NCBI GenBank assembly: GCA_963662405.2
Contig: CAXXKT010000003.1
Span: forward strand, 224,001 to 288,000
Length of the DNA stretch: 64,000 nt
Reading direction: 5' to 3'
Origin: Syntrophales bacterium
GTDB lineage: Bacteria > Desulfobacterota > Syntrophia > Syntrophales > UBA2210
Under the pieces are notes generated by a model that was not told where the DNA came from, made no database searches, and was given only the letters and a program-made list of their open reading frames with translations. Each line of letters opens with the position of its first letter. Positions within the stretch are counted from its first letter, which is position 1. Positions 1 to 64,000 of the stretch are shown in pieces. The position numbers and the translations under genes are program-made.

Positions 1-13
1 TTGTCTCTCTTTG

Positions 14-21
14 TCCGATAT
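14..21 (+). promoter_or_regulatory. probable sigma28 -10 element of fliC
   Basis: TCCGATAT resembles GCCGATAA, ~170 nt upstream of flagellin; the -35 element would lie just outside the window. Confidence 0.55.
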
Positions 22-128
22 ACTGGTCAAAGATCAGCGCGGCAGTCAAACTTTGAAGAAAGGGGGTATGACACTAAGGCACGATGAACAGGCGGGCAGA
101 CCCTGCGGGGGTGTCCGGGCGTTGATCT

Positions 129-183
129 GGCGGCACGGATGCCGCCGCGGCCGAAAGGCCCAACACACAAACAATCAAGGAGG
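129..183 (+). promoter_or_regulatory. CsrA-binding sites in fliC leader
   Basis: Hairpin GGCGGCA-CGGA-TGCCGCC (129-146) presents ACGGA at the loop; CAAGGAGG overlaps the SD; csrA and fliW are in the cluster. Confidence 0.7.
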
Positions 184-191
184 ATACAAAC

Positions 192-1616
192 ATGGGTTTA
201 AGAATTCAAAATAATATCGAGGCGATGAACACGCAGAGGCAGTTGGGTATTTCCAGTTCGCACTTCTCCAAGTCCCTGGAGCGGCTCTCGTCCGGGTTCC
301 GGATCAACCGCGCCGCCGACGACGCGGCGGGGCTCGCCGTTTCACAGTCATTCAGGGCGGATATCGCCAGCTACAAGGTGGCGGTCAGAAATACCTCCGA
401 GGCGAACGCGCTCCTGCAGGTGGCGGAAGGTTCGCTGGACCAGATGGGGAACATCCTGACCCGTCTGAAAGAGCTGGCCACCCAGGCGGCCTCCGGTAAC
501 GCCGGATCAAATATCGACAAGATCAACGACGAGGCGAACCAGCTCGTCGAGGAATTCGACCGGATCGCCACCAGCACCACCTACGCCGGCACGGACCTTT
601 TGACAGGGAGCTTGGCGGCGGGATCCATGGCGGGCACCCTCGACGCCTCCGGCCACAGCTCAACCGCTCAGACCACGGGCTCGGACAGCAGCATTGTCGG
701 AGTGGCGTCAACTCTGACGGGCTTTGCTGCGCCTGTAGCGTCGCTTGATGCATCCGTGTCGAGTCTTGCCGACGATGACAATACATGGACCATCGCGAAT
801 GACGCCACGGCGTCGGGCCTGGTTCTGTCCAATGGGAACGGTATGCAGTTTACCGCTACGGCGAACACGGATGCAGACACCATTACCGTACACGGGATGG
901 GCGCAAATCAGTCCGACCTGGTGATCTCAACCGACGACGATGCGACGGGTGCTGCCGATGGCAAAACCATCACCTTTAACAATCTTGGTCTTTCCGAAGT
1001 CTCTGTGGAGAATGACGCCGAGACTGGCGTGTACACCTTCAGCACCACGGGTAGCAATATCGTACTGACCCACAGCGACGGGACCAACCAGTCCGTCGCA
1101 GCGGCGGCGTCCTCGACGCTGGACTTCGATGAACTGGGGATTTCCTTCGACCTCGGCGCGGAATGGGATGCCAACGATCTCGACGCTCTCACCATCACCG
1201 TGGCGGGAACATCGGGCAGTTCCATGGACTTCCAGATCGGTGCGGAGAATGCCGACGACAACAGGCTGAGCATCAGCCTCGCCGACTCCCAGGCAGCCAC
1301 GCTGAATCTGACTGCCGATATGCTCTCGACACAGGGGGGCGCACAGACGGCCCTGGGGACCATCGACGCGGCCATCAACCAGCTGTCCGACAACAGAAGC
1401 GCCGTGGGTGCCTACATGAACCGTCTCAGCTACGCCTCGGCGAACCTCGCGAGTATGACCGAGAACGTCCAGTCGGCGGAATCGGTTATCCGCGATGTGG
1501 ATATGGCCAGCGAAATGACGGACTTCACCAAGAACCAGATCCTGATGCAGGCCGGTACGGCCATGCTGGCTCAGGCGAACATGGCGCCCCAGTCGGTTCT
1601 TTCGCTCATCGGCTAG
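192..1616 (+). CDS. fliC: flagellin
   Basis: N-term RLSSGFRINRAADDAAGLA, C-term IRDVDMASEM...QAGTAMLAQAN; AGGAGG RBS. Confidence 0.98.
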   Translation: MGLRIQNNIEAMNTQRQLGISSSHFSKSLERLSSGFRINRAADDAAGLAVSQSFRADIASYKVAVRNTSEANALLQVAEGSLDQMGNILTRLKELATQAASGNAGSNIDKINDEANQLVEEFDRIATSTTYAGTDLLTGSLAAGSMAGTLDASGHSSTAQTTGSDSSIVGVASTLTGFAAPVASLDASVSSLADDDNTWTIANDATASGLVLSNGNGMQFTATANTDADTITVHGMGANQSDLVISTDDDATGAADGKTITFNNLGLSEVSVENDAETGVYTFSTTGSNIVLTHSDGTNQSVAAAASSTLDFDELGISFDLGAEWDANDLDALTITVAGTSGSSMDFQIGAENADDNRLSISLADSQAATLNLTADMLSTQGGAQTALGTIDAAINQLSDNRSAVGAYMNRLSYASANLASMTENVQSAESVIRDVDMASEMTDFTKNQILMQAGTAMLAQANMAPQSVLSLIG

Positions 1617-1635
1617 GGGATACATCCTTAACGAC

Positions 1636-1659
1636 GGGCGACCGGCTGGTCGCCCCTAC
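1636..1659 (-). repeat. GTAG-type REP-like palindrome
   Basis: Minus strand reads GTAG-GGGCGACC-AGCC-GGTCGCCC: GTAG tetranucleotide followed by a perfect 8-bp hairpin. Confidence 0.6.
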
Positions 1660-1664
1660 CGCAC

Positions 1665-1699
1665 AGGGGAACAGATCTCGGTCTGTTCCCCTTGTTTTT
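1665..1699 (+). terminator. intrinsic terminator of fliC
   Basis: Stem AGGGGAACAGA/TCTGTTCCCCT followed by TGTTTTT. Confidence 0.85.
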
Positions 1700-2050
1700 G
1701 TGCGATTCCGGGGCGACCTATGGGCAATGTGCCGGCCGGCGGCCGGCGGACCGAAGGAACTGCGGCAACGGTGATGTTCAATGGAGAGGGGGGAGACCTT
1801 GAGAAGAAGGAATGATTCTATAAAAAACGACTCCTTCAGACAACAGAAAGAAACCGTACCGGAGCACTGGCCCCGTACTTATGAAAAGGGGAAATACCTC
1901 ATCAGTCGTAATCAGGCCGGGGCGTCAGTTGTTTGACGGATACGGCATCGACCGGTCCGTACCCCTGAACGCATTGAAAAATAGGAATATTCCGGTACAA
2001 CAAAGAAGAGCCGCTGGACCGGCGGACGCCGACAGGGGATTTCCGAGACA

Positions 2051-3112
2051 TCAACCCTGAATGGCGAAGCCGGGGTATCCTTTCATGGCGTAGGATATCT
2101 TGTTGGATCTCAAGAATTGATAATGCCTGCTCATTGCGTCGATTCGTTTTTTCAGGGTTCGGCTGTATACAGAGTCAAGCTCATAATAATCCTTGCAGTT
2201 TCCTGAAAGAAGATGCCGAGCCCACACCGAAACGACACCATCCCACCGTGCCATTTCACGGTAGTGGTAGTAAATTACATCCGGATAAAGGATCGTTGGA
2301 TCGGTTCGCGACGGAGGGTTCAATTCCGTTGGCATATCCGCAAATCTCATGAGGAACTGTGAATTCAACTTCAGGCTATTGCCCGGGTCAACAGCCTCAT
2401 AGCATTGCAGATAGCGCTCCCGCAAACAGGTGCCGGCAAGCCGTACCACGCGGCTGAATTGATGAAAAGAATCCATAAACAAAGAAAGGAGGTCTTTCAC
2501 GTCAAGGGCATCCACGTTTCTTCTCATCCCATAGACGGTCTCAATAAATGCCTCTGTTTCTCGATCAGTGTGGTCAGCCCGCTGAAGGAGTTCATAGCTA
2601 TGTTTGATCGACGAAATCCTGACGAGCATCCCTCGCGCGCTCACCTTTTCTGCTGCGAGAACCTGATAAAACTGGATAAGCCGTGACGATATGAAGTCAA
2701 ATATGTTCTGCAGTGCGAGCGGGGTGACCTCATCGTGTTCTATGTCCGTAACCTCCAATGGTTCTCCCCAGAGCAATTGAAGCTCTCTCGCGTGGACCGT
2801 ATGAAGGAAATATCTGAAAGATTCACGGTCATAGAGATAGATATCATGTATAAAAAGATAGCGGACAAGTTCGCTGTCATCGAACCTGAGTATCCGCAGG
2901 CGATCCATGGCTTCCGGATCAATGACGGTATCGACCACAACAACGAGATCAATATCGGAAATCCCCGGATCATTTGTCGATCCAATCTGGTAAACCGCGA
3001 TAACGGCTCTGTTTTTTGAAGCATATTCAACATAGCGCTTTATTGTCGTGTCGTATGCATCAATGCTGAGATTTTTTACATCCTGTATAAATTCAATATT
3101 TTTCCGTGCCAC
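2051..3112 (-). CDS. Pol-beta-superfamily nucleotidyltransferase-fold protein, function unknown
   Basis: 353-aa ORF with hGS-x7-DhD motif (YQIGSTNDPGISDIDLVVV) followed by a helical C-terminal region; overlaps the end of the upstream gene. Confidence 0.7.
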   Translation of the reverse strand: MARKNIEFIQDVKNLSIDAYDTTIKRYVEYASKNRAVIAVYQIGSTNDPGISDIDLVVVVDTVIDPEAMDRLRILRFDDSELVRYLFIHDIYLYDRESFRYFLHTVHARELQLLWGEPLEVTDIEHDEVTPLALQNIFDFISSRLIQFYQVLAAEKVSARGMLVRISSIKHSYELLQRADHTDRETEAFIETVYGMRRNVDALDVKDLLSLFMDSFHQFSRVVRLAGTCLRERYLQCYEAVDPGNSLKLNSQFLMRFADMPTELNPPSRTDPTILYPDVIYYHYREMARWDGVVSVWARHLLSGNCKDYYELDSVYSRTLKKRIDAMSRHYQFLRSNKISYAMKGYPGFAIQG

Positions 3113-5705
3113 TGTCCACCTCTCTCAACCGTTCGAGCATGATTTCCGCTATGTCAAAGACGTTGCGATAAAAAGTGTCATTGAATTTCATCAGCCGCGA
3201 TGGATTCCACTTTTCTCGAACGCGGCTTACCCTATCAAAAACAGACCACAATCGTTCATCAAAATACGGTGCAGCCATTGCGTATGCGTCGCGTTTATAG
3301 GGATACAGGTCATGAAAGAGTTCCAGATAGAGGACGGGAAGAAGCGAGAAACGGCTGAGAAATCGTTTCATATCGAAGGGTGTCCGGGGAAACGACCGGT
3401 TGATGTAACTCGTTCTGAAAAAATAGCCTGTATGCCAGAGCGAAAATCGATTCTCATACTCCGAGCCCCGGGTAGAAAAACCCTGTTCCGTATTTCCTAG
3501 TATCGAAACACCGCATGCCATGGTGCTCAGCGGCAGGAAGGCTTCCGGATACCACTGCCGATCAAGGTCTGTGCTCGCGAAATAGCCGTGGTGCTGGAGG
3601 GAATCGAAGGCGCCCAGGATCCGGTTCGCCGTGGAAACGGTTTCCGCCACCGAAGCGATTATCGCAGGTGTTTTAAATGCTTTATCCGTGAGAAAGAACT
3701 GCGTATCAACATCACTGAAGGGCGTATAATCACCTGTTGCCATGCTGCCGTGGACGATAAAGGACGAAATGAGACCCTTTTCATACAGATCACTGAAGGC
3801 ATTATACAGGGCCTGATACAGGGTAGAGGTGGGGCTGCCTTCAGATACACCTGCACGGGCTCCGGCACCTGGTGTTAAGGGGATCGTCTTCCTGTCTCGC
3901 GATTCGGGAAGGTGGGCCTTGAGAAAGGCAAAGAGCTCGCACAGTGATCCGAGAGAAAATGTTGTTCCCAGAGGATTTCCCCATTCCCTGTCGCGGCAGA
4001 GCGTTTCCGTAAGCATTGTAGCTGCACTGACTTCATTTTGTGGAACTGTACGACTGTTGCAATACGCGTTGATCATCCTATGAAAACTTGTTTGGAGACG
4101 GCTCAGCAACTCATGCTCGGAAAACGGACGGGTTTTACTCAACAGGACATGGTGAAGGTCCATGTAATCACGGATACCCTCTTCCTTTTTCAACGCAAGC
4201 CCCAGCGCATTATCGGTTGAATATCCGTCCGTGACCTGTGTCGCAGGTTTGCCGTTCCTCTGCTCATTGAGTGCCGCTTTTTTTACATCGGCAGCGCCGT
4301 TGATGAGATGCCCTGGAGTGGGCTTTGGCTCAGACCTGGCGGCAAGGGGGGCGTTCGCCGGAGAATCGTTTGTTCCCCGTGCGTTTTTCCGCATTTCCTC
4401 GATGGCTGTCCTGATAGATGCCAGTTGTTGCTCAAGGCCGTACCGTTCTTCCACAAACCGTCGATAGTTGTCCGATTGGTAGTTGTCTTTGTCTTGTATC
4501 ATTGCGACGGCCTCTTCAAGGGATGCAAAGAGACATTCTTCAGGCCACAATCCGTCGGCGCCCGGGAAATGATTGATAAGGGGTCGATATCCCATGGCCA
4601 TGGCCTCGGCTATCCCGTAGCCGAAGGATTCAAAAACACTCGTCGTGAGAAGATAATTGATCCGTTCCGACTCGAACCACCGGGCGATATTTTCGACATG
4701 GCCGAACAGCCGGACCTGTTTTTCCAGCCCGAGCTGTTTCGCGGTGTGCTCCAGATAAAGTCCGTAGCGCATTTCCTGAACGGCACCGGCGATCTTGAGT
4801 GTGTACCGGTCGTCAATGCCGACGAGACGATGGAGTATCTCCGGCCACAAGGAGGGATTCTTTTTACCGTTCACCTGTCCCACCACTGCCACGTTAAAGC
4901 CGGGCGATCGTTCCCCGAAAGCGAATCTGTCGAGGTTGACGCCGTTGGGGATAACAACCACCTCCGTTTCATCCATCAGTTTCGGATATATCCGTCGGGC
5001 GGTGTCAAGGACATGGGGGGCCACGAAAACGGCCTTCGTGATCTTCGACCAGTCGATACGGGGCAAGTGACCATCGAGTACCTCGTAGCTGTGAACCCTG
5101 CAGATAACCTGTTTTCCGTCAAGAAGCCCCCCGCGATGACTCAGCGTCGCCGCCAGTTCGTTCGCCCACTCGAGCCACACGAGATCGGCCCACTCCACCG
5201 CTGCCGTCAGCTGATTCCCATCCTTGCTGTAACAGGTACGGACATCATAGTGATGTGCGAGAAAGGCCACGATATCCCCCAGAAATGATTCGAGACCGGG
5301 AAGGCAGAGAACGGCAATCCGTACTCTCCTGTCATGCGGAAACGTTCCGGGCCGTGGTTCCGTTAAGGGAGCGTTACTGCGGGGTACCGCCGTATTGTGT
5401 GACATCCCTTCAGTCCCCCGAATCTCCGATATCATCCTTTTCATTGCCGCGAGGAGCTCGCGGTAATTCGCCGCAGCATCCTCATATTCAGGATCAATGA
5501 CAAGGGCCTCCCTGAAATACCGCATGGCCTCATCGAAACATTCTTTCCGGAAAGCGATAACACCAAGATTGTTATATGCCTCTTTAGACGGAAGGGCACC
5601 GGTAACGAGCCGCAGAAAGCATTCCCTTGCGGTGTCGATTTCACCCTGGGCAAAGAGTTCCTCTCCTCGTTTCAGCTCCCGTGCAATACGGTCATTTTCA
5701 CTCAA
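3093..5705 (-). CDS. TPR + GT4 glycosyltransferase + C-terminal nucleotidyltransferase-fold fusion protein
   Basis: TPR (AYNNLGVIAF...EAMRYFREALVIDP), GT4 motifs (VIPNGVNL; ESFGYGIAEAMAMG, EX7E), NTase motif IVHGSMATGDYTPFSDVD; start moved to TTG 5705 behind AAGGAG. Confidence 0.8.
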   Translation of the reverse strand: MSENDRIARELKRGEELFAQGEIDTARECFLRLVTGALPSKEAYNNLGVIAFRKECFDEAMRYFREALVIDPEYEDAAANYRELLAAMKRMISEIRGTEGMSHNTAVPRSNAPLTEPRPGTFPHDRRVRIAVLCLPGLESFLGDIVAFLAHHYDVRTCYSKDGNQLTAAVEWADLVWLEWANELAATLSHRGGLLDGKQVICRVHSYEVLDGHLPRIDWSKITKAVFVAPHVLDTARRIYPKLMDETEVVVIPNGVNLDRFAFGERSPGFNVAVVGQVNGKKNPSLWPEILHRLVGIDDRYTLKIAGAVQEMRYGLYLEHTAKQLGLEKQVRLFGHVENIARWFESERINYLLTTSVFESFGYGIAEAMAMGYRPLINHFPGADGLWPEECLFASLEEAVAMIQDKDNYQSDNYRRFVEERYGLEQQLASIRTAIEEMRKNARGTNDSPANAPLAARSEPKPTPGHLINGAADVKKAALNEQRNGKPATQVTDGYSTDNALGLALKKEEGIRDYMDLHHVLLSKTRPFSEHELLSRLQTSFHRMINAYCNSRTVPQNEVSAATMLTETLCRDREWGNPLGTTFSLGSLCELFAFLKAHLPESRDRKTIPLTPGAGARAGVSEGSPTSTLYQALYNAFSDLYEKGLISSFIVHGSMATGDYTPFSDVDTQFFLTDKAFKTPAIIASVAETVSTANRILGAFDSLQHHGYFASTDLDRQWYPEAFLPLSTMACGVSILGNTEQGFSTRGSEYENRFSLWHTGYFFRTSYINRSFPRTPFDMKRFLSRFSLLPVLYLELFHDLYPYKRDAYAMAAPYFDERLWSVFDRVSRVREKWNPSRLMKFNDTFYRNVFDIAEIMLERLREVDSGTEKY

Positions 5706-5850
5706 CGTACCACTCCTTATCGTTGATGGCGGATTTTCACCAGGCCTCCGTCCTTTAATCGTATATCCTGAAATCCCGTAAGGGTATTGAGATCCTCCAA
5801 TGCGGCACACGGTGAAGCGGGTGAGCACTCGAAGATTTCCCTCCCCATCA

Positions 5851-5866
5851 CGCAAATAGTATGCCT
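5851..5866 (-). promoter_or_regulatory. sigma54 promoter for the GT4-NTase gene pair
   Basis: Minus strand AGGCAT-ACTAT-TTGCG with correct GG/GC spacing. Confidence 0.6.
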
Positions 5867-6097
5867 CCGGATGATCCCGGCAATACGGTCTTCAAGCTTC
5901 GGTGCTCGACGCAATGGTCCTCTGCGATGGTGATACATCCTGCCGGTATAGGCAGGGGCGATTTCAGCGGGACGCTCCTTCGATCACGTCTCGACCGACG
6001 CTCGTATCGACAGCGCCTCTGATACATCCGATCACACTATCAGACAGGCCGAGCCGGTCCGTGACGATCATGAAAGTGGACATGAAAAGGCCTTCAT

Positions 6098-7801
6098 TCA
6101 TGAAGAGAGGTCCCGTTCAGACACCCCCTGCGCGTCCAGGGCTGCTATGTCCGATGAAATGAAATCGGCGAGACCGTCACCGGGGATATGCTTTCTCCTC
6201 AGTTCGTCCGCGATCCCGTCGAAGAGATCCGCCAGATCGGAGAAAGAGTTGACCACGATATCCCGGGGAAGTGCGAGTATCTGCAGTATCCGGTCGCAGC
6301 ACCCGATCACCTCCTCGATCCATCCCCGGGAGAGGAGGATCCGTGCCGCCTGGAGCGGGGCCGTTACGTTCGACTCGTCCCTTGTCGAAATCTCGGAGTA
6401 AAAGGCAAGAGCGCTTTCCACGTCACCGTGCCGTGCGGCGAAATCGGCAAGCTCCATGCACCAGGAGAGAGACAGATCGTCCATGGCCAGGGCGTCGATG
6501 CGCGATCGGGCGATGAGGGCAGTGTCATTTCTCAGGACGCCGATCTTGAAGAGGGCCTCCACCACCCGCGAATCCTTTTTCGCTCCGGCGCGGGTGTCGG
6601 CCTCTTCCAGATAGGGGCGTGCTGCGTCGATATACCCCGCACCGACAAAGGCCAGTCCCGCGTGGCGGCATACCGCTTCCCTGTCCGTGGTCGCATCGAG
6701 GGCGCGGTGGAAGAACCGGTCTGCATCATCGCCACCGCCCAGCCTCAGTTTCGCCGATCCCATCCAGCCGTATATCTTCCAGGCATCACCGTAGGTGGTC
6801 ACATGGAGCATTTCGGACGCGCCTGTCCCGTTCCGGTAGCGGTCGAGGAGTTCCAGATATCGGCTTCCGTATTCCGGAACGTGCTCCCACTCCCCTTTTT
6901 CATAGGCGATCATGGTACATGCCGCCAGGATATCGATCTGGTCGCCGAAGCGCTCATGTGTCTTACGGCAATACCGTTCAGCCTCGTCGTAGCGCTTCCC
7001 AAGAATCAGCGCTCGTATCACATTATAATACGCACGCACATAGGTTTTATTGGTTATGTCCTGTAATTCCACGAGATCTACCGCAATCATACCTTCCTTG
7101 AGGGAATCCTCGAACAGGTCAAGTGATGCATAAGAGGAACTGAGATACATATGGGCGGCGGCGTTGGCGGGGTTCTCCGCGATCTGTTTTTTGAGGAGCG
7201 TGGCCGTGCGCTCGAACTTCTTCTCGGCCATGCCGCGGCCCTTGTCGTACCCGAAATGGATAATTCGACCGAGCGAGGCGCCGGGGTGTGAAAATCCCGT
7301 CAGATTGTTGTGCACGATCCCTTCATAACGGATGACCCCGTTATTCACAAAGAGCCGGATCGAATCGTTGGAGGTGGTTTCTTTTCCCTGGGACATCATG
7401 TTTTCGACCTTCATGACCAGGGAATCGATCCCCTCATCGCCGGCGAGGGCGACCTCGTCTCTCAGACTCCGCATCGTGGATGGCGCCAGCACTTCATCGG
7501 CGTCGATAATGAAGATCCATTCCCCCCGGGCGTACGAGATCGACTGGTTCCGGTGCAGGCTGAAGTCATTCCGCCAGGGATGGTGAAACAGGCACGCCCC
7601 GAAGTCCTCGGCGATCTCAACGGTGCGGTCCGTCGATCCCGTGTCGACAATCACGATTTCATCCACCTGATTTTTGATGCTTGCGAGACAGCCGGGGAGC
7701 ATCTCCTCTTCATTCTTGACCATCATGCAGGCGGAAAGCACGATACGCGAATCTGTCTTCTCTTCCCTCTCCATCTGTACGTTTTTTTGTCTTGAGGTCA
7801 C
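6098..7801 (-). CDS. GT2 glycosyltransferase with C-terminal TPRs, putative flagellin O-glycosyltransferase
   Basis: LSACMMVKNEE, VDTGSTD, WRNDFSLHRN, IDADE (DxD) motifs, then TPR-like helices; adjacent to fliC. Confidence 0.9.
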   Translation of the reverse strand: MTSRQKNVQMEREEKTDSRIVLSACMMVKNEEEMLPGCLASIKNQVDEIVIVDTGSTDRTVEIAEDFGACLFHHPWRNDFSLHRNQSISYARGEWIFIIDADEVLAPSTMRSLRDEVALAGDEGIDSLVMKVENMMSQGKETTSNDSIRLFVNNGVIRYEGIVHNNLTGFSHPGASLGRIIHFGYDKGRGMAEKKFERTATLLKKQIAENPANAAAHMYLSSSYASLDLFEDSLKEGMIAVDLVELQDITNKTYVRAYYNVIRALILGKRYDEAERYCRKTHERFGDQIDILAACTMIAYEKGEWEHVPEYGSRYLELLDRYRNGTGASEMLHVTTYGDAWKIYGWMGSAKLRLGGGDDADRFFHRALDATTDREAVCRHAGLAFVGAGYIDAARPYLEEADTRAGAKKDSRVVEALFKIGVLRNDTALIARSRIDALAMDDLSLSWCMELADFAARHGDVESALAFYSEISTRDESNVTAPLQAARILLSRGWIEEVIGCCDRILQILALPRDIVVNSFSDLADLFDGIADELRRKHIPGDGLADFISSDIAALDAQGVSERDLSS

Positions 7802-7866
7802 GTCACATGCCTTTCTCTGTGTATCCTTACGCCGTGGTGCGGCGCTGTTTTCTTCGCTCGGAATTT

Positions 7867-7882
7867 AGCAAGATCGGTGCCA
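7867..7882 (-). promoter_or_regulatory. sigma54 promoter for the GT2 gene
   Basis: Minus strand TGGCAC-CGATC-TTGCT, consensus match. Confidence 0.85.
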
Positions 7883-8210
7883 TACAGCGGATTGGTGCTT
7901 TCCCCCGCGACCCGATCGATGCCGGAAGATCGGAAGACTGGTTTTCCGGGGGGGGTATTGAAAATGAGCGAGGATTGTTTCTGAACCCGCTGAAGAAAGA
8001 ACCGCAGAACACACATATTCTCAACAACCTCGGGGCGGTGTGCCGCGGAGGGGGGCAATATCAGGAAAGCGAAAAAGGTGTGTTCCATTACAATATACTC
8101 CATCTACAAGAATCGGAGGAGGTGGCGCCGCAGGAACGATCGGCCGGTCACCCCCGCGGCATTCTGGCCTCTTTCTTGCATTTCCTGTTGAAAAATCCTG
8201 AAATACCCCT

Positions 8211-8237
8211 TCAGGTCGGAGGGTAAAATGCCGATAG
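8211..8237 (+). promoter_or_regulatory. sigma28 promoter of fliD
   Basis: TCAG-N15-GCCGATAG. Confidence 0.7.
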
Positions 8238-8319
8238 TATGTACGAGGAAGGGAAAAGGTTACCCCTTTTCCCGAAAAAGAAATCAGGACATTTTTTCCC
8301 ACCCAAGGAGATATTTGCC

Positions 8320-11300
8320 GTGTCGCTAAGCACAAACCTCATCAGTGGCCTTGCCACCGGCTTTGACTGGCGGAGCATGATCGATCAACTTGTCGCTATT
8401 GATTATGAACGGGTTGAACTCGTCGAAAACAAGGTGACCGAATATGAAGGGAAACTTGCCGAATGGCAGTCCTTCAATACCATGCTGCTTTCACTGAAAA
8501 CATCTGCTGAAAACCTGAAAGACACCGACGATTTCGCACGGTATACGACAAGAATGACCACCGACAACACGGATGTGAGTGCCTCCGATCTGCTCTCGGT
8601 TTCCGCTTCTTCATCTGCGGCCGAGGGCGTTTACTCCATTGTGGTGAAAGAAACGGCGTCGGCGCAACGGCTCTCGTCGGATTCCTTCTCAGATGCCACG
8701 GAGGCCCTGGGAGAATCTTATGCCGGTGACATCATAATCAACGGGTGCGTTATTACCATCGATGCTGCGGACAGCCTGACCAACATCATGGACAGTATCA
8801 ACAACGCGAACAGCGGAAGTAACCCCTGTGGTGTTACCGCCAGTATAGTCAGCTACAGCGACAGCGATTACCGGTTGGCATTGAACAGTGACGGCACGGG
8901 TGAGGACGGCATCAGCCTTTTGAACGGGAGTTCAACCGATATACTGAACGCCCTCGGGTTCATCGACAGCTCACGGGCCGTCAAGAATCATATCGCCGGC
9001 GGCGACAAGAGCGATACCTTTGCCAGCTCCATCATCTCCGTGCAAACCCTTCTGGGACTGAATGAGGCGCAGACATCGTCGGCGAGCGGGATCGAGATCA
9101 ACGGCGCCGGTATCGCCGCCATCGATCTTTCCACGGACACGCTCACGACGATCGCACAAAAGTTCGTCGCCGCGGGCATCGATGCATCGGTGATCACGGA
9201 AACGGTTGACGGTGAGGTGAACTACCGCATTTTCATAGAGGGAGGCGCCAACAGCTACGTCGATGAAAATAATATCCTGGAAACCCTGGGGATCATAGAA
9301 GGAGGGCTTTCCGATGTCATGGGTATCGAGAGCGATGTCGAAAATACCTCGGCGGGAGAGGCAATCACGGAGGAGACCCTGATATCCGAAATCGACGGCT
9401 ACACCGGATACGCGGCGGGCGATTACATCTACCTGAACGGAACCAAAACCGACGGCACGTCGGCGGGACTTCCCGATACCAGCCTTATCCTTTCCGACAC
9501 CACCACGGTGGGAGACCTCCTCGACCGGATCGAGACCCTCTTCGGCGATGTGACGGCGTCCGTCACCGGGGACGGCACGATTCAAATCGTGGACAACGGA
9601 TCGGGGGCAAGTACCCTGGCGGTCCAGATATCGGTAAAGAACTCAGGAGGGTCGGATGAGACCACCCTTTCCTTTGACGGCGACGGCGATATGGGAGCGG
9701 CGGTCTCTGTACGGGCGCGGGAAACCGTCGCGGGGACCGATGCATCGATTACCATCGACGGCGTGGCGATCACCAGTTCCGAAAACACCATTTCCGGTGC
9801 GCTCACCGGGGTTGATATCGATCTTTCAAAGGCCGACGAAGAGACCACCATTACACTCAACGTCACCCGCAACACCAGCGCCATTACTTCGAAAATCAAC
9901 TCCTTCGTCAGCAGCTACAACAGCGTCATGTCCTACATCAATGAACAGCAGGCCTACGATGAGGAGGAAGAAACAACGGGCGGGGTCCTCTTCGGCGACG
10001 GGACCCTTTCATCGGTGAAGACGGATCTGACGACAACCCTCCTGGAAACGGTATGGGGGGTATCCTCTGAGTTTTCCATAATGGGCCTCGCCGGTATCAA
10101 TGTCGATAAAGACGGCCTCCTCTCGGTCGATTCCGCCACGCTGAACGAGTATCTGGATACCAACTATAACGACATCAAGCTCCTCTTTGTGGCAAACGGC
10201 ACCGTCGGCGGATCGGACCTCGAATATATCTCCAGCAACGGCGACAGCACCGCCGGCGAATATACCGTTCATGTCGACCAGATTGCCACAAAGGCGAGCC
10301 GGACGGGGAGCGTCGATCTTTCGGGCGGACTTGCCGAAGATGTCACCCTTTCCATCACAGAATCGGGAAACACGGCGTATATCGAATTGACGGCGGGGAT
10401 GACCCTTGAGGAGATAATCGACACAATCAATACTGAAGCGGAAGATACCGTCGTGGAAACCCTGGTGGGGGCGGTTTCGCTCTACGAAGGATCGGGACGG
10501 AGCAGCGCCCTGACCGAGCAGACAACCTGGGAGGACGTATATGTCGGGGGCAATTCGGCCAATCTCCAGGATGGTGATATAATCACCTTTTCCGGGACCG
10601 ACCGATCGGGAGCCTCCGTTTCGGGTACCTACACGATTTCCGATACGTCCTCCGATACCGTTCAGGGTCTGCTCACGGTCGTAGAGGAAGCCTTTGACGG
10701 ATCGGTCACCGCCTCGATTGATGCGTCTGGTCGGATCTCCATCTCCGACACCGCCGAAGGGTCGAGCCAGCTCAGCCTTGCCTTCGATTATTCCGATGCC
10801 CATCAGCTGACCTTCGGTACCGTCGATGCAACCGAAGGAGCCGATGACGGCAGCGCGGAAGGACGCTGGGCCGTTCCCGTGACCGCATCCGACGACGGGA
10901 GCGGCCACCTGGTCCTCACCCATGAAAACTACGGGAGCACCATCGGCTTTTCGGTTTCGGTAACCGGTGCCACGACCATTCAGGAGATCAGTGTTTCCGA
11001 CACCACCGTGGCAACGTCGGCGTCATCGGGTGAAATCTTTTCCGACGGATCGACGACATGGAACGATCTCTTCGACACCACAGTGGGCGAAACCGACACC
11101 ATCACCATCGCCGGCACCACCCACGACGGCACGGAGGTGGGTCCGCAGAGTTACAGTCTTTACAATGCCGGTGCCTTCCAGGATATCGACAGTCTGCTGA
11201 CCGCAATCGAAGCCGCCTTCACCACTGCGGGGGGATCGGTGGACGCCCGCATCGATGACGGAAAGATCATCGTGGAAGACCTGGAAACGGGGGACGGCAA

Positions 11301-11829
11301 CCTGTCGCTTATCCTGACCTGCAATAACGAGGGGGAAGATTCCGACCTCGATCTGGGCCTGTTCGACGGGGATGCCACGGAACAGCACGATCTGACGCTG
11401 GGGCTCATCAGCGGTATCGAGTACGGTCTCGATGTCGCAGGCACCATCGACGGGGAAATCGCCTCCGGATCGGGCCGGATCCTGAAGGCGACAACGGGAC
11501 TTGCCGAGGGGATCAGCGTCAAATACACGGGGACCGACACCGGTGTCGATGTGGGAACGGTCAAGCTGACCACCGGTGTGGCCGAGCTCTTCGACCGGGT
11601 CCTTGAAGGTATTACCGATCCCATCGACGGTTATGTGGCCTTCAAGCAGGAATCCCTCAGCAACAGCGTCGATTCCTTTGAGGATCAGATCGATCGCATG
11701 ACCGAACTGCTGAACCAGAAGATGGAACGAATGATCAACCAGTTCGTGGCTATGGAACTGGCGATCAGTCAGATCCAGACGTCGAGTGAGTGGCTGTCCA
11801 GTCAACTTGAAGCACTGAATCGTCGTTGA
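8320..11829 (+). CDS. fliD: flagellar filament cap protein, unusually large (~1170 aa)
   Basis: N-term ISGLATGFDWRSMIDQL, FVSSYN...GVLFGD, C-term QFVAMELAISQIQ; GTG start after AAGGAG; precedes fliS. Confidence 0.93.
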   Translation: MSLSTNLISGLATGFDWRSMIDQLVAIDYERVELVENKVTEYEGKLAEWQSFNTMLLSLKTSAENLKDTDDFARYTTRMTTDNTDVSASDLLSVSASSSAAEGVYSIVVKETASAQRLSSDSFSDATEALGESYAGDIIINGCVITIDAADSLTNIMDSINNANSGSNPCGVTASIVSYSDSDYRLALNSDGTGEDGISLLNGSSTDILNALGFIDSSRAVKNHIAGGDKSDTFASSIISVQTLLGLNEAQTSSASGIEINGAGIAAIDLSTDTLTTIAQKFVAAGIDASVITETVDGEVNYRIFIEGGANSYVDENNILETLGIIEGGLSDVMGIESDVENTSAGEAITEETLISEIDGYTGYAAGDYIYLNGTKTDGTSAGLPDTSLILSDTTTVGDLLDRIETLFGDVTASVTGDGTIQIVDNGSGASTLAVQISVKNSGGSDETTLSFDGDGDMGAAVSVRARETVAGTDASITIDGVAITSSENTISGALTGVDIDLSKADEETTITLNVTRNTSAITSKINSFVSSYNSVMSYINEQQAYDEEEETTGGVLFGDGTLSSVKTDLTTTLLETVWGVSSEFSIMGLAGINVDKDGLLSVDSATLNEYLDTNYNDIKLLFVANGTVGGSDLEYISSNGDSTAGEYTVHVDQIATKASRTGSVDLSGGLAEDVTLSITESGNTAYIELTAGMTLEEIIDTINTEAEDTVVETLVGAVSLYEGSGRSSALTEQTTWEDVYVGGNSANLQDGDIITFSGTDRSGASVSGTYTISDTSSDTVQGLLTVVEEAFDGSVTASIDASGRISISDTAEGSSQLSLAFDYSDAHQLTFGTVDATEGADDGSAEGRWAVPVTASDDGSGHLVLTHENYGSTIGFSVSVTGATTIQEISVSDTTVATSASSGEIFSDGSTTWNDLFDTTVGETDTITIAGTTHDGTEVGPQSYSLYNAGAFQDIDSLLTAIEAAFTTAGGSVDARIDDGKIIVEDLETGDGNLSLILTCNNEGEDSDLDLGLFDGDATEQHDLTLGLISGIEYGLDVAGTIDGEIASGSGRILKATTGLAEGISVKYTGTDTGVDVGTVKLTTGVAELFDRVLEGITDPIDGYVAFKQESLSNSVDSFEDQIDRMTELLNQKMERMINQFVAMELAISQIQTSSEWLSSQLEALNRR

Positions 11830-11878
11830 TGGTGTGCGGGTTGATAACCTGAAAATGTAACGGAGAGGAAAACGATTT

Positions 11879-12325
11879 ATGTACGGAAGCAACAGCGGGA
11901 TCAATATGTACAGGCGAGCGCATGTCACAACGGCAGACCCCTTGAAACTGGTGGTGATGTGCTATGAGGGAGCGGTCAAGAACATGAAGACGGCGCGGGA
12001 AAAACACCTTTCCGGGGAATATGAGGCCAAGGGAAAGGCGATCCTGAAGGTCCATGATATACTCGGGCTCCTCATGCAATCCCTCGACTTCGAGAAGGGA
12101 GGGGAGGTGGCCCGGAATCTGAACGATCTGTATATCTATATGCAGCGGCGCATCACCGAAGGGGATCTGAAACGGGATTTGAAGGCCTTCGATGAGGTGA
12201 TCTCCATGCTCGAGAAGCTCGCGTCGGGGTGGAAAGAGAACGATTCGGCCCGGCTGAATCATGACACGAATCCCGAACCGGCCCCTCCCAGGGAAGAGGG
12301 AGTCAGGATAGCCGGAGCGTATTGA
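11879..12325 (+). CDS. fliS: flagellin export chaperone
   Basis: VTTADPLKLVVMCYEGA, LDFEKGGEVARNLNDLY motifs. Confidence 0.95.
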   Translation: MYGSNSGINMYRRAHVTTADPLKLVVMCYEGAVKNMKTAREKHLSGEYEAKGKAILKVHDILGLLMQSLDFEKGGEVARNLNDLYIYMQRRITEGDLKRDLKAFDEVISMLEKLASGWKENDSARLNHDTNPEPAPPREEGVRIAGAY

Positions 12326-12326
12326 T

Positions 12327-12776
12327 ATGCAGGCACGGAAACTGTGCGATCTATTGGAGCAGAAGCGGGAGGCCTTCGAAGGGTTTCTCTCGGCGACCCA
12401 GTCACTCGGGGTGGTGCCCGATTTTCAGAATAACAGAAAGGAGATCTCACTGCTCCTGAATGAGCGTCGGAAGTGCATCAAGATGATTGACCGGATTGAC
12501 GGGCAGATCAACACCATCCGGAAAGAATCCCCTTCTTTCATGTCACGACTGTCGAAGGAGGAAAAAAAACGGATCGCCCGTATCACGGCACTGATCGGGA
12601 AAGTTGCGGTGAACGCGGAACGGATCAACAGGGAATGTGAAGCGACCGTTACGCGGTGGCGCGATGATTTCAAGGGGAGCATCGACGCCCTTCGCCGGAG
12701 TCAACTCAGTATCCGCTCCAACACACGCAAGGCGTATCGGGAAGACCAACCGAAATTTTTGGATATTACGCTCTAA
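12327..12776 (+). CDS. helical FliT/FlgN-like chaperone
   Basis: 149-aa coiled-coil protein in the fliT position directly after fliS. Confidence 0.55.
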   Translation: MQARKLCDLLEQKREAFEGFLSATQSLGVVPDFQNNRKEISLLLNERRKCIKMIDRIDGQINTIRKESPSFMSRLSKEEKKRIARITALIGKVAVNAERINRECEATVTRWRDDFKGSIDALRRSQLSIRSNTRKAYREDQPKFLDITL

Positions 12777-12780
12777 CCGT

Positions 12781-12807
12781 TAAAGTTTGTACGAAAAATG
12801 TCGATAT
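12781..12807 (+). promoter_or_regulatory. sigma28 promoter of flaG
   Basis: TAAA-N15-GTCGATAT. Confidence 0.75.
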
Positions 12808-12849
12808 TACAGGTAAGGAAGAATAACGGTATGTAAAGGACGTGGCGTT

Positions 12850-13194
12850 ATGGACGTTACCAGTAGTGGAACCGGCATCCAGGTGTCGATGCCCGTTGAC
12901 GCGTCTTCCCCCCAACAGGTGGGGGCGGTGGCTCAGCGGTCGAACGCGGAGAACTCACCCGACCAATCACCCCGGCTCGCTCAGGAAGAAGCTGAGGAGG
13001 TGCGGGAACACGCGAACAGTAGGGACGTAAGCCTCTCCTTTTCCACCTATGGCAAGAAGAACGAGAAGATCTCGGTCAAGGTCATCGATAAGGAGACGGG
13101 CGAGGTTATACGAGAGGTCCCTTCGGAAGAACTCCAGCAGTTATCCGGCAAGTTGGAGGAGATTGCGGGCATGGTCTTTGATGGGACGGTGTAG
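12850..13194 (+). CDS. flaG: FlaG family protein
   Basis: VKVIDKETGEVIREVPSEE signature. Confidence 0.92.
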   Translation: MDVTSSGTGIQVSMPVDASSPQQVGAVAQRSNAENSPDQSPRLAQEEAEEVREHANSRDVSLSFSTYGKKNEKISVKVIDKETGEVIREVPSEELQQLSGKLEEIAGMVFDGTV

Positions 13195-13211
13195 CGCTTT
13201 TTCACGGGTGC

Positions 13212-13808
13212 TCATTCCCGTTCTTTCATGTCCGAGTTCACACGGAGCAATTCTCTCTGACGTTTGAATACGTATCTGATGATCATCTCTCGGTCGCCTT
13301 CGGACAGCCCGACAAAGTGGACAGCGATGCTGTAGCCGTTCTCCGCGGCGAGTTTCTTTGATGAGACCACCTTTCCCAGTACCGTTATCCAGGTGCTTGA
13401 GACCAGGGGAAGGAAGATCCTCAGCGCAAGGATGTCGCCGATCGCGAATGACTGATCCGCGGTGAATCTCATCCCGGAACCGCTGATATTGACATATTCA
13501 GTCCCGACGGATGCGTATCGGGCGGTGGTGTCCGTGCTTTCAAGTATTTCCAGGATACGGTCCATCTTCAGGTTTGCCTGATATATCAACTTGTAGAGGA
13601 GTTCGAGCGTGATCTCTTCGATCTCGGGCGCTCTCAGGGGCTCCCCGAAGATCCGTTTGCAGATGCCTTCACAGTTCCCCTCGTATTTCTGATAGTCCTG
13701 TTGTAACACGTGTTGGTAGTCGACCCGGAGCAGGTCGTCCACCCGCATGTATTTTCGTTGTTTGTTATCGTTCCTCGATCTTTCCCACAGCTGTTTTACA
13801 TCGATCAT
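13212..13808 (-). CDS. PilZ-domain c-di-GMP receptor
   Basis: RKYMR (RxxxR) and NISGSG ((D/N)xSxxG) motifs; start moved to ATG 13808 behind GGGGAGAGG. Confidence 0.88.
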   Translation of the reverse strand: MIDVKQLWERSRNDNKQRKYMRVDDLLRVDYQHVLQQDYQKYEGNCEGICKRIFGEPLRAPEIEEITLELLYKLIYQANLKMDRILEILESTDTTARYASVGTEYVNISGSGMRFTADQSFAIGDILALRIFLPLVSSTWITVLGKVVSSKKLAAENGYSIAVHFVGLSEGDREMIIRYVFKRQRELLRVNSDMKERE

Positions 13809-13988
13809 GACTGACGACCTCTCCCCTTTCAAAAGGGCTCGCTTGTGCGGGGGTGGTGTCAATTTTATGTCACCCTCCGCCGTCGTTATCCCCCGAGGCC
13901 CTCGAGGATAACGGATCGCGTTCCTCCGTCCGCAGCGCTCACAGGCCCCGATTCTGTTTTGGCTTATTTTCTTCGGGAATCAAGGAGA

Positions 13989-14004
13989 AGCATTTTTTGT
14001 GCCA
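13989..14004 (-). promoter_or_regulatory. sigma54 promoter of the PilZ gene
   Basis: Minus strand TGGCAC-AAAAA-ATGCT with correct GG/GC spacing. Confidence 0.65.
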
Positions 14005-14091
14005 TCTCTTCATGCTTGTGAAATACCCCGTACGGGAAGTGGCTTGTGATCCGACTCCGTTTTTTGGCGGGCGGGTGCTCCGGCGGCTTTT

Positions 14092-15147
14092 CTAGCAGTA
14101 AAGCGCTCGGCAGGTTGGTATAAATACGCCGACAATTTCCTTGTCGAACTGACTGCTCCGATTCCGATACAGTTCGCCCATCGCCACGTCTATGTCCAGT
14201 GCTTCTCGATAGGGGCGATTCGAAATCATGGCGTCGAAGGAGTCCGCCACGCTGAGGATCCGTGAGAGAAAGGGAATTTCTTCTCCCGCAAGTCCGTCGG
14301 GGTATCCCTTCCCGTCCCACCGCTCGTGATGATGGCGGATGATCTTTCTCTCGGTGTCCATAAGCATGACCGGTTTCAGTATGTCTTCCCCGATAAGCGG
14401 GTGTCTCTTGATGACGGTATATTCTTCATGTGTCAGGCGACCGTTCTTGAGGAGTATATTGTCCGGTATGGCGATCTTCCCGACGTCATGCAACATGGCG
14501 GCGATCCTGAGGGATTCGATCTCCTTTTCAGAGCAGTGCAGGGCCTCGGCGGTCTTGACGGCGAGGTGAGAGACATTCGCCGAATGCCTCTTGGTATAGT
14601 GATCGCGGAGATGGATTGACGTGATCAGCGATTGAAAGGTGTCGGTGGTATTGGAATAGACACTCTCGTACAGGATTTTGTTCTCCATGTTCAGAGAGGA
14701 TCGTTTCGTCAGCGTGCGAATATACCGCAGATCCGACTGGTTCAATCTCTTTCCGTCTTTCCCGCCAACCAGGCTCAGAACGCCGAAGACGGTCCCCCGT
14801 ATCTTGAGCGGGGCGCAGATGGCGGAGGAGGTCAAAGGGGTATCGGGACCGACAAGAATCGCCTCTCCCCCCTCGACGACTTCTTCGAACAATATATTCA
14901 GGTCAGGGGGAATATGGACATCCTTTTGCTCATCCGATGACCTTCCGACCACCTTGAAACGCCCCCGCCCTTCTCTCCCGTCGAGGAGGGCAAGGAGACA
15001 TTCTTGCCCCCCGGTCACCTGGAGAGCAAGGGAAGCAATCTCCTGGAAGATATCATCATTCTCATCGGTCATGCCCTCGATTGAGTCGTAGATGTACTCC
15101 AGTGTGAACAGGGTCTCGATGGCATTGGTCAAACCTGTGTCATTCAT
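14092..15147 (-). CDS. GAF + HD-GYP cyclic dinucleotide phosphodiesterase
   Basis: LHDVGKI, HHERWDGKGYPDGL, ADSFDAM motifs; N-terminal GAF-like region (ICAPLKIRGTVFGVL); start uncertain. Confidence 0.9.
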   Translation of the reverse strand: MNDTGLTNAIETLFTLEYIYDSIEGMTDENDDIFQEIASLALQVTGGQECLLALLDGREGRGRFKVVGRSSDEQKDVHIPPDLNILFEEVVEGGEAILVGPDTPLTSSAICAPLKIRGTVFGVLSLVGGKDGKRLNQSDLRYIRTLTKRSSLNMENKILYESVYSNTTDTFQSLITSIHLRDHYTKRHSANVSHLAVKTAEALHCSEKEIESLRIAAMLHDVGKIAIPDNILLKNGRLTHEEYTVIKRHPLIGEDILKPVMLMDTERKIIRHHHERWDGKGYPDGLAGEEIPFLSRILSVADSFDAMISNRPYREALDIDVAMGELYRNRSSQFDKEIVGVFIPTCRALYC

Positions 15148-15181
15148 AAGATCGATCCCGGGAAATGTGGTTGGTGTCCGT

Positions 15182-15394
15182 TTAAGCGGATTCACCGCTC
15201 CTGAGCAGGGTATCCAGCAGGCTGTATGAAATCTTCTCGAAGGCCTCTTTTTTGTTCCCACCGGATGATGACAAGGTCACCACATCGGTATATCTTCCGG
15301 GATCCTCACGCTCCGGCCGTACCGGATTGCCCGGCTTCGACTGCTTGCCGTACGCCTTGAGAACACTCTCGACATGATATGTCGATATCGTCAC
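15182..15394 (-). CDS. small protein resembling the DVU0524-like FlgM-associated family
   Basis: 70-aa ORF MTISTYHVESVLKAYGKQ...DVVTLSS; GGGAG RBS; directly downstream of a sigma28 promoter. Confidence 0.65.
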   Translation of the reverse strand: MTISTYHVESVLKAYGKQSKPGNPVRPEREDPGRYTDVVTLSSSGGNKKEAFEKISYSLLDTLLRSGESA

Positions 15395-15441
15395 GCTATA
15401 TTCTCCCTGTGGATAGTGTCGGGTTCACCCTCTTACTTGGC

Positions 15442-15468
15442 TAATCGGCATCGGGATGCTAATCTTTA
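15442..15468 (-). promoter_or_regulatory. sigma28 promoter
   Basis: Minus strand TAAA-N15-GCCGATTA. Confidence 0.85.
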
Positions 15469-15521
15469 GATAAATACGCCTTTTCTTGTAGTGAGGTGCG
15501 GAAATCCCCGAGAGAAACACG

Positions 15522-15537
15522 TGGTATATAAATTGCT
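15522..15537 (+). promoter_or_regulatory. sigma54 promoter of the SPOR-TPR/activator operon
   Basis: TGGTAT-ATAAA-TTGCT. Confidence 0.75.
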
Positions 15538-15567
15538 TTGTGCTGAAAGGGCATACAAAACAAGACC

Positions 15568-18174
15568 ATGACTGTGACGGTGATGATGTTGCTCAGACGA
15601 AAGATACGATATAATAACCTGTTTTTCCTTGCTTTGGGAATATGCCTCATCATTGTGCCCTGTGCCGAGGGTTCCGTCGAGGAGGGATGCTACAGCGTTC
15701 AAGTGGCCTCCTATCGGAATATTGACGGTGCGATGTCACTGATCACGCTCCTCAAAAAACAGGGGTATAATCCCTTCCCCCGGACGGTCGAGATCCCCGG
15801 TAAAGGGGAGTGGAAACGTGTCTGCGTGGGGAGGTATCGAACCCGGGAAGAGGCGCTCCGGGCCGGTGAAACGCTGAGAGAACGGGGGATAATCAACCAT
15901 TTCCTGATCGTCCAGGTTGCTCTGGAGACAAGGGTATCCGTGCCGAACGAAAAGACAGCGGCGAAGAAGCCTGTAATCGAAACAGGGACCAATACCGGAG
16001 CCGACGCCGATGCCGATGCAACGATCAAGATCACGGCCGATACGATTACCAGGACCCATGCCGATACCGGGATCGCTCCGGGTACACGCATGACGATTTC
16101 ACCCTTGCCCCCCGTTCTGTTACGGAAAAAGATCTCCGCCGCTCCCGCTTCTCCGGAAAGCGAAGCGGTCACCGGAAAAACGGCAAAGGCCGACCCTTCT
16201 CCTCGGGGGACGGTGAAGGGCATGGCCCAGGATCTCCGCACCGGCGCCCTGGAGGATTTCGCATCCGGAAGGTATGAGGAGGCATTGCGCAAGTTCAGGA
16301 AGGTCGTCGTGACCGGGAAAGGGAAAGATGAAACCATCCTGAGGCGTATGGCCGATTGCCATTATTTCCTGGGGGAAGAGGGTGATACGGAGCATACCTC
16401 GAAGGCTATCGATTCCTATCGGGAGATTATCCGCGCTTATCCCGGCAATAATCCTGAGAATGCCCGTGTTACCTATCGACTGGCTGACGGGTACCGCCGT
16501 TTGAACCTCCAATACGAGGCGCTCGCCGAGTTCAAGAACAGCTACCTCAACTATCCCGAATCGGAATATACCCCGGAATCGTTATACCTGATGGCTTCCA
16601 TAACGTATGAGGCAAAGAGATTTGATGAGGCGGTCGAGCTGTTCAAAGAGTACATAAAACGGTTTCCAAAAGGCACTCATATCAAAGAGGCCTATTTTCG
16701 TGTGGGAGATTGCTATTCCCGGATGCGCCAATTTCATGACGCTGATGTCTGGTATAATAACGCCCTGAAACGGTGGCCCGTCTTAGAGGAAGTCCCCCGG
16801 GACGCACTCCTGCGGTTGGGTGAATACCGTTTTCAGATCGGCCGCTACGATGATGCGGCGGAGATCCTCTTGACCTACCTGAACCTCTTCCCCGAGGGGG
16901 ACCATGCCAAAAATGCCCTCTACACGGTCGCGCGTTCTTATGAGCAGACGGATCGGATTCCCTCCGCCCTGAAGATTTTCAGTTTGGTGATCGAACGGTA
17001 TCCGGGAAGCAGTGAGGCAAAAGAGAGCGCGCTCGCCATGGCCAACATGGGGGTTGAGAGGCCGGGAATACCGGTTCCGGAACATATCTTTGCCGGAATG
17101 GACTGTTACCGTGATCCGATCGAGGCATATGACGAGATGGCGGGGACCTTTTCTGACCCGAAGATGAGAGAGGAAGCGATGTCCCGGAAGGTGTCCGCCC
17201 TCATGAAAGGGGGGCGGTACCGGGAGGCCTTCGATGCGGGATGTCTGCTCCTGACGATCTTTCCCAAGGGAAAACACCGGAAGGCGGGAAAGGAACAGCT
17301 GATTGTCGCGGCGGGAAACCTGATAGACGGCCATTATACGAAGGGGGATTATATCGCCGTTGTTGACCTGTACTTCAATCTCGACAAGGATGTGCTGTTC
17401 GAGAAAGGGGGCTTTGAGATGCTGTCTCAAATCGGCAGGAGCCTGAAGGAGATGGATCTGTTGGATGAGGCAGCCGAATTTTTCGAGAAGATGGCCCTCG
17501 CCGTGAAGGACGATCCAAAGAGTCGCATCCTTTCCGTCGAGATGGCCCGAATCGATTATGAGAGAGGTCGATATTCGGATGCGAAACAGCGGCTGCAGGC
17601 CGTAATCGAAAAATGGCCCGAAATCGACAACGGGACGACCATGACCGCCCGGAGAGTAATGGGCGATATCGCCTATGCGGAAGAATCCTATAAAAAAGCC
17701 GCAGGGTACTACTCCGTGGTCCTCGGTTCCGGGAAAGACCCTGCCGCAGAGATGACCGTCCGCAAACGGTATGCCGATGTCCTGAGAGAGATGGGGATGT
17801 ATGCCTCCGCGTTGGTGAACTACCGGAGGGTCGTCACCGGATGCGACGATACCGTCGGGTGTTGTCCTCTCCCCGTGGTGATGAATTCGTATGAGGGCTT
17901 GGGGGATTGCCTGTACCGGAAAGGACAGTATCGGCAGGCAATACGAATGTACCTGCAGTCTCTGGACGGTATCCCCGCGGAAGAACGAAACCGGTGGACT
18001 ATCGCTGATATCGGGCGAGGATACGCTCATTTGGGCGGTACGAGCGTCCCCGGTGAACAGCCGATTTCACTCCAAACGGAAGCCGACGATCCGTTTTGGT
18101 CTCGGGTGATGGATTATTACCGGGCCGATAGCGATTGGACCGACAAATATGGCCCCTACATTCGGGACTCCTAG
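15568..18174 (+). CDS. exported SPOR-domain + multi-TPR protein
   Basis: Signal-peptide-like N-term, SPOR-like YSVQVASYRN...WKRVCVGRYRTREEA, low-complexity linker, many TPRs; exact start uncertain. Confidence 0.8.
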   Translation: MTVTVMMLLRRKIRYNNLFFLALGICLIIVPCAEGSVEEGCYSVQVASYRNIDGAMSLITLLKKQGYNPFPRTVEIPGKGEWKRVCVGRYRTREEALRAGETLRERGIINHFLIVQVALETRVSVPNEKTAAKKPVIETGTNTGADADADATIKITADTITRTHADTGIAPGTRMTISPLPPVLLRKKISAAPASPESEAVTGKTAKADPSPRGTVKGMAQDLRTGALEDFASGRYEEALRKFRKVVVTGKGKDETILRRMADCHYFLGEEGDTEHTSKAIDSYREIIRAYPGNNPENARVTYRLADGYRRLNLQYEALAEFKNSYLNYPESEYTPESLYLMASITYEAKRFDEAVELFKEYIKRFPKGTHIKEAYFRVGDCYSRMRQFHDADVWYNNALKRWPVLEEVPRDALLRLGEYRFQIGRYDDAAEILLTYLNLFPEGDHAKNALYTVARSYEQTDRIPSALKIFSLVIERYPGSSEAKESALAMANMGVERPGIPVPEHIFAGMDCYRDPIEAYDEMAGTFSDPKMREEAMSRKVSALMKGGRYREAFDAGCLLLTIFPKGKHRKAGKEQLIVAAGNLIDGHYTKGDYIAVVDLYFNLDKDVLFEKGGFEMLSQIGRSLKEMDLLDEAAEFFEKMALAVKDDPKSRILSVEMARIDYERGRYSDAKQRLQAVIEKWPEIDNGTTMTARRVMGDIAYAEESYKKAAGYYSVVLGSGKDPAAEMTVRKRYADVLREMGMYASALVNYRRVVTGCDDTVGCCPLPVVMNSYEGLGDCLYRKGQYRQAIRMYLQSLDGIPAEERNRWTIADIGRGYAHLGGTSVPGEQPISLQTEADDPFWSRVMDYYRADSDWTDKYGPYIRDS

Positions 18175-18268
18175 ACGAACGAGGACACGGGGAAAGACAA
18201 TAAGTGCGTGGTTGTCCCCCGGAAACGGGACTGTTCGCATCTGCCGGTTTCATTGATTTGAGCGAGTT

Positions 18269-19669
18269 ATGAAGATAAAGACGATTTTGGTTGCCGATGA
18301 TGACGCGTCGATGAGGATGCTCCTTTCCGATTTCCTGCGGGAGTGCGGGTACCGGGTGGAGACCTCGGAGAGTGGCTCCGATGCCCTGAAAAAATTTCAG
18401 AAGGATCCCTGTGACATGGTTCTTACCGACATGAAAATGCCGGGGGGAGATGGGATAGAGGTCTTGCGGGGTATCAAGACGACCGCTTCCGAAGTCCCGG
18501 TTGTGGTCATGACCGCTTTCGGAACGGTCAATACCGCCGTTGAAGCGATGAAGGAAGGGGCGGAAGACTTCATCATGAAGCCCTTTTCGATGGATCATCT
18601 GGCCGCGGTGGTGAAGAGGATCATCTCCACGCAAAATGGGGGAGAAGGGGAAAAGGGGAGGGGGGAGCTTTGCTCAGGTTCTGTGTCCGGGACCAAGAGA
18701 ATCGTTACCCGGGATCAACGAATGACGAAGCTGCTGGAGATCTTGAGGGGGGTGTCCCGGAGTCGGTCGAGTGTCCTGATACAGGGTGAGAGCGGCACGG
18801 GGAAGGAATTGATTGCGCGTTACATACATCGCCACGGTGACCGGGCGCATATGCCCTTTGTGGGGGTCAATTGTGCTGCCATCCCGCATAATCTTCTCGA
18901 AAGTGAGATGTTCGGACATGAAAAAGGCGCCTTCACGGGTGCGGCACAGAGGAGACCGGGCAAATTCGAATTGGCCAACGGCGGAACGCTGCTCCTGGAT
19001 GAGATCGGTGAGATGGACTTGCAGCTTCAGGCAAAGCTCCTCCGGGTTATACAGGAATCCGAAATCGACAGATTGGGGGGAACCGCCCCGGTGCCCGTCG
19101 ATGTCAGGATCATTGCCACGACAAATGCCGATCTGAAAAAGTGCATGGAAGAAAAGACCTTTCGCGTCGATCTCTACTATCGTCTGAATGTCATACCGGT
19201 CACGGTTCCCCCTCTGCGTGAAAGGAGCGGGGACATACACCTTCTCACTGACCATTTTCTGAAAAAGTACAGCGGTCTTGCCGGGGTGGAGCCGCCCCCG
19301 GTTCCGGAGGAGATCGCCGGCATACTGGAAGGACATCAGTGGCCGGGCAATGTACGGGAACTGGAGCATGTAATCGAGCGCGCCGTCCTTCTCTCCGGTG
19401 GTGGTCCGATCCTTCCGGAGCATCTTTTCCTGGAAGGAGGAGCGATCAGCCGTCCGCCGGGAGCGACACCGAATCAAGATATCTCGGAGAGTACCACCCT
19501 GAGAGAGATGGAAAAGGATCTTATCTTCAGGACCCTGGAACGGGAAAACGGAAACCGGACCAGGGCGTCGGAAATCCTGGGTGTCAGCGTCAGGACCATC
19601 CGCAATAAGCTCAATGAGTACCGGAGGGAAACAGAGGGGCACGATCGGGAATCGATAGCCGGTCCATAA
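18269..19669 (+). CDS. sigma54-dependent response regulator (FlrC/FleR-like flagellar activator)
   Basis: Receiver domain (DDD, TDMKMP), GESGTGKE, GAFTGA, WPGNVREL, Fis-type HTH. Confidence 0.93.
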   Translation: MKIKTILVADDDASMRMLLSDFLRECGYRVETSESGSDALKKFQKDPCDMVLTDMKMPGGDGIEVLRGIKTTASEVPVVVMTAFGTVNTAVEAMKEGAEDFIMKPFSMDHLAAVVKRIISTQNGGEGEKGRGELCSGSVSGTKRIVTRDQRMTKLLEILRGVSRSRSSVLIQGESGTGKELIARYIHRHGDRAHMPFVGVNCAAIPHNLLESEMFGHEKGAFTGAAQRRPGKFELANGGTLLLDEIGEMDLQLQAKLLRVIQESEIDRLGGTAPVPVDVRIIATTNADLKKCMEEKTFRVDLYYRLNVIPVTVPPLRERSGDIHLLTDHFLKKYSGLAGVEPPPVPEEIAGILEGHQWPGNVRELEHVIERAVLLSGGGPILPEHLFLEGGAISRPPGATPNQDISESTTLREMEKDLIFRTLERENGNRTRASEILGVSVRTIRNKLNEYRRETEGHDRESIAGP

Positions 19670-19699
19670 GGGGAGCAACTCGTCTGTATCGTGTTTCTC

Positions 19700-19715
19700 T
19701 GGTACGGGCATTGCA
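19700..19715 (+). promoter_or_regulatory. sigma54 promoter of the flgB operon
   Basis: TGGTAC-GGGCA-TTGCA. Confidence 0.85.
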
Positions 19716-19753
19716 TGGAAAAGAACCATTACGGGAGACCAAGAGGAAGACAC

Positions 19754-20140
19754 ATGGAAGCACTTTTTGGAAAGACCGTCGATATGCTGTCTGCGGTTCT
19801 GGATTTTCGATCGGAACGGCATAAGGTGATCGCCTCGAATATCGTCAATATCGATACCCCGAACTACCGACCGCAGGATATCGTCTTCGGGGAGGAACTG
19901 AAAGAGGTGTTCGAGGCCGGAAAGGGGATGCACATGACCGGCGATGGCGGGAAGGGACACCTCTCCGGGAAGACCGTTGCCAAGGAGGGCAGTTATGAGA
20001 TTGTCGAGACCGGAGAGCAGGTCGATCTCGATGGTGAGATGGCGAAACTGGCGGAAAATAACCTGATGTATAATCTTGCCGTGGAGCTTTTGGCAAGAAA
20101 ATTCAAAGGTCTCAACACCGTTTTGAGGGAGGCTAAGTAA
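19754..20140 (+). CDS. flgB: proximal rod protein
   Basis: IASNIVNIDTPNY; VDLDGEMAKLAEN; start moved to ATG 19754. Confidence 0.93.
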   Translation: MEALFGKTVDMLSAVLDFRSERHKVIASNIVNIDTPNYRPQDIVFGEELKEVFEAGKGMHMTGDGGKGHLSGKTVAKEGSYEIVETGEQVDLDGEMAKLAENNLMYNLAVELLARKFKGLNTVLREAK

Positions 20141-20141
20141 A

Positions 20142-20555
20142 ATGGAATTTCTTTCGGCTTTTAAGGTCTGTGCATCGGGGCTCGCGGCCCAGAGAACGAA
20201 GATGGATGTCGTTGTCTCGAACCTCGCCAATGTCAACACGACACGGACGGCGGAGGGAGGGGCCTACAAGAGAAAGGTGGCCGTCTTCGCCTCGAAACCG
20301 GTCGAGGAGAGTTTTGACGATACCATGCAGATGGTCACGGTGGCTCATATCGCAGAGGATGCGGGGAGCGTCAAGAAGATCTTTGATCCGACCCACCCCG
20401 ATGCAAACGACAAGGGGATCGTGGAGATGCCCGACATCAACACGGTTACCGAGATGGCCGATATGCTGACGGCCAACAGGGCATATGAGGCCTGTGTCAC
20501 CGCCTTCGATGCGACGAAAAATATGGCACTCAAGACACTGGAACTGGGCAAGTAA
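20142..20555 (+). CDS. flgC: proximal rod protein
   Basis: NLANVNTTRT, DPTHPDA, EMADMLTANRAYEA. Confidence 0.96.
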   Translation: MEFLSAFKVCASGLAAQRTKMDVVVSNLANVNTTRTAEGGAYKRKVAVFASKPVEESFDDTMQMVTVAHIAEDAGSVKKIFDPTHPDANDKGIVEMPDINTVTEMADMLTANRAYEACVTAFDATKNMALKTLELGK

Positions 20556-20567
20556 GGGGGGCGTATC

Positions 20568-20870
20568 ATGAGTAACTTGTCGATTCAGGGCGGCCTGACA
20601 TCCTTTGCCTCAGAACTTTTCAAGGAAAACGAAGACGTCAAGGAAAAGGGGAACTCCTTTGGCGCTCTCCTGCGCAGCAAGGTTGAAGAAGTCAACCAGA
20701 TGAAACTGGATGCCGATAAAGCCGTTGAAAAGGTCGAACTCGGCAACTCGGGGAGCATCCATGAGGCGATGATCGCCCTGGAAAAGGCGGATATTTCCTT
20801 TCGGACGATGCTCCAGGTGAGAAACAGGATACTGGAAGCCTACCAAGAAGTCATGCGGATGCAGGTGTAA
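20568..20870 (+). CDS. fliE: hook-basal body protein
   Basis: QVRNRILEAYQEVMRMQV. Confidence 0.96.
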   Translation: MSNLSIQGGLTSFASELFKENEDVKEKGNSFGALLRSKVEEVNQMKLDADKAVEKVELGNSGSIHEAMIALEKADISFRTMLQVRNRILEAYQEVMRMQV

Positions 20871-20891
20871 TCCCTGCCTGGAGAGGATGGT

Positions 20892-22490
20892 ATGAGTTCA
20901 GCGATTCAGTTTTTTTCTCAATTGGGGAGGCTTTTTAGCGCTTTGACGCCCGGAAAACGGGTATCTCTTATCGGTGTCGCCATCGTTGTCCTGATCAGTA
21001 TCGGGATATTCGTTGTATCGGTCAATCAGAAGGAATACCGGACGCTCTTTTCCAACCTTTCCGCGGAAGATGCGGGGGGAATCGTTGCCCGGCTGCAGGA
21101 GAAGAAGATCCCGTACAAGGTGTCCCGTTCGGGTGATGCCGTTCTGGTTCCCGAAGAACACATCTCCGAATTGCGGATCGACCTGGCGGTCTCGGGGCTT
21201 CCCCGTGGTGGTGGGGTCGGCTTCGAGATATTTGACAACAAGAATTTCGGTGTCACCGACTTTGTGCAGCAACTCAACTACCAGCGGGCGCTTCAGGGGG
21301 AATTGACCCGTACGATCAACGGCCTGGATGAGGTCCAGCAGAGCAGGGTTCACATTGTCCTTCCACGGCAATCACTCTTTGTCGAGGAGCAGGAGCGCCC
21401 GACGGCATCCGTTATTATCAAGCCGCGGGCCGGGAGAAACCTTCGTCCATCGCAGGTAGAGGGAATCGTCGCTCTTGTTTCCAGCAGTGTCGAGGGGCTC
21501 CTCCCTGAAGGGGTCATGGTGGTGGACAGCAGCGGGAACATCCTGTCAACGGTCAGGGCCACCGACGAATCGTCCTTTTCGAAGCGGGCGTCTTCGCAGA
21601 TCGAATACCAAAGGGGGATAGAAAAAGACCTGGCCAACCGTATCCAGTCGATGCTGGGGAAGGTTGTCGGCGAGGGGAAGGTCGTGGCAAAGGTCTCGGC
21701 GGCACTCGATTTCAGTGTGGTGGAGAAGACGGAAGAGGCCTACGATCCCGAAGAACCGGTGGTGAGAAGCATGCGCCGCAAGAGTCAGAAATCAGGTGTT
21801 CCGGGGGCCTGGGGTGAGAGTACGGTTTCGCCCACGGGTGGAGGCGATGTATCCTCCCGGATGGGGCGCGAAGAGACGAACGAGGTGATCAACTATGAGA
21901 TAAACCGCGTTGTCAGCAAGACGGTCATGCCGGTGGGTGAGGTGGAAAAACTGTCCGTCGCCGTACTGGTGGATGGTATATACAGCAAGGATGACAAGGG
22001 GGGCGAAGAATTCCAGCCGCGGTCCGGGGAGGAACTCAAGACCCTTGAAATTCTCGTGAAGAAATCGGTCGGTTTTGATGCGGCGAGGGGGGACCAGGTC
22101 GCTGTCACCAGTATCCCGTTCAGGAAGCTGGATCTCGGCATGGATGGGTCCACCCCTCCCGAGGAAGGACTTCGGGCAATACTGTCTTCGGCCATACCGG
22201 CGATAAAGTATATGATATCACTGGTCGCCCTGTTGCTTGTCCTCTTTCTTGCCTTGCGTCCTTTGGTTAAGTCTCTCTCATCAGAGGGGGGCGGAGACGA
22301 TGCCGCGGTCAGGAGATTGCCCGCCGTGAGTGCCGGTGACGCCCAGTTGGAAAATACCGGTGCGTGGTTGGAGGGGGGTGCTGTAACGCCCGCGCTGAGC
22401 GATGGGCTCGATACGATAGAAGGTATGAGGAACCTGGCCGTCCAGGATGCCCGTCAGTTTGCCGATCTGTTGAAGGTGTGGCTCCGGTAA
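20892..22490 (+). CDS. fliF: MS-ring protein
   Basis: GFEIFD, NYQRALQGEL, RVHIVLP, two TM segments. Confidence 0.96.
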   Translation: MSSAIQFFSQLGRLFSALTPGKRVSLIGVAIVVLISIGIFVVSVNQKEYRTLFSNLSAEDAGGIVARLQEKKIPYKVSRSGDAVLVPEEHISELRIDLAVSGLPRGGGVGFEIFDNKNFGVTDFVQQLNYQRALQGELTRTINGLDEVQQSRVHIVLPRQSLFVEEQERPTASVIIKPRAGRNLRPSQVEGIVALVSSSVEGLLPEGVMVVDSSGNILSTVRATDESSFSKRASSQIEYQRGIEKDLANRIQSMLGKVVGEGKVVAKVSAALDFSVVEKTEEAYDPEEPVVRSMRRKSQKSGVPGAWGESTVSPTGGGDVSSRMGREETNEVINYEINRVVSKTVMPVGEVEKLSVAVLVDGIYSKDDKGGEEFQPRSGEELKTLEILVKKSVGFDAARGDQVAVTSIPFRKLDLGMDGSTPPEEGLRAILSSAIPAIKYMISLVALLLVLFLALRPLVKSLSSEGGGDDAAVRRLPAVSAGDAQLENTGAWLEGGAVTPALSDGLDTIEGMRNLAVQDARQFADLLKVWLR

Positions 22491-22568
22491 CATCGATACC
22501 AAACGCGGCTCCTTGGGAAGATATCCCCGAGATGAGCCGAATCACGACAAAGGAGATGAATCGCGGAT

Positions 22569-23573
22569 ATGACAAACCACGAGAAGGCGGCGCTGGTTCT
22601 GATGTCCCTGGGGGAGGAGGCGGCGGCCGGTGTCATGAAAAATCTCGGAGCGGATGAAATCAGGCGTGTCGGGAAATGCATGAATAACATGATGGGGGCA
22701 TCCCAGGAAGATATCGAATACGCCGCCAAGGAATTCAGCCTCCTTGTCAAGGGGGACATCCAGGGGATCCCGGCGAGCCAGGAGGCGTATGTACAGAATG
22801 TCATCGTCAAGGCCCTTGGGGAGAGTAAGGGAAGAGAATTTATCAAGGCCATCGAAGGGGAAAGCTTCCTGTCCAGCGGCGGACCGATCATTGAAAAACT
22901 GCGGAATGCCAATCCGAAAGTCCTGGCCGATTTTACCAAAACGGAGCATCCGCAGACAATCGCCTTGATCCTGTCCTATCTGAGGCCCGAACAGGTGGCT
23001 GATATCCTGGAGGATCTTCCTCCCGACCGCCAGCAGAACATAATCAAGAGGATTGCGACGTTGGGGAGCGTTCCCCGTGAGTTTCTCGAAGAAATGACGA
23101 AAACGCTCGAATCGGAAGTGATCAGTGGAGGGGACAGCGAAGATCATGCCGGTGGGGTCCAGGTGATAGCGGAGATCCTGAACCGAATGAGCAGAGAGTC
23201 TGAAAAGGTGATTCTTGAATCGCTTGAGGAGACCGATCCGGACCTGGTGAACGATATCAGAAACCGCATGTTCACCTTTGATGACATCTTTACCCTGGAT
23301 GATCGGGCCATGCGAATCCTCCTGGAAGAGGTGGATCGTGAAGATCTTCCCTGCGCTCTCAAGGTCGTCGATGATGAAACGAAAGAGAAGATCTTCAGTA
23401 ACCTCTCCAAGCGTGCCGCCGAGATGCTCAGGGAAGATATTTCTCTGATGCCCCCCATACGGCTGTCGGAGGTGGAGAAGAGCCAGCGGGCGATTATCGA
23501 CGTTGCAAAGAGGCTGGAGAACGAAGAGAAGATAACCCTGGCGAAGAGCGGAGCACCGGATGAATTCGTATAG
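22569..23573 (+). CDS. fliG: C-ring rotor protein
   Basis: EHPQTIALIL, MFTFDD, NLSKRAAEML. Confidence 0.96.
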   Translation: MTNHEKAALVLMSLGEEAAAGVMKNLGADEIRRVGKCMNNMMGASQEDIEYAAKEFSLLVKGDIQGIPASQEAYVQNVIVKALGESKGREFIKAIEGESFLSSGGPIIEKLRNANPKVLADFTKTEHPQTIALILSYLRPEQVADILEDLPPDRQQNIIKRIATLGSVPREFLEEMTKTLESEVISGGDSEDHAGGVQVIAEILNRMSRESEKVILESLEETDPDLVNDIRNRMFTFDDIFTLDDRAMRILLEEVDREDLPCALKVVDDETKEKIFSNLSKRAAEMLREDISLMPPIRLSEVEKSQRAIIDVAKRLENEEKITLAKSGAPDEFV

Positions 23574-24240
23574 TCGAATTATCAAGGCCCATGATGTCAA
23601 GTTGACGGACCTGCACGGGGAATCAGCGAACGGATTTGTGCGGGGTCTGGGCACCCCGCCTCCGCCGGCGGATGAAGAGAAGGAGAGAGAAAAGCGGCCG
23701 GAAGAGAAACCGGTCGTTTCAGCTGAAGAGATTGCCGGGAGGGAAGCGGCGGAGAGGAAGGCCGCGGAAAAAAAGGCCCATGATGGTTTGATCGAGGAAC
23801 TGGAACGAGACAGGCGCAGCCTGTCCGTGGCCTCGGAATCCGTCGCGAAACTGACGAAAGAAGTTGTGTCCTTTAAGGAAAAAATCTTGGCCGGTGCCGA
23901 AAGGGAGATACTCGACCTTGCCTTTTTGATAGCCGCAAAGGTGATACACAAGGAAGTGAGTATTGACGAAGAGGTCATCCTCTCCGTCCTGAGAGACGCG
24001 ATGAGAACCATGCGGGGAAGGGATGATATCAGGATCAGGATCAATCCCGAAGACTACCGGCATATAACGGAGACCAACCCTGATTTTCTCGGAAGTTACG
24101 GCGAGATCCTGATTGAGAGGGACGAAACGATCGGTCGCGGAGGGGCGGTACTCGAGACACAGGCGGGGGTAGTGGATGCCAGGCTGGATCGGCAGCTGGA
24201 TAAGGTCAGGGATACACTGTATGACGAACATCGATTTTAA
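23560..24240 (+). CDS. fliH: export ATPase regulator
   Basis: Between fliG and fliI; IRINPED, GGAVLET...VDARL. Confidence 0.88.
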   Translation: MNSYSRIIKAHDVKLTDLHGESANGFVRGLGTPPPPADEEKEREKRPEEKPVVSAEEIAGREAAERKAAEKKAHDGLIEELERDRRSLSVASESVAKLTKEVVSFKEKILAGAEREILDLAFLIAAKVIHKEVSIDEEVILSVLRDAMRTMRGRDDIRIRINPEDYRHITETNPDFLGSYGEILIERDETIGRGGAVLETQAGVVDARLDRQLDKVRDTLYDEHRF

Positions 24241-25549
24241 AAAGTATCAGAAGATCGTTGCCGGTATCAATCCGTTCAATTCCTATGGAAAGGTAAGCGG
24301 TGTTATCGGTCTTCTGGTGGAAGGGCACAATCCTGAGGCCTCCATCGGTGAGATGTGCCGGGTGTATCCGGATGGTGATGAAACACGCGAAACCGCCTCT
24401 CTCCCGGCGGAAGTGGTCGGGTTCAGGAAAGAAAACGTTCTTCTCATGCCCTTCGGCGATCTCGACGGCGTGGGGCCCGGTTGCAGGATCCTCTCCACGG
24501 GGAAAAAATCGAATGTCCGGGTGGGGAACGCGCTCCTGGGGCGGGTCATTGACGGTCGTGGTAACCCGATCGATGACGAAGGACCGATAGAGACGGAAAG
24601 CGAATACCCGGTGTATGCCGATCCGATCAATCCCCTGAAAAGGAGCCGGATAAAAGAGCCGATGGACCTTGGAATCAGGGCCGTCAATGGTCTGTTCAGT
24701 TGCGGCAAAGGTCAGAGAATGGGGATCTTTTCGGGATCAGGGGTCGGCAAGAGTGTCCTCCTCGGTATGATCGCCCGGAACACGAGGGCAGATATCAACG
24801 TGATCGGTCTTGTCGGTGAGCGGGGAAGAGAGGTCCGTGAATTCATCGAGAACAGCCTTGGAAAAGAGGGGCTGGCTCGCTCCGTTCTCGTCGTGGCCAC
24901 ATCCGACATGCACCCCCTGATCAGAATGCGGGCGGCGTATGTGGCGACCGCAATTGCCGAATATTTCAGAGATCAGGGGATGGATGTCCTTCTGATGGTC
25001 GACTCCCTGACCCGGTTTGCCATGGCCCAGCGGGAGGTTGGCCTCTCCGTGGGAGAGCCCCCGACGACGAAGGGATATACGCCGTCGGTTTTCAGCCTCA
25101 TGCCGAAGCTCTTGGAGCGTGCGGGGAGCGTTGAGGAAAACGGCAGTATCACCGGCCTGTATACGGTTCTTGTGGAGGGGGATGATTTTAATGAACCGGT
25201 CGCCGATGCGGCGCGTTCGATCCTGGACGGTCATATTACCCTTTCTCGCGATCTGGCCGCCCGCAATCATTACCCCGCGATCAATATCCTGAACAGCAGA
25301 AGCCGGGTCATGATCGATATCGTGGATAAAGATCATCGGAAGCGGGCCAGTGATGTCATCAATGCCGTGGCGACCTATCGAAAAGCGGAAGATATGATCA
25401 ATATCGGCGCCTATGTGGAAGGGAGCAATCCTGAGATAGATAAGGCGATCCGCATGAGGGAAAGGATCAATGCTTTTTTGATGCAGGATATCCATGAAAA
25501 GGTCGGTTTCGAGGAGGGGAGGGCACAGCTTCTCGCCCTCTTTGAGTGA
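24221..25549 (+). CDS. fliI: flagellar export ATPase
   Basis: Walker A GSGVGKS, GERGREV, DSLTRFAMAQRE; start moved to ATG 24221. Confidence 0.96.
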   Translation: MTNIDFKKYQKIVAGINPFNSYGKVSGVIGLLVEGHNPEASIGEMCRVYPDGDETRETASLPAEVVGFRKENVLLMPFGDLDGVGPGCRILSTGKKSNVRVGNALLGRVIDGRGNPIDDEGPIETESEYPVYADPINPLKRSRIKEPMDLGIRAVNGLFSCGKGQRMGIFSGSGVGKSVLLGMIARNTRADINVIGLVGERGREVREFIENSLGKEGLARSVLVVATSDMHPLIRMRAAYVATAIAEYFRDQGMDVLLMVDSLTRFAMAQREVGLSVGEPPTTKGYTPSVFSLMPKLLERAGSVEENGSITGLYTVLVEGDDFNEPVADAARSILDGHITLSRDLAARNHYPAINILNSRSRVMIDIVDKDHRKRASDVINAVATYRKAEDMINIGAYVEGSNPEIDKAIRMRERINAFLMQDIHEKVGFEEGRAQLLALFE

Positions 25550-25581
25550 GTACAGGGTGTATTTGTCCGAAGGGAGTATCT

Positions 25582-26046
25582 ATGTTTCACTTCAAGTTGC
25601 AGGCCGTTTTGGATTATCGAAAGCTCTTGGAAGAAAAGTTGATGTTTGAATGTGCGGAGGCCAAGAGACGCCTCGACGATGAGAAAGAGACATTACAGCG
25701 GATGCGCAGAGAGGTTTCGGACTTGGTCCTTCAGTTGAAATCCAGGGGCGAACGCCGGTTAAGCGCACCCGACGTTTCTTTTTACCTCTCCTACATTAAT
25801 CATTTGAAAGGAGAGGGCCGCCGTCAGGAAGGGGTTGTCTCCCGTATCGGTGAAAAACTGGAAAAGAAACGGATGGAACTTGCCGAAGCAGCGGGGAACA
25901 GAAGGGTCCTGGAGATCATGAGAGAGAAGCGGTTCCGGGAGTACAAGACATGCGTAAACGATAGAGAGCAGAAAGAGCTGGACGAGGCGGCAGTCTTGCG
26001 ATCCGGCGGGGGTGAATACCGTGAAGAAGCTGATTCGTACCTGTGA
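25582..26046 (+). CDS. fliJ: export protein
   Basis: MFHFKLQAVLDYR...EQKELDE; follows fliI. Confidence 0.9.
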   Translation: MFHFKLQAVLDYRKLLEEKLMFECAEAKRRLDDEKETLQRMRREVSDLVLQLKSRGERRLSAPDVSFYLSYINHLKGEGRRQEGVVSRIGEKLEKKRMELAEAAGNRRVLEIMREKRFREYKTCVNDREQKELDEAAVLRSGGGEYREEADSYL

Positions 26047-26623
26047 GATCTTGATCGCCATCCTTTTCCTGGCAAAGATTGCCGTGGTGGGAGGCGTTAT
26101 AACGAATTCAGAGATCCCCGGCTTGTTTCTTCCCGTTCGGCAGGCAGCGGCGGACTCGCAGGTCCCGCTCTCTTCCCCGGTTTCTCCGGTGAAAGATGTA
26201 TTCGAGGACGACCTGTCGGAAGAACGGAAACTCCTCTCTTCACTTCAGGCGCGGCAGGAGGGGCTCGATAAGCGTGAGGAGTTCCTGCGATCCGAGGAGA
26301 AGAGGCTCCAAAAACTGAAGGGAGAGATACTTTCAAAGATTGAGAAGCTGGAGGAAACAGAACACCGCCTGCAGGCACTTCTCGATGCGGCGGAACAGAT
26401 GAAGGCTGAAAAGTACCGGAGTATGGCGAAGGTGTACGAATCAGCCCCCCCTGCCCGGGCGGGCTCCATGTTGGAGAAACTCGACAGCCGGACGGCAGCG
26501 ACGATTATCATGAACATGAAAAGCAAATATGCCGGGGTAGTCCTGGGGTATATCGAGCCGAATAAATCCGTCGCAATCACCAAAGAGATTACCAAAGAGA
26601 CAACCAAAACCACGGCCCCATAA
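26021..26623 (+). CDS. MotE-family protein
   Basis: N-term TM, coiled coil, MAKVYESAPPARAGSMLEKL; usual position between fliJ and fliK. Confidence 0.75.
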   Translation: MKKLIRTCEILIAILFLAKIAVVGGVITNSEIPGLFLPVRQAAADSQVPLSSPVSPVKDVFEDDLSEERKLLSSLQARQEGLDKREEFLRSEEKRLQKLKGEILSKIEKLEETEHRLQALLDAAEQMKAEKYRSMAKVYESAPPARAGSMLEKLDSRTAATIIMNMKSKYAGVVLGYIEPNKSVAITKEITKETTKTTAP

Positions 26624-26778
26624 CCGAGGATCGGTCTCCTTCGATCCTTTTATTCTTCGCACGGATGAATAGGCATTTCTTGCGACTCACTCGGCAATCT
26701 TTGCCCAACCCCCTGGTCCTTTCCCGCCCACACCTTTGTAAGCCACTGATAATCAAAGATATTTATAGAAAGAATTGA

Positions 26779-26794
26779 TGGTATACCTCTTGCT
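26779..26794 (+). promoter_or_regulatory. sigma54 promoter of fliK-flgDE
   Basis: TGGTAT-ACCTC-TTGCT. Confidence 0.78.
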
Positions 26795-26931
26795 CTTCCC
26801 CCTTACAGGACAGTGAGCCCGGTCAGATGGCCGGTGATGTCTGTAAGGAGGAAGAGGGTGCCCAGAAGGATGAGGCACAGATCGACGAGATGATAATAAC
26901 CACCTAATCGTATACGGAGTGGGGTGTTTCG

Positions 26932-28914
26932 GTGACAACAGGACTCAACGCAATACAGTACGGACAGGAAGTCGATCCGGGAAATGGATCCCGGCAATCG
27001 CGCACGGGGAGTGCCGTCGATGGGACCGGAGACCTCCTTCCTTTTGCCTGTATCATGGACACCGCCCAGGGCATGTCCTCCCGGAATGAGGGGAAGATCA
27101 ACGGCAATTCCTCCGGCGAAGATGGACTCAAGGGGTCTTTCGGTCGGGAAGGAAACTGTGCGGTCCGCACGGGGACTTCCCCGGAGGCCGGGGGAAAAAC
27201 GATCCCTTTGATCTCAGGGAACGATGCATCTCCTGCTGAATCCTCACCCGAGACCGGACCGAAGGTCACCGTAACCCAGGGTCAACTCGCCCTGCATGCC
27301 CCAGGGGAGAAGGCGGGACTGACAGGCGAATCGGTCTCCGGCACCCCTGCTATTCTATCGCAGGGAGCGGATGTCACGAAGGGAGGGCCGCTGGAAAAGG
27401 CGGTCTTATCAATAAACGCCGATCCCACACGGCGAAAAACCGCGTTTCTGAAATTCGATGCTCAAACGGAAGGCGCCCAACCGGTCTTGAAAGGAGTAAC
27501 TGTTCAAGAGAATGGTCTTGGCGATAAAGCAGAGGGAACGGGAAAGGCGTGTGCCTCCTCTGGAGTGCGGAACGTAAAATACGGTATGACGCCTCTGTCA
27601 CAGGAAAAGGGGGTATCGACCGGCGGCGCCACCACGATTCTACCAGAGAAGGTGGATATAACGGAGGGGGGGACGCGAAAAACGGTTTCATTGACACCGG
27701 CCGATCCGACAGAGCAGGGGGAGGGTGTCCTGAAGTCCGGGGTCCAAAAGGGAGATGTCCGGTCGGTATTGAACGGAATAGCTGTTCAAGAAAATGACGC
27801 CGGCGAGAAAACGGGGAAAGAAAAGGGTGCCGTTCCGGCGGGAGGAGATGGCGGTGATAAAACGAAGGCCGCTGCTTTTCGTATGGCGGAGCAACTCTCT
27901 GAATCTTCGAAGACCGATGTGAAGCAAAGGGCTTCGGAAAAGGGAGGAACCGCTCTTTCAGAGGGTACAACAGGTCCAACAACCGGATCCGGAAAGGGTC
28001 CTCCGGTGAGGGAGGATGCCCTGGGATCTTTGAAAACAACGGGGAAAGAGTCGGTTGCCGTGGCGAACGAGAAGATCTCTCGTGTCTTCAGCGAGATAAC
28101 CGAGACGGAAAGAGGCTCCCGTTCGGCCGGTAACAAGTCCGATCCGCTGGCATCAACCCTCCAGGGTGTGACTTCCGCAAAGAATAAAAATGGTATGGAG
28201 AAAAACGGTTCGGAAAAGGTTTCCTATTCCTTGGGCAAGGAAGAGGTAAAAGGGGATGGGGGAACCCGGATCAGCATGACAGGTGAAGGGACATCGGCCG
28301 GGCATGAACAGACGGGTGACAGGAGATTTGAAGAACGGACAGTTGACAGTGTGCAGCGGGGAATCTCCCGCTCAACATCTCCGTCACAGGAGCCCCCCCC
28401 TTCCGGGGGATATCAGCATGTCGCTTCTCTTGCCGGAGGAAAACAGGTGGTTACCGCCGACCCTGTCGAGATAACGCCCCGGGGGCTGATCAATCAGATC
28501 GTGGACGGCGCGAAGACATCCGGCAGGGTGAGAATCGTTCTCAATCCCCCCAGCCTCGGCACGCTGGATATGGATGTCCTGGTCAGGAACAACAAGGTGC
28601 ACGTCACCCTCCAGGCCGAAAATACTGATATAAAACAGATGCTTCAGTCAAGTATGGATAATTTGCGGACTGCTTTGCGAAGCCAGGGCTTGACCGTTGA
28701 TAGCATCCAGGTGCTCGCCCAGGAGAGATCGGACGGTGAAGGCTTCGGCTCCGGGCGGAACGATCTCTGGTCCGGAGAGGGAACCAATAGTGGAAACGGA
28801 AACGAGCGGGAGTGGTGCGGTGGAGAGGCCGATCTTTCGGACCCCGCTTCTTCGCTGTCGGAGGGAAAAACCCGGCAGGTCGCGCATAACGGCGCTTTGA
28901 ATGTCTTTGCATAA
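26932..28914 (+). CDS. fliK: hook-length control protein
   Basis: Long low-complexity N-term; C-term LNPPSLGTLDM...LRTALRSQGL; precedes flgD. Confidence 0.88.
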   Translation: MTTGLNAIQYGQEVDPGNGSRQSRTGSAVDGTGDLLPFACIMDTAQGMSSRNEGKINGNSSGEDGLKGSFGREGNCAVRTGTSPEAGGKTIPLISGNDASPAESSPETGPKVTVTQGQLALHAPGEKAGLTGESVSGTPAILSQGADVTKGGPLEKAVLSINADPTRRKTAFLKFDAQTEGAQPVLKGVTVQENGLGDKAEGTGKACASSGVRNVKYGMTPLSQEKGVSTGGATTILPEKVDITEGGTRKTVSLTPADPTEQGEGVLKSGVQKGDVRSVLNGIAVQENDAGEKTGKEKGAVPAGGDGGDKTKAAAFRMAEQLSESSKTDVKQRASEKGGTALSEGTTGPTTGSGKGPPVREDALGSLKTTGKESVAVANEKISRVFSEITETERGSRSAGNKSDPLASTLQGVTSAKNKNGMEKNGSEKVSYSLGKEEVKGDGGTRISMTGEGTSAGHEQTGDRRFEERTVDSVQRGISRSTSPSQEPPPSGGYQHVASLAGGKQVVTADPVEITPRGLINQIVDGAKTSGRVRIVLNPPSLGTLDMDVLVRNNKVHVTLQAENTDIKQMLQSSMDNLRTALRSQGLTVDSIQVLAQERSDGEGFGSGRNDLWSGEGTNSGNGNEREWCGGEADLSDPASSLSEGKTRQVAHNGALNVFA

Positions 28915-28955
28915 GAACAGTACCGGCGCTGCCGGGGGACAGGAGGAAGAAGACA

Positions 28956-29612
28956 ATGTCAATGATCGAAGGATTGATCGGGAATACCGGCGGGGCCCTG
29001 GAGGCTTTGGGGACAAGCAGCAGTATAGGAAAAGAGGACTTTTTCGAGATGCTGATAGCCCAGCTCCAGAATCAGGATCCCCTCAATCCTCTCGAAGGGA
29101 CTGATTTCACGGCACAGCTTGCCCAATTTTCCAGCCTCGAACAGTTATACAATATGACGGAGCAGATGGGGATGCTGGGTCTCTACCAGTCATCCATGAA
29201 TAATGCCATGGCGGCCAGTCTTGTCGGGAAGGAGATCACGGCAAGCGGGAACAGTGTGATCGTGGACGGATCATCCGCAGAGATCGCCTATGCCCTGGAA
29301 TCGGAGGCGGGGAAGGTCACCGTATCGATCTACGATGAGGACGGCAGTCTTGTGGATACCATCGAGTCCGGGACCGGAGGGTTGCAGGCAGGTGGTAATA
29401 AGATTACGTGGGATTGCAGCGGTATCGAAAGCGGGACCTATACCTTTGAGGTGTCCGCCCTATCGATGGATGGGAGTGCGATCGCCGTTGATACGGTGAT
29501 GTCCGGGACGGTGACGGGGGTCACCTTTGTCGACGGAGTTCCCTATCTCATGATCGGCGGTCGATATGTTTCCCTCGGGGACGTCGTGTCCGTGAATGAA
29601 ACGGAGGCATGA
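28956..29612 (+). CDS. flgD: hook cap protein
   Basis: QLQNQDPLNP...AQLAQFSSLEQ. Confidence 0.96.
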   Translation: MSMIEGLIGNTGGALEALGTSSSIGKEDFFEMLIAQLQNQDPLNPLEGTDFTAQLAQFSSLEQLYNMTEQMGMLGLYQSSMNNAMAASLVGKEITASGNSVIVDGSSAEIAYALESEAGKVTVSIYDEDGSLVDTIESGTGGLQAGGNKITWDCSGIESGTYTFEVSALSMDGSAIAVDTVMSGTVTGVTFVDGVPYLMIGGRYVSLGDVVSVNETEA

Positions 29613-29717
29613 AGAAGGCAATGCTCTGAGTCGCTGGAGGGAAGGACGAACATCGACGTATGAAATATGAATGAAGGATTATAATACCATATTTATTGGA
29701 ACAAGGAGGTAGACGAG

Positions 29718-31250
29718 ATGGGGAGTTCATTATTTGCCGGTATTTCGGGCCTAACGGCCAGCACCAAGCAGTTGGATGTCATCGGTAACAACATAGCCAA
29801 TGCGAATACGGTCGGGTTTAAGGCCAGCAAGATATCGTTTGGCGACATCCTGAGTCAGAGCATCACCGGTGGCGCGGCCTCGGGGATGCAGGTCGGTCGC
29901 GGCGTGCAGGTCAACGCCATCGCGACTCAGTTTTCATCGGGTTCATTCGAGACGACAGCGAATGCCACGGACCTGGCCATCGACGGTGATGGCTTCTTTA
30001 CCGTCAAGGATACCGATGGCGGGACATATTACACGCGGGCCGGGGCATTCGGCCTGGACAGCGCGGGGTACCTGGTCAATACCAACGGGTATACGGTACA
30101 GGGGTATAACCTGACCTCGAGTGACCCTGATACGATATCGGACATCTGCCTCTCCGGCGTTCAGTCCGTCCCGGCCGCCACAACGACCATTTCCGTCGGG
30201 GCGAATCTGAATTCAGAGAGCGACACGGGAGCGACCTTCAATGCATCTCAGACGGTCTATGATTCCCTCGGCGGTGAACATGCCCTCAAGGTGACCTTCC
30301 AGAAGACGGAAGAAACGGGATACTGGAGCTTCAATTCCTATCTCGACAATGTGAGCACCACGGCGCAGGAATATGCGGGTTTCAAGTTCGACGAGAGTGG
30401 TAATCTCGAGGCCGTGTACAATTCGTCGATCGGAACCCCGACCATCACCACCGGCGGTGACGGTACTGCGGCGGTGACCGTCAACAACGAAGGGCAGCTC
30501 TATAAGGATGCGACCGATATCACCCTGACGAGAGGGGCTGACGAGAACACCTGGACGATCACCGACAACGGCGGGTATACCAGTATGACTATCGCTCTCG
30601 GGACGGTGGGGACCGATGATGTGGTCGAAATCGATCTCGACGGCGAAGGGGGTGCCGATATTACCTTCGCCCTCGCCGATACGTGGGCGGCCGGTGACAC
30701 GATCGTCTTCAGTATCGACCAGACGGAATATACCCCCGCCGATGTGGACCTGACGATGCCTGCGCTCGACGGGGCCACGATCGGCGACAATGGCGTCGTG
30801 ACGTGGGACCTGGTCGGTTCGACGGCGAACTCGGTGACGGAATACGCGAGCACATCGGTGGTCAAGACCCTGTCCCATGATGGATATTCCTCGGGGTCAC
30901 TGAAATCTATCTCGGTGGGGGCGGACGGCGTCGTCGGGGGATTTTTCACCAACGGTCAGACCTCCGAGATCGCACAGATTATCCTGAGTGATTTTGCCAA
31001 TGTAAACGGTCTGAAACTGATGGGGAACAATCTCTATGCCACGACCGTTGAATCGGGAGACGCCGTTCCGAATACCCCCGGATCTGCGGGTATGGGAACG
31101 ATCAGTTCCAATTCGCTGGAGATGTCGAATACGGATATCGCAACGGAATTTGTCAACATGATCACGGCGCAACGCGCCTATCAGGCCAGTGCGAAGATTG
31201 TGACCACGACGGATTCGATGATGTCCGAACTGATGAACATTAAGAGATAG
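29718..31250 (+). CDS. flgE: hook protein
   Basis: GNNIANANTVGFK, DLAIDGDGFF, YTRAG, LEMSNTD...QRAYQA. Confidence 0.96.
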   Translation: MGSSLFAGISGLTASTKQLDVIGNNIANANTVGFKASKISFGDILSQSITGGAASGMQVGRGVQVNAIATQFSSGSFETTANATDLAIDGDGFFTVKDTDGGTYYTRAGAFGLDSAGYLVNTNGYTVQGYNLTSSDPDTISDICLSGVQSVPAATTTISVGANLNSESDTGATFNASQTVYDSLGGEHALKVTFQKTEETGYWSFNSYLDNVSTTAQEYAGFKFDESGNLEAVYNSSIGTPTITTGGDGTAAVTVNNEGQLYKDATDITLTRGADENTWTITDNGGYTSMTIALGTVGTDDVVEIDLDGEGGADITFALADTWAAGDTIVFSIDQTEYTPADVDLTMPALDGATIGDNGVVTWDLVGSTANSVTEYASTSVVKTLSHDGYSSGSLKSISVGADGVVGGFFTNGQTSEIAQIILSDFANVNGLKLMGNNLYATTVESGDAVPNTPGSAGMGTISSNSLEMSNTDIATEFVNMITAQRAYQASAKIVTTTDSMMSELMNIKR

Positions 31251-31476
31251 CTGTCAAATTTCTGACAACTCGTCAAAATCCTCTTCCCGGGAAAGGGCGT
31301 CCGGCCGGATACGCCGGGCCCTCTTTCTTCCCGGTACGTCTCTTTTTGCATTTCCCGTCCCCGGCTGTGGCCGGGAGCGAGCCCGGCGTTCCGTGGAAAC
31401 TCGCCACTCCCATAGAAATAAAAGGTGTCATTTGTGTATTCCCCCGGCAAGCTCCTGTGCCTCAGGGGCGGGCCTT

Positions 31477-31492
31477 TGGCATGTTCTTTGCT
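31477..31492 (+). promoter_or_regulatory. sigma54 promoter of the motA operon
   Basis: TGGCAT-GTTCT-TTGCT just upstream of the motA ATG. Confidence 0.82.
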
Positions 31493-31508
31493 CTTTCAGG
31501 GGACTGCG

Positions 31509-32270
31509 ATGGATATATCAACTATCTTGGGAATTATCTTCGGGTTTGGACTTGTCATCGTTGCCATGGGTCAGGGCGGGGGATTGCAGTGGTTTTTCAA
31601 TGTCCCCTCGGCGATGATCGTTCTCGGTGGAACGATCGGTGCCGTTTTTATCAATTATCCCCTGTCTGATATCCTCGGGGTGGCAAAGGTGGCGAAGAAC
31701 GTGCTTTTCCCTCAGGATCTGAATACGGAAACGGCGATCAAGACATTGATCGAGATGTCGAAAATCGCCCGGCGCGACGGGATCCTGGCCCTGGAGGACA
31801 AGATGGAAGAAATCAAGGATCCCTTTTTTACCAAAGGGGTGATGCTGATGATAGACGGTGTCGAGCCGGCCGCTCTCTCCCGGATTCTGAATACGGAACT
31901 CGAATACGTCGCAGAGCGGCACCGGATGGGGGCGGAGATATTCATGACCATGGGAAATTTTGCCCCGGCCATGGGGATGATGGGGACCCTCATCGGGCTG
32001 GTGAAGATGCTGATGCAGATGGATGATCCCTCCTCTATAGGACCGGCCATGGCGGTCGCCCTCCTCACCACCTTTTACGGGGTCATCCTGGCGAATCTGA
32101 TTTTTCTCCCGGTGGCCGGGAAGCTGAAGACACGGAGCGCCGCCGAATTGACCGTCAAACAGCTGGTCATACACGGGATCTTGTCCGTTCAATCCGGCGA
32201 CAATCCGCGGATACTGGAAGAAAAACTTCATTCATTCGTATCGCCTGATGAGAGGAAGAGCACATTCTAG
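31509..32270 (+). CDS. motA: stator A subunit (MotA/PomA)
   Basis: RRDGILALE, APAMGMMGTLIGL, ALLTTFYG; start moved to ATG 31509. Confidence 0.95.
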   Translation: MDISTILGIIFGFGLVIVAMGQGGGLQWFFNVPSAMIVLGGTIGAVFINYPLSDILGVAKVAKNVLFPQDLNTETAIKTLIEMSKIARRDGILALEDKMEEIKDPFFTKGVMLMIDGVEPAALSRILNTELEYVAERHRMGAEIFMTMGNFAPAMGMMGTLIGLVKMLMQMDDPSSIGPAMAVALLTTFYGVILANLIFLPVAGKLKTRSAAELTVKQLVIHGILSVQSGDNPRILEEKLHSFVSPDERKSTF

Positions 32271-32272
32271 AA

Positions 32273-32962
32273 ATGGAAGGGGAAACGTTTCAGAGAAGAC
32301 GGGAGGAAGAACCTCCGGTCGCCGGGTGGCAGACGATATACTGTTCCCTTGCCCTGATCCTGGTGGCCTTCTTTGCCATGCTTGTTTCCTACTCAAGCAT
32401 CGAGGAAAAAAAGCTGACAATCTTCAGGAAGGGACACGGTATCCTTGAAGATGGGAATCCTTTGTCAGCCTTCGATGCAAAAAAGGCGTTGCGAAAGGTC
32501 GCGGAAGAACGTCAAGAACGCGTGGATGCGGCGATTGAAGTTCTCAATGGGTACTGCAAGGCAATGGGTTTGGGAGAGATGGTTCACACGGAGATCACCG
32601 CCCGAGGATTTAGGACTACCTTTGCGAGCAGCATCTTTTTCCCGTCAGGGCTGGCCGTGATCAGGAAAGAGGCGTATCCCAATCTCGACAAGATAGCCGG
32701 GATAGTGAAAGAAGGGGGATTCTCCCTCCGTGTCGAAGGGCACACGGATGATGTCCCGATCAATACCCGCCAATTTCCTTCGAACTGGGAACTGTCGACG
32801 ACCCGGGCGGTCAATGTCCTGCGGTATCTGTCTGAGAGAGGAAAGATACCTGCCAAGCGTCTTTCCGCGGTCGGATTCGCACAGTATCAGCCGATTGTTT
32901 CAAACAAAACCCCCGAAGGGAGACAGAAGAACAGGCGGGTCGTGTTTGACTTTGCATTATAG
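32273..32962 (+). CDS. MotB-like protein lacking the conserved TM Asp
   Basis: TM WQTIYCSLALILVAFF; OmpA-like domain VEGHTDD...NWELSTTRA...NRRV. Confidence 0.88.
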   Translation: MEGETFQRRREEEPPVAGWQTIYCSLALILVAFFAMLVSYSSIEEKKLTIFRKGHGILEDGNPLSAFDAKKALRKVAEERQERVDAAIEVLNGYCKAMGLGEMVHTEITARGFRTTFASSIFFPSGLAVIRKEAYPNLDKIAGIVKEGGFSLRVEGHTDDVPINTRQFPSNWELSTTRAVNVLRYLSERGKIPAKRLSAVGFAQYQPIVSNKTPEGRQKNRRVVFDFAL

Positions 32963-32994
32963 CAGAGCGAGTAGCGCCGGCAAAGAGGGAACAG

Positions 32995-33792
32995 ATGAAG
33001 CAGAGACAGACGGAATCCGAAAATCAGGGAGGAAAATGGCTTCTCACCTTTAACGACATGGTGACGCTGCTTCTGACCTTCTTTGTCCTGATCCTCTCGC
33101 TCTCAAAGCTTGATGCGCCGAAACTGGGGAAAGCGGCCTCTTCCATGCGGGCCATATTCAATCTGTCGGAACAGGGTGTGCAGGAGAAAGTCGAGGTCTT
33201 TACCCCCTTTGTTCTTCCCCTGGGGAGCGATATGCCCCGGAGAAACTCAATCGTTGCGTTCGAGAAAAAACAATTCAGCCTGGTGGAACGCATTAACGAG
33301 AAAGCACGGCACATAGCGGCATTGGGACGGGGGGGAAAATCTCCCGTTCCTGGTGAAGACCTTCTTTCTTGGGAAAGAGTGATGGAGGCCCGGGTGGCAG
33401 AGGAAGGGGTTGCCGTTTCTCTGGGTGAACAACTCCTGTTCGAGACGGGTTCCGCCAAGATCGCCGGAAAGCGGCAGCCGGCCCTCGACGCGCTCTGCTC
33501 CATCCTTCGGGAGATGGATTGCCGGATACGGGTCGAGGGGAATACGGATGAAGTCCCTATCAACACCGAGCAATTTCCCTCGAACTGGGAGCTTTCAGTG
33601 GCACGGGCCGTGAGTGTCGTCAGGTATTGTATCTCCAAAGGTGTCGTCCTGCCGGAGCGGCTATCGGCGGCGGGATATGCGGATTTTCGACCGCGTGTCC
33701 CGGCGCTCAACGAGCGGAACAGGGGGTTGAACCGGCGGGTAGAAATCCTTGTGATCTTGAGTGGGAATGAAGGAGGAAGAAAAAATGGCTGA
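32995..33792 (+). CDS. motB: stator B subunit (MotB/PomB)
   Basis: TM WLLTFNDMVTLLLTFFV with Asp21; OmpA-like domain NWELSVARA...NRRVE. Confidence 0.92.
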   Translation: MKQRQTESENQGGKWLLTFNDMVTLLLTFFVLILSLSKLDAPKLGKAASSMRAIFNLSEQGVQEKVEVFTPFVLPLGSDMPRRNSIVAFEKKQFSLVERINEKARHIAALGRGGKSPVPGEDLLSWERVMEARVAEEGVAVSLGEQLLFETGSAKIAGKRQPALDALCSILREMDCRIRVEGNTDEVPINTEQFPSNWELSVARAVSVVRYCISKGVVLPERLSAAGYADFRPRVPALNERNRGLNRRVEILVILSGNEGGRKNG

Positions 33793-34279
33793 AGAAGAGA
33801 AGGAAGGGCAACAGGAGGAAACCACTTCCGGTAAAGGAAAGAAATCCGGCCTCAAGTGGGTCATTGCGCTCTTCGTGATCATAATCATCGGGGTCGGTGT
33901 GGGGGTTGTCGGGTGGAAGTACTATCAATTGCGTCTTTCCGGTCCGTCCGAAAGGGGGGAGACGGAAGCCGTTCAGGAACCCGGCATCTGGGCGATGGAC
34001 CCCATTGTCGTCAATCTGATGGATGATAACGGTGAGCGGTATCTCAAAACGACCCTCCAGATCGAGGTATCCAGCCAGGAATGTATGGCGGAGTTGGAGC
34101 GTCTGAAACCAAAGGTGACGGACAATATATTGGTCCTTCTTTCATCCAAGAGATACAAGGAGATCGCCGGTTTTGAGGGGAAACAGGATCTCAGGGACGA
34201 GATCGCCGTCCGTCTCAACCGGTATCTGGCCAAGGGGCAGGTCAGGAGGATCTATTTTACCGAGTTTCTTATACAGTAG
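33785..34279 (+). CDS. fliL: FliL
   Basis: N-term TM, IVVNL, C-term IYFTEFLIQ. Confidence 0.92.
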   Translation: MAEEEKEGQQEETTSGKGKKSGLKWVIALFVIIIIGVGVGVVGWKYYQLRLSGPSERGETEAVQEPGIWAMDPIVVNLMDDNGERYLKTTLQIEVSSQECMAELERLKPKVTDNILVLLSSKRYKEIAGFEGKQDLRDEIAVRLNRYLAKGQVRRIYFTEFLIQ

Positions 34280-34329
34280 GGGTGTGGGATGGTTCCCTGA
34301 AACGAATGAACGGATAAGAGAGGATACAG

Positions 34330-35313
34330 ATGTCCCAGATACTATCACAGGAAGAGGTCGATGCGCTCTTAAGAGGGGTTTCGGGCGGGGAAATTGAGAC
34401 GGAACAAGAAGAAGTGGTCGATCCGTCGGTAGTCAGATCGTACGATCTGACCGGGCAGGAAGGGGTCATCGATCAGCGTTTGCCCACCCTGGAGATGGCG
34501 ACGGAGAAATTCGCCCGGATATTCAGGTCGACCCTCTCATCCTTGTTGAAGAAGATAGTCAGTACGAGCGGCGTGACGGTGAGTGTGGTGAAATATGGAA
34601 GTTTCGTCAAAACCATCCCGGTTCCGGCGAGCCTCCATATCTTCCAATTGAAGCCGTTGGGGGGGAGCGCACTTATGGTCATCGAACCCCAGATCGCCTT
34701 TACCCTCATAGATCTCATCTTCGGGGGGTCCGGACGGGAAACCTACAAGGTTGAAGGCAGGGATTTTACCCTGATAGAAAACAATCTTATCAAGAGGATT
34801 GCACTGAACGCACTTGCCGATTTCGAAAAGGCGTGGGATGCGATCATCAAGCTCGATATCGTCTACCAGCGGTCGGAGACGAACCCTCAATTCGCTCAGA
34901 TCGTAATGCCTTCGGATGTGGTCGTTCTCATGCAGTTTGAGGTCGACATGGGTTTTTCTTCAGGCGATATGACGGTGTGTATTCCCTATTCAACAATAGA
35001 ACCGATCAGAGACAAGTTGCATGTAAGCTATCAGGCTGACAGTTTCGAATTCGACAAACAGTGGCCGGAGCGGTTTGTCGAGAGGCTCCGCTCTTCGCCG
35101 GTTAGTCTTTCCGTCGAGCTGGGGAGAACGGAACTCAGCGGCAGGGAAATCGTCAATCTCAAGAGGGGGGATGTCATTCCTCTGGAGCAGCATTACAGTG
35201 ACAATCTGAATGTTTATGTCGAGGATATCCTCAAATTTAAGGGACAGCCGGGGAGCTATAGAGGAAGTCAGGCCGTTGAGATCATGAGCATTGTCGACGG
35301 GAAGGGGGCATAG
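34330..35313 (+). CDS. fliM: C-ring switch protein
   Basis: ILSQEEVDALL, FGGSG, ETNPQF. Confidence 0.96.
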   Translation: MSQILSQEEVDALLRGVSGGEIETEQEEVVDPSVVRSYDLTGQEGVIDQRLPTLEMATEKFARIFRSTLSSLLKKIVSTSGVTVSVVKYGSFVKTIPVPASLHIFQLKPLGGSALMVIEPQIAFTLIDLIFGGSGRETYKVEGRDFTLIENNLIKRIALNALADFEKAWDAIIKLDIVYQRSETNPQFAQIVMPSDVVVLMQFEVDMGFSSGDMTVCIPYSTIEPIRDKLHVSYQADSFEFDKQWPERFVERLRSSPVSLSVELGRTELSGREIVNLKRGDVIPLEQHYSDNLNVYVEDILKFKGQPGSYRGSQAVEIMSIVDGKGA

Positions 35314-35317
35314 GAAA

Positions 35318-35878
35318 ATGGGGCAGGATGAACGGGAAGAACCGGATAGAGAGAGGGGAAAGGACGAAACGGTTCCGGAGGTGAACGCCTCGGTCGAACC
35401 GATGGAGAAAGGAAGTATGATGAACGGTGATGAGACGAACGGTGCGGGAGGTGTCCCGGCCGGGCCGGCGGCAGAAGAGGGAGATCAGGATATGGATGAA
35501 GAGATCGGTTGGGATGATGTTCAGGAAGAAATGGCGGCGGGGGCGAATCCATCGGGAGAACGGGAAGTCAGTAGTGTCAGCTTTCAGGAGATGAAACAGG
35601 GCGATGTCAATGAATCGCTCTTGGATATCGATTTCATTTTGGATATCCCCCTGACCGTCTCCGTTGAGCTCGGAAGGGGAAAGATGATGATAAGCGAATT
35701 GTTGAAACTGGGCAGGGGCTCTATCGTGGAGCTGTCGAAACTCGCCGGGGAACCTCTGGATGTCTTTGTCAACAACCGGTTGATAGCCATGGGTGAGGTG
35801 GTGGTGGCTAATGAAAAATTCGGTATCAGACTCACCGATGTTGTCTCCCATGCCGAGAGGATTGATAAACTGCGGTAG
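35318..35878 (+). CDS. fliN: C-ring switch protein with acidic N-terminal extension
   Basis: LDIPLTVSVELG, GEVVVANEKFGIRL; start uncertain. Confidence 0.93.
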   Translation: MGQDEREEPDRERGKDETVPEVNASVEPMEKGSMMNGDETNGAGGVPAGPAAEEGDQDMDEEIGWDDVQEEMAAGANPSGEREVSSVSFQEMKQGDVNESLLDIDFILDIPLTVSVELGRGKMMISELLKLGRGSIVELSKLAGEPLDVFVNNRLIAMGEVVVANEKFGIRLTDVVSHAERIDKLR

Positions 35879-35893
35879 AAAGCGAAAGAACCC

Positions 35894-36265
35894 ATGAATG
35901 AACCGGAACTGTTTTCCTCTCTTCTCAAGATCGCATCGGCCCTTGCCGTGACGGTGGGGATCATGTTTCTGCTCGTATTCCTGTTCAAGAAGGCCATGCA
36001 GAGGGGGGGAGGAGAAGGGAATACGGATGTGGTTCGGATTTTGTCCTCCCGTTACCTGGGACCCAAGAGCAGCATTATGCTGGTCGATGTCGTGGGACAT
36101 CTCCTGGTGATCGGTATTGCAAACGGTACCATGTCTCTCCTGACGGAGATCATGGATCCCGAGTCGATCCAACAACTGCACGGTCTGCGGAGTCCGAAAG
36201 AGAGAAGCTCCTCGTTCTCCGAATATCTCAAGGGATATCTGAAGAGGTCACGCTTTGATTCATAA
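35894..36265 (+). CDS. fliO: FliO
   Basis: TM followed by LGPKSSIMLVDV...LVIG; between fliN and fliP. Confidence 0.85.
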   Translation: MNEPELFSSLLKIASALAVTVGIMFLLVFLFKKAMQRGGGEGNTDVVRILSSRYLGPKSSIMLVDVVGHLLVIGIANGTMSLLTEIMDPESIQQLHGLRSPKERSSSFSEYLKGYLKRSRFDS

Positions 36266-37088
36266 CAGCCTTGGCAGAGATACCCGCAGTGGCTCCGTCT
36301 CCGTGACGGGGTCGGACGGTTCCCCCGGGAGGTGGAGATGTCTCGTCGGCGGTATCGTGCTCCTCTGTGCCATGTTCCTGATGGTCAGCCTATCATGGGG
36401 TGAACCCTTTTCGATTCCTTCGATACAGTTCAGCGTGGGCAGCGGAGATGACGAACCCGGCAAGGTGGCGGTCGTTCTCCAACTGCTCTTTCTCCTGACG
36501 GTCCTGTCTCTCGCGCCGGCCATACTGATCATGTTGACCTCATTCACCCGAATCGTCGTGGTCCTCTCACTCCTTCGTCATGCCCTGGGGACGCAGCAGA
36601 TGCCGGCAAATCAGATCATCATCGGGCTCGCGCTTTTTTTGACTTTTTTTATCATGACCCCTGTCTGGAATACGGTGAATTCCCAGGCACTGCAACCCTA
36701 TCTCCAAGAAGAGATATCGGCCGAAAAGGCATTTGACCGGGCGTCCGATCCCATCAAGGAATTCATGCTGAAGCAGACCAGGGAGAAGGATATCGCACTG
36801 TTCGTCAAGATATCGCGGGGAGAGCGGCCGCAGACTCCCGATGAGATCACGCTGCCCGTCCTGATCCCCGCCTTTGTAATCAGTGAGCTGAAGACGGCCT
36901 TTCAAATCGGGTTCATGATCTATCTCCCCTTCTTGATACTGGATATGGTCATCGCCAGTGTTCTTTTGTCGATGGGGATGATGATGCTCCCACCGATCAT
37001 GATCAGCCTTCCCTTCAAGCTCCTTCTCTTTGTCCTGGTTGATGGGTGGAATCTGATAGTCGGGTCGCTCGTTCAGAGCTTTCACTAG
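36255..37088 (+). CDS. fliP: export gate protein
   Basis: MLTSFTRI, PAFVISELKTAF, MMMLPP...LPFKLLLFVLVDGW; start uncertain. Confidence 0.96.
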   Translation: MIHNSLGRDTRSGSVSVTGSDGSPGRWRCLVGGIVLLCAMFLMVSLSWGEPFSIPSIQFSVGSGDDEPGKVAVVLQLLFLLTVLSLAPAILIMLTSFTRIVVVLSLLRHALGTQQMPANQIIIGLALFLTFFIMTPVWNTVNSQALQPYLQEEISAEKAFDRASDPIKEFMLKQTREKDIALFVKISRGERPQTPDEITLPVLIPAFVISELKTAFQIGFMIYLPFLILDMVIASVLLSMGMMMLPPIMISLPFKLLLFVLVDGWNLIVGSLVQSFH

Positions 37089-37101
37089 GAGGGAAACACG
37101 G

Positions 37102-37371
37102 ATGTCTGTTGATCTGGTCATTGGACTCATGGCCGAAGCCGTAAAGGTTACGCTGTTCCTCGCAGCTCCCATGCTCATGGTGGGTCTGATTATCGGTCTG
37201 ACCGTCAGTATCTTTCAGGCCGTGACCCAGATCCAGGAGATGACGCTGACCTTTGTCCCCAAGATCGTCGGCGTGATGGTGGCGTTGATCGTAGCCCTTC
37301 CCTGGATGGTAAACCTCATCGTTACCTATACCCAGAAGCTCTTTCAGTCCATACCGATGTACATACGATAA
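37102..37371 (+). CDS. fliQ: export gate protein
   Basis: FQAVTQIQEMTLTFVPK. Confidence 0.97.
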   Translation: MSVDLVIGLMAEAVKVTLFLAAPMLMVGLIIGLTVSIFQAVTQIQEMTLTFVPKIVGVMVALIVALPWMVNLIVTYTQKLFQSIPMYIR

Positions 37372-37380
37372 GGGATCAGT

Positions 37381-38151
37381 GTGGATATTCCGAACATAAC
37401 CACGGAACAGATAGAGATACTCGTCTTTGTTTTTCTGAGGGTGAGTGCAATCGTGGTGACCATGCCCATTTTCGGGACCGGTTCCGCCCCTGCCCGGGTA
37501 AAGGCGGGTCTTTCTCTGATGATCGCTCTTCTCGTCTTCCCCTTTGTCGAGATTACCCCTCCGCCGACCGAGGTCCTGACCCTGGTCCTGAGGATGATCG
37601 GCGAGGCGATGATCGGGATCATCATCGGTTTTGCCGGGAGATTGATCTTTGCGGGGGTGCAACTGGCGGGACAGCTCGCGGGTTTTATGATGGGGTTTGC
37701 CATCGTCAATGTATTCGATCCCCTGACCAGTGCCCAGGTATCGATTCTCGCTCAAGTCCAGTATCTCTTTGCTGTCCTCTTATTCCTCGCCGTTGACGGT
37801 CATCACATCTTTCTGGGTGCCATCACGGAGAGCTACCAGCTTGTGTATCCTCTGGGATTTCACTTCTCGGGCGAGCTGGTGCAGGTTATTGCCGGGCTCG
37901 CAGGTGACATCTTCACCATCGCGATCAAGATCGGTGCCCCGGCCGTCACCGCCCTTTTGATAGTCGATATCGGTTTCGGCCTGATTGCCCGGACCGTTCC
38001 CCAGATGAATATCCTGATTGTCGGATTCCCCGTGAAGATTGCGGTGGGTTTGCTCGGTTTCGGACTGGCACTTCCCCTGGTGGCCCGGATGTTGGGGGGA
38101 ATCTTTGTCGGTTTCGGGATCAGTCTGCAGAACCTCCTGCGTCTGATGTGA
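37381..38151 (+). CDS. fliR: export gate protein
   Basis: Polytopic membrane protein; RTVPQMNILIVGFPVK. Confidence 0.95.
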   Translation: MDIPNITTEQIEILVFVFLRVSAIVVTMPIFGTGSAPARVKAGLSLMIALLVFPFVEITPPPTEVLTLVLRMIGEAMIGIIIGFAGRLIFAGVQLAGQLAGFMMGFAIVNVFDPLTSAQVSILAQVQYLFAVLLFLAVDGHHIFLGAITESYQLVYPLGFHFSGELVQVIAGLAGDIFTIAIKIGAPAVTALLIVDIGFGLIARTVPQMNILIVGFPVKIAVGLLGFGLALPLVARMLGGIFVGFGISLQNLLRLM

Positions 38152-38214
38152 TGTTTTTTTGACACAACCGTCAGCAATTGGACGGGGATCCCGACCTGAT
38201 GAGAAGATGTGACA

Positions 38215-39285
38215 ATGGCCGAGCAGAACAAAGATCAGGAAAAAACCGAACAAGCTACCCCTAAGAAGCGCGAAGATGCGCGGAAAAAGGGGCAGGTGGC
38301 AAAGAGTCGTGAGGCCTCGTCCGTGGCGGTGCTGCTGGCCGGGCTCCTTTTCTTCTGGTTTGGCTCCGCCGGTATGGGCGAAGAGATCATGGCCCTTACC
38401 CGGTGGTCGCTCACCCAGTCGTCCCGATTCGTCATCGATTGTACCAATATCCAGGTCCTCGTGATCGATGTGGTATACAGAAGCTTTCTGATCGTTTTCC
38501 CCCTCTTTCTGGCGGTATTTTCCATCGCGCTGCTGGTCAATTACCTGCAGGTCGGGTTCGCTATCTCCGTGGAGGCGATACAGCCGAAGTTTTCAAAGAT
38601 CGATCCGATAAAGGGCGCCGGCAAACTGCTGTCGCTCCGATCTCTTGTTGAACTGGCGAAAAATATCTTCAAGCTCCTGGTGGTCGGTTTCACGGTCTAT
38701 CTCATCTTGGAGGGGGAAAAAGAACACTTTGTCCTCCTGGTGGACCAGAGTGTGTCGGGGATCCTGCTGTACACCTGCAGGATCGCTTTCAAGATTATCC
38801 TCAGCGTTTGCCTTGTACTGATCATCCTGGCCGTATTCGATTATATCTACCAGCGGTGGGAATTCGAAAAAGACCTGAAGATGACGAAGCAGGAGGTCAA
38901 GGATGAATCGAAACAATCGGACGGGGATCCCCTCATCCGAGCGCGGATACGGCGCCTCCAGAGAGATGCGGCGAGAAAGAGGATGATGGCAAATGTCCCG
39001 AAGGCGGATGTGGTGATCACCAACCCCACCCATCTTGCCGTGGCGCTTCTCTACGACCAGGAACGGATGTCCGCGCCAAAGGTGGTCGCAAAGGGGGCTG
39101 ATCTTATCGCCGCGAATATCCGAGAGATCGCCAGAAAAAATAATATTCCCATCGTAAACAACAAGCCGCTGGCACAGGTATTGTATAAGAAGGTGGGTGT
39201 GGATGAAATGATACCCGCCGATTTGTACCGGGCGGTCGCCGAGGTCCTGGCTTTCGTGTACGGCATAAAAGTAAACCAGAGGTAA
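38215..39285 (+). CDS. flhB: export switch protein
   Basis: KTEQATPKK, intact NPTH autocleavage site. Confidence 0.96.
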   Translation: MAEQNKDQEKTEQATPKKREDARKKGQVAKSREASSVAVLLAGLLFFWFGSAGMGEEIMALTRWSLTQSSRFVIDCTNIQVLVIDVVYRSFLIVFPLFLAVFSIALLVNYLQVGFAISVEAIQPKFSKIDPIKGAGKLLSLRSLVELAKNIFKLLVVGFTVYLILEGEKEHFVLLVDQSVSGILLYTCRIAFKIILSVCLVLIILAVFDYIYQRWEFEKDLKMTKQEVKDESKQSDGDPLIRARIRRLQRDAARKRMMANVPKADVVITNPTHLAVALLYDQERMSAPKVVAKGADLIAANIREIARKNNIPIVNNKPLAQVLYKKVGVDEMIPADLYRAVAEVLAFVYGIKVNQR

Positions 39286-39288
39286 AGG

Positions 39289-41373
39289 ATGACGCAATCA
39301 TACGCTGATGCGAGCAGTTTTGCCGGTCTCTTCCGGGGGAGCAATACGGTAATGGCCGCGGGGATAGCCGGTATCCTTCTCGTCATGATGATACCCTTAC
39401 CCCCCTTCGTCCTGGATATCCTCCTTTCTTTCAGCATCACCTTTGCCCTGATCATCCTCCTGGTTTCCGTGTACGTGCCGCGCCCTCTGGACTTTTCCGC
39501 CTTCCCGTCCGTGCTCCTGATTGCGACACTCCTTCGCCTCTCACTCAATGTGGCCTCCACGCGGCTCATTCTCCTCCACGGCGGAGAAGGGGCGGGGGCG
39601 GCCGGGCAGGTCATCCAGGCATTCGGCGCCTTCGTCGTGGGCGGCAATTACGTGGTTGGTCTTATCGTTTTCCTGGTTCTTGTCCTGATCAACTTTGTCG
39701 TCATCACCAAGGGGGCCACGAGGATCGCCGAGGTGGCGGCGCGCTTTACCCTGGATGCGATGCCCGGGAAACAGATGAGCATCGATGCCGATCTTAACGC
39801 GGGACTCATCTCCGATGCGGAGGCGCGGAAAAGACGACGCGAGATTGCCCTCGAGGCGGATTTTTACGGTTCCATGGACGGTGCGAGTAAATTTGTCAGG
39901 GGGGACGCGATTGCGGGAATCGTTATCACCATCACGAATATACTCGGCGGTCTGATTATCGGTGTGATGCAGCAGGGTATGGCGGTGGCGGATGCCGCCC
40001 ACACCTATAGCCTCCTCACCGTGGGGGATGGGTTGGTCACCCAGGTCCCGGCGCTGGTCGTTTCGACCGCTGCGGGGATGCTGATCTCCCGTTCGACTGC
40101 CTCGGGAGACCTGAGCAGGGAAGTGGCGGGTCAGCTCTTCGTCCAACCCAAGGTCGTGGCCTCGGCTTCGGCAATTCTCCTGATATTCGGATTAATCCCG
40201 GGCATGCCGAAGGTTTCTTTTCTTCTCCTCTCTCTTGGTTCCGGAATCGTTGCGTACCGGACATTTGTCTCCTCGCAGAAGGTCGTTGAGGTGGAGGAGA
40301 AACCGGCGGCGGAACCGGCGACCGAATCCATTGAGGATCTCCTGCCGCTCGATTCCCTCGAACTGGAGATGGGATACAGTCTGGTCCCCCTTGTCGATGC
40401 AGCACAAGGAGGAGAACTCTTGAAGAGGATCAAGGTCCTGAGAAAACAGATGGCCGTTGAATTGGGATTTATCATGCCCCCGATCCATATACGGGATAAC
40501 CTCCAGGTAAAGCCCGGTGAATATATCGTCAAGCTCAAGGGGGTCGAGGTGGCCCGGGGAGATATACAGATGGGTCGATACCTGGCGATCATCCCGGGCG
40601 ATGAGGGGGGCACGATCAAAGGGACACAGACAAAGGAGCCCTCTTTCGGTCTTCCCGCCGTCTGGATAGACGAGAGAGAGAAAGAATCTGTTCAGGCAAA
40701 GGGGTGCGTGGTCGTCGATCCGGCCACCGTAATCACGACCCATCTGACCGAGCTTGTCAAGGTGCATGCCGCTGAACTCCTGGGGAGGCAGGATGTCCAG
40801 TTTCTCTTGGACAGCCTGGGACACAGTCATCCGAAGGTGGTGGAGGAGATTGTTCCCAAAATCGTTTCGCTCGGTACGCTCCAAAAGGTACTCCAGAGAC
40901 TCCTGCGGGAGCGGGTCTCGATACGTGATTTTCTGACGATCCTGGAAACCGTGGCGGATTACGCGCCACTCACGAAGAACGTCGATGTCCTGACCGGGTA
41001 TGTGAGGCAGACCCTGGCCAGGCTGATCACGAGGGAGTATAGGGACGCCGACGGGAACATCACCGTCGTTCTGCTTTCGCCCGACATCGAGGAGCGTATC
41101 GGTAAATCGATCCAACATGCCGAATACGAATCGTTCGTTGTTGCCGATCCGGTACTGATCCAGAAAATGGTGGAAAAACTGCAGCGGTTCATCGAGGGCT
41201 TTACCGAGAAGGGGTTGCCGCCGGTCATCCTCTGCTCTCCCACGATCAGGATGTATGCCTGGAATATACTGGAAAAGTTTTTTCCCACGATCGTTGTCCT
41301 TTCTCACAACGAGATTGCCCGTGATGTAACAATCAAATCCCTGGGGATGCTGGTGTTGAGCGATGCAGATTAA
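39289..41373 (+). CDS. flhA: export apparatus protein
   Basis: RIAEVAARFTLDAMPGKQMSIDADL. Confidence 0.98.
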   Translation: MTQSYADASSFAGLFRGSNTVMAAGIAGILLVMMIPLPPFVLDILLSFSITFALIILLVSVYVPRPLDFSAFPSVLLIATLLRLSLNVASTRLILLHGGEGAGAAGQVIQAFGAFVVGGNYVVGLIVFLVLVLINFVVITKGATRIAEVAARFTLDAMPGKQMSIDADLNAGLISDAEARKRRREIALEADFYGSMDGASKFVRGDAIAGIVITITNILGGLIIGVMQQGMAVADAAHTYSLLTVGDGLVTQVPALVVSTAAGMLISRSTASGDLSREVAGQLFVQPKVVASASAILLIFGLIPGMPKVSFLLLSLGSGIVAYRTFVSSQKVVEVEEKPAAEPATESIEDLLPLDSLELEMGYSLVPLVDAAQGGELLKRIKVLRKQMAVELGFIMPPIHIRDNLQVKPGEYIVKLKGVEVARGDIQMGRYLAIIPGDEGGTIKGTQTKEPSFGLPAVWIDEREKESVQAKGCVVVDPATVITTHLTELVKVHAAELLGRQDVQFLLDSLGHSHPKVVEEIVPKIVSLGTLQKVLQRLLRERVSIRDFLTILETVADYAPLTKNVDVLTGYVRQTLARLITREYRDADGNITVVLLSPDIEERIGKSIQHAEYESFVVADPVLIQKMVEKLQRFIEGFTEKGLPPVILCSPTIRMYAWNILEKFFPTIVVLSHNEIARDVTIKSLGMLVLSDAD

Positions 41374-42481
41374 GAGATATGAGGCGAAAAGTTCCCGAGA
41401 GGCGATGGAAAAGATCAAGACGGATCTGGGGCCGGATGCCGTCGTGCTCTCCACGAGAAAGATGAAAGGGAAAATCGAGGTGATTGCCGCCCGGGATCAA
41501 TTCGGGCCGGGAGGAAGCGAAGGCGGACCGTCGGAAGGCGCTGATATGGTCGATTTCTTGAAGACGGAACTGGGTCAGGTAAAGACCCTCATCCGGGATG
41601 TCAGGAGAGAGGGGGAGATCCAGGCCGAGCTGACGGAATTAAAAGAGACCGTCGGCATGCTTATCGAAATACTGGGGATTCGGAAAAAGGGAGGCCTTCC
41701 ACCTTCCTTGTCGAAGGCATACTATCATCTCCTTTCGGTCGGGATATCGAAAAAACGAGCCTGCGCATTGATAGAAGAGACGCGGGGATCCTGTCCTCCG
41801 GATGTCCTGAGGGATGACTGCCGCACCATGGGTGTCGTCGAAGATGCGATACGGCGGTCACTGACCCCGACCTATCGGCCCCCGAAGAAGAAGCGGCTCT
41901 GCGCCTTCGTCGGTCCGGCCGGTGAAGGGAAAACAACGACCCTGGCAAAACTGGCCGTTCGTTCGCTCGCCGGAGAGAATCGCAGCCTGGGGGTGATAAC
42001 GATGGATACCTATCGGATCGGCGGGGCCGAGCAATTGAAAATATACACCGATATTATGAAGGTTCCTATGGAAGTCGCCTCCGGGAAAGAGGAGTTTGAT
42101 GAGGCCCTGAAGAAATTTGCCGGTAAGGATACCATCCTGATTGATACCCCCGGGAGGGGGCGCGATGATGAGAAGGATCTCCTGAAACTGCGGGAGTCCG
42201 ATACGATGGACCTCCCCTTGGAGGTGAATCTTGTCCTGAGCGCGACATCGAGTCGGGACAGCATGATGGATGCCGTGAGGGGCTTCGGCTGCGTTGGCTA
42301 CGACAATATCATATTTACCAAACTGGATGATGCGAGGAGATACGGATCGATATACGAGGTGATCGATACCGTCGGTAAACCGGTATGGTATGTCGCCAAC
42401 GGGCAGAGTGTCCCCCGAGACCTCAGGCGGATGGATCCTGCGGGCCTTGCGCGGTTGGTAGCCGAAAACCGCTTACATTAA
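41363..42481 (+). CDS. flhF: SRP-type flagellar GTPase
   Basis: GPAGEGKTT, DTYRIG, DTPG, TKLD. Confidence 0.93.
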   Translation: MQIKRYEAKSSREAMEKIKTDLGPDAVVLSTRKMKGKIEVIAARDQFGPGGSEGGPSEGADMVDFLKTELGQVKTLIRDVRREGEIQAELTELKETVGMLIEILGIRKKGGLPPSLSKAYYHLLSVGISKKRACALIEETRGSCPPDVLRDDCRTMGVVEDAIRRSLTPTYRPPKKKRLCAFVGPAGEGKTTTLAKLAVRSLAGENRSLGVITMDTYRIGGAEQLKIYTDIMKVPMEVASGKEEFDEALKKFAGKDTILIDTPGRGRDDEKDLLKLRESDTMDLPLEVNLVLSATSSRDSMMDAVRGFGCVGYDNIIFTKLDDARRYGSIYEVIDTVGKPVWYVANGQSVPRDLRRMDPAGLARLVAENRLH

Positions 42482-42509
42482 GACGATGAACACTGGGGAG
42501 GTAAGGTGC

Positions 42510-43391
42510 GTGGATCAGGCCGGAGTGATGAGGAAAATGGTGAAAGAGGGAGTAACACCGATGATCAGGAAAAAAAGATGTCATGATGCGACCCGCGTTA
42601 TTGCCATTACCAGCGGAAAGGGGGGGGTCGGGAAGACGAATATTACGGTGAACTTCGCGTATCTCCTTGCAAAACGAGGGAGGAAGACCCTCTTGCTCGA
42701 TGCGGATACCGGGCTTGCCAATATCGATGTAATCCTTGGGATTGCCCCGCATTATAATCTGTCGCATCTTCTTCATGGGGAGAGGAGCCTGTCGGAAGTC
42801 ATCGTCGAAGGGCCGGGGGGCATCAAGATCCTCCCGTCGGCATCCGGTATTGAAGATATGGCTGAACTGTCGAAAGGACATAAACTGACCCTCCTGGAAG
42901 AGCTTGACGGATTGGACGAGGATATCGATTTTATGCTGATCGACACCGCTGCGGGGATCAGCGGAAACGTCATGTATTTTAATATGGCGGCCAAAGAGGT
43001 GATCGTGGTGGCCTCGACGGAACCGACGTCACTGACCGATGCCTACGCCCTGATCAAGATGCTGTATCAGGGGTACCGCACCCGACGGTTTATGCTGTTG
43101 GTCAATATGGTGAGTGATTCGATTGAAGCCAAGGGGGTGTACGTCCGGCTGAATAATGCGACGAACCATTTTCTGGGTCTTCCGATTGAGTATCTGGGGT
43201 ACATCCCTCTGGACCCGAATATCCCGAAGGCGGTGAAGAAACAGAAGTTGCTGGCGGAGAGCTTTCCCGACTCGAAGGCGACCACCAGTATGATCGAAAT
43301 TATCGAAAAATTGTGCCGGAGGCAGCCCGAAGCGTATGAGAATGGAACCATTAAATTCTTTGACCGGTCCGTCATGGGGAACCGTGGCTGA
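42510..43391 (+). CDS. flhG: MinD-like flagellar number regulator
   Basis: (M)DQAG N-term, SGKGGVGKT, EPTSLTDAYALIK; GTG start after GGGGAGG. Confidence 0.93.
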   Translation: MDQAGVMRKMVKEGVTPMIRKKRCHDATRVIAITSGKGGVGKTNITVNFAYLLAKRGRKTLLLDADTGLANIDVILGIAPHYNLSHLLHGERSLSEVIVEGPGGIKILPSASGIEDMAELSKGHKLTLLEELDGLDEDIDFMLIDTAAGISGNVMYFNMAAKEVIVVASTEPTSLTDAYALIKMLYQGYRTRRFMLLVNMVSDSIEAKGVYVRLNNATNHFLGLPIEYLGYIPLDPNIPKAVKKQKLLAESFPDSKATTSMIEIIEKLCRRQPEAYENGTIKFFDRSVMGNRG

Positions 43392-44106
43392 AGACAACGA
43401 ACGTGAACAACTGATCATACAGTATATCCCCCTCGTCAAGAATATCGTCGGGAGGATTGCCATGAGACTCCCCTCTCACGTGGGGAAAGACGATCTTGTC
43501 AATGCCGGGATTATCGGACTGATGTCGGCCTTGGAAAAGTATGACGAAACACGAAATGTCCTCTTTGAAACGTACGCGGGGTTCCGGATACGGGGGGCCA
43601 TCCTGGATGAGTTGCGGTCGAGGGATATCGTCTCCCGATCGGACAGAAACAAGGAGACGCGTATTGAGGAGGCCTTTGAGGTATTGCAGAAAGAACTCAG
43701 CCGCAATCCGACGGATGAAGAGGTCGCAAAGCACCTTGATCTATCTCTCGACGACTATTATAAGATGATCAATGATGCAAAAGGGGTCTCTATCCTGAGC
43801 AGCGATGATCTCCCTCCCGATTACTGTGAGAAGCACTCCCAGTCGGAGGTCCTGGAGAAGATCGACGAGAATAACCCCTTTGCTCTCCTGTCTCGGATCG
43901 AGCTGAAAGATACGTTGCGGGATGCCATCGAGGCCCTCCCCGAGAAAGAAGGACTGGTCCTGTCGCTTTATTACTATGAAGAGTTGACATTGAAAGAGAT
44001 CGGTTTAGTCTTGGAACTGTCGGAATCGAGGATCTCACAGCTCCATTCGCAGGCGGTCCTGAGGCTCCGGGGAAGCTTAAGGAAGGTGCACTATGAGGCT
44101 GATTAA
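43384..44106 (+). CDS. fliA: flagellar sigma factor sigma28
   Basis: RIRGAILDELR, LYYYEELTLKEIG...ESRISQLH. Confidence 0.95.
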   Translation: MAEDNEREQLIIQYIPLVKNIVGRIAMRLPSHVGKDDLVNAGIIGLMSALEKYDETRNVLFETYAGFRIRGAILDELRSRDIVSRSDRNKETRIEEAFEVLQKELSRNPTDEEVAKHLDLSLDDYYKMINDAKGVSILSSDDLPPDYCEKHSQSEVLEKIDENNPFALLSRIELKDTLRDAIEALPEKEGLVLSLYYYEELTLKEIGLVLELSESRISQLHSQAVLRLRGSLRKVHYEAD

Positions 44107-44566
44107 TTTCCTTTCCCCCGCCCGGTGTTTCGGAGGGATACTCGTCACCGGATGCCTGCTTTTGATCCTTCTGCTCGCGGCAGACGGGAATGCATCCGGC
44201 GGTCATATCCGGGAAATCGCCCTCCCGGGATCTATCAGTGAGTCCTCCGCGGAAAGATTCGTCGGCGGGGAGGGCCCCGGCGGGGAGCATTTTGAACGGT
44301 TTGGCGATTTTACCATTCCCCTGAAAGACGCCGCGGGGGGAGACAGGATCCTGGTATGCACCATGATCGTGGCGTTGCATCGAGGGATGGATCTGCCGGA
44401 AGAAAGAACCGGGCTCCGCACGGTTATCTATCGGGTATTGCGGGAACGATCGGGTGCGGCTGAGATGGAAAAAGGACTCAGAAAAGATATCAAAGAACGA
44501 TTGAATATTGCCTTGCGGGGCGATAAGGTACAAGACATCTATTTCACGAGATTTGTCTTATTGTAA
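44093..44566 (+). CDS. second FliL-like protein
   Basis: N-term hydrophobic segment; C-term LRKDIKERLN...VQDIYFTRFVLL parallels the FliL C-terminus. Confidence 0.7.
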   Translation: MRLINFLSPARCFGGILVTGCLLLILLLAADGNASGGHIREIALPGSISESSAERFVGGEGPGGEHFERFGDFTIPLKDAAGGDRILVCTMIVALHRGMDLPEERTGLRTVIYRVLRERSGAAEMEKGLRKDIKERLNIALRGDKVQDIYFTRFVLL

Positions 44567-44613
44567 AATCGAACGAATGATGCCAAGATCACAAGGAACC
44601 GAGGAGGGGAGGG

Positions 44614-45450
44614 ATGGCGTTGCCACGACAGGAAAGAGGGGATGCTGATACGCTGCTCGCGGGACTGGAAAAAGAATTCGAATCGACCTTCGGAGAACTG
44701 ATCCCCGGTATCATCCATGATTTCGCCAGTCCTTTAAACGGGATTATGGGTCGCTGCGAACTTATGGAGCGGCGGGTGAAGAGGGCCCTCGAACGTATCG
44801 CGGCGGGTGAACATACGGCAGGGGCCGATCTTCTGGAGGATTGTCAAAAGATCTACGCGGATGCCGCCTTGCTTTCGAAGGAGGCCAACCGTCTCTTCGA
44901 CCTTTTCAACAAGGTGTCGGACAAATTTCGGACCATGAGAGACATCACCGCCTTGGGGATCAACCTGTCCGAGCTTGTCGAGGCTGAGGTCAGGTTTCTT
45001 CGCTTCTACCCGGAGATCAAGCACACAATTGATTATACCTTACATCTTGATCCGGAGGTCCCGGAGATCACGGGAATACGTGCCGATTATTCCATGGCCC
45101 TTTCAACCATTATCAGACATGCGATTGATTCGATGAGAGACAGCGAATTGAAAAAGCTGATCATCACCACCGGGTATGACGATTCATATGTCTTTATCAG
45201 GGTCGAGGATACCGGGGTGCCCGGTGATGCCATCCGGGAAGATGGGTCCGGGGGACGTTCCTCCGAATGTCCCGGTGAGAGTCAAGGACTGACAGCCGCC
45301 GTCTCTCTCTTGGAACAGTACGGCGTCCTCTTTGAACAGACCTACGAAGCCGGGATGCATATGACCTCGGTCCGAGTGCCGCATGAGAGGGCCAGCAGGC
45401 CGGGCGACGTGTCATTCGGTACCGGTCGCCCATCACCCCGTGTGGGCTGA
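44614..45450 (+). CDS. histidine-kinase-like protein with degenerate ATPase domain
   Basis: H-box IIHDFASPLNGI; N/G1/G2 boxes altered (IIRHAID, EDTGVP, SQGLT); no sensor domain. Confidence 0.7.
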   Translation: MALPRQERGDADTLLAGLEKEFESTFGELIPGIIHDFASPLNGIMGRCELMERRVKRALERIAAGEHTAGADLLEDCQKIYADAALLSKEANRLFDLFNKVSDKFRTMRDITALGINLSELVEAEVRFLRFYPEIKHTIDYTLHLDPEVPEITGIRADYSMALSTIIRHAIDSMRDSELKKLIITTGYDDSYVFIRVEDTGVPGDAIREDGSGGRSSECPGESQGLTAAVSLLEQYGVLFEQTYEAGMHMTSVRVPHERASRPGDVSFGTGRPSPRVG

Positions 45451-45557
45451 GGGACAATTATCGTTAAAGAGTGTGACGGATTGTGACGATAGGAGGGTAA
45501 AGGTTACGGTGCGATGCGACCTTTTTGATACGGTGTATGAAAAGGGGTGCAACAGAT

Positions 45558-45863
45558 ATGGTCAGGTCCCTTGATATCCAACAGGTGCTTATGCAATCCA
45601 ACGCGGTAGAGCGTGTTCAACAGGTCCAACAGCAGCAAGGAGACGCTCAGCAGAGATATTGTCATGCCCGGTTGGTCGAGGAAGAGCGGGAACAAAGGGA
45701 GAAGGTCAAGGATCCTCGGGAAGCGGATCGGCTCATGATCAAAGCGGAAGATGAACGGGAAAAGGGAGAGGGAAATCGGGGGAGAGGCGGTACTCAGAGG
45801 GAGCGGAAAGAGGATGCCGCCGATGATGGTGAACCGGAAGGAAGGATTGATATAAGGGTTTAG
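45558..45863 (+). CDS. hypothetical protein
   Basis: Gln/Glu-rich ORF ending GRIDIRV, operonic with the next gene. Confidence 0.65.
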   Translation: MVRSLDIQQVLMQSNAVERVQQVQQQQGDAQQRYCHARLVEEEREQREKVKDPREADRLMIKAEDEREKGEGNRGRGGTQRERKEDAADDGEPEGRIDIRV

Positions 45864-45864
45864 A

Positions 45865-46332
45865 ATGACAGCAGAACTTTTGGTGGGGCTTCAGATCGTT
45901 GCCGATATCGCACTCCTTGTCGCCATCCTGTTCCTTGTCTGGGCGGTGAACCGCGAGAGGAAAAAGAATCCTCCCGGTGTCGATGCGAAGACGTTTGCCG
46001 AATTCAAGCAATTGATAGAAGAATCCCGATCTTCGTCGGAAGAACTGTTTCGGGCATTGCATGAGATGAGAGAACTGGCAGCTGTCCTCGACGCGAAGGA
46101 GAAGCGATTGATGGCCCGTGCCCACGAACCGGATACCGTGGAGGAGAGACGAAAATCGAAAAACCCGGGGCGCGAGGAGAAATACGAAAATGCCGTAGAA
46201 ATGGCGAGGCATGGCGCGACCGCCAAGGAGATAGCCGATGTGCTGAACGTAACCGAAGGAGAGATCGCCCTTATCCTGGATCTCCATCGAAAAGAGAATG
46301 AAAATCATCCCAACCACGTCGGTATCCTCTAA
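45865..46332 (+). CDS. membrane-anchored coiled-coil protein with C-terminal HTH-like motif (DUF2802-like)
   Basis: TM, coiled coil, AVEMARHGATAKEIADVLNVTEGEIALIL. Confidence 0.7.
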   Translation: MTAELLVGLQIVADIALLVAILFLVWAVNRERKKNPPGVDAKTFAEFKQLIEESRSSSEELFRALHEMRELAAVLDAKEKRLMARAHEPDTVEERRKSKNPGREEKYENAVEMARHGATAKEIADVLNVTEGEIALILDLHRKENENHPNHVGIL

Positions 46333-47443
46333 ACCAAACACCCTGTTACAGATCCCCCGGACGGCTGCATCGTTGCCTCCCCTTTCCGTCGGTGAGGTCG
46401 CGGAGGCACGTATCATGGAAGGCTCTCGACAGGGAAAGACGACGATCCTGCTGAAAGGGATGACGGTCACGGTGGATTCCGAAGTGCCGCTTCTGAAGGG
46501 GGAACGAGTGACGGTCCGGGTTGCCCGGCTTCATCCCGGGGTCATCCTCCGGATTATCCAAGGCGGCATCATAGAGAAGGCCGGATTGCTCGATTACCTC
46601 AGACTGTTCCGTTCAAACCCCGAGGCCCTCTCCGATCTTCTGGTAGAGGGAAACAGACAGTTTAGCCCCGATACATTAGGCGAACTTGCGGCACATATCG
46701 GGATCGACGACGCAAAGAGGCTGTATCATATGGTACGGTCCCTGCTCTTCTCAGGGGAAAGTCTGAAAAATCCTCTTTTCCTGAGGGAGTATCTCCACAC
46801 ACTCGGGTATCTGATGGAGCATGCACGAGGGGAGACGCTCAAGGGAAAGACCGGAAGAGGACAGTCCCCCACGGATTCTTCTCCGAACCTCAAGGGAATC
46901 CTGATGAAGGTGGCCGACCGGCTCCAGCCCTTACTGAGAACCGGGGATTTCCCTGCGGCGGAAAAACTTGCCGGATTTGTCCGCTCATCACTGCAGGCAA
47001 TCCATTCACACCAGGTCATCAACTATCTCTTTCAGGAACATGAGGACAAGTATCTGTTTCAGATCCCCCTTCTCTTCCCCGAGAACAATGGACGGGCGGA
47101 GATATTTGTCAAGTTCGGAGACCGAGATTCACCGGGGGATACACGCGGCGGGGGGAAGAAGATCTTGTTTCTTCTCAATATGGACGCCCTGGGGGAGATC
47201 ATCGCCGAGGCGGGAATCTCCGGCAATAAGATAAACTGTGTATTGAAGTGCGCCGACGGAGACATCGGCGATTTTATCAAACCCTTTCTTCAGGAGTTGG
47301 GAGGGGGGCTGGCGGCCCTGGGGTACGAGGTCGAATCCCTGCAGTGTGTGGTCAGTCATCGTGACACGTCGGAGATACGAGAGACGGTCTCCCGTGAATT
47401 TCAGGACCTCTTTACTCTGGATGAGATTGATCTCCTGGCGTGA
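46298..47443 (+). CDS. FliK-like C-terminal-domain protein
   Basis: FQIPL...LFLLNMDALGEI...LAALGY region; directly upstream of a FlhB-C-like gene. Confidence 0.6.
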   Translation: MKIIPTTSVSSKPNTLLQIPRTAASLPPLSVGEVAEARIMEGSRQGKTTILLKGMTVTVDSEVPLLKGERVTVRVARLHPGVILRIIQGGIIEKAGLLDYLRLFRSNPEALSDLLVEGNRQFSPDTLGELAAHIGIDDAKRLYHMVRSLLFSGESLKNPLFLREYLHTLGYLMEHARGETLKGKTGRGQSPTDSSPNLKGILMKVADRLQPLLRTGDFPAAEKLAGFVRSSLQAIHSHQVINYLFQEHEDKYLFQIPLLFPENNGRAEIFVKFGDRDSPGDTRGGGKKILFLLNMDALGEIIAEAGISGNKINCVLKCADGDIGDFIKPFLQELGGGLAALGYEVESLQCVVSHRDTSEIRETVSREFQDLFTLDEIDLLA

Positions 47444-47499
47444 GCGGGACCCATCACCGGGTATCGGAGGGCCGACATCAACTGATACAAGAGATACCC

Positions 47500-47799
47500 A
47501 TGAAAAGACCGACGGATACAGACAAGAACAGCACCGCCGTTGCCGCCGCTTTGGAATACGATCGGTCGAGCGATGCCGCTCCGCGCGTGACCGCCCGAGG
47601 GAGGGGGGGCACGGCTGAAAGGATTATCGCGCTTGCGCGGGAGCATGGCGTACCGATCAAGGAAGATCCTGCGCTGGCACAGGTCTTGAGCCGGCTTGAT
47701 ATCGATGAGCAGATTCCCGCTGAGCTGTATCGGGCCGTTGCAGAAATACTATCCTTTGTCTATCGTCTGAATGATCGATACCGGGACACCCCGAAATGA
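47500..47799 (+). CDS. stand-alone FlhB C-terminal-domain protein (EscU/YscU family)
   Basis: ALEYD...APRVTARG...IPAELYRAVAEIL matches the FlhB C-terminus in this window. Confidence 0.88.
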   Translation: MKRPTDTDKNSTAVAAALEYDRSSDAAPRVTARGRGGTAERIIALAREHGVPIKEDPALAQVLSRLDIDEQIPAELYRAVAEILSFVYRLNDRYRDTPK

Positions 47800-48091
47800 T
47801 GAGTCCGATGGGAGCGGGGTGATCGATGACGGTGGAAGAGGGGAAATTCTTTCCTCCTGTTGACATACTGCCCGTCACACTATTGACGCACGGCCGTGCG
47901 GGATACGACACGTCCCCGGACGCGTCCCTTTCGTGTTGCCCCGGCGCCGGGATGCCCCGCCGGGGGGCGGCACGATAAACCCATATAAATCAATAAATTA
48001 TAAAAATAATCTTGCCTCTGCCTGACGCCCTGATCGGACGATGCCGTTTTCGGGGATCCGTTTTTGATCGGCAGTGTCCTCTTTGTCTTTG

Positions 48092-48107
48092 TGGCATACA
48101 ACTTGCG
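48092..48107 (+). promoter_or_regulatory. sigma54 promoter of the flgF operon
   Basis: TGGCAT-ACAAC-TTGCG. Confidence 0.82.
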
Positions 48108-48140
48108 ATAGCTTCCATACCGGAAAGGCAGGGACGAAGG

Positions 48141-48833
48141 ATGATCAGTGGAAGCGGAATCAGTGCAATGGTTGATGGGGCCATCAGACAGACACGGCGG
48201 CTTGACAATACCGTACGCAATCTTTCCAATACCGGTACAACGAGTTTCAAGGCGGAACGGATCGATTTCCTGAGGGGAGACGCCGATCAGGGGGCGGTGA
48301 CGACGATTGATTATTCTCAGGGGGCGATGGAGCGGACCGGCAATGTCCTGGACCTGGCATTACAGGGGGAGGGATTCTTGACCCTGCAGACAAAGGATGG
48401 GATTGCCTATACGAGGGACGGAAGGATGACGATCAGCGAAGACGGAAAATTAGTTTCCCTCTCCGGTGAGGATGTCCTTGGTGAGGGCGGTACGATTACC
48501 CTCTCGGGAAATGATATCCGGATCCTTGAAGACGGTACCATCCGTGTCGATGGTGCCGATGTCGATACCTTGAAGATCGTCACTTTTCAGAACCCCTCCG
48601 CCCTGATCAGGCTCAACAGTCGTCTCTATCAGGATCTCGGTGATGGGGCGGATGCCGGGGACGGAGATGATGTGCAGGTCAAGGCGGGATATCTGGAATT
48701 GTCCAATGTCCAGGCCATCCGGGAGATGGTTGAGATGATCAATATCCAACGAACCTTCGAGTCATACCAGAAGGCGATTCAGACCATGGACGAGCAGAAC
48801 GAACTGTCCACTAATCGCATCGGAAAACTGTAA
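48141..48833 (+). CDS. flgF: rod protein
   Basis: TGNVLDLALQGEGF, YTRDG, LELSNV; precedes flgG; start moved to 48141. Confidence 0.9.
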   Translation: MISGSGISAMVDGAIRQTRRLDNTVRNLSNTGTTSFKAERIDFLRGDADQGAVTTIDYSQGAMERTGNVLDLALQGEGFLTLQTKDGIAYTRDGRMTISEDGKLVSLSGEDVLGEGGTITLSGNDIRILEDGTIRVDGADVDTLKIVTFQNPSALIRLNSRLYQDLGDGADAGDGDDVQVKAGYLELSNVQAIREMVEMINIQRTFESYQKAIQTMDEQNELSTNRIGKL

Positions 48834-48851
48834 CAAAAGGGGAGCAAAACA

Positions 48852-49634
48852 ATGATACGAGCATTATGGACCGCTGCAAACGGTATGGAGGCGCAACAGA
48901 TCACCCAGGATGTCATCGCAAACAACCTGGCCAACATCAATACCGTGGGTTTTAAAAAGGCGCGGGCCGATTTCCAGGATCTCATGTATCAGGTGCAGAC
49001 CAAGTCGGGTGCGGAGACATCGGGGGGGAGTCAGTTGCCGGTCGGGATAGAGATCGGTATGGGGGTAAAACCGGTTGCCGTCCAGAAGATGTTTACCCAG
49101 GGTGATTACGAACAGACCGACAGCTCGTTCGACTTAGCTATCGAGGGGGATGGCTTCTTCCAGCTCGATGATAATGGAACCACCGTGTACACCCGCGCGG
49201 GCAGCTTCAAGACCGACAAGGATGGCGCCCTGTGCAATTCAGAAGGGATCAAGCTGATACCCGAGGTCACCATTCCCGGCGAGATGGTGAATTTTACCGT
49301 CGACAGCGGTGGGACCTGGACGGCGACGGATGAAACCGGCGTTTCGCTGGCGACCGGCAGGATAGAGCTTGCCCGGTTTATCAATCCCGCCGGCCTGACC
49401 AGCCTGGGGAGGAATCTCTATGATAAGACGGAGGCCTCCGGCGAAGCGATGACCGGGAATCCCGGCGAGTCGGGACTGGGGACCCTTTCTCAGAATTTTC
49501 TGGAGATGTCGAACGTGAATGTCGTGGATGAGATGGTCAAGATGATCGTCGGTCAACGGGCGTATGAAATCAATTCCAAAGCGATCCAGACGGCGGATTC
49601 CATGATGCAGATGGTGAATAATCTCAAGAGGTAA
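48852..49634 (+). CDS. flgG: distal rod protein
   Basis: ANNLANINTVGFKK, FQDLMYQ, QRAYEINSKAIQTAD. Confidence 0.97.
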   Translation: MIRALWTAANGMEAQQITQDVIANNLANINTVGFKKARADFQDLMYQVQTKSGAETSGGSQLPVGIEIGMGVKPVAVQKMFTQGDYEQTDSSFDLAIEGDGFFQLDDNGTTVYTRAGSFKTDKDGALCNSEGIKLIPEVTIPGEMVNFTVDSGGTWTATDETGVSLATGRIELARFINPAGLTSLGRNLYDKTEASGEAMTGNPGESGLGTLSQNFLEMSNVNVVDEMVKMIVGQRAYEINSKAIQTADSMMQMVNNLKR

Positions 49635-49641
49635 TGGAGGA

Positions 49642-50382
49642 ATGTCGGTGAAGGCGTTTGGCGAGATGATCAAGCGAAGCCACCTCGTTATCGGTGTTGC
49701 GTGTATTATCCTCTTCAGCTTGTGCCCTGGTACGGCCCCGGGGGCGATCATCCGAAGTGAGGATATCGCCGAGGCCGTCAAGACCTACGTCGAGGAACAG
49801 TCATTCTGGCCCGGTGACGCGGTACGGATGGAATTTCGCGGTTCGATCCCCGATGTGGACCTGGGAACGGATGCCGTCACGTGGCGGGTACAGTGCAGGA
49901 GAAACGAGGACTTTATCGGAAATACCGTCTTCTCGATCAGTTTTTATGAGGATGGCGCCTTCCTCGGGAGGCGGACCGTCAGGGTGCGGTTGGAAGTCCT
50001 GATGGATGTAGTGGTCAGCTCTCGGTCCCTGAGGAGGGATGAGGTGATTGGTCGCGGTGATATCAGGGTGGTCGAACGGTGGTTTGCGCGACCACCGCAT
50101 AATATTATTTCGGATTCCGATGAGATTGTGGGTAAGAAGCTGCGACGGAGCGTCAAGCCGAATACCGAGATCACCAAAAACATAGTGCGGGATGTCCCGG
50201 TCGTCAAGAAGGGGAAGCCGGTAAAGATTATAGTTGAAAACGGTCTCCTGGGCATGACGACGTTCGGTATATCGGAACAGGACGGGATGTGCGGTGAACT
50301 GATCAAGGTCAGGAACGTCACGTCCAAAAAGATGATCTATGCCCGGGTGATGGCTGATTCCCTGGTGAAGGTGGAGTTTTAG
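49642..50382 (+). CDS. flgA: P-ring assembly chaperone
   Basis: Signal peptide; SAF-like region and GELIKVRNVTSKK; position flgG-flgA-flgH. Confidence 0.88.
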   Translation: MSVKAFGEMIKRSHLVIGVACIILFSLCPGTAPGAIIRSEDIAEAVKTYVEEQSFWPGDAVRMEFRGSIPDVDLGTDAVTWRVQCRRNEDFIGNTVFSISFYEDGAFLGRRTVRVRLEVLMDVVVSSRSLRRDEVIGRGDIRVVERWFARPPHNIISDSDEIVGKKLRRSVKPNTEITKNIVRDVPVVKKGKPVKIIVENGLLGMTTFGISEQDGMCGELIKVRNVTSKKMIYARVMADSLVKVEF

Positions 50383-50384
50383 GT

Positions 50385-51122
50385 ATGAAGCGGCGATTGT
50401 CTGCAGGTGCCATGGTATGGGGGATCATATCTCTGCTCATTGCCACCGGATGTTCCCCGAGTCGCGACATGGTGAAGAAAGATGAATTCACACCTGTTCG
50501 GGTGCCCGAGGTAGTCTCCTCCCAACCGGTGGGGACAATATGGCCGGGTGAAAACGCGAAGAATTCACTCTTTACCGACAACAAGGCCCGGCATGTCGGT
50601 GATATCGTGACCATCCTCATTAATGAATCGTCCTCAGGGAGCAATACCGCCAATACGTCGACCTCCCGTGATACCGAGACGCTTGCGGGGATATCATCCC
50701 TCCTGGGATACGAAAAAAAACTTGCCCGAATGAATAAGGACCTGACGGACGGAGAGGATGTCTATAGCGCGGGGCTGCTCCCCTCGATCCAGGTTGGTGG
50801 TTCCTCCTCGAACAACCTGACGGGGAAGGGAAGCACGACCCGTGCCGGTAAACTCCAGGCGAGGATAACGGCCAAGGTGATGGAGGTGCTTCCCAACGGG
50901 AACCTGGAAATAGAGGGAAGGCGGTGGTTGGCCGTCAATGCTGAAGATCAGTATATCATTATCTCGGGTACCGTGAGACCCGACGATATTACCTCGGACA
51001 ACATGGTGTCTTCGGAGTACATCGCAGACGCCAGGATTGCCTACAGCGGCAAAGGTGTGGTGAATGACAAGATGAGACCGGGCTGGCTGACGCGCATCGT
51101 CGACTGGGCCTGGCCGTTCTGA
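50385..51122 (+). CDS. flgH: L-ring lipoprotein
   Basis: Lipobox ATGC, LFTDNKARHVGDIVTI, SGTVRPDDI. Confidence 0.95.
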   Translation: MKRRLSAGAMVWGIISLLIATGCSPSRDMVKKDEFTPVRVPEVVSSQPVGTIWPGENAKNSLFTDNKARHVGDIVTILINESSSGSNTANTSTSRDTETLAGISSLLGYEKKLARMNKDLTDGEDVYSAGLLPSIQVGGSSSNNLTGKGSTTRAGKLQARITAKVMEVLPNGNLEIEGRRWLAVNAEDQYIIISGTVRPDDITSDNMVSSEYIADARIAYSGKGVVNDKMRPGWLTRIVDWAWPF

Positions 51123-51144
51123 TCGACATGGGATACGGAATCGC

Positions 51145-52317
51145 ATGAAAACAAAAACGATAACACAAATCATCTCCGTGATGACGATCCTGTTTTTTGC
51201 ATCACAGGCATCCGCCGCTCGCATTAAGGATGTCGCCGATATCGGGGGGGTCAGAGACAACCAGTTGATCGGTTACGGTCTGGTAGTCGGGCTGGCGGGA
51301 ACGGGCGATGATATCGAAAACGGGTTTACCAAGGAGACCCTGGCCAACATGCTGAGCAGGCAGGGGTTGGGGATGAAAGAGGAATCCCGAGAGGCACTGG
51401 ATTCGGATAATGTGGCGTCGGTAATGGTCAGCGCCGCACTTCCCCCCTTTGCCAAGGTGGGAACGAGGATAGACGTGACGGTCTCTTCCATCGGTGATGC
51501 GGAGAGTCTGCGGGGAGGAACCCTGCTGATGACCCCGCTGAAGGGGGCGGACGGGAAGGTGTACGCCGTGGCGCAGGGAGCACTTTCCGTCGGAGGGTTT
51601 GCAGCCGGTGGAAGCAGCGCGGGTATTTCCAAGAATCACCCCACCGCCGGCCGGATCACCAATGGTGCCTTTGTCGAGAGGGAGTTGGTATACGATTTTG
51701 AAACACGGCGTTCACTTACCATCAATCTCCATCGACCCGATTTCACCACGGCGAGAGGGGTGGCGGCGGCCATTGATGCCATGGGAGAGGGGGTGGCGGC
51801 GAAGCTGGTTGATTCATCGACGGTTGCCGTCGATCTGGGAGTATCCTTTCAAGGGAACATTGTCGAATTTATCTCCAAGATCGAGAATATCAACGTTGAG
51901 GTCGATTCACCGGCGGTGGTGGTTATCGACGAGAAGACCGGGACCATCGTCATGGGGGAGAACGTAAGAATATCAACGGTTGCCGTTGCCCATGGGAACC
52001 TGTACATCCAGATAAAAGAAAAAAAGGATGTGTCGCAACCGGCCCCTTTTGCCCCCGCACCTCCTGCCGGTAGCAGGCCGGTCGACGCGGGAGGAGGGAC
52101 GGTTGTTGCTCCCGGCGGCCAGACGGTGATCACGACCGACACGGAGATCGGTGTTGAGGAGGAAAAAAACCGTCTCATGGTGGTGCCGCGAGGGGTCACG
52201 ATCCAGGAGGTCGTCAAGGCGCTCAACGCGATTGGCGTGACACCAGGGGATCTGATCACCATACTTCAGACGATCAAGTCCGCGGGCGCGCTCCAGGCGG
52301 ACCTGAAATTGATCTAG
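51145..52317 (+). CDS. flgI: P-ring protein
   Basis: RDNQLIGYGLVVGLAGTGD, GGTLLMTPL. Confidence 0.97.
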   Translation: MKTKTITQIISVMTILFFASQASAARIKDVADIGGVRDNQLIGYGLVVGLAGTGDDIENGFTKETLANMLSRQGLGMKEESREALDSDNVASVMVSAALPPFAKVGTRIDVTVSSIGDAESLRGGTLLMTPLKGADGKVYAVAQGALSVGGFAAGGSSAGISKNHPTAGRITNGAFVERELVYDFETRRSLTINLHRPDFTTARGVAAAIDAMGEGVAAKLVDSSTVAVDLGVSFQGNIVEFISKIENINVEVDSPAVVVIDEKTGTIVMGENVRISTVAVAHGNLYIQIKEKKDVSQPAPFAPAPPAGSRPVDAGGGTVVAPGGQTVITTDTEIGVEEEKNRLMVVPRGVTIQEVVKALNAIGVTPGDLITILQTIKSAGALQADLKLI

Positions 52318-52327
52318 AGGAGGACGA

Positions 52328-52663
52328 ATGGAAGGGATTATCGTATCGGAATCGGCAGCGAAGATGACCCCGGCGGGGAACGGGACGAGCCGGCCCGGCG
52401 AAAAACGGGGAGAGATCACCGACGCGCGGCTCAGAAAGGCGTGTGCCGATTTCGAATCCATCTTCATCAGCTACCTGTTCAAGACCATGCGGAGTACGAT
52501 TCCGGAGAGCGGCTTGAACAGTTTTCCCGGCAAGGATATGTATACCATGCTCCTTGATCAGAAGGTAGCTGAAGACCTTGCCGAGAGGAACGGCGGTATG
52601 GGCATGCAGGAGATGCTCTTCCGCCAGCTTGGCGGAGTGCGCCAATCGGATGGAGAGGAGTAA
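52328..52663 (+). CDS. flgJ: FlgJ rod-binding domain only (no muramidase domain)
   Basis: LRKACADFESIF...KTMRST; 111 aa. Confidence 0.85.
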   Translation: MEGIIVSESAAKMTPAGNGTSRPGEKRGEITDARLRKACADFESIFISYLFKTMRSTIPESGLNSFPGKDMYTMLLDQKVAEDLAERNGGMGMQEMLFRQLGGVRQSDGEE

Positions 52664-52748
52664 CAGCAGGAATCGGAGGGAGGAACTGATAGTCGTACCC
52701 CTTCAATAATTTAAAGATCAATGATAATAGATGTATAGCATGGCCGGC

Positions 52749-52776
52749 TAAAGTTTTACGCCAAAAAATCCGATAA
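52749..52776 (+). promoter_or_regulatory. sigma28 promoter of flgM
   Basis: TAAA-N16-TCCGATAA (TAAAGTTT extended -35). Confidence 0.75.
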
Positions 52777-52816
52777 CCTGTTGGATGGGAGAAAAAATGA
52801 CAAGGAGATACCATAC

Positions 52817-53125
52817 ATGAAGATTCCTGAAACAAGAAATGCCACCGTCGGACTCGTTTCACAGTATACGGTGAATCAAAACAAGGGGGGTGCCGAAGCC
52901 GGGAAAGAGGCGGCGGGGGGTATCGTTCCGGAAGAAACGGTGAGTCTCTCCTCGGCGGCTCGGGATTTTCAGAAGATTGAAAAGGCGATCGATGAGCTTC
53001 CCGAAGTGCGGGAAGAGAAGGTACGGGAACTGAGGGAACAGATACAGGCGGGAACGTACGAGATTGACGGGGAACGGGTTGCGGAAAAGATGTTAGGCGA
53101 ATCACTCGTGGATATCATGGCATAA
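52817..53125 (+). CDS. flgM: anti-sigma28 factor
   Basis: VSLS, VREEKVRELREQIQAGTYEID...VAEKML; ATG after AAGGAG. Confidence 0.93.
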   Translation: MKIPETRNATVGLVSQYTVNQNKGGAEAGKEAAGGIVPEETVSLSSAARDFQKIEKAIDELPEVREEKVRELREQIQAGTYEIDGERVAEKMLGESLVDIMA

Positions 53126-53129
53126 GACG

Positions 53130-53642
53130 ATGAATACCGAAATGCATGCACTGTATGATTCTCTCATCTCGATGCTGAGGGAGGAAATAAAGGTCTTCGG
53201 GGTGCTTCACGACTCCCTGATGCACGAGAGAGAAGTCCTGACGAAGGCTTCCCTTGATGATCTGTATGCAAGTAATGCCGCGAAGGAGAACTGTATCCTG
53301 AAGGCCGGGATGCTGGAAGAAGGCAGGAGCCGGCTGATGGGAAGGATTGCGGCTGCAATCGGTCTCAGCCGTCGGAAGATGACCCTTTCCGCGCTGGTGC
53401 CGTATGGTGATAAGCGCCAGCAGCAGGAGCTGAATGAATGCCGGTCGACCCTGCGGTTTCTCTTGTCGGAGATTCAGGAAAAGAACGAAGACAATAAGAT
53501 CTTCCTCGATGACTCGCTCTCCTCTGTCCAAAAATCCGTCAACTTTCTGGGACAGCTTGTCTACCCCGGCGCAACGTATCTCAAGAGCGGGAGATTAACG
53601 GGAAGCGCCTTCAATGGAAGGCTCGTAAGCAGAGAAGGATAG
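53130..53642 (+). CDS. flgN: hook-associated protein chaperone
   Basis: Helical protein between flgM and flgK with C-terminal TY...G motif. Confidence 0.85.
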   Translation: MNTEMHALYDSLISMLREEIKVFGVLHDSLMHEREVLTKASLDDLYASNAAKENCILKAGMLEEGRSRLMGRIAAAIGLSRRKMTLSALVPYGDKRQQQELNECRSTLRFLLSEIQEKNEDNKIFLDDSLSSVQKSVNFLGQLVYPGATYLKSGRLTGSAFNGRLVSREG

Positions 53643-53646
53643 GCAT

Positions 53647-55020
53647 ATGTCGGGCATCAGCGTACTGACTATCGCAAAAGACGGTCTGCTCAGTCATCAG
53701 ACGGCAATTAATCTGACGGGGACCAATGTTACCAATGCAAGTACTGAGAATTATTCACGTCAGCGCGCAATATTCAGCACCACGCTCGAGAGTGTTCAGA
53801 TAACGGGGATTGAGAGGATATACGATCAGTTTCTCGGGGTCCAGATCAATGAACAGACGAACAACCTGGGATACAGTCAAGCGAGGGAAGATGCACTGAA
53901 AGAGATCGAGATGATCTTTAACGAGACGAACGGCGGCGGTATCAACCAATTGCTGAGCGAATTCTGGAATGCCTGGGGAGACTTGTCGGCGAATCCCTCC
54001 GGAGAGGCCGAACGCCTGACGCTGGTTTCTACCGCCGAGAGCCTGACCTCTCTCTTCCGTTCATATGGTGACGATCTCCTCTCCGCTCAGAATGACGCAA
54101 ATGACCGGGTAGCCCGCCTCGTTGATGATGCCAACGATATTGTTGCGGATATCGTCGATACCAACGAGAAGATTATGCAGTACGGGACGGGTGCGACGGA
54201 TGACACAAGCCTCAATGCCCTGAGGGACACGCAGGACTCGCTCCTGTCGTCTCTGGCCGAGATCGTCGATTTTCATTATACCCGGAATGAGGATGGATCC
54301 GTGAGTGTCTTTCTTTCCAACGGTCTGCCGCTGGTCGATGGCACCCAGAGCTGGGAACTGGATGTCGTGGCGGACAGCGAAACGTCGTTCTATAATATTG
54401 CCTTTACCGATGATCCCACACAGGAACTCAACTCAGTCCTGACGGGGGGGAGCCTTGCCGCCTATCTGGAGATCCGTGATACCACGGTTGTGGGATATAT
54501 GGACAGTCTGGACACACTGGCCGCCACACTTGCCTCCGAGGTCAACACCCAGCACGGCCTGGGGTACGATCTGAATCAGGACGCCGGAGGGCCCTTTTTC
54601 TACTTCGATGCCGATCCGGGGGTCGAGGAGGCACGGTATCTGAGGGTCAGTGATGAGATTGTTTCAGACACCGACAAGATAGCCGCATCGTCGACCGTCA
54701 ACGGCGACGGAGAAAATGCGACAACCATCAGTATGCTCCAGGATGAACTGACTATGAGCGGCGGTACATCGACCTTCGGTTCCTATTACTCCGCTCTTGT
54801 CGGTCAGGTCGGGCAGGATACGGCGTATGCGAGCAGCAGCTCCACGCGGAACTCCGACCTGCTGACCCAGTTGACCGACAAGCGGGATGAGGTCTCCGGG
54901 GTGTCGATTGACGAAGAGATGATCAATCTTATCAAGTTCCAGACCGGATATAACGCATCGGCGAGACTGGTCGCCGCCGCTGAAGAGCTCTCGGATACCC
55001 TGATGAGCCTGGTCGGGTAG
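53647..55020 (+). CDS. flgK: hook-filament junction protein
   Basis: NVTNASTENYSRQ, SGVSIDEEMINLIKFQ. Confidence 0.95.
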   Translation: MSGISVLTIAKDGLLSHQTAINLTGTNVTNASTENYSRQRAIFSTTLESVQITGIERIYDQFLGVQINEQTNNLGYSQAREDALKEIEMIFNETNGGGINQLLSEFWNAWGDLSANPSGEAERLTLVSTAESLTSLFRSYGDDLLSAQNDANDRVARLVDDANDIVADIVDTNEKIMQYGTGATDDTSLNALRDTQDSLLSSLAEIVDFHYTRNEDGSVSVFLSNGLPLVDGTQSWELDVVADSETSFYNIAFTDDPTQELNSVLTGGSLAAYLEIRDTTVVGYMDSLDTLAATLASEVNTQHGLGYDLNQDAGGPFFYFDADPGVEEARYLRVSDEIVSDTDKIAASSTVNGDGENATTISMLQDELTMSGGTSTFGSYYSALVGQVGQDTAYASSSSTRNSDLLTQLTDKRDEVSGVSIDEEMINLIKFQTGYNASARLVAAAEELSDTLMSLVG

Positions 55021-55050
55021 AGGATAGGACAGGAAGAGGGGTGCAGTCTC

Positions 55051-56277
55051 ATGGTCATGCGGGTATCGGAAAACACCAAGTACAGCTCGATCGTCAATAA
55101 TCTCTTCAAGACCCAGGACAGCTATGCCGATTTGATGAAAAAGGTGTCCTCGCTCAAGGAGGTCAATTGTCCGTCCGATGATCCCGTCGGGATGACCAAG
55201 ATACTGAATCTCAGGGAATCTCAAGCCTCCGTTGAACAGTACAAACATAACATCGAAAGCTGTGAATCATGGCTCACGATTACGGAATCCAAGCTATCGT
55301 CCGTGGGTGACCTGTTGGTCAATGCCCGGGAGGTGGCGGTCAGACAGGCCACGGGGACGGCGACCGCCGAGACGCGCAGCATGGAGGCAAAGACCGTAAA
55401 ACAGCTCATCGACGAGATGCTCACCCTGGCCAATGCCAAATATAATGGATCCTATCTCTTCTCGGGCTCAACGTCGGGTACGGCCCCCTTCTCATCGACA
55501 GGGAGGGATTCAGCGGAGATAGCATCTGCCGCGGCTTCCGGAGGGAATGCCTTCGACGGAGTCGTTACCTCCGGCGGCACCTATACCGGGTCGGAGAACA
55601 AGACGTATGTCGTCAAGATCACCGATTGGAACGAAGGGACCCGGACGGCGACGTACGATGTATCGGCCGACGGCGGGGAAAGCTGGTCAACAACGGGGTC
55701 AACCGTTGTCCTCCCGGACGGTGGTTCGGTGACGACGGGCGATCTGGGTGACGGGATCACCCTCACCTTCGATGATGCCGGTACTGTCGAACCGACAGCG
55801 GGTGACATCTTTTCCATTGATGCCTTTACTGCAGGATATTACAACGGTAACGGCGAAGAACTGTCAGTGAATATCGGCGAGGATACATCATTCACGTACT
55901 CCATTTCCGGCCAATCGGCCTTTACGGACGAGGGGGACGGGGACGTGGATATTTTCGGTGTCCTCAACTCGTTGAAAGAGGCACTGGAGAATAACGATCA
56001 GGAGGGTATCTCCCACGTGCTGGGTGATCTCAAAACGGCATCCGATCAGGTGTCGACCGCTATCTCAACGTGCGGAACGAGGACGATCCGGCTGGAAATT
56101 GCCACCACCAATCTGTCCGATATGGAGCTGAATCTGGCGGAGTTGATCTCCGAAACGGAAGCTGTCGATATTTCCGAGATCATCACGAAGCTGTCCATGA
56201 AAGAGATCGCCCTGCAGGCCTCGTACGGCTTGGCGGCGAAGATAGGGAATATGACGATACTCGATTGGCTCGGATAA
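55051..56277 (+). CDS. flgL: hook-filament junction protein
   Basis: PSDDP, ANAKYNGSYLFSG; follows flgK. Confidence 0.95.
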   Translation: MVMRVSENTKYSSIVNNLFKTQDSYADLMKKVSSLKEVNCPSDDPVGMTKILNLRESQASVEQYKHNIESCESWLTITESKLSSVGDLLVNAREVAVRQATGTATAETRSMEAKTVKQLIDEMLTLANAKYNGSYLFSGSTSGTAPFSSTGRDSAEIASAAASGGNAFDGVVTSGGTYTGSENKTYVVKITDWNEGTRTATYDVSADGGESWSTTGSTVVLPDGGSVTTGDLGDGITLTFDDAGTVEPTAGDIFSIDAFTAGYYNGNGEELSVNIGEDTSFTYSISGQSAFTDEGDGDVDIFGVLNSLKEALENNDQEGISHVLGDLKTASDQVSTAISTCGTRTIRLEIATTNLSDMELNLAELISETEAVDISEIITKLSMKEIALQASYGLAAKIGNMTILDWLG

Positions 56278-56412
56278 AAACAGGCACGAAGGGGAGAGAC
56301 GATCACGGGATCGGTCGTGTTGTTTCCAGAGAGGCGGGAACGGTAATCGCTCAGAAGGTACGAACCGTTCTCACCAATTCCATACATTACTTTTTTGCGA
56401 GAGACCATTGCC

Positions 56413-56670
56413 ATGCTGATCCTGACACGGAAGTTGGGTGAGACGATACGAATCGGAAATGAGATCACGGTAACGATTCTGGAGGCCAAGGGGAGGCAGA
56501 TACGGATCGGCATTGAGGCCCCATCGGATATCTCCGTTCACCGTGAAGAAGTATATCAGGTGATCAAAGAACAGAATGCCCGGGCGGCAAGAACGGGACA
56601 CGATGACGCAATGGGCGCAGGCCTGTCTCAGATATGGGAGAAGTTGAAGATTCAGGAGGAGAGGGCGTGA
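56413..56670 (+). CDS. csrA: carbon storage regulator with C-terminal extension
   Basis: [15 protein letters not shown]...IGIEAP...HREEVY. Confidence 0.96.
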
Positions 56671-57161
56671 AGATTTCTACCACCCGTTTTGGCAGCGTGA
56701 ATGTCGATGAGACGAGGATCATCCATATGACGGAGGGGATGCTGGGATTTGAGCCCCTGAGGCGCTATATCCTCATTACGAGGGATGAAAAAACTCCCTT
56801 TATGTGGTTTCAGGCGGTTGATGATGGCTCGCTCGCCTTTGTCGTTATTCATTCATTTGTCGTAAAGGCGGATTACGAACCCGTCCTCTCCGATGAAGAC
56901 GCACGGTTATTGGCGTTATCGGCCCCGGATCCGGATGATATCGTCGTGCTGTCAGTGGTGACGATTTATTCCGATCCCTTCAATGTGACGGCGAATTTAC
57001 GTGCTCCCGTTGTGGTCAATGTAAAAGAGATGCTGGCAAAACAGGTGGTTCTTGCTGATGATGGATATCCTGTTCAGTATCCCCTGATAGGATCCCTCAC
57101 CGGTCTCACAAAAAACGAGTCTGAAAGGCATCCCGCAATTTCCACGATGTCCGTTCCCTAA
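56667..57161 (+). CDS. fliW: flagellar assembly factor, CsrA antagonist
   Basis: [25 protein letters not shown] overlap with csrA. Confidence 0.93.
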
Positions 57162-57320
57162 AGGTGTCTCTCCCGCAACCGGGATTGTCCCCAACCTTCC
57201 CAACATTCCCCTCTCTTGCATCCGGTCAATCATCCATCGTGACACGACGGCGTGGCGTTTTTTGAGAAAGGCACGACCGGCATGTGGCCCCTCCTTGTTT
57301 CAACCCGTTATCGTGGGTTA

Positions 57321-57336
57321 TGGCATGAGTCTTGCT
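57321..57336 (+). promoter_or_regulatory. sigma54 promoter of the diguanylate cyclase gene
   Basis: TGGCAT-GAGTC-TTGCT. Confidence 0.82.
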
Positions 57337-57373
57337 TTTAGAATGGGCAAATCTTGAGGAAGAAGGTCCCCAC

Positions 57374-58111
57374 ATGAATTCTCTTGCAGAATCGAAATCG
57401 CCACGAAGCTTGTTTTCAAAGGAATCATATCTGGTCAACTGGTTGCTCAAGATCAATCAGCATATCGCCGAGAAGAACAAACAATTAATCCTTGAAAATG
57501 ATCGCCTTCAATCCACTATAGGGCGGTTGGAGGATGTTAACTTTATAGACGATACGACGGGGATCCGCAACAAACGATATCTCCAGATACGCTTGAGAGA
57601 AGAATACGCTCGGGCATGTCGACACGGTTTTTCTCTTTCGGCCGTCTTTATCGATCTGGATGATTTCAAATCCGTTAATGACCGGTACGGTCACGTTAAC
57701 GGCGATCGGTTGTTGAAGGAGGTTGCGTCTATCCTCGACAGTCTCTGCCGCAGTGAAGATGCGGTGGTACGTTTCGGAGGGGAGGAATTCGTTGTCCTGA
57801 TGTCGGACACGGATGGTGATAAGGCCGTTGTCTTGGCTGAAAGGATCAGGAAAGCGATCGGAGATCACCCCTTTCGCTGCGGCGATGCAACCGTTTCCCT
57901 GTCGGCGAGTATTGGTGTCAGTACCTTTGCCGTCGGTGATTATGCATATGTTTCTGATCCGGAATCGTTGATAGAGATGGCCGACAGGGCGATGTATATG
58001 GTTAAGCGTAACGGTAAAAACAATACATTTTATCTCCCCTTTCCCTCTGAAGAACATATTCCGTTTCCGTCAGGGGTCGCCGTCAGGCACCATCAGGAGC
58101 TGTCTTTATAG
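57374..58111 (+). CDS. diguanylate cyclase (coiled coil + GGEEF)
   Basis: DLDDFKSVNDRYGH, I-site RSED five residues before GGEEF; start moved downstream of the promoter. Confidence 0.92.
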   Translation: MNSLAESKSPRSLFSKESYLVNWLLKINQHIAEKNKQLILENDRLQSTIGRLEDVNFIDDTTGIRNKRYLQIRLREEYARACRHGFSLSAVFIDLDDFKSVNDRYGHVNGDRLLKEVASILDSLCRSEDAVVRFGGEEFVVLMSDTDGDKAVVLAERIRKAIGDHPFRCGDATVSLSASIGVSTFAVGDYAYVSDPESLIEMADRAMYMVKRNGKNNTFYLPFPSEEHIPFPSGVAVRHHQELSL

Positions 58112-58240
58112 CGGAGGTCGCCTTGCCCCGGTTTTCCCTCGGTCGGCATAATTTGCCGGTCCTGAGGAGTTCTGTTCCATGATCTCGAATGACGCGATAC
58201 CATTTCTTCGAGAATATCTCCCGCTTTCCCAAATAATCTG

Positions 58241-58267
58241 TAAAGTTTTTTCGACTCCTGCCGATTA
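58241..58267 (+). promoter_or_regulatory. sigma28 promoter of the chemotaxis operon
   Basis: TAAA-N15-GCCGATTA. Confidence 0.85.
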
Positions 58268-58335
58268 AGACAACAGTTGCGTTCGATAAACTTGTTGCGA
58301 ACGGCATGGAATTCTAACTGCTACAGGGTGTTTCG

Positions 58336-58554
58336 ATGTCAAAAATGTTTTACTCGACTTCAGAAGTAGCCGGCCTGTTCGGTGTCAACCGTGTCACTAT
58401 TTATCGGTGGGTGAAAGAAGGGAAGGTCGGGGCGTACCAGATAGGGAAGCGCCACAAGATACCCGAATCCGAGGTAGTAAGATTGTTCAAAGAGTTCGGT
58501 TTTTCAGGGGCTCGAATTCGTGATCTGTGTGGCGATAAAGAGGAGATACGCTAG
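58336..58554 (+). CDS. small MerR/excisionase-type HTH protein
   Basis: YSTSEVAGLFGVNRVTIYRWVKEGK...HKIP. Confidence 0.82.
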   Translation: MSKMFYSTSEVAGLFGVNRVTIYRWVKEGKVGAYQIGKRHKIPESEVVRLFKEFGFSGARIRDLCGDKEEIR

Positions 58555-58694
58555 GGCTGTCGTGTCGGACGACAACACAACCGTGTAGAGGGGGGGGTGT
58601 ATGTTAGGGGTGCCCTGTGTGGCTTTTCGCGGGGGGGATTGCCATGGGGGGTAGGGGTTGTAGCGGGAACAAGATGAAAGATGAGGTGGATTCG

Positions 58695-60587
58695 ATGTTT
58701 CGGAATGCGACACTGGGGAGGAAAATTGGATTTGGTTTTGCGATACTGTCTGTTCTTACGATTGCGGTTGGGGTGACAGGATACTGGGGGCTCTCCCGTG
58801 TTCTGGGAGTGACGGAGTTTTATAAGAACACGAGTACGATCAATGCGGGAGTTCAGGACACGCGAGCGGATGTGACGGAGTATTTTCTTTATAATTATAA
58901 CGAGGGTCGGGTGAGTCAAAAGGCCGCTCAGGGAAGCGCCTTCGCTCGCATCGATGAAGTGCGGGAATTGGTGCGTAATATCACGGAAACGGAGTCTCTC
59001 GACCAGAACGAGACGGATCAGATCAGTGCTATCGGGAAAGGAATCGAGGGATATCGGGATTCCCTGAATAAGTATATTGAGGCCGAGTCACATAAGATCG
59101 ATATAGCCCGGGAGATGAGCAGACTCAATCCCGAACTGCTGAGTCTGATGACAAAAGCCAAATTGTGGGTCGAAGAATTGCGCACAGCACATGGCATTGT
59201 TGTGGCACAGGCGGGCACCTATTTAGACCGATCGCTGGAGTCGAACTGGCAGGCGTTGGATGGCAGCATGAAGAAGCTGGGAACATATTTGGACGATTGG
59301 TGCTACAAGATTGAAAACAGCGATGACCTGCGGGAGATCGGCGACAAGATGAAGGTGATAGTGGCAGGGATCGGTGAACGGTTGGGCCAATATCGTCAGG
59401 AGGTGGCAGACCAGGCAACCTATCATGCGAGTCTGATTGAACATCGAGAAAAGATTGAGCAGATCTGTACGCAACTCGGCGAGCAGAGCGAGGCAAAGCT
59501 GCAGCGTCAAGCACATTTCTCATTGATTCTGATCTGTGGTGTTATCGGTGCCGCGCTGTTGATCGCCGTCCTCTATTCCTTCATGACGATACGGAACATT
59601 GTCGGCAAGATGCGGAAAGTCGCTGATGGCGTGAGTGACGGTACCAATCAGATTGCGGCCGCTTCCGACCAGGTCTCCTCGGCCAGTCAGTCGCTTGCCG
59701 AGGCGGCCGGCGAGCAGGCGTCGTCGTTGGAGGAGACGTCCTCTTCCCTTGAGGAATTGGCTTCGATGACAAAGCAGAACGCCGACAACGCACAACAGGC
59801 CGATAGCTTGACCCAAGATGCGAAACAGATAGTCGGTGATGTTACCGAGAAACTCGGGCGGATGACGAACGCGGTGGCCGATATCGGAAAGAACTCTGAA
59901 GAGACATCGAAGATCATCAAGACGATCGATGAGATTGCCTTTCAGACAAATCTTCTTGCGCTCAATGCGGCGGTTGAGGCGGCCCGGGCCGGAGAAGCGG
60001 GAGCGGGTTTTGCCGTGGTGGCGGATGAGGTGAGGGCTCTTGCACTGCGATCGGCCGAGGCGGCGAAAAACACGAGCGACCTGATAGGAAACACGGTCAA
60101 TTCCGTGCGGGAAGGCGCCCGTCTGAATGACGATGTGAATGAGTCGTTCAAGAAGAATGCGGAGATCGTGAAAAAGACGAGTAATCTGGTAAGTGAAATC
60201 GCGGCGGCTTCCCAGGAACAGGCGCAGGGGATCGAGCAGATCAACCGGGCGATGGCGGAGATGGACAAGGTGACTCAGCAGAACGCCGCCAACGCGGAGG
60301 AGAGCGCATCCGCCTCCGAAGAGATGAACGCGCAGGCACAGCAGATGGAGGACATTATTGCAGAACTGCTTGCCGTAGTCGGCGGTGGAAACGGGCATGG
60401 AAAACGAAGGGACGCGGGCACAAACGGAAACGGGAAAAGCGCCGGAGGCGTGGCCTATTCGAAAGCCCGGACGGCTCTTCCGTTTCCCGCGGGGAAGAGT
60501 GGGAACGAGGGGGGAGGCTATGGAATGCCGGAGATCAGTCCCGAAGAGATTCTCCCGATGAAGGAAGAGAATTTTACAGATTTCTGA
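58695..60587 (+). CDS. methyl-accepting chemotaxis protein
   Basis: Two TMs, [35 protein letters not shown]-terminal pentapeptide NFTDF. Confidence 0.95.
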
Positions 60588-60652
60588 TGCTCTGTACTGA
60601 AGACAGGGATCGGTAGTACGGTAAACCAGATACTATGAGGAGGTTGCAAAAT

Positions 60653-61168
60653 ATGAACGCCGGATCAATGGAGATGACGAGAGAAACCGTATCGGAGATA
60701 AGCAAGGAAGGAAAGTATCTGACCTTTGAGCTTGATGAGGAAGAATATGGTCTGGAGATCCTCAAGGTAAAGGAAATCATCGGGATCATGAAGATAACGT
60801 CAGTTCCCCAGACACCGAGATATGTGAAAGGGGTGATCAACCTTCGGGGAAAGGTCATTCCCGTAATCGATCTGCGCCTGAAATTCGACATGGATCCGAT
60901 CGAATACAGCGAGCGGACCTGCATTATCGTTGTCGACATAGCCGACAACTTGCGGAACGGGCTCATGATGGGGATCGTGGTTGATTCCGTCTCCGAGGTC
61001 CTGAATATCGGGACCGATGAGATAGAGGAGACCCCGACATTTGGCACGAAGCTTGATACGGAATATATCCTGGGGATGGCCAAGGTCAAGGGTGGGGTCA
61101 AGATCCTGCTGGATATCGGCAAGGTCTTGTCCGTCCAGGAAATCACATCCCTTTTCAAGGAAGAATGA
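60653..61168 (+). CDS. cheW: chemotaxis coupling protein
   Basis: YLTF...VKEII, GVINLRGKVIPVIDL, GIVVDSVSEV. Confidence 0.96.
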   Translation: MNAGSMEMTRETVSEISKEGKYLTFELDEEEYGLEILKVKEIIGIMKITSVPQTPRYVKGVINLRGKVIPVIDLRLKFDMDPIEYSERTCIIVVDIADNLRNGLMMGIVVDSVSEVLNIGTDEIEETPTFGTKLDTEYILGMAKVKGGVKILLDIGKVLSVQEITSLFKEE

Positions 61169-61447
61169 GAGTTCAGTCCTCGGAAGCAACGAACGGGTTG
61201 GATCCGGATGAACGCGCGTGTCCAAGAGACAGGTGACCGGTCTCTGTGGAGGGAACGGAGAGCGGATATTTTTTAAAAGCACGGAAAGTTGACGAAAAGC
61301 CAAGTTATTGAATGCTGGCCCGCTGAACGCATGACAGGGAGTGCATGCGCGCTCTCTGTGCCGTGAAGCACCGATTACGAGGTCTTGTGATCGGGGGATG
61401 AGCGGTTGCGGGTGAATATACAGGGGAAGAAAGGGAGAAAAGATAAG

Positions 61448-63535
61448 ATGAAGAAGATAACCCTGAGCAATAAACTGATCCTGGGATCTCTGGGGATGGT
61501 GATTTTCGTCATGGTGGTCTCGACACTGGCAATTTCCTATTTGATCAACAGGCAGAACGGAAACGCCTCATTCGAACTGGTTGAAAGGGCTCTCAATATC
61601 GTTTCCAGTGATCTTTCGGAAAGGCAAGCCAAACTGTTTTCTGTTGCAAGACAAACGGCGAATATGGATGAAATGGGTTCATCGGTTAATTTCATTCAGG
61701 AGTTTGCGAATAATGATGATGGTGTATCCCTTACGATGATGAAAAGCACATATGAGAAACTTGCCATGAGTGCATGTCAGATGGGGATTGCAAGTAATAT
61801 CTGGAAAATCGCTATCTATGACGCCAAGGGAGGGCTACAAGCCTTTGCCGACCAGAAAGAGGAAAATACCTTCCTCCTGGGGTACTGTGTCAAAATGCCT
61901 CAACCCACTTTCTTTACAGAAACAATGCAGGGGGGTGTGGAAAAGGAAGAATACATCTGGAAGCAGTCGACCCGTGTTGAGGGTCTGGGGCTCGGTGTTA
62001 CCTTCGGTCAGGCTGTTCCGTCGGAAGAACTGGTGACCTACAAAGAGACGGAAGGGATTATGACAGTGACCTCCTATGTGCCTATTATGACTATGGTTTA
62101 CAACAAGACAACCGAGAAGCTGGAAACAAAACAGTGTGGCTTTGTCGTTGCGATCCAGAAACTGGATAGGGGCTTTGTGGCCAAGATGGCCGGTCTTGCC
62201 GGAATGGAGATGAACATCTTTACCTCGGGCGGATTGAGTGTCGGAACGCTGGATGAATACCGGTCGCTCATATCGGAAGGAAAGGCCGTGAGAGAGACGA
62301 TTGAAAAGGCGGGAGAACACGCGATAGCGTTGAGTGAAATACGCCTGAAGAGTGGCGGGTATTACCAGGGGATCCTCCCTCTCTATGACGGATCGTCGGC
62401 AGTCGGTTCGATCACGGCGATTTATTCAAAGGCGGTGGCATGGGCCAATACCTGGCAGGTGATCAAGATCCTGGGACTCGTCTGCATCATTTGTGTCCTG
62501 CTGGTTATGCCTTTTGCGATTATTGTTGCCAATTCTCTCACGAAACCGATTACGAGAGTGATCGATTCGCTGAAAGGCACGGCCAAGGAGGTTTTTGACG
62601 CCTCCGACCAGATTTCGCATTCGAGCCAGCGGCTTGCCGAGGGGTCCGGGGAGCAGGCGGCATCGCTGGAGGAGACCTCTTCTTCCCTTGAGGAACTGGC
62701 CTCGATGACAAAACAGAATGCCGACAATGCCCACCAGGCGGATGTACTGACAAAGGATGCGAAACAGATGGCGGCTGATGTCAGCGAAAAACTCGCACAG
62801 ATGACCAAGGCCGTGAGCGACATTGGTAAGAATTCCGAAGAGACCTCGAAGATCATCAAGACGATCGATGAGATCGCCTTTCAGACGAATCTTCTTGCGC
62901 TGAATGCGGCGGTTGAGGCGGCCCGGGCCGGAGAAGCGGGAGCGGGTTTTGCCGTGGTGGCTGACGAGGTCCGGGCACTCGCGATGCGATCGGCCGAGGC
63001 GGCCAAAAATACAAGCGATCTGATCGGGAATACCGTCACTTCCGTCAAGGAGGGTGAGCGGCTCAATCAGGATGTCAATCAAACCTTCGAAAAGAATGCG
63101 GAGACGGTCGGGAAGACGAGTGCCCTGGTAAGCGAAATCGCGGCGGCTTCCCAGGAACAGGCACAGGGGATCGAGCAGATCAACAGGGCCATAGCGGAAA
63201 TGGACAAAGTGACTCAGCAAACTGCGGCCAACGCAGAGGAAAGTGCTTCCGCATCGGAAGAGATGAGTTCTCAGGCGGAGGGACTCCAGGATATCGTCGG
63301 TGCCCTCGTAAACCTTGTTGGCGGGGATGCGGATGAGATGAACGAAAGGGTTCACACGAAAACTGAAGGCAGGAAAAGTGCCGGTGAGAAGCAAGAGGCG
63401 GGGTTTCGAAAGATCCTTGATTTTCCGGCAAAGGGCAGGGGCACGAGTGTGAAGGCACTCTCCTCACGGGATACACGGGAAACCAATCCTGAAGAAGCGA
63501 TTCCCATGAAAGCGGATGATTTCAAGGATTTTTAG
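61448..63535 (+). CDS. methyl-accepting chemotaxis protein
   Basis: Two TMs flanking a large periplasmic domain, conserved signalling hairpin, C-terminal pentapeptide DFKDF. Confidence 0.95.
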
Positions 63536-63538
63536 CCG

Positions 63539-64000
63539 ATGACAACCTACGAACTACGCGATATCGACTTCGAAAAGATCAGTCGCCTTGTGTACGAGCA
63601 GTGCGGGATTAATCTCCACGCCGGAAAGAAAGAGCTGGTCAAGGCACGGTTGAGCAAGCGTCTGAGGGAAGGTAAAATCAAATCGTTCGCTGATTATTAC
63701 CGACACGTGACAACCAAAGAGGGAATGGACGAACTGGTGACGATGCTCGATTCCATATCGACCAATCTGACCAGTTTTTTCCGTGAACAAAGTCACTTCA
63801 GAAAGCTCCAGGAGATAGTCCCCGTCATGGTGGGAATGTCCAACGGGGGGCCCCCGGTGTCGAAGCTCAAGGTATGGAGCGCCGGGTGCTCTACCGGAGA
63901 GGAGCCCTATTCGTTGGCGATGACGATCAAGGAGATCACCGATGGTCGGGCGATCGATCTTAAGATACTCGCCACCGATATCTCCACCCGCGTGCTGAAA
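63539..64000 (+). CDS. cheR: chemotaxis methyltransferase, truncated by the window end (not in the ORF track)
   Basis: Own translation: MTTYELRDIDFEKISRLVYEQCGINL...STNLTSFFRE...KVWSAGCSTGEEPYSLAM...ILATDIS. Confidence 0.95.
   Translation, partial: MTTYELRDIDFEKISRLVYEQCGINLHAGKKELVKARLSKRLREGKIKSFADYYRHVTTKEGMDELVTMLDSISTNLTSFFREQSHFRKLQEIVPVMVGMSNGGPPVSKLKVWSAGCSTGEEPYSLAMTIKEITDGRAIDLKILATDISTRVLK

Follow-up and report, generated by a model that had tools for sequence, protein, structure and literature searches.

The flagellar gene cluster contained in a 64,000-nucleotide stretch of DNA from a Syntrophales bacterium (hereafter the window) encodes two unlike MotB proteins in tandem behind a single MotA, and the first of these, designated here MotB′, lacks the ion-binding aspartate of the transmembrane (TM) helix, an arrangement that recurs across many related sulfate-reducer and syntroph genomes. 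The three genes would encode a Na+-driven stator of the composition MotA5-MotB-MotB′ with one aspartate, a reading to which a probability of roughly 55% is given from sequence comparison and structure modeling. The broader proposal, that a widespread natural flagellar stator of this kind makes torque with a single ion-binding aspartate, using five ions and 72-degree steps per turn, is more tentative and is placed somewhat short of even odds.

The large flagellar cluster has the gene order flgE, motA, motB′, motB and fliL at this point, with motA to fliL all on the forward strand. The motA gene (31509..32270) encodes a stator A subunit of 253 aa that is of the PomA/MotP (Na+) type according to NCBIfam, motB′ (32273..32962) a protein of 229 aa with a TM segment, a plug-like segment and an OmpA-like domain, and motB (32995..33792) the Asp-bearing partner of 265 aa; the start of fliL (33785..34279; Pfam FliL, E 4e-24) overlaps the end of motB. 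Only 2 nt separate motA from motB′ and 32 nt separate motB′ from motB, and a scan of these intergenic gaps detected no promoter or terminator signals above chance; motA, motB′ and motB are probably co-transcribed. Also in the window are a second FliL-like gene after fliA (44093-44566; Pfam FliL, E 7e-8) and two Flagellin_N matches (204-611 and 55063-55470), namely a flagellin, which the source genome thus possesses, and a weaker second match, probably FlgL of the junction between hook and filament. Elsewhere the source genome carries a second, divergent motA-motB pair (G000:C1:2103030-2104625; L002) in which the Asp is present (WLLTMSD), with no recognizable flagellar genes among the neighboring ORFs listed; the motA of this pair forms a long branch with that of L021 in the MotA tree.

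The TM segments of MotB′ and MotB can be aligned without a single gap, and the two proteins are 31% identical overall. The MotB′ helix (W19-Y40; 32327..32392) contains the conserved sequence WxxIYCSLxLILVAFF and no acidic residues, and its Ser25 (TCC, 32345..32347) lies opposite Asp21 of MotB (GAC, 33055..33057), the sole stator aspartate in the operon. The N-terminal profile of MotB′ also aligns without gaps to the solved PomB (8BRD), W18..D24 of PomB matching W19..S25 and Ser25 falling on PomB Asp24, and no other letter is seen in the Ser25 codon in contigs from two public runs (one sample, possibly the source). The initial annotation had described the tandem paralogues behind one motA, the gapless helices, the Ser/Asp exchange, and an intact MotB′ reading frame with a canonical peptidoglycan motif (GHTD, NWELS..RA, NRR) next to GNTD in MotB, and all of this is confirmed by the ORFs, their position before fliL, pairwise alignment and the codons themselves. 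It had missed the usual loss from MotB′ of the residue equivalent to PomB Thr21, the Na+ type of MotA, and the fact that GNTD is a local trait of this partner MotB, both key peptidoglycan residues being intact and most partners having GHTD.

The OmpA-like domain of MotB′ clears the cut-off for PF00691 (E 2e-19) and has D159 and, with the GHTD motif (32738..32749), R178. Against Pfam MotB_plug (PF13677) the protein scores 21.1 bits with a cut-off of 24, its orthologues falling above and below that value. The AlphaFold2 model (pLDDT 81) finds its best fold matches in the periplasmic domains of MotS and PomB, MotS 9LJL being the first (E 6e-16). MotB′ therefore has the OmpA-like domain of a stator B subunit, and its gene immediately follows motA among flagellar genes, but with Ser25 in place of the ion-binding Asp the protein is to be classed as a MotB paralogue and not as a canonical conducting MotB. 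The partner has the TM Asp within a W..TFND motif (T18, N20, D21), together with the plug (PF13677, 55 bits) and the OmpA-like domain (PF00691, 48 bits).

Conservation of the missing aspartate was followed through several samples, in which the loci include kin and are not independent. Position 25 is Ser in 112, Ala in seven and Cys in one of the 120 best homologues of MotB′, a set biased towards the query, and the TM helix is highly conserved; as Asp occurs in none of them, the objection that close orthologues retain it does not hold. The consensus columns of this set likewise show neither Asp nor Glu within W+2..W+21. A class-level sample of 251 genomes gave 58 with matches to the MotB′ N-terminal profile, all of which were fetched; an Asp-less MotB is encoded in 57 of them, at 58 loci since one genome has two, and the other match is an ordinary single motB. 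The Asp-bearing partner follows directly in 54 of the 58 loci, the remaining four ending at contig ends. A search of representatives of 50% identity clusters found Asp at the position in 58 of the 150 listed (of 161) and not in the rest.

A sample free of selection on the trait was obtained by ranking MotA matches in 401 genomes of the phylum and taking 90 loci, comprising the top 30, the next 40 by rank (five already sampled were skipped) and 20 lower-ranked ones. The order motA, Asp-less motB′, Asp-bearing motB was found in 51 of these, with MotB′ cut by a contig end in two more and the Asp copy cut in one; both copies have Asp in two, a single Asp-bearing motB is present in 21, and motA lies directly before fliL in 13. 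An Asp-less copy alone was found in no complete locus among the 90. Pooling the loci of the phylum gives 116 distinct tandem pairs, of which 108 have the Asp-less copy first and the Asp-bearing copy second and eight have Asp in both; the second copy is Asp-less in none of the 116. The conservation among related motA-motB-motB loci on which the initial annotation had made its reading depend is therefore found, and the 108 pairs span 30 family codes and three named records. At the Asp position their first copies have Ser (84), Ala (21), Gly (2) or Thr (1), and since neither Asp nor Glu occurs within W+2..W+21 in any of the 108, an error of register cannot hide an Asp, which is present in all 108 partners. 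Wider searches return other types of locus: a GTDB pattern scan gave, among the matches listed, mostly ordinary MotBs, with a tandem in three of 80 loci, and a PF13677 search of the phylum gave canonical single motBs throughout, with the tandem Asp-less pair in none of 30 loci. The motif of the partner covaries with the type of MotB′, Trp-bearing MotB′ occurring mostly with FND and Trp-less MotB′ with FSD, LSD or FAD, a covariation that is confounded by phylogeny; the residue before the Asp (motif at 33046-33057 in the window) is a coiled-coil core position. One genome bin (G528; 6% contamination, possibly mixed) has two different motA-motB′-motB loci (L175 and L180).

Nei-Gojobori dN/dS was calculated for 68 non-independent pairs picked by motA dS (67 for motB′), with medians of 0.09 for motA, 0.29 for motB′ (range 0.06-0.89) and 0.26 for motB (range 0.07-0.68). 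The ratio for motB′ is below one in all 67 pairs, the pooled uncorrected pN/pS of the TM segment is 0.20 for motB′ and 0.15 for motB, and Ser at the Asp position is encoded by each of its six codons. Thus MotB′ appears to be under purifying selection, with a constraint similar to that on its conducting partner.

MotA has its best NCBIfam matches in MotP/PomA (E about 1e-81), with scores that fall short of the equivalog cut-offs, and contains T160, T187, T188, M157, R88 and E96. Judged by motif and a constant offset of +2, T160, T187, T188 and M157 would correspond to T158, T185, T186 and M155 of PomA, where the three threonines define Na+ stators and M155 acts as the ratchet (PMC10374538). By this correspondence MotA has the three threonines of the Na+-driven PomA/MotP type, and coupling of the stator to Na+ is probable. 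The 104 MotAs that have an Asp-less partner retain these threonines and the rotor-contact charges, with T160, T188, R88 and Met or Leu at 157 in all 104, T187 in 101, and Glu (81), Gln (22) or Asp (1) at position 96. PomB contributes T21 and D24 to Na+ site 1 (PMC10374538); the T21 equivalent (W+3) is Thr or Ser in 105 of 108 partners and Thr in only 13 of 108 MotB′ proteins, which, being also without the Asp, generally lack both ligands of this site. In a FastTree phylogeny of 122 MotAs, every one of the 48 tandem or split rows falls, along with four single-MotB rows, into one clade (SH-like support 99), so that MotAs of this clade can work without MotB′; one alignment-based query found a second full-length MotB in none of five single-motB genomes of the clade. 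The MotB′/MotB pair accounts for the only MotB_plug matches in four of four genomes of the same family, and a fifth, more distant genome has five such matches.

MotB and MotB′ were modeled alone with ESMFold2, from alignments of 18 and 14 rows, with three controls. The median score of three runs was 0.74 (best control 0.00), a value that gives no ranking of the heterodimer above either homodimer, MotA being outside the model, and that may reflect likeness or memory since homodimers of MotB and PomB have already been solved. The pair exceeds the pass mark, a level attained for 116 of 157 solved complexes and for two of 215 mismatched pairs. The runs agreed in no fewer than 93% of contacts, and the pLDDT of the partners was 81 or higher. 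The predicted interface is formed by the TM helices and the OmpA-like domains and includes N20 of MotB and C24 of MotB′, D21 and S25 not being listed; the residue equivalent to Asn20 and Cys24 in Escherichia coli MotB, A31, belongs to the coiled-coil core (bioRxiv 2023.03.05.530362). Of the options put forward in the initial annotation (a heterodimeric stator, or a brake, anchor or scaffold), the predicted heterodimer is the best supported.

The peptidoglycan-binding roles of an Asp and an Arg in both MotB copies are presumed from OmpA-like domains. These residues were scored in 103 Asp-less pairs, five of the 108 being left out with truncated partners; they are kept in both copies in 72 pairs and are lost from MotB′ only in 15, from both copies in 13 and from MotB only in three. 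Among 80 single MotBs they are kept in 78 and lost in two, and the relaxation within pairs fits redundancy of anchoring within one unit. In the 28 pairs in which MotB′ is without the Asp/Arg its TM helix is nevertheless kept. Both MotBs have degenerate peptidoglycan motifs beside a conserved MotA in loci L182-L187, L191, L192, L194, L197, L198, L200 and L201, where attachment to the wall must be achieved in another way or have been given up.

In the mechanism proposed for MotA5-MotB-MotB′, the central axle of one Na+-driven stator unit would be a heterodimer, in which MotB would provide the only ion-binding site (Thr18/Asp21, like T21/D24 of PomB). MotB′ would complete the coiled-coil axle with its own helix and would add a plug-like segment and, in most cases, another peptidoglycan-binding domain, but it would bring no carboxylate, so that the Na+ ions admitted by the MotA threonines would meet a single Asp on their way. 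It is speculated that the MotA ring would then step once per subunit, the five ions and 72-degree steps of each turn replacing the action of two alternating aspartates; assembly of the heterodimer is inferred, and both the step size and the ability of a unit with one Asp to produce torque are speculative. A one-Asp unit may not turn, because published models require two aspartates that alternate in the 5:2 cycle (bioRxiv 2026.04.14.718414; bioRxiv 2023.03.05.530362; PMC9389320), each turn then taking 10 ions and proceeding in 36-degree steps (PMC9389320; bioRxiv 2026.04.14.718414). This is the main difficulty for the proposal and also the reason why the MotB/MotB′ system would be a useful test. 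Against a heterodimer it can further be held that the partner MotB, with its Asp and peptidoglycan motif, is complete alone in 87 of the 103 pairs and could act as an ordinary homodimer, and that TM chimeras of Aquifex MotB1 and MotB2 each function singly in E. coli (PMC4525482).

The self-sufficiency of most partners also favors the foremost alternative, unlikely in our estimate, in which MotB′ is a placeholder or assembly factor that forms an inactive, non-leaky pre-stator with MotB or MotA, or in a variant aids the folding and anchoring of MotB, torque being delivered by MotA5B2 homodimers. The two-Asp mechanism would stay intact, and the adjacency of the genes, the selection on MotB′ and the predicted contact with MotB would all be accounted for; however, a peptidoglycan motif is kept by MotB′ in 75 of 103 pairs, and a safety plug should not tolerate the Asp that the first copy has in eight of 116 pairs, in one case nested among Asp-less kin.

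The initial annotation had also considered a brake or an anchor, and non-conducting MotA5B′2 or mixed units could act as a brake, clutch or filler by taking up places in the motor, by anchoring it or by titrating MotA. The MotB′ of the window, with its intact TM helix and canonical peptidoglycan motif, would suit such a role, an Asp-to-Asn MotB is known to block ion flux (Caulobacter D33N; PMC7885107), and Borrelia has neutral stators that are retained in the motor, although these are made by another protein, FapA (bioRxiv 2026.10.14.759253). The retention of MotB′ proteins that have lost the ion-binding Asp and, in 28 of 103 pairs, the anchor residues does not fit easily with MotB′2 as an anchor by itself, and with the tight spacing and the gaps free of promoter or terminator signals above chance, separate regulation is not evident. 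Together with the Asp-bearing first copies, the loss of the anchor residues weakens the pure form of the anchor or brake proposal, and such a role is considered doubtful.

It is quite improbable that the heterodimer has two ion sites, Ser25 or the nearby Glu/Gln20 taking the place of the Asp in Na+ handling with the help of the MotA threonines. In PomA, threonines suffice to coordinate Na+ at site 2 (PMC10374538), Ser is found in 84 of 108 loci and through all six of its codons, and position 20 is Glu in 89 of the 120 close homologues. The position is, however, Ala or Gly in 23 of 108 loci and the T21 equivalent is Thr in few MotB′ proteins; Glu/Gln20 was rejected as a general replacement acid, W+1 being acidic in only 16 of 108.

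Finally, a decaying duplicate or a sequencing error is very improbable and was rejected, as the initial annotation had anticipated for decay, for although some lineages show elevated dN/dS and degenerate periplasmic domains, intact Asp-less orthologues (the conservation that is the main argument against an error) occur in 57 genomes of the class-level sample and in about 30 family codes across the phylum, where they precede an Asp-bearing partner, with a strongly conserved TM helix and dN/dS below one throughout.

The homodimeric stators PomA5PomB2 and MotP5MotS2 (Vibrio, 8BRD; Bacillus subtilis MotS, 9LJL) share with the present system a PomA-type MotA in which the positions of the threonine filter and of the Met ratchet recur, a B-subunit architecture of TM helix, plug-like segment and OmpA-like domain, and a flagellar operon context with fliL. 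They differ from it in that two unlike B genes accompany each motA here and in that MotB′ is without the Asp24 and usually the Thr21 equivalents by which PomB binds Na+. The layout of one motA and two tandem motBs is known from the motA/motB1/motB2 operon of Aquifex aeolicus, which encodes a Na+-driven stator (PMC4525482; PMC4987623). The periplasmic regions of Aquifex MotB1 and MotB2 are likewise divergent (23% identity), whereas their TM segments are 97% identical (PMC4525482) and those of the 108 Asp-less pairs have identities of only 0.21-0.42; the eight both-Asp pairs look like the Aquifex ones. Because the TM chimeras each work in E. coli, both Aquifex MotBs presumably keep the Asp, and no proposal that they form a heterodimer was found in the accessible portions of the two reports (PMC4525482; PMC4987623). 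Heterodimeric axles from two adjacent paralogues have been predicted for 5:2 motors, namely the Myxococcus gliding motor AglR5-AglQ-AglS, by structure prediction (PMC11761067; PMC9389320), and the TPH-vWA motors, with heterologous axle pairs (PMC12204202), but these are of the TolQR/ExbBD type and not flagellar, and both of their axle subunits are described with the aspartate. Tandem motB genes and predicted heterodimeric axles are thus already known; an Asp-less tandem MotB was not found described in the literature searched, which covered few subscription papers and no supplements, and the main text of a survey of MotAB evolution contains neither "aspartate" nor "heterodimer" (PMC12505986).

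If the one-Asp reading is true, an alternating two-aspartate cycle would not be required in 5:2 motors and sister lineages could be compared, since one-Asp and two-Asp versions exist in close relatives, such as L272 and L285 of one family. Removal of a single site is hard in a homodimeric axle, and the separable motB and motB′ genes would allow single-site mutations. Should MotB′ instead be a placeholder or brake, it would represent an undescribed stator regulator across much of the phylum that is annotated only as MotB or OmpA-family protein.

In the eight both-Asp pairs the TM segments of the two copies have identities of 0.54-1.0 and the periplasmic regions of 0.24-0.38. Those of L297 (762-2343) have identical TM segments (24/24) and those of L285 (771-2188) near-identical ones, the periplasmic regions being about 33% identical and the silent sites diverged. 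Only about 50% of the third positions are identical (11/21 in L297, 7/16 in L285), leaving recent gene conversion unsupported, and the likeness may stem from either old conversion or shared constraint. The Asp-bearing first copy of L285 nests inside the Asp-less clade in a tree built without the TM segment (SH-aLRT 97/96; 98 in another tree), which suggests that Asp was regained or lost several times in parallel, and shows that the helix of a first copy can carry an Asp, as expected of an axle helix. First and second copies were not separated as two clades in the MotB trees without the TM segment, which at their low resolution of the deeper branches are compatible with one origin of all first copies and with several. 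Where motA lies directly before fliL (L249, L250, L255, L257, L264, L265, L269, L276, L279-L282 and L311), the two motBs adjoin elsewhere as a pair, both with Asp, in five of five genomes tested (L325-L329), and the unit that is kept, even apart from motA, is therefore the pair of MotB genes.
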